A DNA stretch of 35,245 nt from Promethearchaeota archaeon (GTDB lineage: Archaea > Asgardarchaeota > Lokiarchaeia > Sigyniarchaeales > SOKP01): the NCBI GenBank assembly GCA_019894975.1, contig JAGXNO010000038.1, positions 1 to 35,245 on the forward strand, given 5' to 3'. The notes below the pieces were generated by a model, which had not been told where the DNA came from, did no database searches, and saw only the letters and a program-made list of their open reading frames with translations. The position numbers and the translations under genes were made by a program. Shown piece after piece: positions 1 to 35,245 of the stretch (position 1 is its first letter; each line of letters opens with the position of its first letter).

Positions 1-227
1 CATCTTTTCTCATCACAACAAGTATCAACTGAAAATTTTTGATATGATATTATAAAAAGTAAGTTTATAGTCAATTAACATTGATTTTTTAACCAATAGT
101 GATAATTTTCAGAAACGTTTAAATATATATTTATCATATCCTATAAATAAATTTACTTCGTAAATTTAAAATTTAACAAAAAAATCGAAATCAAAACTTT
201 AACAAAAAAATAAGGCGAATTAATATT

Positions 228-2399
228 ATGAAAAAATATGAAAAAGGATTAATATTTACTCTTTTTCTTACTTCTATAGTACTTCCATTCTTCCCTATGA
301 CAGTAAAAGCTCAAGACTCAGATATTTTTGTTGTGGGTGCCGTTGGACCACGTGATATAGCCCACTGGGATATCAATACTTTTGTGACCAGTACTGGCGA
401 TTATTATATGTGGTCTTGTCTTGAACAGTTATTTACACCAAGAGCTCAAGTTTGGGACGGTGACGTCCGTAATGAGTTAATTCCCGTACTTGCAACAAGC
501 TGGATAAATGAAGATAGACCTGATGAAAAGAATGAGGCTGGTTTTATGAGCTATAATGGTATGAAATCAGTAGAAGTGACCCTTCGACAAGGAGTTAAAT
601 TCCATGATGGCTCAGATTGGAATGCAACAGTATGTAAATGGAATATTGATAGATTTATGACAATTACAGGAAATATCAGTGGTGTTCTCCCCGTCGTACC
701 GGGTACGGTACGTACTGTAAGAGACACGTATTGGCTTGAAGTAGATGATTGGGTTGATTATGAAAGCCCCAGCTGGAATGTTTCGAAGTTTGATGGAATA
801 CCAGCAGTTTATCCAGGATTTGGTGCTTCTGGAGATATGCTAAGTCGCTTTCCTCGTTTTTATAATATAACAATCACAGAAGATTTGCAATCAGGAGGAA
901 AAGTTAAAATCTACTTTGGTGATTGGGATACTGGTTTAAATTATCTTCAGGGAGTAGAGATGATCTCAAAGAAAAGTTATGAAGACTATTTTGATACTAT
1001 TATCTATGGATATGGTAATAATCCCGCTTTTCCACAAGATAATCCCGCAATTTTTCCTGGACACCTAATAGGTACTGGTCCGTATGTCTTTGGAGGTCAT
1101 GTATCTGATATTGGTACATTGACGAGATTTGATGACTGGTGGAATGCTAGCGCTCAACAAGCTGAAGGTTGGCATACGATTGAAAACGTTGCGGTAGCTA
1201 CATTTGCCCACACCCAAGCAGGATATCAAGCTAGAAGTACTGCTATGGTTACTGGAGATATTGACTGGGCTTGGGACCGTTCTTGGGAACCCCTTAATAA
1301 AGATGATATGAATAGTGCTCCCGATGTAGATTATATATCCACTGGCGTTGAAAGTTATGGAGAAAATATTATTTTAAATTGTATCAATGAAACATTTATG
1401 AAAACGTTTTTCGCTGATACTAATTATAATATGTCACCTTGGTACGCAGGTTTCAAACCGTCATTCATGGCTTCTGGAATGATGAATGCAGATGATACGA
1501 TAAACGCACATGGAATAAATCGTGCATTTAGAAAGGCGATTTCTTATGCGTTTGATTATGATACCTACGTACATGTTGCTATGAATGACCGTGTAGTGCG
1601 TTCTGGAGGATTTCTTTGCGGAACTAGTCCATATTATAATGGCTCCATACCACTTGCTACTCATAATCGCACTATAGCACGCCAAGCCCTTTTAGATGAT
1701 CCATTCTGGGGGCCAATATGCGCTGATAGACAACTAACCATTTCTAATACGACAGCACAATGGAATTACATAGCAGATACCGATCCTATTTATACTATGG
1801 AGTATAGTTGGGATCAAGCCCATTTAGAAGCTTATAGTGTGATGACGACAAGCCTTAGAGATATTGGATGTGATATGGATGCTTGGGAAGATACACCTGA
1901 TAGCTATTATAAAATGAGCACAACCTTTACATTTCCTTGGTTCATAACTGATGGATTTGCATTAAAATTGTATTATCCCCGGGTAAATGCACTTGGTTAC
2001 CTTGAAGCCTATTATAAGAGTCCTGCCTCAATGTGGATGCCATTTCCAATTGATCAATTTTACAACATGGGCTTTTCTTATAGTTCAACCTTCGATAGTA
2101 TAATGAAGAAAATATGGTTTCAAAACGAAACTGGAATCCAAGATTCATATAATCAACTAACTGATTGGATTCAGAACTATCAATATCCAACTATTTATTG
2201 CGGGAATGATTTGGAGGGGCATGCGATCAATAAAGACTATGATTATAGCTTTTATTGGGGTGTCTTCGTATTTAATCTAGTTAAGCCGGTAGAAGCGGAT
2301 CAGAATCCATTGATCCCAGGTTTTTCAGTTGGTGTTGTTTTACCTGTAGCATTGATGGCTATCGCTTACACAATTATACGAAAAAAGAGACATATATAG
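228..2399 (+). CDS. ABC transporter substrate-binding protein, family 5 (peptide/nickel, OppA/DppA-like), with N-terminal signal peptide and C-terminal IPGF-TM-basic anchor
   Basis: Motifs LIPVLATSW, TLRQGVKFHDGSDWNA, IGTGPYVF and FRKAISYAFD; hydrophobic N-terminus; C-terminus IPGF + TM helix + RKKRH. Confidence 0.85.
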   Translation: MKKYEKGLIFTLFLTSIVLPFFPMTVKAQDSDIFVVGAVGPRDIAHWDINTFVTSTGDYYMWSCLEQLFTPRAQVWDGDVRNELIPVLATSWINEDRPDEKNEAGFMSYNGMKSVEVTLRQGVKFHDGSDWNATVCKWNIDRFMTITGNISGVLPVVPGTVRTVRDTYWLEVDDWVDYESPSWNVSKFDGIPAVYPGFGASGDMLSRFPRFYNITITEDLQSGGKVKIYFGDWDTGLNYLQGVEMISKKSYEDYFDTIIYGYGNNPAFPQDNPAIFPGHLIGTGPYVFGGHVSDIGTLTRFDDWWNASAQQAEGWHTIENVAVATFAHTQAGYQARSTAMVTGDIDWAWDRSWEPLNKDDMNSAPDVDYISTGVESYGENIILNCINETFMKTFFADTNYNMSPWYAGFKPSFMASGMMNADDTINAHGINRAFRKAISYAFDYDTYVHVAMNDRVVRSGGFLCGTSPYYNGSIPLATHNRTIARQALLDDPFWGPICADRQLTISNTTAQWNYIADTDPIYTMEYSWDQAHLEAYSVMTTSLRDIGCDMDAWEDTPDSYYKMSTTFTFPWFITDGFALKLYYPRVNALGYLEAYYKSPASMWMPFPIDQFYNMGFSYSSTFDSIMKKIWFQNETGIQDSYNQLTDWIQNYQYPTIYCGNDLEGHAINKDYDYSFYWGVFVFNLVKPVEADQNPLIPGFSVGVVLPVALMAIAYTIIRKKRHI

Positions 2400-2423
2400 A
2401 AGTAATAATTTATAAAAAATTCA

Positions 2424-2440
2424 TTTTTTTTTTTCCTTTT
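2424..2440 (+). terminator. Oligo-T archaeal-type terminator downstream of the SBP gene
   Basis: Long T run about 25 nt after the stop at 2399. Confidence 0.45.
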
Positions 2441-2634
2441 ATAAGCTTAAGTTCCCTAACAAATAGAATGAATTTATTAAGTTTTAATAAATTCTATGAT
2501 CCTTAAAAAGGATAAAAAAATTAGAAAAATAAGAGAAATTCATTCTTTTTCGTCAAAACAGATTATGAAATCTTTAAAATCAAGTTTCATAGCAAAATGA
2601 AAAATTTATAATATATACAATCCTCAATTATTTT

Positions 2635-3738
2635 ATGGCTGAAGTTGACTATTATGAAATTGTAAGACAAAAACTACAAATTGGAAGAATAACTGCTCCT
2701 AACCACAAAAAAATTTTCAATTTGATGAAAATCTTCTGGAATGAAGAAGAAATTAAAATTCTGTCTCAATTTAATAATGTTGGTATAAAAATCTCACGAA
2801 AAGAATTAGCAGAAAAAACAGGTAAATCAGAAGAAGAAATAGAAGAACTTTTAGGAAGATCGGCTAGAAATGGTACTATTTTGAAATCTGGTTCAGATTA
2901 TAGATTAATCCCTCTTGTACCGGGTATATTTGAAATGTATTTCATAAGACGTAAGGATTCCCAAGAAAATCTTCACAAAGTTGCTGAGATTTACAGATAC
3001 ATTTTTAAGAACAGGGCACCAGATTTAGAGGATACTGATAATATTAGAAGAGGTTTCCGTCCTTTACTTCCATATGACTCTGAGGAGAAGCTAATTAAAG
3101 TTGATGAATCTTTAGACGTTGAGACTCAAGTTCTTCCTTTTGAGGTAGTTAAAGATATGATCGATAAGAATGAATCATTTGCGGTTGTACCTTGTCAATG
3201 TCGGTTAATTGGTGAATACACAGGCGAACCTTGTGAACAAGCATCCTCCGAAATGGGTTGTTTTTTGACTGGAGAAGCAGCGGAAAGACAGATCGCTTAT
3301 GGAGCAAGAAGATTAACTAAAGAAGAAGCGATTGAATTTATTAGAGAAACTGAGAAAGCGGGACTTGTTCATAATACTATTGCGGATACCAGTAAAGACA
3401 CATCCAAGTGGATTTGCAATTGTTGCAGTTGCCATTGTGGAGTACTTCTTCCCGCAAAATTATATCATTATAAGGGCGTTAATCAGACCAATTTTGTTCC
3501 TGAATTTGATATGGAACTCTGTACAAAATGTGAAATATGTGTGGAAAAATGTCCAAATGAAACAATTTATCATATCTGGCCAAGTAAACAAGATTCATCA
3601 GATGAAAAAATGAAAGTCAGAGAAGAAATGTGTATAGGATGTGGAACTTGTGCTGCGAATTGCCCTAATAACGCAATCAAAATGATAAAAGTAAGAGATG
3701 AATACCCTAAAGGAATAAGCATTGATCTTTTTGGTTAA
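2635..3738 (+). CDS. 4Fe-4S dicluster-domain protein with N-terminal HTH-like region
   Basis: Two C-terminal CxxCxxCxxxCP ferredoxin motifs (CTKCEICVEKCP, CIGCGTCAANCP), plus PCQCR and ICNCCSCHC cysteine clusters. Confidence 0.8.
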   Translation: MAEVDYYEIVRQKLQIGRITAPNHKKIFNLMKIFWNEEEIKILSQFNNVGIKISRKELAEKTGKSEEEIEELLGRSARNGTILKSGSDYRLIPLVPGIFEMYFIRRKDSQENLHKVAEIYRYIFKNRAPDLEDTDNIRRGFRPLLPYDSEEKLIKVDESLDVETQVLPFEVVKDMIDKNESFAVVPCQCRLIGEYTGEPCEQASSEMGCFLTGEAAERQIAYGARRLTKEEAIEFIRETEKAGLVHNTIADTSKDTSKWICNCCSCHCGVLLPAKLYHYKGVNQTNFVPEFDMELCTKCEICVEKCPNETIYHIWPSKQDSSDEKMKVREEMCIGCGTCAANCPNNAIKMIKVRDEYPKGISIDLFG

Positions 3739-4003
3739 GTTTAAGCTTTTTCTATGTTTAATTTCTAAATTTTTTTAAATTAAAACAAGTATAATATTAT
3801 CCAATATACATTTTTTTCCTATAGACATGATTGTTAATAAGAACAACTATTAAGGATATCTAAATGTTTATCCTGATTCAAAATGAAGGCAGTTTCATAA
3901 ATAAAATAGTAAGAGAACTTAATAATAGTCCAGTGTAATTCTTACCGATCTTCTTAATAGTTCTTATATATCTTGTTCCAAAAACAAATAATACCCCGAG
4001 TTG

Positions 4004-4765
4004 TTAGCGTCCTTTAAATACTGGCTTTCTATTTTCGCTAAGTGCCGCGATACCTTCCTGTAGGTCTTCGCTATCTAATTGAGGTTGAATAAACGCATCA
4101 AATTCCTCCTGCGCTATCCGCATCGCTTTTCTTCCTGCAGTCTCCAAATTCTTGTAGTGTCCGTATTTAATCGCTTTTAGTGTTAAGGGTGCATTGTCAC
4201 GCAGTATTTCTGCCATTTTGGTAGCTTCTACCATGAGCTCTTCTCTATTTTTTGTTACATGGTTGATTAATCCCACTTCATAAGCCCGTTTACCACTCAT
4301 TGGTTGCCCTCCCATATAAAATTCCATAGCTATCTTAAAGGGCATATAAGGTGTATATTCCAAAATTCCACCAACAATTCCGACCCACGCTTCACCAAAG
4401 ATAAACTGAGCATCTTCTGTAGCATAGGTTATATCTGTACCACGAATCGCAATTCCATATCCGCTTCCCGCAACAGTTCCATGTACAGCTCCGACGATGG
4501 GTTTCAGGATTTTAGTACCATTCGGGGGAAATGCTTTACGAAGATCTTTTAATAAGCCTTTGTGCCTAAGGTCTGCACCAAAACTAAAGTCCGGACCATT
4601 TGCGCTGAGAATTGCTACTCTGCTTTCGGGGTCATCCGCAAAATGATCCCATGCTTTTCCTAAAGCTTTGCATAAAGGAGGGTCTAGTAGATTTCGCTTT
4701 GGATTGTTTAATGTAATGTATGCGATTTGATCTTTAACTTCATAAATTAAAACATCATTTATCAT
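4004..4765 (-). CDS. Enoyl-CoA hydratase/isomerase (crotonase) family protein
   Basis: IAYITLNNP, DFSFGADL, KPIVGAVHGTVAGSG and C-terminal SEDLQEGIAALSENRKPVFKGR. Confidence 0.9.
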   Translation of the reverse strand: MINDVLIYEVKDQIAYITLNNPKRNLLDPPLCKALGKAWDHFADDPESRVAILSANGPDFSFGADLRHKGLLKDLRKAFPPNGTKILKPIVGAVHGTVAGSGYGIAIRGTDITYATEDAQFIFGEAWVGIVGGILEYTPYMPFKIAMEFYMGGQPMSGKRAYEVGLINHVTKNREELMVEATKMAEILRDNAPLTLKAIKYGHYKNLETAGRKAMRIAQEEFDAFIQPQLDSEDLQEGIAALSENRKPVFKGR

Positions 4766-5106
4766 TTTTTTCTCCTTTTTTTAAGTTAAACATATTATTT
4801 AATAGATAAATATAGATTATTTTTATATATATATAGCTTTTTCAGCTCTACAAGAATAAGAGAATATAATTGATTTTTTAGGTATTGAACAGTATGATTC
4901 GCGAAAAACGAATTAAAAGATCAAATTACTTGAAAATTTTTTTAAACAATACTTACTAGCACTAATTCCTGTTATAACTACTAATTGATATCTAGGAATT
5001 ATAACATTAATATTTTTGAGATTATTTTGCCTAGCTCCTTTAATAATAATCGAATTCTGGCTCATTTTACTTCCTAATTTTTTGAGTTAATAATGAAAGA
5101 TAAAAT

Positions 5107-8100
5107 TCACGTTGCTATTTTATAATTTCTTTTTACTTCCTTAATTTTATCACGTAAATAAGCAGCATCTTCAAATCGAAGTTCTTTAGCTGCTAGAAGC
5201 ATCTTAGATTCAAGGTATTGAGTAATAATATCTGCGTCTCCCGCTTTTTCTAATTGTTCAATTTTAGATTTAACAGTTTGCTTCAATCTTTTGACTTCTT
5301 TTTCCTTATATTCTTTCTCATCTGATAAGGATTTTAAAATACTCTTTTTAATTGATTGAGGTGTAATCTTATTTTTCTCGTTGTGTGCGATTTGCTTATT
5401 CCTTCTTCTAGTAGTTTCATTTATTGCTTCTCTCATCGCTCTTGAGATCCTGTCAGCATATAAAATTGCTCTTCCTTCTACATTTCTAGAAGCTCTACCA
5501 ATTGTTTGAATTAAAGACCGTGTATCTCTCAGAAATCCGAGTTTATCAGCGTCTAGTATTGCTACTAATTTAACTTCAGGAAGATCAAGTCCTTCTCTTA
5601 AAAGGTTAATTCCTACCACAACATCATGAGTTCCATTTCTTAAACGTCTCAAAATCTCAAATCGTTCTACTGTGTCCACTTCTGAATGTAGATATGCTAT
5701 TTTCATCCCAAGTTCGGCATAATATTCCGCAATATCCTCTGACATCCTCTTTGTTAATGTTGTTACAAGAATTCTACCATTATTAGCTACAACCTTTCGG
5801 ATTTCTCCTAATAAATCATCAATTTGATTTTTAGCAGGTCGTATTTCAACCTCCGGGTCAACTAACCCTGTTGGTCGAATGATTTGTTCTGCAGAAACAC
5901 CCTTAGACTTTTTTATTTCGTATTCTCCTGGTGTAGCGCTCATGAAAATTATATTTTTTACTTTTCCTTCCCATTCATCAAAAGTAAGAGGACGATTATC
6001 AAAAGCACTAGGTAAACGCCAACCAAATTCGACAAGATTTTTTTTCCGTGATCGATCTCCTCCTATCATCCCATGGATTTGAGGGATTGTCACGTGACTT
6101 TCATCTACTACAATTAAATAATCTTCAGGAAAGTAGTCAATTAAAGTCATTGGAGGTGTTCCAGGTGCCCTTAACGAAAGAGGTCTTGAATAATTTTCAA
6201 CACCTTTACACCATCCCATTTCTCGCATCATTTCCAAATCAAATTTAACTCTCCTCTCAATTCTTTGAGCTTCAGCATATTTTTTTTGTGCTTTGAAAAA
6301 ATCAATTCTCTCTTTCATTTCTTCTTCAATCAATGTTAAAGCTTTAATTTTATTTTCTTCGGGAATTATGAAATGAGTAGCGGGAAATACCCGAAAATTT
6401 GTTAATTCTCTTAAAACATTAGTAGAAATAGGGTGAATTTCATGAATTGATTCTATTTCATCTCCAAACATTGATATTCGAATAGCCACTTGGGTGTAGG
6501 CTGGAAATATATCAATAATATCACCTCTTACTCTTACTGAGCCAGGCTTGAAATCTGTACTCTTCCTCTCATAATTAATCCGTACCAATTTAGAAAGAAT
6601 CTCAGATCTTGTCATTTTTTGACCAACTTCAACATATAGAGTCACTGATTCCCAATATTCAGGGTCTCCAACACCGTATATGCATGAAACTGTTGCAACA
6701 ATTACAACATCCTTTCTAGTTCTTATTGCATGAGCAGAAGCTAGCCTTAATCTTTCAATTTCCTCGTTCACCGAAAAGTCTTTTTCAATATATAATCCCG
6801 AAATAGGCATGTATGCCTCAGGTTGATAATAATCATAATAAGAGACGAAATAATGAACCGCATTTTGAGGAAATAGCTCTTTAAGCTCATTATATAACTG
6901 TGCAGACAACGTTTTATTTGGGGCCATTACAAGTGTGGGTTTTTGGATCTCTTGAATTATATTAGCAATAGTAAATGTATTATGTACAAAGATATTTCCA
7001 TTACCCGCACTGAAGTTTTCATTATCTTCTACAGCAATATCGTATACATATCCGTTGGTCGGTTTGATTTGATTGATATTAACTATTTTTCTAAAATTGA
7101 ATTTTAATAAATTTCTCAATTTCTCATTATTAGGATTTCTATCCAAGTTAAGAATCTTTTCAAATATGGATTTAGATGGAGATCGAAGATTATTTTCAAG
7201 TAATCTGATATACCTTCTTGAGCAACCTATTTCTTGTGAAAATTTTACTTGAGAATACTGAAGCTGTTGTCTTAAGTTTACAATATAGTTTTGACAATTC
7301 GGAATTAAATCTACATTAGTATTTGCTTTTTTATCTAAGATTAATTGAAGATTTTCTTGTTTGTACTGAATTGAAAAAGAAATAAATTTCGAAAATTTTT
7401 TTAAATTTTCTTGACCCGAGATTGATAATTCATAATAAATACTTATTGAGGATTTGTACTTCTTCTTTTTTTCTGTAATCCTTGAAGTGATATTAAATCG
7501 GAGAAGTAAGTTTTTTATGTCAAATACTAATTCTTTTGAAGCAGATAAATAACATACAGCGGATCTTTCTACCCATCCATCTCCATCAAACAATGATCTT
7601 ATGAAAGGGATTAATTGTTCATTAGATAAATTATAAAATAAACACGGAATATGCTTTTCATGAGCTGTAGCACCCATTGTATGAAAAAAATTCGAGAGAT
7701 ATTTAGAATTAAATTGGATGTCATTTTCATTTCTCTGATTATAATGCAAACCTAGATTATCAAAAAACTCCTTACATTTATTTTGTAAGGTAGAATCGGA
7801 GTTAGATATTAATATATACCGATCTGTACAATGCCCTTCTGAAAGATATAGACCAGAAAAGATAAGAAAATTATCATCAATTTTTAGCAGAGGATGTAAG
7901 CTCTCATTTCCTTTAGAAATTAAATTAATATCAGAATTAATTTTAGGATAATCTAAATCTAAATGATTCATTAGAATATTTAATGTAGATATCCCAATCC
8001 CTCTTTCCTTTGTTTCAGCAATAATTTGCTCATATTTCCAATTTGAAGCATTGTGTTCTTCTTTTAACAATTCTTTAATAAGGATTTCATGCTTTTGGTA

Positions 8101-8688
8101 CTTTAAAATTAATTTTTTTATGTTTAATTTTACTTCTTGATTATAATTTAATAGATTTACAAATTCTAATCTTCTTTCAGGTAATGGAATTATATTAGAA
8201 CAAGGTAAATAATCCCCAATTTTGAGATCTTCTGTAACACATAGTTCTAATTTACAATCATTAAACTTAAAGCAGTTATGATCTCTAGTTACTTTAATTG
8301 ATGATAAATCATCTAAAATTATTTCATAAATTATTTCTTCTTTATGTTTTGATATCTGAATTATGTTTTTCTGCTCAATCAGATGTTTTGATTCATTAAA
8401 TGATAATACTTTATAACCTTGAATATCTTGAAATTCTGTACCTATAGTACTGATAGGATTATCAAAATGGTTTTCTACAAACTCCCCTATTTTCACTTTT
8501 TGAATTTGGTTTTCAGTATTATAGATAAGAAGAATTTCATTAAAATCTAAACTCTTTCCGGTTCCTGTGGCACCTAATAACGTTTGAAAACGTTGCCCCT
8601 CTTGAATATTTTTTGCAAGGGTGGATATGGCCAAAGGTTGGTCTCCTGCAGGTTTGAAATCAGATTCAAGTTGGAAATCGGGAGTCAT
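5107..8688 (-). CDS. uvrB: Excinuclease ABC subunit B precursor containing an intein (mature protein about 668 aa)
   Basis: FKPAGDQP, TLLGATGTGK/TFTIAN, YFVSYYDYYQPEAY, DESHVT, GINLLREGLDLPEV, QTIGRASRN and a C-terminal UVR domain (LRFEDAAYLRD). Confidence 0.97.
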   Translation of the reverse strand: MTPDFQLESDFKPAGDQPLAISTLAKNIQEGQRFQTLLGATGTGKSLDFNEILLIYNTENQIQKVKIGEFVENHFDNPISTIGTEFQDIQGYKVLSFNESKHLIEQKNIIQISKHKEEIIYEIILDDLSSIKVTRDHNCFKFNDCKLELCVTEDLKIGDYLPCSNIIPLPERRLEFVNLLNYNQEVKLNIKKLILKYQKHEILIKELLKEEHNASNWKYEQIIAETKERGIGISTLNILMNHLDLDYPKINSDINLISKGNESLHPLLKIDDNFLIFSGLYLSEGHCTDRYILISNSDSTLQNKCKEFFDNLGLHYNQRNENDIQFNSKYLSNFFHTMGATAHEKHIPCLFYNLSNEQLIPFIRSLFDGDGWVERSAVCYLSASKELVFDIKNLLLRFNITSRITEKKKKYKSSISIYYELSISGQENLKKFSKFISFSIQYKQENLQLILDKKANTNVDLIPNCQNYIVNLRQQLQYSQVKFSQEIGCSRRYIRLLENNLRSPSKSIFEKILNLDRNPNNEKLRNLLKFNFRKIVNINQIKPTNGYVYDIAVEDNENFSAGNGNIFVHNTFTIANIIQEIQKPTLVMAPNKTLSAQLYNELKELFPQNAVHYFVSYYDYYQPEAYMPISGLYIEKDFSVNEEIERLRLASAHAIRTRKDVVIVATVSCIYGVGDPEYWESVTLYVEVGQKMTRSEILSKLVRINYERKSTDFKPGSVRVRGDIIDIFPAYTQVAIRISMFGDEIESIHEIHPISTNVLRELTNFRVFPATHFIIPEENKIKALTLIEEEMKERIDFFKAQKKYAEAQRIERRVKFDLEMMREMGWCKGVENYSRPLSLRAPGTPPMTLIDYFPEDYLIVVDESHVTIPQIHGMIGGDRSRKKNLVEFGWRLPSAFDNRPLTFDEWEGKVKNIIFMSATPGEYEIKKSKGVSAEQIIRPTGLVDPEVEIRPAKNQIDDLLGEIRKVVANNGRILVTTLTKRMSEDIAEYYAELGMKIAYLHSEVDTVERFEILRRLRNGTHDVVVGINLLREGLDLPEVKLVAILDADKLGFLRDTRSLIQTIGRASRNVEGRAILYADRISRAMREAINETTRRRNKQIAHNEKNKITPQSIKKSILKSLSDEKEYKEKEVKRLKQTVKSKIEQLEKAGDADIITQYLESKMLLAAKELRFEDAAYLRDKIKEVKRNYKIAT
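6979..8553 (-). mobile_element. Intein (525 aa) with LAGLIDADG homing endonuclease and Cro/C1-type HTH insertion, in the UvrB Walker A motif
   Basis: Begins SLDFNE directly after GTGK and ends VYDIAVEDNENFSAGNGNIFVHN before Thr. Block B VTRDHNCF; LAGLIDADG-like GLYLSEGH and FIRSLFDGDGWV. Removal restores GATGTGKTFTIAN. Confidence 0.95.
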
Positions 8689-8841
8689 AGGAATTGACCA
8701 ATATGATATTTATATTTTAATATATTACTTGAAGTCAATATATAAGAGATAGATCTATAGGTATTCTAATGAATATTATATTATGATTTTTTCTAAAAAA
8801 AGAGAAGTAAAAAATAAGTTATCCTTTGTGTGTACGATTAC

Positions 8842-11800
8842 TCACGGGACAACAATTTCTTCATGGTAAATCTCGGCACCTTCTTCTGTTCGAATTAGTA
8901 TTACTAGTTCCTCACCAACATCAATAGTGAGTCCGGTAAAGACTTCAAGATCACTAACTTGAATGGTTATTTCCATAGAATCTCCTATAGCAATTTCAAA
9001 AGCTTGTAAATTACTGGTAGTTAAGGGTACCCACGTATTATTAAAGTAAGTATAAAGGTTAGCTAATGGAATATAAGTATCATTCACATAAACAGATTCG
9101 ATTGTTACGTTAGACATTCCATTGTTATCAAACACTAAAGTCATGTTTCTAGATTTATCTACAATTGTATCATCATCGTCAATTGCTATACTATAATAGA
9201 CAGGATCTACGTAAGCATTTAAAATCCCACCAGCTTTAGCTGCTGAGGTAGTTGTAACGTTTACTATCATTTCATTAGATTTATTTATCATCAAATTAGG
9301 AATATCAAATGATACAATTGCGCATTCCTGGAGATCTAAGGACGGACTCCCGTAAAGATATGTAACATTAGCAACTAGAGTGGAATTTACATAAATTTCA
9401 TCAAGTGTAACTGTCTCATCTCCAGTATTTTTAATCACTATTTTCCCTGTTTCATTTGCATAGATAAAGGAAGTCATTGAGCTATCAATACTCTCAATTA
9501 TTTGAATATCCGGTTCATCTCTTATTGTATGAATATATCCTATATCTGAAGTCACTGTAGATCCGAAGCTTCCAGTAATACAGACTAAAATCTCATCATT
9601 AACTTCGAAATCACCATAGTCAGATGCATCAATAATGATAACATCCTCATCATTTTTATCCAAAAGAAAACTTCCACTTTCGGTGTAAAAGTCGTTATAA
9701 TCCACTTCAATTAGAGATTCTGATAGATAAATAGAATCAATCCCAAATATAATGTCCCCAGTATTTTTCACATTGATTTTTAGTAACGTACTTCCATTAT
9801 CATATGTAAATCCATGACTTAAGTTAAAATCATGAGGGATATGGTCCCGATCGTAACTATCAATTGCAGCTAATGCTTCAGGGGAAATGATTCTCTCTCT
9901 ACTTAAAATTGATATAGAATAATTTTCAATATTTGATGAAAACAACACTTGATCTCTTACATTGTTAGGACTTGCTACACCAATCATATTATAATTCCTG
10001 ATGGGGTAAAAATCGGTTACTACATCAGTAATTTCCACGTTTACCTTTTCTCCTGGTTTTAAAATAGAAGATCCACTAAGATATTTGATATTATCAGGAT
10101 TAATTTTATTTCCCAGGGTATCCACGTTAAGATAAAATCGCTCCAAGACTTCGATTGTGTCCCCAGTGTTTTCTACTTCAAGATATATATCTGAAGTAGT
10201 AGTATCCTTTTGGATTACTCTACTATTCTCCTTATTAATTTTAATCGCGCCTTCTTTTGGTTCTTTTACAAAGAAACTTTTTGTGGTATTTGAAAATTCA
10301 TAAAATCCTCCCTCTGAATCCACCGATTCGGCAGTTACACTAATATTAACGACATCATCTTTCTGAAAATTAGAACTCCCCATGTCTACCCAAACCATTT
10401 GTGATTCTCCATTCTTTACTACAGCTGTTTCTGTGCTCTCACCAATAAAGAAATTATAACCAGTTCCATTAACTTGAACATTTTTTATAAACAAATCTTT
10501 CGTGCCAGTATTTTTTAGGTTTAATGTAGCATACCCATTTTCAAAAACTTCTGCTTCTTCTATTAGGAAACTTGATTCTAAAATAGTATAATCAATTTTA
10601 TAGAGTTTGACTAAACCTGTTGCAGATATATACTTTGGCTTGAAAATTTGGAGATCATATAATCCATTATCGGGAATATAATCCTTCCAAACTCCACCAT
10701 CTTGAGTGGGGTTATTTTCATTATTAATTGTATTAGCATATGTCATTCTAATATCATTCTGTTCAAGATCAGCCGGATTTGTCGGAACTCCATAGAACAT
10801 CAATTTTACTAACTGACTCTGGAACCATTTTTCTCCCATTCTTCCAGTTTCAGGATCCTGATACTCAGTCTCATTAAATACCATATCATTTTCCCAATTG
10901 TCTTCTTCCCATCCCATATTCTTATATTGAGCATACTGATCATTACAGATTCTTACCATCCAAGGCCACTTTCCTTCATCACCTCCTAGCCCCGTAATCA
11001 TTAATCCAAAATAGACTAATACATAATCAGCCTTTAGCCTCTGAAACGCTCTGGCACTATAGACAACATCTGTTTGCATAAACGCCATACCAGTCAAACC
11101 GATTCTGGTTGAATTCATTGTAGCATTATCATTGACAGTAGTCACATTACCGATTGGGGTAAGCCAATAACCGTAATCCCACCAGGAGACAACTACATCA
11201 GTTCCATCTAGATTGGATCTCATCCACATCAATGATTCTTCCCAGTCATGAACAACACCGGCAGGAGCAAGTTGTGAATAAGAGAACTGGTCGATTGAAA
11301 TATCTGTTGCGTGCACAATCTGAGCAACACCTAAAAATCCGACTATCATAAATACGGTTATATTAAATGGTATCACAGTACCTTCTAATTGTCGCTTTCG
11401 TTTTCTGCTCAGACCATCTCTCCTTTCTCCTAAGAAACTACCGAAAATTCTAAGAATAGTCACCAATCCATACGCCCCCATTAAAGAAACTGCGGGTGAG
11501 AATACTAGTATTATTCGAATCATGCTTCCGGTAAAGTAATACATTAAAATTACAAATGCGATTAAGAAAATTTCAGGGGCATTTAAAACTTTAAAACAAA
11601 AATAAATTCCTAACGGCGTTAGAACTAATGGTATTAGGGTATTATAGTAAAATACACTCCAGGGACTCGGCATCTGTTCTGCAACTGAAGCTACTAGACT
11701 AACTTCATCCCGAAATAATGGATTAAGAATTGTTTGGAACCTAGTACCAAAACCAAAGGGAAGAAGATCAGGTGCAATCCATAAGATCATTGCACCGATA

Positions 11801-12756
11801 ACCAATGCCGGTATAAATCCCCATTTCACAGCATTAATAATACTTTTATATAATTGGGGATGCTCCACTTTTTTTGATTGGATTAAGTGAAATATTATTA
11901 AAATTATTGTAAAGAAAAAGATTCCTGCTATTTCTAAATCAGTGAATAAAGAATTAAAATTGAATTGTGTATAGAGAGAAAAAATCAATAATCCTATTCC
12001 TTCTACAACCGCATATGTAATTAAGATATTTTCATTGTACTTATCAGTAAGTATCAATATAATACAAAGAAGAGGAATAACCAAGTAAACAAATTGATAA
12101 CCTCCCCAACTTAAAGATAAATATCCTAGTGATATACCTCCTAATGCAGAGAATATAAATTTCCCAGTTCTTAAGCCTTTCAAAAGAAATAGAAAAGTTA
12201 GTAAAGTGGCAAAAACACCAATGGTTTCATTATCAAAAAATCCTGCCATTGTACGCTGCATATACCCGGGATTGAAAGCTAAGAAAAATGCGGCAATCAG
12301 CCCAGTTCCTCGATCAAGAATTTCTTTTCCTAAGTAATAAGTAACTAATACTGTTAATCCCCCCATTATAGCAGGGAAGAAGTAGCATACGTCATATAGA
12401 GAAACAGGAACTCCAAAAAATGTCAAAATATTATATATAATAACAACGGTAAAAGTTAATCCAGGACGTAAATTTCCACGGTCAAATCCCGTGGGGTACC
12501 AGCTTTTAAAATCATGCCAGTTAAAATATTCATAAAGAGTGCTCTCAGATAAATATTCTGCATTATACCATTGTATCCAAGGATCAAATGCTTTAAGTAT
12601 TGTTGGACCTCTAAAGATTGGACTAATCCTTAATAAAACAGCTAAAAATACAACCATAAAAACTGCGATGAAAAATAATACATTTTGAGTTTTTATGTTT
12701 ATCGAGGTTCTTATGCGATCACGAAAGTTTCTTAATGAAGCAATGATCTTTACCAT
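8842..12756 (-). CDS. aglB: Oligosaccharyltransferase catalytic subunit STT3/AglB with long C-terminal repeat extension
   Basis: AFDPW, RTMAGFFDNE, SVAEQ, SWWDYGYW, DNAT and DEGKWPWMVRI; many N-terminal TM helices. Confidence 0.93.
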   Translation of the reverse strand: MVKIIASLRNFRDRIRTSINIKTQNVLFFIAVFMVVFLAVLLRISPIFRGPTILKAFDPWIQWYNAEYLSESTLYEYFNWHDFKSWYPTGFDRGNLRPGLTFTVVIIYNILTFFGVPVSLYDVCYFFPAIMGGLTVLVTYYLGKEILDRGTGLIAAFFLAFNPGYMQRTMAGFFDNETIGVFATLLTFLFLLKGLRTGKFIFSALGGISLGYLSLSWGGYQFVYLVIPLLCIILILTDKYNENILITYAVVEGIGLLIFSLYTQFNFNSLFTDLEIAGIFFFTIILIIFHLIQSKKVEHPQLYKSIINAVKWGFIPALVIGAMILWIAPDLLPFGFGTRFQTILNPLFRDEVSLVASVAEQMPSPWSVFYYNTLIPLVLTPLGIYFCFKVLNAPEIFLIAFVILMYYFTGSMIRIILVFSPAVSLMGAYGLVTILRIFGSFLGERRDGLSRKRKRQLEGTVIPFNITVFMIVGFLGVAQIVHATDISIDQFSYSQLAPAGVVHDWEESLMWMRSNLDGTDVVVSWWDYGYWLTPIGNVTTVNDNATMNSTRIGLTGMAFMQTDVVYSARAFQRLKADYVLVYFGLMITGLGGDEGKWPWMVRICNDQYAQYKNMGWEEDNWENDMVFNETEYQDPETGRMGEKWFQSQLVKLMFYGVPTNPADLEQNDIRMTYANTINNENNPTQDGGVWKDYIPDNGLYDLQIFKPKYISATGLVKLYKIDYTILESSFLIEEAEVFENGYATLNLKNTGTKDLFIKNVQVNGTGYNFFIGESTETAVVKNGESQMVWVDMGSSNFQKDDVVNISVTAESVDSEGGFYEFSNTTKSFFVKEPKEGAIKINKENSRVIQKDTTTSDIYLEVENTGDTIEVLERFYLNVDTLGNKINPDNIKYLSGSSILKPGEKVNVEITDVVTDFYPIRNYNMIGVASPNNVRDQVLFSSNIENYSISILSRERIISPEALAAIDSYDRDHIPHDFNLSHGFTYDNGSTLLKINVKNTGDIIFGIDSIYLSESLIEVDYNDFYTESGSFLLDKNDEDVIIIDASDYGDFEVNDEILVCITGSFGSTVTSDIGYIHTIRDEPDIQIIESIDSSMTSFIYANETGKIVIKNTGDETVTLDEIYVNSTLVANVTYLYGSPSLDLQECAIVSFDIPNLMINKSNEMIVNVTTTSAAKAGGILNAYVDPVYYSIAIDDDDTIVDKSRNMTLVFDNNGMSNVTIESVYVNDTYIPLANLYTYFNNTWVPLTTSNLQAFEIAIGDSMEITIQVSDLEVFTGLTIDVGEELVILIRTEEGAEIYHEEIVVP

Positions 12757-12945
12757 GGTGTTTCATTTAAAATTTTAATAAATTGATAATTTATTAACCA
12801 TAATTAAATTTTGAATATAAAAAATATCCTTCAGATTAAAATGTTTTTCTTTAATCCAACACATTGTAAAAATCGCAATCGTGGAAAAAAAAGAAAAGGG
12901 TTATGGATTTTTTACATGTATAAATGAATAATTATTTTTGAAGTA

Positions 12946-13800
12946 TTGATTATGGGAGAAAGCAGGTACCTTTTCAAAATTTATTATATTGGCAAATCGA
13001 AATATTACGGATCTCAAAGACAACCCAAGCTTCTGACCGTTGATGATTGTCTTTTAAATGCATTATTAGAAAAGAACTATATCGAAAGTATTAAAGAGTC
13101 TGGATTTGAAGCTGCAAGTAGAACAGATAGATATGTATCTGCTCACGGGGCATGTTTTACTTGTATTTTGAAAAAAGAACCTATTTTAATGGAAATAAAC
13201 TCAGCATTACCTAATGAAATCGGCATTTGGGCTTATGCCAAGGTACCTCTGGATTTTCTATCTCGTTATAATGCTATACTGCGCCACTACCTATATGTGG
13301 TTCCATCTCCCCTTTCAAATCTTCAGAGTTTTGGCTCTATAGATATTGAAGTAATGCGTAAAGCTTGTAGTGCTATAGAAGGTCAGCATGATTTCATTAA
13401 TTTTTCCAAAAGAGATAATTCTGAAGTAAAGACTATAAGAGATATGGCTCTCGCAAATTTATCAATTAAAAATGATTATTTAATATTCCAGTTTAAAAGC
13501 AGAGCATTTCTAAGACAACAAATTCGTCGTATGGTTAAAAAAATTCTAGAGCTTGGGAAGGGTGAAACAACATATACAGACTTCATTCAATTATTTGATC
13601 CTTCCCAAGTATTTTCTTATCAACCTGTTGATGCAACGGGATTAATCTTGTGGGACATTGTCTATAGTAATGAAATAGAATTAAACGAGGATCCCAAATC
13701 TAAGGAAAGAATGGACAGTTTCTTTTTGAATCAGAAATTATTATATAAACATCAATATCAGCTATTCCACTTCTTGCAACATGGCGATATTTGCAAGTAA
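12946..13800 (+). CDS. truA: tRNA pseudouridine(38-40) synthase TruA (start may be the ATG at 12952)
   Basis: GSQRQP, ASRTDRYVSA, GQHDFINFS, AFLRQQIRRMV. Confidence 0.92.
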   Translation: MIMGESRYLFKIYYIGKSKYYGSQRQPKLLTVDDCLLNALLEKNYIESIKESGFEAASRTDRYVSAHGACFTCILKKEPILMEINSALPNEIGIWAYAKVPLDFLSRYNAILRHYLYVVPSPLSNLQSFGSIDIEVMRKACSAIEGQHDFINFSKRDNSEVKTIRDMALANLSIKNDYLIFQFKSRAFLRQQIRRMVKKILELGKGETTYTDFIQLFDPSQVFSYQPVDATGLILWDIVYSNEIELNEDPKSKERMDSFFLNQKLLYKHQYQLFHFLQHGDICK

Positions 13801-14733
13801 TGCTTGTAGTTGAATTTCTTCAGTTCCACCTTGGCTCAATCGATATTCAAATTCAGCTAAAAGTTTTGCTAACTCGATCTTTAAATCTTCAGAGATATTT
13901 AAGTCATAAATCTCCCTATGTATATTTTTAATGATATTTTGTCCAGATAATCCATAGTCACCAGTTAAATCATTTAAAAGTTTAATAGATAACTGTAATT
14001 GACTGTTCAAAGCAGTTTTTAAAATATCTTTTATTCTTTCAGGAGGAACCTCCCCAGCGACTCTAAAAACAAGATCATTATCAATTTGCTTAGAAATAGT
14101 TCCACATGATTGTAAATAGTTAATAGCTCTTCTACAATCTCCTCTAGAGACTTCTACTAAAGCATTTAATCCCCCCGGTGTTAAAGCAATTTCTTCTTGT
14201 TTTGCAACGTAATTTATCCTTTTTTTAATATCTGTGTTATTTAAATATGCAAATCGAAAAACAACACATCTTGATTGAATAGGAGGAATAATCTTGTTGG
14301 AGTAATTACAGATTAGAATCATTCTACAATTTCTGGTATATTTTTCCATTGTTCTCCTTAAAGCTTGTTGAGCAGGAGAAGTCATGTTATCTGCTTCATC
14401 CAATATTAATATTTTAAAGGGGATATCAATAGAGGGGCGGGCTTTAGCAAAGTCTTTAATATATGTCCGAATAACATCTATACCTCTGGCATCGCTTGCG
14501 TTCAGTTCTAAGTAAGTTCTATTTATCGCCATCTTTCGTCCATATAATTCTCGAACCATTGCCAAGGCAGAAGTTGTTTTTCCTGTACCAGCAGGACCTG
14601 CAAATATAAGATGCGGCATCGATTTATCCCTTATAAATTGTTTCAAACGTTTGACGATACCTTCTTGATTTACAACATCATCTAGAAGTCTTGGACGGTA
14701 TTTTTCAACGAAAGGTCTGTTTTCAAGAGACAT
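13762..14733 (-). CDS. rfcS: Replication factor C small subunit (no intein)
   Basis: PFVEKYRP, GPAGTGKT, LELNASDARGIDVIR, ILDEAD, QQALRRTME, IQSRC. Confidence 0.97.
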   Translation of the reverse strand: MSLENRPFVEKYRPRLLDDVVNQEGIVKRLKQFIRDKSMPHLIFAGPAGTGKTTSALAMVRELYGRKMAINRTYLELNASDARGIDVIRTYIKDFAKARPSIDIPFKILILDEADNMTSPAQQALRRTMEKYTRNCRMILICNYSNKIIPPIQSRCVVFRFAYLNNTDIKKRINYVAKQEEIALTPGGLNALVEVSRGDCRRAINYLQSCGTISKQIDNDLVFRVAGEVPPERIKDILKTALNSQLQLSIKLLNDLTGDYGLSGQNIIKNIHREIYDLNISEDLKIELAKLLAEFEYRLSQGGTEEIQLQALLANIAMLQEVE

Positions 14734-14835
14734 ATATTTTAGCAGACGAGTTTAAAAATTATATAATTATATTAAGAATTAAATTTTCGTAATTCCTTAT
14801 TAATATTCATATAGTAAAAAAAAAATAGATTTGTT

Positions 14836-16140
14836 ATGACAGATTTCAAAATTACAAAAATAAAATCAAGGTGGATTTTAGATTCAAGAGGAAATCCCAC
14901 TGTAGAATCAGATGTATATGCCGGAAATTTATTTGGAAGGGCAGCAGTTCCTTCTGGTGCATCTACTGGTGTTTTGGAAGCTCTGGAATTAAGAGATGGT
15001 GGAAAGTCATTTAAGGGCAAACATGTGTCTAAAGCAGTGTCCAATGTCAATGAAATACTTGGTAAAAAGCTAGTAGGTTTTGATGTACGTGAACAAACTA
15101 AGATTGATGAGGAGATGATAAATATTGATGGAACAGAAAATAAGAGTAATTTGGGCGCTAATGCCATATTGTCTGTATCACTAGCAGTTGCAAAATTAGC
15201 GGCGATTTTGTCTGATACCCCATTATTTGCTTACATCCATAATTTGGCCTATAATAAGACAAGACAAGATTACCTTTTACCACTTCCTTCCTGTAATATT
15301 ATCAATGGTGGTGAACATGCGGGGAATAATATAGCAATTCAGGAATTTATGGTTCTACCTATAGGAGCCAAATCATTTGCAAGTGCTATACAGAATGTTG
15401 CGGAAGTATATCAAACATTAAAAACTTTATTAGCTAAAAAGTATGGACCTTCAGCAATTAATGTTGGCGATGAGGGTGGTTTTGCTCCGAACTTGTCTTT
15501 AACATCTGAAGCTGTTGATATTATAATTGAAGCAATTGAAGAAGCAGGATTCTTAATGGGTACTGATTTCGTCTTAGGGATGGATGCTGCGGCAAGTGAA
15601 TTTTATAAAGAGGGGATTTATAATATTGATGGGAAGAAATTAAATGAAGAAGAGCTATTACAATATTATCTTGATCTAATTCAAGACTATCCTTTTAAAT
15701 CAATAGAAGACCCCTTTGATGAAAAAGATTTTAGAAGCTTTGCGAGTTTGACCGCTAAAATTGATGAATCAATGCAAGTTGTAGATGATGATTTAACTGT
15801 AACTAACATCAACATTTTAGAAAGAGCTATTAATGAAAAAGCCGGAAATGCTTTATTACTAAAAGTAAACCAAATTGGTTCTCTTACAGAAGCAATAAAT
15901 GCCTGCAAAATGTCTTTCAAAAACGGATTTAATGTTATGGTTTCTCATCGTTCTGGAGAAACTGAGGATTCTTTTATAGCAGATTTGGCAGTGGGGCTTT
16001 GTACAGGTCAACTTAAAACAGGAGCTACATGTAGGTCTGATCGATGTGCAAAATTTAATCAACTCCTTAGAATAGAGGAAGAATTAGGAAGTAACGCAAT
16101 CTATCCCAAGAATTTTGACTCCTGGAAAAAATTTCAATAG
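14836..16140 (+). CDS. eno: Enolase (phosphopyruvate hydratase)
   Basis: DSRGNPTVE, VPSGASTG, GDEGGFAP, LLKVNQIG, SHRSGETED. Confidence 0.98.
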   Translation: MTDFKITKIKSRWILDSRGNPTVESDVYAGNLFGRAAVPSGASTGVLEALELRDGGKSFKGKHVSKAVSNVNEILGKKLVGFDVREQTKIDEEMINIDGTENKSNLGANAILSVSLAVAKLAAILSDTPLFAYIHNLAYNKTRQDYLLPLPSCNIINGGEHAGNNIAIQEFMVLPIGAKSFASAIQNVAEVYQTLKTLLAKKYGPSAINVGDEGGFAPNLSLTSEAVDIIIEAIEEAGFLMGTDFVLGMDAAASEFYKEGIYNIDGKKLNEEELLQYYLDLIQDYPFKSIEDPFDEKDFRSFASLTAKIDESMQVVDDDLTVTNINILERAINEKAGNALLLKVNQIGSLTEAINACKMSFKNGFNVMVSHRSGETEDSFIADLAVGLCTGQLKTGATCRSDRCAKFNQLLRIEEELGSNAIYPKNFDSWKKFQ

Positions 16141-16160
16141 AAAATTAATTTTTAATATAT

Positions 16161-16811
16161 TTATCTTTCATTTTTTACAAATCTAAATATATTTACGCCA
16201 ATAGATTTTACTTTTTTTGTGTGAAATTGAAAGGATCTTTCTAGAATCATTTCATATGGAAAGAAATTATCAATATGCCAATTAAATTTTTCACAAAATT
16301 TAGAAATAAAATTAAAAACTTTTTCTCCTGCAAGGTGAATTGAATAAACTACATCTGAAATAGAAAAAGCCTTTTCTAAAAAAATTCGATCAGCTGTTCT
16401 TTTTTGAACTCCGAAAGGAGGATTCATAATAGTAGTTATTTTTAAGTTGCTGAAAAGAGGTTCTTTCGAAAATTCAAGATATTTTACATCATTACATAGT
16501 GGTAATATGACATTTTCCAACCCTAACCTAAAAATGTTTTCTTTTAGAATGTTTAAAGCAGGGAGATCTATATCAACACTTAAAACCATAGATGGTTTTA
16601 GAAACGCACTTGCTATTGACAATCTTCCTGTTCCTGAACCGAGGTCAATAACCAATTTATTATTAATATCGTTAAACTCAAAACCCGCGAAATATATTAT
16701 ATCTACAGCACTAAGCGCATCAATACAATATTGTTCCAGTTCAACTTTAGGTGTAGTAAAGGATTCAGTGTTTTGGATGATAGAGATTAATTGCTTTTTG
16801 TTGATTTTCAT
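16161..16811 (-). CDS. METTL5-family SAM-dependent RNA (N6-adenine) methyltransferase
   Basis: PKVELEQY, DLGSGTGRL, MNPPFG, VVYSIH; sits next to csl4. Confidence 0.85.
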   Translation of the reverse strand: MKINKKQLISIIQNTESFTTPKVELEQYCIDALSAVDIIYFAGFEFNDINNKLVIDLGSGTGRLSIASAFLKPSMVLSVDIDLPALNILKENIFRLGLENVILPLCNDVKYLEFSKEPLFSNLKITTIMNPPFGVQKRTADRIFLEKAFSISDVVYSIHLAGEKVFNFISKFCEKFNWHIDNFFPYEMILERSFQFHTKKVKSIGVNIFRFVKNER

Positions 16812-16913
16812 CCGTAAAAATGTTAACTCTTTTATAATTAATACATTAAATTTATTTATTTTATATTATAATATATATTTAAAATAGAAAGAAATTGGGA
16901 AATTAAAAGATTA

Positions 16914-17525
16914 TTGTTGGTACTATTGGATAAAAAATCAGTAAAAAATAACGAATTGGTTCTCACAGGTCAGTACCTTGGAGTTGTTGAGGAATTTCTA
17001 CCCGATAAGAAATCTACTTTTGTGAAAGAGGGAGAAATTTATGCGACAAAATCAGGTCATATTGATATAGATAATGAAAAACGGAAAATTGAGGTAAAAA
17101 CCCAACAAGAAGCAGACCGAAAGACGGTAAAAGTTGGGGATATCGTTATTGGCCCAATTTTATTTTTACGCCAGTACTCCGTTGGTATGAACTTTTACAC
17201 AATAAATGGGAAGATGCATTTTAATTCATCTTATTTTGGTAATGTACATGTATCTCAAATCTCTGAGAGATATATCGAAAAAATACATGATGCTTTTCAA
17301 ATTACGGATATTATTAGAACGAAAGTGATCAGCATAAACCAAAACGAATATAATTTAAGCACAAGTGGAAAAGATTTTGGTGTTATTTATGCAGATTGCG
17401 TTATTTGTGGAACGCCTCTAGATAAAATTGGTAATAACAAGTTAAGATGTGAAAGATGTGGGAATACAGAAACAAGAAAATTAGCACACGATTATAGAAA
17501 CGTTTCTGAACCTTTTAGATATTAA
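16914..17525 (+). CDS. csl4: Exosome complex RNA-binding protein Csl4
   Basis: GQYLGVVEEF N-domain, S1-like domain (VHVSQIS), C-terminal Zn ribbon CVICG...CERCGNTETRKLA. Confidence 0.92.
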   Translation: MLVLLDKKSVKNNELVLTGQYLGVVEEFLPDKKSTFVKEGEIYATKSGHIDIDNEKRKIEVKTQQEADRKTVKVGDIVIGPILFLRQYSVGMNFYTINGKMHFNSSYFGNVHVSQISERYIEKIHDAFQITDIIRTKVISINQNEYNLSTSGKDFGVIYADCVICGTPLDKIGNNKLRCERCGNTETRKLAHDYRNVSEPFRY

Positions 17526-17577
17526 TTCTTTTTACCTTATTTCAAGTTATTTATAACAACCTCATAAATATTATAAA

Positions 17578-17805
17578 GTGATTACTTTGAAAAAAGTTGG
17601 TAAAAAAGTCATTCATTTCTATAATAATAGTGATTCTTTAGAGAACGTTATTAAGTTTCTTGAAAGTATACAAAAAAAAATAAATTATCTTAATTTGAAT
17701 ATAAATGTTGAAGGAAAAAGTATAAAAATTACCTTATTTGGTTCACGAGATCTTCAATATTTAGCAACTGAAAGACTAAAAGACTTAGCAAATCAATTTC
17801 TATAA
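17578..17805 (+). CDS. Small hypothetical protein, possibly related to the N-terminal part of DUF2067
   Basis: 75-aa ORF filling the csl4-rpoL gap, where DUF2067 genes commonly lie in archaea; family assignment is inferred from synteny. Confidence 0.5.
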   Translation: MITLKKVGKKVIHFYNNSDSLENVIKFLESIQKKINYLNLNINVEGKSIKITLFGSRDLQYLATERLKDLANQFL

Positions 17806-17894
17806 AAATGGATTTTTCCTTGCAAAACCATAAAAAATTTATTTTATTCTAAATATTTCATATTAATAATTTCAATTGAATTTAAGTTTTCATT

Positions 17895-18401
17895 ATGGCA
17901 AAGAAAAAAGTAGTTAAACCAGAAGAAGAAGAAGAAGAAGATTTAGACGACCTAGAAGATGACTTTTTGGATGATGAGGAAACCGTTGATGAATATCCTA
18001 AAGTTAGTGAAAAAAAAGAACAAGAAGGAGCCCCTTCAGTAACAGAAGAGGAAGATTTGGAATTAATCTCAGAAGAAGAATTTGAATTAGAAGAAGAAGC
18101 AAGATTTCCAGATTATAAATATCTGAAATTAAAACTCTCTAAAAAGGAAGGGGAGGATGATTATGAGTTAATCATCGAAGGTCAATCACATGGGTTTTGT
18201 AATATTCTAGTGAAGCACTTATTAAATACAGAAGGTGTTAATTCTGCGGCATATAAAGTAACAGGAATAGTTCCCGCTCAGATATTTATACGACTTGAAG
18301 ATAGTAAAAAATACAAAATCAAGGATATTTTATTCAAAGCGATTGAAGCTCTAAGAGAAGAAGTGTTAGAAACTCAAAAAGTATTTAAAAAACTTACTTA
18401 A
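17895..18401 (+). CDS. rpoL: DNA-directed RNA polymerase subunit L (Rpo11) with long acidic N-terminal extension
   Basis: ELIIEGQSHGFCNILVKHLL...GVNSAAYKV resembles the RpoL/RPB11 core; conserved position downstream of csl4. Confidence 0.8.
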   Translation: MAKKKVVKPEEEEEEDLDDLEDDFLDDEETVDEYPKVSEKKEQEGAPSVTEEEDLELISEEEFELEEEARFPDYKYLKLKLSKKEGEDDYELIIEGQSHGFCNILVKHLLNTEGVNSAAYKVTGIVPAQIFIRLEDSKKYKIKDILFKAIEALREEVLETQKVFKKLT

Positions 18402-18458
18402 CTCTTTTTACAATCTTTTTATGAAACTTTATAAGAAGCCATAATTCAACATATCTTA

Positions 18459-18911
18459 ATGGATTATGAGTTTTTGATTAAAGATTTAAAGCTAAATAAA
18501 TCCCAAAAAGCTGTGGGGACTGATAAAGGATTAGCGAAAATAGGAGACGGAATTGTAAATCTTACTTATTCCATAGCCAAATCTATTTATCTAACTAAAA
18601 ACAGCCCAAATAATAACATTTTAAGAACGGGATTGAAAGTTAGTAAAAAGATACTAGCTAATGCTTTGAAAAATGCCAATTTGAAGGCCTTCGCAATAAC
18701 TCGAGCTGATGCACATGATCTTGCAGACACAGCAGAAGCCCTAGTTGCATTTGTCTGGCTTGATAAAAAAATATCTTTAGATGAAATCATTGGATATTTA
18801 TCTCAGAATCTAACGGGGGATCTAAATATCAGGAATGAAGAGATAAAGAGTGCTACAGAAGCTTTTACGAAGTTATTAAATCATATCAAAGAATTTCTCC
18901 CTAATAAATAA
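18459..18911 (+). CDS. Archaeal ribonuclease III-like domain protein
   Basis: DKGLAKIGDGIVNL and DLADTAEALVAFVWL signature motifs. Confidence 0.8.
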   Translation: MDYEFLIKDLKLNKSQKAVGTDKGLAKIGDGIVNLTYSIAKSIYLTKNSPNNNILRTGLKVSKKILANALKNANLKAFAITRADAHDLADTAEALVAFVWLDKKISLDEIIGYLSQNLTGDLNIRNEEIKSATEAFTKLLNHIKEFLPNK

Positions 18912-18915
18912 AATT

Positions 18916-19476
18916 ATGAAAGATAATCCTATAACTATTGGAATTGATGATTCTACTTTTAATTTAAAATCTGGAATTAAGACAACTCAACTAATTGGGG
19001 TTGTATGCCAAGGTACTAGGATGGTAAGTGTTGTCAAAGCTAAGATTAATATTGATGGAAATAACGCCACCCAAACAATTATTGACCTCCTACAAGAACA
19101 TGAGAAACTTGTCCACTATATTTTTACTCATACAATTACATTTGGAGGTTTCAATATCATTGATCTTGAGGAAATTTACCAGAAAGTGAAAAAACCGATT
19201 ATAGCTTTTAATGATCGTAGTATTAATCTCGATTCTGTAGTTAAAGCCTTAGCTAAAAAGTTCCCAGAGAGTTATAAAGAAAAAATTGAATATATATTAA
19301 ATGCAGGGAATCTATACCAAAGTAATATTCAGACTGCGGGTGGACTTTCAACGATCTATTTTCATTTAAAAGGGATAGAGATCTCCGAAGCAAATTTCTT
19401 AATTAAAAATTGCAGTATTGATTCTAAATTACCAGAGTGTCTTCGATTAGCCCATTTAATTGGAAAACTGTTCTAA
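18916..19476 (+). CDS. DUF99 family protein (endonuclease V-like fold)
   Basis: IGIDDS, ITFGGFNIID, KLPECLRLAHLIG. Confidence 0.85.
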   Translation: MKDNPITIGIDDSTFNLKSGIKTTQLIGVVCQGTRMVSVVKAKINIDGNNATQTIIDLLQEHEKLVHYIFTHTITFGGFNIIDLEEIYQKVKKPIIAFNDRSINLDSVVKALAKKFPESYKEKIEYILNAGNLYQSNIQTAGGLSTIYFHLKGIEISEANFLIKNCSIDSKLPECLRLAHLIGKLF

Positions 19477-19484
19477 TTTATAGA

Positions 19485-19961
19485 TTACTTTTTGCCGTCC
19501 ATCTCATATTCTAATATTCGTCTTATTCTACCACGTAAATCTACTCTTATCGCCGACATTCCATATGTGGGTATACCTAATTTTTCTTCGACTTGTTCAG
19601 CACTTAAAGCGTTTGGGAGATCTTGTTTGTTCGCTATTGCAATAATTTTTGAGCCCATAGAACGCAAAAACTTCTTATAGATTTCTTTAGTTTTTTCAAT
19701 GTTATCATCAGTGGAATCACATACAAGAATTGCTAATCCTGATCCTTTTAAAAAATCATCCCACATAAAACGAAAGCGTTCTTGACCAGCAAAATCCCAG
19801 ACATTAACTTTACTACCATTCAAGATTGAATCTTCTATTTCTAATCCTACAGTGGGATTTGTGTTTTTTGAAATTTTCCTTCCTTGAAGTAAAGACAATA
19901 ATGAAGATTTTCCAACCCCACTCTGACCTACAAAACATATTTTTGTTTTTGTCGTAAGAAT
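19485..19961 (-). CDS. Arf/Ras-superfamily small GTPase (eukaryotic signature protein); true start lies upstream of the called ORF and is uncertain
   Basis: Frame extends upstream of 19898 to include G1 (KICFVGQSGVGKSS); G2 PTVG, G3 WDFAGQERFR, G4 NKQD, G5 SA. Confidence 0.85.
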   Translation of the reverse strand: MLTTKTKICFVGQSGVGKSSLLSLLQGRKISKNTNPTVGLEIEDSILNGSKVNVWDFAGQERFRFMWDDFLKGSGLAILVCDSTDDNIEKTKEIYKKFLRSMGSKIIAIANKQDLPNALSAEQVEEKLGIPTYGMSAIRVDLRGRIRRILEYEMDGKK

Positions 19962-20182
19962 ATCTAATCAACCTTTTCTAATTAGAACCTTATTATGTAG
20001 AAAAGGCAATTATGGCTTCAAAAATTAAAATAATATTTACATAACATGGGAGAGTATTCTAATGAATAATATTGCGAATTGAAAGTTAAACCTAAGATTA
20101 AATCAAAAAAATAAAAAATGAAAATAAAAAATCAATAATTTATCAATTAGGATAAAATAAAAAGATTCAAAAAAAAATTGTA

Positions 20183-21535
20183 TTATTTACTCTTCTCTAC
20201 AACCGAGGTTCCCACGTCTATGTCCTTAACTATCCCTACACATGCTGTCCTTCCCATATCCCGTACAGCAAATCTGCCCATTTCTGGAAAGTCATTATAC
20301 TTTTCGAGGCACATTTTCTTGATCGGGGTTAATTCTACGATTGCTGATTCGTTCCTCTTAAGAAACTTAGGATTATCCTCAATTACAGCACCAGTTTTCT
20401 GGTCTAATTTTTTAAGTAAGGCACTAAATTTAGCTGCAACTTGAGCTGTATGAGCATGAACTACAGGTGTATAGCCTTGTGCGATTGCGGTTGGATGCCA
20501 TATTACTATAATTTGTCCTGTCCATTTACCATTTGGATTAATTACAGTAGGAGGATTATCTACATGACCTAAGCAATCCCCTCGAGTTGCATCTGCTCTT
20601 GTGAGTCCTCTGATGCTAAATCCGATATTATCTCCAGGAACAGCTTCTTTAATTTCCTCATGATGCATTTCTATGCTTCGAATTTCCCCTTTAAATCCTG
20701 TAGGCATGATAACAATCTTATCTCCTGTTTTCATAACGCCTGTCTCTACTCTACCGACTGGGACTACACCTTGTCCTTTGATGCTATAACAATCTTGGAC
20801 AGGAAGTCTTAATGCTTTGCCTGTTGGTTTCTCTGGAAGGACAAATTGATCAATAGCATCGATAAGGGATGGACCATCATACCATGACATCTTATCGCTT
20901 TTCTTTGCTAAATTTTCCATTGCCATTCCACTGGTAGGAATGAAGGGTACATCTTTTAACCTAAAGCCTATATTTTTTAGGAGATCACCAACGGATTCCT
21001 TTACTTCATTATAGCGATCTTCACTATAATCATACACATCGGCTTTATTTACTGCAACAACAAGTTGCTTTACACCTAAAGTCTGTGCCAAATACGCGTG
21101 TTCTCGGGTTTGCCCATTAGCAGCAATTCCGACCTCCATTTCACCTTTCTTTCCAGAAACGACGAGGATAGCTGCATCTGCTTGAGATGCACCAGTAATC
21201 ATATTCTTGACAAATTACAATACCAGCTTGAATTAAGCTGGTAAATCTGCATGTCCTGGTGCATCAATAATGGTAAAATAGCGGTTAGGTGTCTCAAACT
21301 TGCGAAAGGCTAAATCGATTGTAATACCACGTTGTCGCTCTTCTTTTAACTTGTCAAATACAAAAGCATATGACCATGATTCACGATCGTATTCTTTAGC
21401 AAGTTTCTCTAATTCACGAGCTTCTCTTTCGGTTACTGAGCCCGTTTCGATAAGCAGAGCGCCCATCATAGTACTCTTGCCGTGATCTATGTGTCCGATT
21501 ATTACCAAATTCAAATGTTCTTTTTCAGTTGGCAT
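20183..21535 (-). CDS. tuf: Translation elongation factor EF-1alpha, join(complement 21245..21535, 20183..21214), 440 aa after removal of a 30-nt insert
   Basis: [18 protein letters not shown] and DAPGH in exon 1; [26 protein letters not shown] and GRFAVRDMG in exon 2. Both halves are in the same frame and otherwise intact. Confidence 0.93.
21215..21244 (-). other. Putative 30-nt BHB-type pre-mRNA intron in EF-1alpha
   Basis: Insert UUACCAGCUUAAUUCAAGCUGGUAUUGUAA has two in-frame UAA stops, a 9-bp perfect stem, and bulge-helix-bulge geometry whose cut sites match the boundaries required by protein homology. Confidence 0.85.
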
Positions 21536-21814
21536 AATTCATTAATTTCCTCTATTAATTATTATTTATATCTTTAATATTTAAATTTCTATAAAAATTA
21601 TTTTTATTAGATGTTATTTGTAAATGTCGATGAGTTTATATTTTTTACTATAATTTACTCTTAATTTTCGAGGACTATAACCAAAAAACTAGTAATTATT
21701 TTAAAATTTCAAGAAGAATATTCCAAAGAATTAGAGAAGATAATAAGAATAAAAAACTATAGATTGTTAATTAAGGTAATACAACAAAAAAAATACGAAA
21801 TAGCTGATACTAGA

Positions 21815-22636
21815 ATGGTAAAGAGTAGAGCCAAATTTCCGAAGGAAGGAGAGTTTCTTATAGCAAAAGTTACTGAAGTCGAAAATCAGTATGTGTATGT
21901 GGATCTAATTGACTATGAAGGGTTACCCTCTGAGGAAACCGCAAGAGGAATGATACATATATCGGAGATCAGTTCTAGATGGATTAAAAATATAAGAAAT
22001 TTTGTTCGAATTGGTCAGAGAATAGTGTTACGAGTATTGCGTGTCGATCAAGAAAAAGGTCACGTCGATATGTCATTAAGAAGAGTGAATTCAGCTCAGA
22101 AAGAGATTAGATTAAAAGAATGGAAATATGCAGTAAAATTTGAGAATTTATTGCAATTTCTTACAGAGACAGAAGGAATTGATTTAAACTTAGATGAAGC
22201 TTATGAATTGATTGGATTTCCTGTATTGGATAATTTTCATACTTATCAAGAAGCAATTGAAAACCTTAAAGAAAATGGAGAGGAACTATTAACTGATTTA
22301 GAAGGTGTTACAGATGAATTTAAAACAACCCTGTTAAAGATAGTGAATGAGAATGTAGAAATTTCTACGGTAAATATTTCTGGAAAAGTTAAGCTATCAT
22401 TTAATTCAGAAAATGGAATAGACCACATTCAAGAATCATTACTTGAGGCTTTAAAGGTAATAGATTCTAAAGAAACTCGTAATATTAGCATCAGCTATCA
22501 AGCGGCACCATTATATCGGCTTGAAGTAGTAACAAAAGATTATTTAGACGCAGAAAATATCTTGTCAGATGCTTTAGAAATCATCGAGCAAAAAGCGCAA
22601 CTCTACAACGGGACGTTTGAATTCATAAGAGATTAA
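21815..22636 (+). CDS. eif2a: Translation initiation factor 2 subunit alpha (aIF2alpha); likely start ATG 21815
   Basis: FPKEGEFLIAKV S1 domain, IHISEISSRWIKNIR, VLRVDQEKGHVDMSLRRV, AAPLYRL; followed by nop10. Confidence 0.95.
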   Translation: MVKSRAKFPKEGEFLIAKVTEVENQYVYVDLIDYEGLPSEETARGMIHISEISSRWIKNIRNFVRIGQRIVLRVLRVDQEKGHVDMSLRRVNSAQKEIRLKEWKYAVKFENLLQFLTETEGIDLNLDEAYELIGFPVLDNFHTYQEAIENLKENGEELLTDLEGVTDEFKTTLLKIVNENVEISTVNISGKVKLSFNSENGIDHIQESLLEALKVIDSKETRNISISYQAAPLYRLEVVTKDYLDAENILSDALEIIEQKAQLYNGTFEFIRD

Positions 22637-22665
22637 TATCCTTAATTAATGGTTTTGATTGAATT

Positions 22666-22851
22666 ATGACAAAATACTTATTAAAATGTGTGGAGTGTAA
22701 AAAATATGGTTTACCAAACGATAAATTAAAGTGTCGTTATTGTGGAGGCCGATTAGCAAATCCAAAACCCCCAAAATTTTCCTTAACAGATAAATGGGCG
22801 AAATATCGAATAATATATTTCAAGGAAGAATTTGAAAAGAAATTCGAATAG
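22666..22851 (+). CDS. nop10: H/ACA RNP protein Nop10
   Basis: CxxC...CxxCGG, PKPPKFSLTDKWAKYR; canonical position after aIF2alpha. Confidence 0.9.
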   Translation: MTKYLLKCVECKKYGLPNDKLKCRYCGGRLANPKPPKFSLTDKWAKYRIIYFKEEFEKKFE

Positions 22852-22853
22852 GT

Positions 22854-23519
22854 TTAAGATATATCTACTTTTTCTGCAAACTTTTCTAAAATCAGGATTT
22901 TAGCATTTTGAGAGGGAATGGATGCAAGATCCTCTTCTTCAAATGGTCCATAATTAATAAGATCAATTCCTACTAATGGTGGTGTTTTCTTTATAAATCT
23001 TAAAAGCATGAAATCCAGTTCTTCCCTTTCTTGCTTAGCGCTAGTTTCAGAAATTTGTGGTTCTTTTTCTATGATGGGTTCTGTCTCGTCAATCTCGGGA
23101 ACTGTATCATCTTGAATCTGAATTTGTTCTTCAGGTTCAGTTAATTCTTGTCCTTCAAAAATTGATATAGCCTTCACTTTTCTATATCCTTTAATTGAAC
23201 TTATTATATTTTGGTAAAGAAGCTTTTCAGCTTCAAGAACATTTTCAAGATTTAATTCTTTTAAAACAAGGGCGGTATTTATAATTTTAAGCTCTCGCAT
23301 CTCTTGAAGATCCTCATAAAGGAATGTGATATTTTTTTTGTAGGATTCAAAAACTTTGAATTTAATAGTATCAGTTTCATCTTCTTGATGGGTATCAATG
23401 GATTTTAGAAGGGTAGAATATTGATCAAAAAGTTTTCGATTTAAATCAGTCAAATTTGGCTGTTCGAACTCATGTAACCAATGCTGATATAACTTTTTAT
23501 ATTCTTTTTCTAAATCCAT
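22854..23519 (-). CDS. GINS complex subunit (Gins15/Gins51-type)
   Basis: Helical A domain (MRELKII...EAEKLLY), acidic linker, C-terminal B domain (LRFIKKTPPLVGIDLINYGPFEEED); downstream of priS. Confidence 0.85.
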   Translation of the reverse strand: MDLEKEYKKLYQHWLHEFEQPNLTDLNRKLFDQYSTLLKSIDTHQEDETDTIKFKVFESYKKNITFLYEDLQEMRELKIINTALVLKELNLENVLEAEKLLYQNIISSIKGYRKVKAISIFEGQELTEPEEQIQIQDDTVPEIDETEPIIEKEPQISETSAKQEREELDFMLLRFIKKTPPLVGIDLINYGPFEEEDLASIPSQNAKILILEKFAEKVDIS

Positions 23520-23580
23520 GAATATCGAAACTTTTTTCTTTAGTATTTAAAATTAGTGTATGGTTGATTAAATGTTTAAT

Positions 23581-24867
23581 TTATATGGTTTTTGCTACTT
23601 CTTTACATAATAGAAACACGGCAATATGATGTGGTACTTCTATGATTTCACCTTGTGTATATGGTCCATAAGATTTTCCCTTGATTTTTGTAGCAGGAAC
23701 TTGTTTTTCTAAAATTTCTACTTTTTGAGTTGTATGGACCTTGCTTTCAAATACAATTGGATCAAGTTTCTTATTTATTTCATCTAAGGGATTAAAATCG
23801 TCAAGCTCGTCAGGAAGTATCTCTTGAGTTTTAAATCCAGTTTTTCCGTGTAATGATCCGGGGTATCTAATAAGTCTATGTATATCAATTGTTACTGGTG
23901 TGTCAATCTCTACTCCAACTTCGTGTATTATACCGTTAAAAAATTTTTTCCAGTTAGCTAAACCGAAGCCTTCAACTGATGGCAAAGCAAAAGTGTTATG
24001 ATTCTCAATTTTATTTATAAAATCTTGTTTAGAATTCATAAAGCCTTTGACATAGTTTTTACTAAAGTTGAAATTCTCCTTATTCAATAGTAAATCTCTT
24101 AATTCTAAATCGCTCTTTTTTAATAATACCGAGATCTTTCTAATAATTTTTTGAGCCCACCCATATGTATCACCTGAAAAACTGTAAAACGTTCCACTTT
24201 TTTCTTGCAAACCCAATAATTCAAGTGAAATATTTTCTCCAGCAATATAATCAGCAATTTCCCTCCTCTCACTGCTAGTTAATTTCCTAATTTGTTGATT
24301 TTCGATTTTCAAGTGGTAGCCCCGATGTCCCGAAAAAGCTATCTTCATATTACTTAGATCAATCCCAAAATCAGGAATTAGAAAATTGTAAATTAATTTG
24401 ATTATTTCTCGCTTAGCTGTTTCTAAACATCTATCACAAATCCAAGCTAAAGTTTTGATTTTCAATTTTTTACAGTTGGGGCAGGAATGTACCATCCCTA
24501 CTCCACTTTCTCCACATTCCTTACAGTACCAGAAGTCATGATCCTCCTTGCACGGAGTATAAAAATGATCTACATCAATATCGATTATGAAATCGCATCC
24601 CTGATATTCTTTTCCTTCCATATTTTGGTTTTCAGGCTGTTTATAAATAGCTCCGCTCGAATAAATATGTCTAGGACCCTCGTTGATTAAATGTGTTAAA
24701 AATTGTTCCTGAACTTTAAAGCTCATATGTCTTTTCATGAAGGTTTTTGTATCCCAAGGGATGTATCCAAATTCTCTATTTTCAAATGAACTTAGGGAGG
24801 GGATTTCGGAACTCTTTTCCTTGTAATATGCCTTAAATAGACGTTTTAGATAATTTATGTCACTCAT
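23581..24867 (-). CDS. priS: DNA primase small (catalytic) subunit
   Basis: REFGY, IDIDVD, FSGHRGYH, IDTPVTIDIHRLIRYPGSLHGKTG. Confidence 0.96.
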   Translation of the reverse strand: MSDINYLKRLFKAYYKEKSSEIPSLSSFENREFGYIPWDTKTFMKRHMSFKVQEQFLTHLINEGPRHIYSSGAIYKQPENQNMEGKEYQGCDFIIDIDVDHFYTPCKEDHDFWYCKECGESGVGMVHSCPNCKKLKIKTLAWICDRCLETAKREIIKLIYNFLIPDFGIDLSNMKIAFSGHRGYHLKIENQQIRKLTSSERREIADYIAGENISLELLGLQEKSGTFYSFSGDTYGWAQKIIRKISVLLKKSDLELRDLLLNKENFNFSKNYVKGFMNSKQDFINKIENHNTFALPSVEGFGLANWKKFFNGIIHEVGVEIDTPVTIDIHRLIRYPGSLHGKTGFKTQEILPDELDDFNPLDEINKKLDPIVFESKVHTTQKVEILEKQVPATKIKGKSYGPYTQGEIIEVPHHIAVFLLCKEVAKTI

Positions 24868-26062
24868 TTTCTTTATTTGGTTCCTTACTTTTGTAGAAAT
24901 CTGCTTTAGAAGCCCTATATTGTTTTATTCTAGTGTATCCTAAGGGATGACCTAATTTTTTCCTTTCACTTGGTTCTACTGAACCGTAACCCTCTAGACA
25001 TAGTTTATCCTTATAATCTACTGCTAAACATGAATTTAGAGATTTTAATGTTAAACATTTATATGGAATATATTTTTTCTTTTGAGCAAAATTGACTTGG
25101 TAGGTCGTCTTCTCTCGATCAAAATCTGGCATTATGGAAAATAAATCTACTATTTTTTCTACCGGATATTCAAGAGCAAGTAAAAACCAAACGATGAACA
25201 ATCTCTCATTATGAATTAAATTTTGTCCTGATTTCATTTTTTTCAATATTTCATTTACACATGGGGGAAATAAATTCACTATATCTTCTTCACTCTCAAA
25301 ATCAATTTTGAAATCAAATTGAAATTCCTCTTTTCGTTCTGCCCATGTTTCTATTATTTTATCAATTATCTCTTTAAAATCTTCAACTTTTGATACTTCG
25401 TTTACAAAAGCTTTTAATGAATCTTTATCATCTGATTCTTTAATAAGAAGTTTATTTCTTACATATTCTTGAATTAATCTAATTAATCTATGATTTTGGA
25501 TGAATACGTAACCTTCTGAAAGAGAATTATGCACTAATTTTCTATATTCATCTCTTAGGTTTGAGGCAAGTTTTATATAATCAATGTAGTGAACAGTAAA
25601 ACTACTTTCAAGTTTTTGTTGTTGATCTTTTACAATATTTATACCATACTTAATTGGGGGATCATAATACCTAATATCTAATCCAATATCTTTACAAATA
25701 TTATAGAGATTCACATCACTTTTTTCATTACTTAATTCATTATAATTTATCTTAGAATAGAGATTAGCCACTCTATTAGTGATTAATTGGTTATCTAAGG
25801 AATGTAGGATGATATTCAATAATAAATACACATAAACGTTTAGTTTATCGCTTCTATACCCTGAAATTTCTTCCAAGTTTTCGAAAGCAGCTTCAAATAG
25901 ATTGAGAATTCTCTCTTTTAATTCACCTCCAAGATCTTGTGAAAATATTTCGGTGATAAATATGGAGGGTGATTTTGAAGCAATTTCAGAATAGTAATTC
26001 TTTAATGAAGGAAGCCAGGGGTAATGATTCACTAGTTCAGTTGGTATATTCAATTCACCCAA
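24860..26062 (-). CDS. priL: DNA primase large subunit
   Basis: YPWL N-terminus, FPPCV, HNER, PDFDREKTTYQV, Fe-S cysteines; overlaps priS start by 8 nt; GTGAGGT SD before a TTG start. Confidence 0.92.
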   Translation of the reverse strand: MGELNIPTELVNHYPWLPSLKNYYSEIASKSPSIFITEIFSQDLGGELKERILNLFEAAFENLEEISGYRSDKLNVYVYLLLNIILHSLDNQLITNRVANLYSKINYNELSNEKSDVNLYNICKDIGLDIRYYDPPIKYGINIVKDQQQKLESSFTVHYIDYIKLASNLRDEYRKLVHNSLSEGYVFIQNHRLIRLIQEYVRNKLLIKESDDKDSLKAFVNEVSKVEDFKEIIDKIIETWAERKEEFQFDFKIDFESEEDIVNLFPPCVNEILKKMKSGQNLIHNERLFIVWFLLALEYPVEKIVDLFSIMPDFDREKTTYQVNFAQKKKYIPYKCLTLKSLNSCLAVDYKDKLCLEGYGSVEPSERKKLGHPLGYTRIKQYRASKADFYKSKEPNKENE

Positions 26063-26169
26063 TACCTCACTTAGAGAAAATTATAAAAATTAATCAATGG
26101 AAAATGGTTTTTATTTTGATTTAATTACCACGAGTTAAATGGTTTTTTAAAAATTAATAAAAAAGCTTA

Positions 26170-26973
26170 TTAGAATTCATCCATGTCATCATCATCATCG
26201 AATTCTTCTTCTTCTACTCGTGGTGCAAGGAAATAGTATAATTTTCCGCCTTCAAGAAGATCAAAATTCATTTTCAAGGGATGGTCAGTCTTTAACGCTA
26301 TCTCCAATTTCTCTGTAATTGAGGCGATTTTTAATATAGCTTTAAGGAATGTTAATGAATAAGCTCCGCTACTGGATCCGTGAAGATCACTTTCAATTAA
26401 GTCTTCCTCATTGAGATCATATTCCATTTCACCAATTTGTCCAGATGAGCTAAAAATCAGTCCTTGCCCTTCATTTGCATTTATATTTAGAATTTCCGAA
26501 TAAATTTCAGCGTCCTTTATAGCCTCTACTAAATAGTCTGGATCAATTACCCAGTTGGAAGGATATTCTATCTTAAGTAAGTTATCCATTGGGATTTCCT
26601 CAATGTCAATATCTAGTAAAGCTAAGCTAAATGTTCTTGTTCGTGATACTCCTTCCCTTTGCATTTTGATTTTTATTTTTTGGTTAGTTTCATCAAAATC
26701 AATCTCTACTGAATCATTGGCAGCGCTTCTTTTTAAGATTTTATCCAGATCATCTAAATTCAGACCGACCTTAGATTCTTTATTACACTCATAACCATCG
26801 AAATCATCCTTTTTTATTGATAATTTTAGCAAACATATCCGACTTGGATCCATCGCTGAAATCGTAAACTCTTTAGGGGTGACTCGAAACTCGGTTTCAT
26901 CGATAATACTGGAAAGAGTTTCAACAATCCCTTTCAATATCCGACTATTTTCTAATTTTAACGTAAAGCTCAT
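26170..26973 (-). CDS. pcn: DNA polymerase sliding clamp PCNA
   Basis: AMDPSRICL, YSLTFL, YYFLAPRVEE with acidic tail. Confidence 0.96.
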   Translation of the reverse strand: MSFTLKLENSRILKGIVETLSSIIDETEFRVTPKEFTISAMDPSRICLLKLSIKKDDFDGYECNKESKVGLNLDDLDKILKRSAANDSVEIDFDETNQKIKIKMQREGVSRTRTFSLALLDIDIEEIPMDNLLKIEYPSNWVIDPDYLVEAIKDAEIYSEILNINANEGQGLIFSSSGQIGEMEYDLNEEDLIESDLHGSSSGAYSLTFLKAILKIASITEKLEIALKTDHPLKMNFDLLEGGKLYYFLAPRVEEEEFDDDDDMDEF

Positions 26974-27151
26974 ATTCTTTCAGTATCTTCATTCAATTAT
27001 AATTAAGATAATAAAGTTTTATTAGCATTATTAATAATGTTTAATATTAGTCTTTTAATAAAACCAATTCTAAGTATTAAAATAATTATTTATATTTATC
27101 ACAATTTTTCAATGTATAGTAGTATTAAATTTAGAGGTTTTTAAAGAAAAA

Positions 27152-27469
27152 ATGTCAAAACAATCAGCGAAACAAAGAACAATAAAAGATATTAGAAAAG
27201 ATGATGTAAGAATTCAAGTAACTGGCTATATTAAGGATCCTAGTGAACCAGGAAAAATAACCCTAAATGATAACACCGGAAAAATTACTGTAAATATTAA
27301 AAATATTGAATTCAAGCACAGCGAAAATGATCTAATTAATGTCATTGGTGAGCTTGTTATTAGTATGGAGGGGGGAAAAACTATTATAGCTGAAATTATC
27401 CAAGACATGAATAATTTAAACTTCGAATACTATCAAAAGCTTTATGAATTAAAGAAGAAATACGGTTAA
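27152..27469 (+). CDS. Single OB-fold protein, RPA14/RPA3-like replication protein A small subunit
   Basis: RIQVTGYI...LNDNTGKITV...INVIG...IIAEIIQDMNNLNFEYYQK: OB fold plus C-terminal helix; divergent from PCNA. Confidence 0.7.
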   Translation: MSKQSAKQRTIKDIRKDDVRIQVTGYIKDPSEPGKITLNDNTGKITVNIKNIEFKHSENDLINVIGELVISMEGGKTIIAEIIQDMNNLNFEYYQKLYELKKKYG

Positions 27470-27493
27470 CAAAGTAAATAAAATTGATGAAAT

Positions 27494-27826
27494 ATGGTAC
27501 AATTCTGTCCTGAGTGCTCAAATCTTTTACGTAAAAAAACAGATGAAGGAAATAGCTTTCTTGCATGTAAATGTGGTTATCAAGAAATTCTCGAACAATT
27601 AGTTGATCTGGAGAGTGTTCAAAAAAAGAGAGATGCCTTAAAAAAAAATTTAATAATAGTTTCTGAAGAAGATAAGGTTTCACTCCATCCAATAGCTAAA
27701 AAAACTTGCCCTAAATGTGAAAATAAGAAAGCAGAAAGCTGGCAGGTCCAGATTAGAAGTTCTGATGAGCCAAGTACTCATTTTTTTAGATGTACACAAT
27801 GTAAATTTACATGGCGCGAACAATAA
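27494..27826 (+). CDS. tfs: Transcription factor S (TFS/RpoM)
   Basis: FCPECSNLL N-terminal ribbon; CPKC...QIRSSDEPSTHFFRCTQC with the catalytic DE hairpin. Confidence 0.93.
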   Translation: MVQFCPECSNLLRKKTDEGNSFLACKCGYQEILEQLVDLESVQKKRDALKKNLIIVSEEDKVSLHPIAKKTCPKCENKKAESWQVQIRSSDEPSTHFFRCTQCKFTWREQ

Positions 27827-27944
27827 TTTCTTTTTATTTTGCCAAATACTAAAAATTATATCACTATGATATACTAGTTTCATCGTGAAAGACTTGTTTC
27901 ACGAATTATTTAATTAAAATATAGTTAAAAATATAGAAAAGTCA

Positions 27945-28151
27945 TTAGGATAAGACTTCTAGGATTTTAGTAAGAATTCGAGCTTTACCTCCAGTAGATT
28001 GAAGTAAAGTCTTTCCACATACTAAACATTCCACATCTGTAGCAGAACATCCAAAAATTATTTGTTGGTTCCCGCAATTCAAACATTTCACACGCAAAAA
28101 CCTACTTCTTGGATGGGGTATTAATTCTTTCGGTTTTTTTTTTTTTGGCAT
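27945..28151 (-). CDS. rps27e: 30S ribosomal protein S27e
   Basis: [20 protein letters not shown]...CLVCGKTL...TGGKA. Confidence 0.96.
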
Positions 28152-28170
28152 TTATTTTACCTTTTTTCGA

Positions 28171-28452
28171 TTATACTTCTTGTAGTTCAAGTTTTTTCAC
28201 GCGATATGATTTAGCATATTGTTTTTTACCACATTCAGTGCATTCTAAAACAGGCGTGCTTCTTTTATTAACCTTTGCGTTTTGATGAAAGATTTCTTTA
28301 GGAAACGAACCATAACCTCGCTTCTTGCGTTCTACTCTCCTTCTACCGGCATTAAGTGTGCGTTCCTTACCCGCCTTATAAAGTGAGACATTTTGAACCG
28401 TATGTTGACGACAACTCGGGCAATATCTTCGTGTAGTTTTCGGGTACTTCAT
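28171..28452 (-). CDS. rpl44e: 50S ribosomal protein L44e (eL42)
   Basis: MKYPKTTRRYCPSCRQHT, GRRR...RKKRGYGS, LECTECGK. Confidence 0.96.
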   Translation of the reverse strand: MKYPKTTRRYCPSCRQHTVQNVSLYKAGKERTLNAGRRRVERKKRGYGSFPKEIFHQNAKVNKRSTPVLECTECGKKQYAKSYRVKKLELQEV

Positions 28453-28480
28453 TTTTCTCTAATACTTCATTTTTCTCTAA
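28445..28480. repeat. Perfect 18-bp tandem duplication spanning the rpl44e start
   Basis: TACTTCATTTTTCTCTAA at 28445-28462 and 28463-28480. Confidence 0.9.
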
Positions 28481-28616
28481 TTAACCTAATTAATTATTTA
28501 TAAATTTTAAATTTTATTAGTTCTGCTTATTTCTTCTCAAAAATGAAATTTTAATAATAAAAAATTTAAATATTACTTTCATAATGTTAATAAAAACATT
28601 ATAAATGAGAATTTAA

Positions 28617-29534
28617 ATGTTTCACGAGAAATTTGCAGAAGGAATAATCAGTGCAAAACAATTTAATAGAGAAGATATTGAGTATATCTTGAAGAAGGGG
28701 AAAGAGATGTTGAGTGAAACTAACTCAAATCTTCTTAAAGGTAAAATTCTTGCTAGCTTATTTTTTGAACCATCTACTCGTACTCGACTCAGCTTTGAGT
28801 CAGCTATGTATAGATTAGGTGGGAATGTGATTGGGTTTCATTCGGAGGATGTTTCATCAATTATGAAAGGAGAAAGTATAGCGGATACAATTAGGACCGT
28901 AGAAAATTATAGTGATTGTATTGTTATGAGGCATTCTCTTGAGGGAGCTGCAAGAATGGCATCAAAATTTGCTCGAGTACCAATTATTAATGCGGGTTCC
29001 GGAAGTGGAGAACATCCTACTCAAGCATTATTAGATCTTTTAACTATTACAGAAGAATTTGGTTCACTAGATGGTTTGAATATAGGTTTAATGGGAGATC
29101 TCAAGTATGGTAGAACTGTTCATTCACTTTCAATTCTATTATCTTATTTTGATGCTAATGTTTATTTCATAAGTCCTGTTGAATTAAAAATGAGAAACCG
29201 AGATAAAGATTATTTGCAGCAAAGACGTATGAATTATAAGGAAATAACGGACTATAGAAAGATTTTAGACACCTTAGACATCCTTTATATGACAAGAATC
29301 CAGAAAGAGAGGTTTATTGATTTAGAAGAATATGAAAAGGTTAAAGGATTATACATCTTTAGACAAGATGATCTTGCAAATACCAAAGAGAAATTTCGCT
29401 TATTACATCCCTTACCTCGGATAACAGAAATATCTTCAGACATAGATGAATCTGAAAAAGCAATTTATTTTAAGCAGACTTTTTATGGTATCCCAATGAG
29501 AAAGGCGATTTTAGCAGAATTGATGAAAGATTAA
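28617..29534 (+). CDS. pyrB: Aspartate carbamoyltransferase catalytic subunit
   Basis: FFEPSTRTRLSF, HPTQALLD, GDLKYGRTVHSL, YMTRIQKERF, HPLPR. Confidence 0.97.
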   Translation: MFHEKFAEGIISAKQFNREDIEYILKKGKEMLSETNSNLLKGKILASLFFEPSTRTRLSFESAMYRLGGNVIGFHSEDVSSIMKGESIADTIRTVENYSDCIVMRHSLEGAARMASKFARVPIINAGSGSGEHPTQALLDLLTITEEFGSLDGLNIGLMGDLKYGRTVHSLSILLSYFDANVYFISPVELKMRNRDKDYLQQRRMNYKEITDYRKILDTLDILYMTRIQKERFIDLEEYEKVKGLYIFRQDDLANTKEKFRLLHPLPRITEISSDIDESEKAIYFKQTFYGIPMRKAILAELMKD

Positions 29535-29558
29535 CCATTTCACCATTTCCAAATTTCT

Positions 29559-31547
29559 TTATTGCAAAATAACTCCGTTATTAAAATTCCTCAAAGAAAA
29601 AGCATTTATTTTTGAATCAGTTAATACTTTTAGGTAGTCGTTGAGTGAAATATTAGGGTTATTAATTTTTTGGTTAAATATTGACCCCCCATTCATTATT
29701 TCTTCAAATTTTTTGAATAGAGAGATCTTTTTAACTAAAGTTAATGAAGAGGTATCTCTAATAATCTTAGATGAATAACAATTAACAGGTTTCCCCTGAT
29801 TTGGTATTTCATTGTAAAAGCAATCGGTTAGGTATCTATCATTATGAGGTTGGGTTAAAGTATAGAAATCACTTTCTGATTCATTTTTTTCTTCAATAAG
29901 TTTTCTTACAAAAGTTAAAACATTTAGTGCAAATGAGGCACTACTTTCTGTTCTATCAAGTTCTATACCACAATGATTTAGAATTGCTTTATTTAATCCG
30001 AATAAACTGATCGATTTTATTGATTCATTTAACAAGTTGCCATTATTGTTCTCAAATAGATGAGGAATTATTTTATTCCATTCATTAACTTTGCTCAGCT
30101 TTGTTTTAACAAGGTTTTTCTTAATTTGGAAGAATTTAAAAACCGATTCCATTTTATCTTGTAGTATTTCAAAAAAGGTGTCATCATTTTGATTTGCTTC
30201 TATAGAAACCATATGTAAGTTTAATAAGATCTTGTCTAAAATAACTTTATTTTGTTTAGGATTCGGAATTTTAATTGTAGTTGCATTGAGTAAGTTATTC
30301 TGTAGGATTATGTTATTTTTAAGAGGATGGGAAATAATCTCTCTGATAAGAGTTTCTGAAGAGTCTTTGTCAATAAAATCAGAGTAGTTAAATAGGAGAT
30401 TTGGGTTTTTAGCGTTTTCTGATTTTTCCATTAAAGAGGAAAGGAACTGCTTTACTGAATTTCTTTTTAAAATATTATTATTATGTGAAGGTTTTTTGTT
30501 ATTAAATCCCAAGGATAAATGTTGATAGTTATCTCTGCAACTTTCTTCGAATCTGAGGATCTGAGAAGTTAATAAATCCATGATATAGGACTTATCATCT
30601 GATAAATCAAGATTAGATATGAATTGGTTATAAAAATCTCCTAATATTAAATCTCCAGAATAAAATTGTTTAAATTTATAGAAAAAATTACAGAGATCCG
30701 AGATCGTCAAAAGAACATTTTTATCATCATCGAAATTAGCTGAAATTTTCGCATTCTTATTGTAGATATATTTAAGAACAGAATTTGTATTCAAATATAT
30801 ACTTAAAGGTCTTAAACTCCAATGATTTAAATGAAGCAGAGCTACTTCTCCGGTTAAATATAAATCTGCAAGATTTTTAGGAAGTAGATTTAAAAGTAGA
30901 AATTGTTCAGAAACATCAGAACCTAATCTTTCAATAAATTTTTCGGGAGTAATTTGAGTATCTTCTGAATTAAATAATTTGAATACATCATAGGGTGGTG
31001 TTCCTAACCTAGTTAGTTTGTGTCTTACCTCTTCTAATCCATTTTCTAATAAAATAGCGTTAATATACTCTCGCATTAGTGGAGCAGTTAAATATTCAAT
31101 ATTTGTTTTTGTTAAACGTTCTTCAACTTTACGAGCAATTTGTTTAGCTAGAAACTCGTCTAATTCACCCTCTGTAACTAAATATCCTTCTATTTTACTA
31201 GAATCAAATAATTCTTTAGAATATTTAGAAGTTCTAATCATTCTTGTTTTGGATCTATCAACTAATATCCGCTCTATTGATAAAATGTTATTCAAAATTT
31301 CTTTTCCTAATTTAGTTATATAATATCCTTCTTCAGATGAATCAATTAATTCGCATTTCTTTAAGGCATTCAAATGGAAAGAGAAATTTACTGAAGATAA
31401 ATTATGCTCAAGAACTTCCTTTTGGAGTTTCGAAAAGGTAAAAGGATCCTGAAGATCTTTTAATTTCTTCAAGATATCAATTCTTATCTTTTGACCTAAG
31501 GTCTTAAGTTGCTTTTCTAAGAAAAGACTATTTTTGTCGGGATCCAC
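29559..31547 (-). CDS. ArsR-type wHTH + ATP-cone + degenerate class III ribonucleotide reductase (NrdD)-like domain protein
   Basis: LKTLGQKIRIDILKKL...FHLNALKKCELI (wHTH); IRTS...FDSSKI...LTAPLMREYIN (ATP cone); TRLGTPPYDV and ADLYLTGEVALLHL (NrdD N-terminal-like); no glycyl-radical C-terminus. Confidence 0.75.
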   Translation of the reverse strand: MDPDKNSLFLEKQLKTLGQKIRIDILKKLKDLQDPFTFSKLQKEVLEHNLSSVNFSFHLNALKKCELIDSSEEGYYITKLGKEILNNILSIERILVDRSKTRMIRTSKYSKELFDSSKIEGYLVTEGELDEFLAKQIARKVEERLTKTNIEYLTAPLMREYINAILLENGLEEVRHKLTRLGTPPYDVFKLFNSEDTQITPEKFIERLGSDVSEQFLLLNLLPKNLADLYLTGEVALLHLNHWSLRPLSIYLNTNSVLKYIYNKNAKISANFDDDKNVLLTISDLCNFFYKFKQFYSGDLILGDFYNQFISNLDLSDDKSYIMDLLTSQILRFEESCRDNYQHLSLGFNNKKPSHNNNILKRNSVKQFLSSLMEKSENAKNPNLLFNYSDFIDKDSSETLIREIISHPLKNNIILQNNLLNATTIKIPNPKQNKVILDKILLNLHMVSIEANQNDDTFFEILQDKMESVFKFFQIKKNLVKTKLSKVNEWNKIIPHLFENNNGNLLNESIKSISLFGLNKAILNHCGIELDRTESSASFALNVLTFVRKLIEEKNESESDFYTLTQPHNDRYLTDCFYNEIPNQGKPVNCYSSKIIRDTSSLTLVKKISLFKKFEEIMNGGSIFNQKINNPNISLNDYLKVLTDSKINAFSLRNFNNGVILQ

Positions 31548-31823
31548 TTTCCTTTGAGATTTACTGCATATTCTTTAAACCTGCTTAACTAAATAATATG
31601 ATGATCAAATATATAAGAATTTAGAATTTTTAATATCACATAATGAATTTAGATAATATACAGGTGATATGTAAGTTTATTTTAAAAGATCTAGCAACCG
31701 TGGACATGATGGTCACACAAACAAATCCGAACTTTTTATATCATTCATATGAAAATTGGACTCCCTATGCAATAAAAACTATTTTTAATATAATCTCTAT
31801 AATAAAATTTAAAGATTAGTAAA

Positions 31824-33314
31824 ATGAGAAAAAAGGAACAAACTACTGATTTAACTTTAACTGAGCCTGAACAAGAGATTTCGGACCAATATAAATTCTT
31901 CCAAATAGATTTCTTAAAGGCAGCAATGATATTCCTCGTAATTTTCGATCATATAGTAGCTTGGAGTGTGAAGAGTTATATCGCTGTTACCCTTTGGGAA
32001 AGAATCTCAATTCCTGTATTTTTAGTCATATTGGGATTTAATGCAAGTAAATCATTTCAGAGAAAAGAACCAGCAACACTTAGAGAATTATATTCGTGGG
32101 ATTATTTTAAAAACAAAATTGTACGATACATTATACCCTTTCTTGTACTTTACGTAGGTTCAACTATGATCGGGTTATTCATATATGAATTTGATTTTGC
32201 GGCGATGTATGATGGACAGTTTTATCCTAGTCATGGGATCATGAATTATTTCGTAGGGATCTTACCATTTTGGGGTCCAGGAAATTGGTTTCTTCCGTTA
32301 CTTTTCCAATCCATCTTAATCATGCCTTTACTATACAAAGCATTTAAGAAAAGCCCAATTTTAGCCCTAATTCTATGTTTCATTATAGAAATTGCTATTC
32401 ATTTAATTGTGTTTTTCTTCATCGGTGATTTATATCCAGGAGATGTATTATCTTTGAAAAAATTGCACATTCTAAATATGTTTAGGACTTCCACATTATT
32501 CTATCTTTCGGGTATAGGTCTAGGTATGTGGTTTTCGTTTGGGTATAAACTAGAACACAACAGAAATTTCTTTATGTGGATAATTTACCCAATTAGCTTA
32601 GGATTTATTGTTGCATTTCAATTCTATGGCTTTCAAATTATGATTGGTGACATCCCCCTGTTAAGAGGTGATTATCATTTCTTAATATTTCCATATTCTG
32701 CCTTTTTGTTTTTACTTGCAATGAAATTCTTGCCCCAAAAATCAGAAGGACGAATTTCACGGGCAATTTCTTTGATTGGGAAATCATCATATCATATTCT
32801 TCTAATTCAAATTTTAGGATTTGGAATTGTGTATGCTTTTGAGGGTACTCATTATGCTATTACAGCTGGTGGTGCTGCTGATGATATAATTGATCTTTTG
32901 GTTGTTTGGATCTTTTTTATTTCCTTTGGAATCCTTTGGTATAAAATTGATCGTAAAAAGAATCTACTACGACGTATTCTATACTATATTAACTTATTCA
33001 CGGTTTTTCCATCGATACTGTTTTTTGTTCTCTGGATACAAGATTTCTGGATACCCATTCCTCTTATAATCATCTTAATCTACGCAATAGCTGCTTTAAT
33101 CACTAATTTTATAATTAAGAGACCACTTAAAACAAGGATTTTTGGATTATGGACATTGTTTCTATTAGTGACTTTTGTAATGCTTATTCTTCAAGTTGAA
33201 GTTTTTGAACAAAATGAGTTTTGGATACTGTTGATTCCTATTGGAATTTTCCTTGCAATTGCTATAATTGGTTCAGTTATAGATTATTGGCCAACAAAAG
33301 AAATTTTTTCTTAA
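31824..33314 (+). CDS. Acyltransferase family 3 (OafA-like) integral membrane protein
   Basis: QIDFLKAAMIFLVIFDH, IPVFLVILG, WFLPLLFQ, IGKSSYHILLIQ; many TM helices. Confidence 0.8.
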   Translation: MRKKEQTTDLTLTEPEQEISDQYKFFQIDFLKAAMIFLVIFDHIVAWSVKSYIAVTLWERISIPVFLVILGFNASKSFQRKEPATLRELYSWDYFKNKIVRYIIPFLVLYVGSTMIGLFIYEFDFAAMYDGQFYPSHGIMNYFVGILPFWGPGNWFLPLLFQSILIMPLLYKAFKKSPILALILCFIIEIAIHLIVFFFIGDLYPGDVLSLKKLHILNMFRTSTLFYLSGIGLGMWFSFGYKLEHNRNFFMWIIYPISLGFIVAFQFYGFQIMIGDIPLLRGDYHFLIFPYSAFLFLLAMKFLPQKSEGRISRAISLIGKSSYHILLIQILGFGIVYAFEGTHYAITAGGAADDIIDLLVVWIFFISFGILWYKIDRKKNLLRRILYYINLFTVFPSILFFVLWIQDFWIPIPLIIILIYAIAALITNFIIKRPLKTRIFGLWTLFLLVTFVMLILQVEVFEQNEFWILLIPIGIFLAIAIIGSVIDYWPTKEIFS

Positions 33315-33317
33315 TTT

Positions 33318-33446
33318 CTATTTTTTTTTTAATTTAATGATTTTCTGAGCTTGTTTAGTATTTTCCTTAATTTCCTGCAGTAATTCTTCAAACGCTTTTT
33401 GATAGTATTCTTTAGGGCTAAAATTGTTCATTTTTTCGTCTTCCAT
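33318..33446 (-). CDS. Small hypothetical protein not in the ORF track (MEDEKMNNFSPKEYYQKAFEELLQEIKENTKQAQKIIKLKKK, 42 aa)
   Basis: Open frame ATG 33446 to TAG 33318, amphipathic helical composition, AGGTGAGG SD-like site upstream (33481-33488). Confidence 0.45.
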   Translation of the reverse strand: MEDEKMNNFSPKEYYQKAFEELLQEIKENTKQAQKIIKLKKK

Positions 33447-33569
33447 TATCCAAGATCTTGGTTTTAATCCGTTAATTTATCCTCACCTTTTCTTTTTAAT
33501 GATTCAAGTATAATAATTTAAAACTGGTATAAAAAGGAAATTGGAATAATTTTGAAGTAAAAAGAGAAA

Positions 33570-34700
33570 TTAACTTATGATAATTTTATAATTCCCCTTT
33601 TTGAATAATATAATATTTGATGGATTAGGGAAGTATTCTTTCAGGGTTCGTTCATACGGTATAATGCTATTAATTACTATTATGAGTTTCCCTTGATCCC
33701 TTAGTAATGTTTTGGAAATCTTAAGAAATTTTATAAAGTCATCCTTTTTTATATGAGTGGGGGGATTTGCTACAATAAAATCTACTGTTTTGGGGGGAAT
33801 ACCCGGTTTTAATAAACCATCTAACTCGTGGACAACAGTATTAGAAATTTGGTTATGTATCATATTTTTTTTCAGCAGGAAGAGACTAATAACATCACTT
33901 TCAATAAAATGGACTTTCTTTAATGAAGTAAATTTTGATAAAACTATACCAATTACACCCACTCCCGCGAAGTAGTCGATAATTTCAGCATTCTCTGGAA
34001 TCAATTTCTCATTTATAATTGTGACAAGGAGGAAATCAGTCCCATCATCGACTTTATCTTTACTGAAAACACCACTAGAGCTAAATAATTCAATTTCACC
34101 GAAATCTTTCTTATACTTAATCTTGAATATGATATCTTTAAAATCTGATTGCATTATGGTAGAGGGCTTGAATTCAGGAATGTTAAAAAGAAATTTTTCT
34201 TGACTTTTCACTCGTGAAAATTCTAATTGATTATCTTCTAACCAGTTTAGTATTGTTCTATTCTGTTTTTTATTACGTGATATAACCAATATAGAGCAGG
34301 AATGGTTTAAAAGTTTAGATAATTGATGTAAAGCATAATTTAATAAATCCAAACTTAAATTAATGGGTAAAATGATAATTATGCCTTCAATATTTTCAAG
34401 AGGAGGCTTTGAGATTAGTCCAAAGAAATCCATATTGAATTCTATTTTATTATTTAAAAGTTCTTTAGCTACTAGTTGATTTTTTGAGCAATTGGAATAC
34501 ACTGTATAATTTGGTAAAGATACAACGATTTGATTTGGAAAGAGGGTTAAAAAATTTTCTAAGTTTCTTGGATTAATAATTATCGGTAGAAATAGCTTGC
34601 TATTTGGTTCGATCGGAAGTAATTTCCTAATTTTATATAAAGTTTTCTTTGATAAAGTTGGGGATATCATGAAAGTGTACTTATTACATCTAACTATCAA
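33570..34700 (-). CDS. RsmC/MTS-like class I SAM-dependent methyltransferase
   Basis: SGVFSKDKVDDGTDFLL, DYFAGVGVIG, VANPPTH. Confidence 0.8.
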   Translation of the reverse strand: MIVRCNKYTFMISPTLSKKTLYKIRKLLPIEPNSKLFLPIIINPRNLENFLTLFPNQIVVSLPNYTVYSNCSKNQLVAKELLNNKIEFNMDFFGLISKPPLENIEGIIIILPINLSLDLLNYALHQLSKLLNHSCSILVISRNKKQNRTILNWLEDNQLEFSRVKSQEKFLFNIPEFKPSTIMQSDFKDIIFKIKYKKDFGEIELFSSSGVFSKDKVDDGTDFLLVTIINEKLIPENAEIIDYFAGVGVIGIVLSKFTSLKKVHFIESDVISLFLLKKNMIHNQISNTVVHELDGLLKPGIPPKTVDFIVANPPTHIKKDDFIKFLKISKTLLRDQGKLIIVINSIIPYERTLKEYFPNPSNIILFKKGNYKIIIS

Positions 34701-34833
34701 ATATTAAGCAAGTTATTCAGAAAAAGGTTGGTATTTTTCAGAAAAAGTAATTTAATAAAAGGATATTTATCGTGCTGAAACAGCTATTGTTATTGCATTT
34801 AAGAAAAAGCTATAGAATAAAAATATGAATATT

Positions 34834-35139
34834 TTAAATACCAAATTCCTCCTTTACCCATTCACGGGTCACAGGATCGTCAAAATCTTCATGGGTCATT
34901 TCATCATAGCGAAAAGTCTCAAAACAGTTTGTACAGACCCATCTTTCAAGCCAAGGTACCCAGACAAGGTCGAGGTCCGTTGGTCGGTCTTTGGGATCAA
35001 GTCCCTCCTCTATTGCTTTATCTAAGGAGATACACCCTGCTCCATTACTACATTGTAAGGTAGACTTGTTAAATCTGTGATAAAGCTTATTCCACTCTTT
35101 ACTTAGTTGGGATTTTCTCTTTTGCTGAGATGGAGTCAA
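34834..35139 (-). CDS. Hypothetical protein, possibly metal-binding
   Basis: 101-aa ORF with natural composition and CSNGAGC...WVCTNC cysteines. Confidence 0.55.
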   Translation of the reverse strand: MTPSQQKRKSQLSKEWNKLYHRFNKSTLQCSNGAGCISLDKAIEEGLDPKDRPTDLDLVWVPWLERWVCTNCFETFRYDEMTHEDFDDPVTREWVKEEFGI

Positions 35140-35245
35140 ATTCTTTTTACTAAAGTATAAAGTTTCAAGTCTAGATAATCTGCTTAATTTATCCTTGATA
35201 ACTAATTTTAAAATTATCCTTAAATTGTCTCGGATACGTCTTAAC

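Follow-up and report, generated by a model that had tools for sequence, protein, structure and literature searches.

EF-1alpha locus and fold of the insert

The window analysed here, a stretch of 35,245 nt from a Lokiarchaeia genome, carries on its minus strand an EF-1alpha gene interrupted by a short insert. Exon 1 (21245..21535) comprises codons 1-97, running from an ATG at 21535-21533 to an end that encodes ...GHAD, and exon 2 (20183..21214) comprises 343 codons, from FVKNMITG... to a stop at 20183-20185. Between them lies the putative intron (21215..21244), the minus strand reading ...GAT GCA CCA GGA CAT GCA GAT, then 30 nt from 21244 to 21215, then TTT GTC AAG AAT ATG.... The insert is in frame and contains two in-frame TAA codons. 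Since the N-terminal and C-terminal pieces match positions 2-97 and 98-422, respectively, of the NCBIfam EF-1alpha profile, taking out the 30 nt gives a seamless EF-1alpha of 440 aa (97 + 343 residues), as the preliminary description of this DNA had read it. The break falls exactly between profile positions 97 and 98, and a full-length relative aligns over residues 1-434, leaving the two TAA codons as the sole lesion. As a result of a run of T, the cut can slide by +1 or +2 nt with the product unchanged. Gene callers divide EF-1alpha into two ORFs, 100 and 339 aa long, the miscall as a split gene which the preliminary description expected of standard annotation; its Asgard-like label also agrees with the closest proteins, which are named Promethearchaeota/Lokiarchaeia in their sources. 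EF-1alpha mRNA in this genome very probably has to be spliced, and the 30 nt are in all likelihood a bulge-helix-bulge mRNA intron of the tRNA type, removed by EndA and RtcB.

The predicted fold has the parts of such an intron. GCAG of exon 1 (21247..21250) and UUGU within the intron (21217..21220) form a central helix, paired at 4/4 positions by two Watson-Crick and two G.U pairs. On either side of it lies a 3-nt bulge, one per strand: the 5' bulge AU^U (21244..21246), with a predicted cut after 21245, and the 3' bulge AA^U (21214..21216), with a predicted cut after 21215, a position at which allele L039 has A21215G. Helices continue on both sides. The intron hairpin (21221..21243) consists of a 5-nt loop, AAUUC, closed by a perfect 9-bp stem in which 21235-21243 pair with 21221-21229. 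On the exon side, GACA (21251..21255, including U21251 which faces U21213) pairs with UGUC (21209..21213, including U21213), giving 4 bp behind a U.U mismatch, and beyond these a further perfect 10-bp exon-exon helix, formed by GAUGCACCAG in exon 1 (21256..21265) and CUGGUGCAUC in exon 2 (21186..21195), closes the whole motif. This 10-bp helix is 10/10 Watson-Crick in intron-bearing alleles only. The 55-nt fold has a dG of -17.9 (z -3.1), and the 93-nt fold, which includes the 10-bp helix, a dG of -33.3 (z -4.8), with 0/200 shuffles folding as well.

Every helix named in the preliminary description thus exists (the 9-bp stem, GCAG/UUGU, and GACA/UGUC behind the U.U pair), but its 4-bp central helix is not that of the minimum-energy fold, in which U21251 pairs with A21216, the central helix extends to 5 bp and the 3' cut shifts by 1 nt. 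Three registers restore the reading frame, and the canonical one, with a 9-bp inner stem and 4/5 outer pairs, is alone in having a fully paired central helix. Cuts after the second nucleotide of each bulge take out exactly 21215-21244 in silico and join profile position 97 to 98; the claim that predicted cuts and frame-restoring boundaries coincide therefore stands. It is the 4-bp register that satisfies the frame as well as the canonical geometry. Having two G.U pairs, the central helix is weak, and the motif is relaxed rather than textbook because of the U.U mismatch between the central and outer helices.

Splicing enzymes and recurrence of the motif

The genome encodes the enzymes that this reading calls for. 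Two EndA paralogues exceed the cut-offs of TIGR00324 and PF01974, a catalytic one on contig C22 in which the Tyr/His/Lys positions are kept and a structural one on contig C55 which is without the catalytic Tyr/His/Lys, and RtcB is encoded on contig C90 (locus L036). The ORFs of the EndA pair are at L034:1165-1773 and L035:1210-1812. Asgard archaea have been reported to possess an (alpha-beta)2 EndA having a broad-specificity loop (PMC5829648). In the proposed mechanism, exon GCAG and intron UUGU would pair in the transcript between the bulges AU^U and AA^U, with the 9-bp hairpin inside the motif and the 4-bp and 10-bp exon-exon helices outside it holding the exons together. In each bulge, the heteromeric endonuclease, catalytic plus structural EndA, would cut behind the second base, and RtcB would ligate the exons to give ...GCAGAU/UUUGUC..., with the conserved protein segment restored across the joint. 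The predicted exon-exon junction of the spliced mRNA is GGACATGCAGAT joined to TTTGTCAAGAAT, and that of a circular intron would be ...GGTATTGTAA joined to TTACCAGC.... We infer both cleavage and ligation of the EF-1alpha pre-mRNA.

Inserts of 29-33 nt with the same geometry are observed in related species at five other EF-1alpha sites, GH/ID, GHID/HGK, HGK/ST, FVK/NM and GRT/VAV. At each of the five, a 4/4 central helix is found in one frame-restoring register only; at the GH/ID site (L088) the register was checked by hand on its sequence, the automated register search having found no solution. Cut positions at all six EF-1alpha sites follow the EndA rule exactly, and it is the bulge-helix-bulge geometry that the six sites have in common, not codon identity. 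In the same genome, a 31-nt motif splits the gene of an AMP-binding enzyme, the two parts of which match contiguous Pfam positions 25-194 and 207-384, and a 37-nt insert splits dnaG.

The preliminary description had also proposed a genome-wide scan for the motif, and the outcome depended on threshold. In its loose version, the motif has a frequency of about 1.3e-4 per position and length across the genome and is not enriched over a mirror-geometry decoy, with 842 motif-plus-ORF-fusion matches versus 892. Under stricter settings (inner stem ≥7 bp, outer helix ≥4 bp, length 20-45 nt), 6 matches are found versus 1 for the decoy, and the EF-1alpha site has the top score of the 842. The scan is insensitive, as it missed the dnaG insert. 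At a further candidate, C175:73269-73308, a Pfam match is found in the downstream half only.

Removal of the insert from RNA by enzymes other than EndA and RtcB, for example by another structure-specific nuclease and a ligase, or its origin as a small mobile palindromic element that folds in this manner by chance, is very unlikely. The relaxed motif, with two G.U pairs and the U.U mismatch, would be compatible with either, and the role of EndA is a predicted one. Against both, the cut positions at all six EF-1alpha sites are exactly those of the EndA rule, and the genome holds no further copy of the insert with up to 6 mismatches allowed in 30 nt, so that the multiple related copies of a MITE or IS remnant are missing. 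An exact-pattern scan for the intron hairpin likewise gave 0 matches in the species-genome collection, in which near-identical records may be missing. A group I or group II intron, with a catalytic core of hundreds of nucleotides, would be far larger than these 30 nt, and the insert has no Rfam match at E up to 1. Combined, the indirect tests, namely the register, the alpha-beta EndA pair and RtcB, the single copy of the gene, the insert's presence in independent assemblies and selection on the gene (see below), and recurrence at the five other EF-1alpha sites, all favour the removal by EndA and RtcB that had been suggested from sequence.

Presence in DNA, selection on the gene and age of the insert

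The insert is real in DNA. Besides its presence in independent DNA contigs, a 436-nt contig from an independent, unrelated permafrost run is identical across it, and the same split into 100 and 339 aa is found in assemblies of several ENA samples and of one JGI sample. The preliminary description had named an assembly artefact and, together with unspliced transcripts only, an intact paralogue as grounds on which its reading would fail. The former does not agree with this recurrence in independent assemblies and an unrelated run; as to the latter, no second EF-1alpha gene is found in the 95% complete genome, the next-best match and nearest paralogue being SelB.

Comparison of the window with three diverged intron-bearing alleles gives 65 synonymous changes and 1 non-synonymous change, with pS up to 0.32 and pN/pS at most 0.014. 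Intron-bearing alleles are thus under very strong purifying selection, and the gene itself is probably still working. Change in the intron is slower than at synonymous sites, with 2 changes in 65 compared bases versus 65/402 (Fisher p = 0.0035). Over the three alleles, changes within the motif consist of one G-C to G.U, one C.A stem mismatch in a single allele and one change in a bulge; the first of these is C21209U of allele L043, in the outer helix, where the pair is kept. Alignment of related EF-1alpha loci, as put forward in the preliminary description, therefore revealed presence/absence variation in the insert but no compensatory double change among the three diverged alleles.

This presence/absence variation is recent. 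None of the 156 other Lokiarchaeia species genomes in which EF-1alpha was matched (157 with a match in all) has the insert, and an intron-less allele, L038, which is ~5% diverged, occurs in the same species complex, its divergence clustering around the insert site. Being confined to one lineage, the intron has no deep conservation; it is young, present only in one species-level lineage with an intron-less allele ~5% away.

Several other short forms were considered and set aside as intron cases. P0129 (339 aa), taken for a diverged split allele, derives from contig L038, which is without the insert, its short call arising from an upstream TGA on a contig of 2x coverage. The C-terminal pieces P0148 and P0150 share one 8787-nt contig, P0150 being annotated as partial, and are most likely contig-edge truncations, as the C-terminal piece P0006 may also be. 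Logan contig L051 (P0142) is from a different species at 79% identity and is uninformative.

A 1147-nt metatranscriptome contig from RNA run X9, the only RNA contig to span the site, is without exactly the 30 nt. The contig is a mosaic, its 3' part resembling the intron-bearing L039 and its junction sharing 10/13 variants with the intron-less DNA allele L038. As it is mosaic and L038-like around the junction, it is not counted for splicing; its reading as spliced mRNA was dropped after the variant comparison, the contig not being assignable to an intron-bearing strain. RNA run X17 and DNA run X5 yielded no contig across the junction, their loose ends belonging to EF-1alpha of other organisms (DAPGHRD, DAPGHSD and DAPGHKD types). 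Window-type flanks are marked on the minus strand by variants such as T21251, C21209, G21206 and T21203. An exact-pattern scan of JGI metagenome contigs for window-type junctions, spliced or unspliced, gave 0 matches; near-identical records may be missing there.

These observations bear on the suggestion that the insert is a recent inactivating insertion into a pseudogene, or an artefact of assembly or binning, with functional EF-1alpha supplied from elsewhere. Restriction of the insert to one lineage among the 157 genomes, the intron-less allele in the same species complex, and an assembly of 175 contigs with 8.55% estimated contamination would each be in keeping with it. The suggestion is nevertheless highly improbable, as the insert recurs across independent assemblies, no second gene to supply the function is found in the 95% complete genome, the ratio of synonymous to non-synonymous change is not expected of a pseudogene, and the insert itself is conserved.

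Retention of the insert in the mRNA, with ribosomes bypassing it by translational hopping of the phage T4 gene 60 type, is hardly credible. The stable hairpin in the gap and the in-frame stop after the break loosely resemble gene 60, in which take-off and landing codons match and a stop directly follows take-off. Here, on direct reading of the sequence, neither GAU nor GAC is available as a landing codon for take-off at GAU, and the gap opens with three sense codons, its first stop coming fourth. Moreover, the shared feature of the six EF-1alpha sites is their geometry, not their codons, and the 31- and 32-nt inserts at other sites need exact removal.

Least probable of all is separate translation of two ORFs into pieces of 100 and 339 aa that assemble as a split EF-1alpha: gene callers do find both and the second begins with ATG (MITGAS...), but the break separates the GTPase DxxGH motif from the FVKNM segment next to it, such that FVKN would be lost and LPA added, an informal reading of the 30 nt gives no ribosome-binding context, and inserts of 29, 31 and 32 nt elsewhere shift the frame, placing the 5' piece (~15-20 residues at the P-loop sites) out of frame with the rest.

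Relation to known archaeal introns and significance

Splicing of the EF-1alpha insert as a bulge-helix-bulge intron would have one reported precedent among archaeal coding sequences. The literature consulted reports tRNA-type splicing for one such gene only, crenarchaeal cbf5, which the preliminary description had given as the precedent; the cbf5 pre-mRNA intron is found in the Desulfurococcales and Sulfolobales of the Crenarchaeota (Watanabe 2002, Yoshinari 2006, Yokobori 2009 = PMC2738675). Both cases are short introns within archaeal protein-coding sequence, in hosts with a hetero-oligomeric, broad-specificity splicing endonuclease, and in both, gain and loss occur among close relatives. 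They differ in host gene and phylum, EF-1alpha of Lokiarchaeia (Asgard) in contrast to crenarchaeal cbf5, and in that the EF-1alpha intron is polymorphic inside a species-level cluster and is one of a set of introns of ~30 nt that occupy six EF-1alpha sites and also interrupt further genes of this genome. For cbf5, splicing has been demonstrated by experiment, whereas that of EF-1alpha is deduced from the evidence above.

Archaeal tRNA introns occur at canonical and non-canonical positions and have an hBHBh' motif (Marck and Grosjean 2003; reviewed in PMC4090602). The EF-1alpha insert has the same geometry, a 4-bp helix between two 3-nt bulges with cuts in the bulges and flanking helices; its size is within the range of tRNA introns and the predicted enzymes are the same. 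Unlike tRNA introns, the EF-1alpha motif lies in an mRNA with no tRNA body, its exon side consisting of codons for DAPGHAD and FVKN, and a 10-bp exon-exon helix of codons takes the place of the anticodon stem. A published study of bulge-helix-bulge introns in tRNA genes likewise describes repeated, recent, lineage-specific gains in the same lineages, but is restricted to tRNA genes, the word mRNA being absent from it, whereas the EF-1alpha case is in coding sequence.

A more specific history is possible, though we regard it as doubtful. The young intron may still be polymorphic within one Lokiarchaeial species complex, with intron-bearing and intron-less alleles exchanging the junction segment by homologous recombination, in line with the clustered divergence of L038 and the mosaic RNA contig. 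It may have settled where synonymous codons already gave, or were later tuned to give, the perfect 10-bp exon-exon helix, and may represent one event in an ongoing wave in which introns of ~30 nt enter core genes at their most conserved motifs, in the archaea most closely related to eukaryotes. If so, the locus would be a natural system in which to watch intron gain, spread and loss in protein genes at the population level.

Because the EF-1alpha case is young and polymorphic, it offers a way into the question of how such introns originate and spread. EF-1alpha is a classic phylogenomic marker. Standard annotation miscalls genes of this kind as split or broken, which affects completeness estimates, phylogenomic marker sets and metabolic reconstructions. 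If the splicing proposed here is true, an essential, highly expressed, single-copy translation factor would depend on tRNA-type splicing in Asgard archaea, and mRNA splicing of the endonuclease type would belong to routine gene expression in the archaeal lineage nearest to eukaryotes.

The interrupted EF-1alpha gene and the fold of its insert

The EF-1alpha gene is read from the minus strand, where exon 1 begins at 21535 and ends ...GAT GCA CCA GGA CAT GCA GAT, followed by a 30-nt insert (21244 down to 21215) containing two in-frame TAA codons and by exon 2, which extends from TTT GTC AAG AAT ATG... to a stop codon at 20183-20185. The two pieces match the NCBIfam EF-1alpha profile at positions 2-97 and 98-422, respectively, and the insert thus falls between adjacent profile positions. 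Residues 1-434 of a full-length relative (P0122) align to the locus at 93-95% identity, the two TAA codons being the sole lesion. The joined exons encode 97 + 343 = 440 residues, the length given in the preliminary description, which also anticipated that the gene would be miscalled as split; indeed, separate 100-aa N-terminal and 339-aa ORFs are called in ENA/JGI assemblies. A second EF-1alpha is not found in the window's own genome (G000, 95% complete), in which the next-best match is SelB, scoring above its curated cut-off. This selenocysteine-specific elongation factor (472 aa) is encoded at C44:70430-71848 (L002:1210-2628), and this Lokiarchaeon probably makes selenoproteins.

RNAfold analysis of 55 nt spanning the insert yields a dG of -17.9 (z -3.1), with a perfect 9-bp intron stem (loop of 5 nt), pairing of exon (U)GCAG with intron UUGU(A) in a short helix, unpaired 3-nt stretches, one on each opposite strand, and a 4-bp exon-exon helix, GACA/UGUC. 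The helices described previously are therefore recovered, but the 4-bp register of the central helix is not that of the minimum-energy fold, in which U21251 pairs with A21216 to give 5 bp, an arrangement that would carry the 3' cut one base beyond the expected position. The 4-bp register does agree with canonical spacing; its bulges are AU^U and AA^U, and a U.U mismatch adjoins the outer helix. Because of a T run, the boundaries of the insert can be shifted by +1 or +2 nt with the product unchanged, and the three frame-restoring registers were scored for a geometry of four helix bases, two bulge bases and the cut, which is consistent with the description of canonical pre-tRNA, whose first two anticodon bases lie within the central helix (PMC4090602). 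Among the three, only the 4-bp register has a fully paired (4/4) central helix, together with the 9-bp inner stem and 4/5 outer pairs.

A further helix of 10 bp would join the exons, the arms at 21256-21265 (exon 1, codons for DAPG) and 21186-21195 (exon 2, codons for TGAS), both on the minus strand, being perfectly complementary. The 93-nt fold including this helix reaches -33.3 kcal/mol (z -4.8), a stability attained by 0/200 shuffles. In 57 other distinct sequences the same arms have 5-9/10 Watson-Crick matches, arising from amino-acid constraints alone, while 10/10 is confined to three intron-bearing alleles. Two intron-bearing alleles, L043 and L044, are nearly identical to the window for ~50 nt on each side of the intron (21174-21280), L044 having 1 exon difference in 77 nt compared with ~8% elsewhere. 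This low-divergence stretch coincides with the 10-bp helix; selection for pairing, or a segment that spread recently, may account for it.

Insert sites elsewhere in Lokiarchaeia

Full-length EF-1alpha was searched against 161 Lokiarchaeia species genomes and loci with interrupted matches were fetched and analysed, one further site being found via contigs encoding a truncated N-terminal piece. Including the HAD/FVK site of the window (the slash marks the insert), six sites are observed. A 31-nt insert at GH/ID (L088, genome G117) has register GGAC/GUUC with bulges AU^U and AA^A, while a 29-nt insert lies at GHID/HGK (L090, G070) and a 30-nt, in-frame insert at GR(T)/VAV near the C-terminus (L084, G093). 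Bulge-helix-bulge (BHB) inserts of 31-33 nt at HG(K)/ST in the P-loop occur in nine species of three genera, three being congeners of G000 (L085, L086 and L087 in G004, G087 and G001; the others are L089, L091, L092 and L081-L083), and this insert is not present in G000 itself. Their central helix is invariably AUGG/CCAU while the inner hairpins vary in sequence, and joining AUGG AA^A ... CCAU AG^A produces CAT GGA AAG TCA, encoding HGKS. The 31-nt FVK/NM insert (L045:2807-2837, JGI 3300005253), also present in GCA_004196255.1 and in Loki's Castle LCGC14_2459250 contigs, is located 10 nt downstream of that in the window; its central helix is UUAA/UUAA (UUAA AA^G ... UUAA AC^A), and it shares the 9-bp stem and 5-nt loop of the window's intron with an unrelated stem sequence. 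Public records annotate this gene as a hypothetical protein of 110 aa and a subsequent 359-aa ORF. At each of the six sites, a 4/4 central helix between 3-nt bulges is available in exactly one frame-restoring register, that of L088 being derived by hand from the sequence as automatic scoring gave no solution there. Across sites, the inner hairpins differ in sequence while the stem-loop is kept.

This common geometry would be left unexplained by translational bypass of a retained insert, which also lacks matching take-off and landing codons and is very improbable. Slightly less probable again is a split protein assembled from separately translated pieces, as the break separates the DxxGH motif from the adjoining FVKNM segment and FVKN would be lost.

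A full-length EF-1alpha match is absent from G005, G086, G092, G071, G079, G114, G157 and G036. In most genomes without one the best E-value is ~1e-21 to 1e-26, and weaker partial matches are found in G145 (4e-29) and G132 (4e-35). The absence is odd in G005, a single-contig genome of the same genus as G000. EF-1alpha in these genomes may be more interrupted, masked or missed by the first-pass filter.

A genome-wide scan of G000 for motifs fusing ORFs, suggested in the preliminary description, ranks the EF-1alpha site first, but at loose thresholds this noisy scan yields 842 matches, no more than a mirror-geometry decoy (892). Strict thresholds (inner stem >=7 bp, outer helix >=4 bp, length 20-45 nt) leave 6 matches vs 1 decoy. 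Another match of the scan, a 31-nt BHB-like insert at C101:40055-40085 (L093:856-886), splits an AMP-binding gene of acyl-CoA synthetase type, whose upstream and downstream ORFs match PF00501 positions 25-194 and 207-384, respectively, and a 37-nt insert at C87:33420-33456 (L094:521-557) splits dnaG at AIFGQ/TEGLL, with the Toprim domain in the downstream part. Elsewhere, a 40-nt candidate motif with a 7-bp inner stem (C175:73269-73308, L095) would join a frame of 102 codons to a URO-D-family ORF of 398, the Pfam match being restricted to the downstream part, and a histone-like frame at C110:~33286 ends at TAG after ...GADLVAAEVN.

The insert in DNA and selection on the alleles that carry it

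The 30-nt insert is real DNA. Three runs from what is probably the source study contain every sampled 31-mer of the gene, and an unrelated permafrost metagenome run yields a 436-nt contig (21101-21536) that carries the insert and shows no difference from the window. Nine ENA/JGI assembly contigs have the exact 100-aa N-terminal ORF, with the 339-aa ORF next to it where there is room, and aligned DNA carries the insert in L040-L042 (identical), L043, L044 and, in part, L039. Its recovery from independent assemblies and the permafrost run answers the concern, raised previously, of an assembly artefact.

Compared with the window, three diverged intron-bearing alleles differ by 20 synonymous and 1 non-synonymous changes (L039, pS 0.09), 11 and 0 (L043, pS 0.16) and 34 and 0 (L044, pS 0.32), with pN/pS <=0.014 in all comparisons. 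This pattern is not expected of a pseudogene and, with the independent assemblies, contradicts interpretation of the locus as a pseudogene or artefact. The intron has changed at 2/65 compared bases vs 65/~402 synonymous sites (Fisher p = 0.0035, indicative rather than exact because the alleles have common ancestry). The changes are G21224A, creating a C.A mismatch within the 9-bp stem, and A21215G, which alters the 3' bulge at its second base; in the exon, C21209U converts an outer G-C pair to G.U. A group I or II intron or mobile element is excluded by the 30-nt size, the lack of an Rfam match and, for a mobile element, failure to find further copies in G000 or the species-genome collection.

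An insert at the HAD/FVK site was detected in 0/40 relatives and in 0/156 further species genomes of Lokiarchaeia in which EF-1alpha was matched, and is also missing from L038, a member of the same 90% protein cluster diverged by ~4-5.2%. On this comparison of sequences, the intron is young and polymorphic for presence or absence at about the species boundary, as it is absent from relatives and from L038.

Transcript, splicing enzymes and the closest known intron

A 1147-nt metatranscriptome contig from run X9 covers 20183-21347, except that exactly 30 nt are missing at the insert site; a second RNA run gave no coverage of the junction. Of the 34 differences between the X9 contig and the window, 30 lie in the 5' half; in its 3' part the variants are those of intron-bearing L039, whereas 10/13 variants within 21179-21293 are shared with intron-less L038. 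Apart from these L038-type junction variants the contig resembles L039, and it was rejected as proof of splicing because its junction variants match an intron-less allele; either it was transcribed from a recombinant allele without the intron or it is chimeric. In L038 itself, 15/66 differences from the window crowd into the ~85 exon bases that flank the intron position (21179-21293), and with the X9 contig this looks like a recombination tract swapping intron-bearing and intron-less junction segments. Removal of the 30 nt from EF-1alpha mRNA by splicing is therefore inferred.

G000 encodes RtcB (C90) and two EndA paralogues above curated cut-offs. As read from their sequences, the C22 paralogue appears to keep the Tyr, His and Lys positions, at which the C55 paralogue carries Phe and lacks His. 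This predicted pair fits the (alpha-beta)2 EndA reported for Asgard archaea, whose L1 loop gives broad substrate specificity (PMC5829648). In the 95% complete genome, ARAGORN detects only 29 tRNA genes, and anticodon-loop introns (8-384 nt) are present in 13 of these. The count suggests that many tRNA genes of G000 are interrupted at positions invisible to ARAGORN, and it agrees with a 2026 preprint in which Asgard tRNA genes are heavily interrupted.

A full-text literature search found no report of BHB-type introns in Asgard coding sequences, and for protein-gene introns the references of a 2025 paper about archaeal splicing endonucleases are confined to the cbf5 papers. The crenarchaeal cbf5 pre-mRNA intron (PMC2738675), named as precedent in the preliminary description, is the closest known case; the two share the kind of intron, a relaxed motif and a hetero-oligomeric endonuclease.
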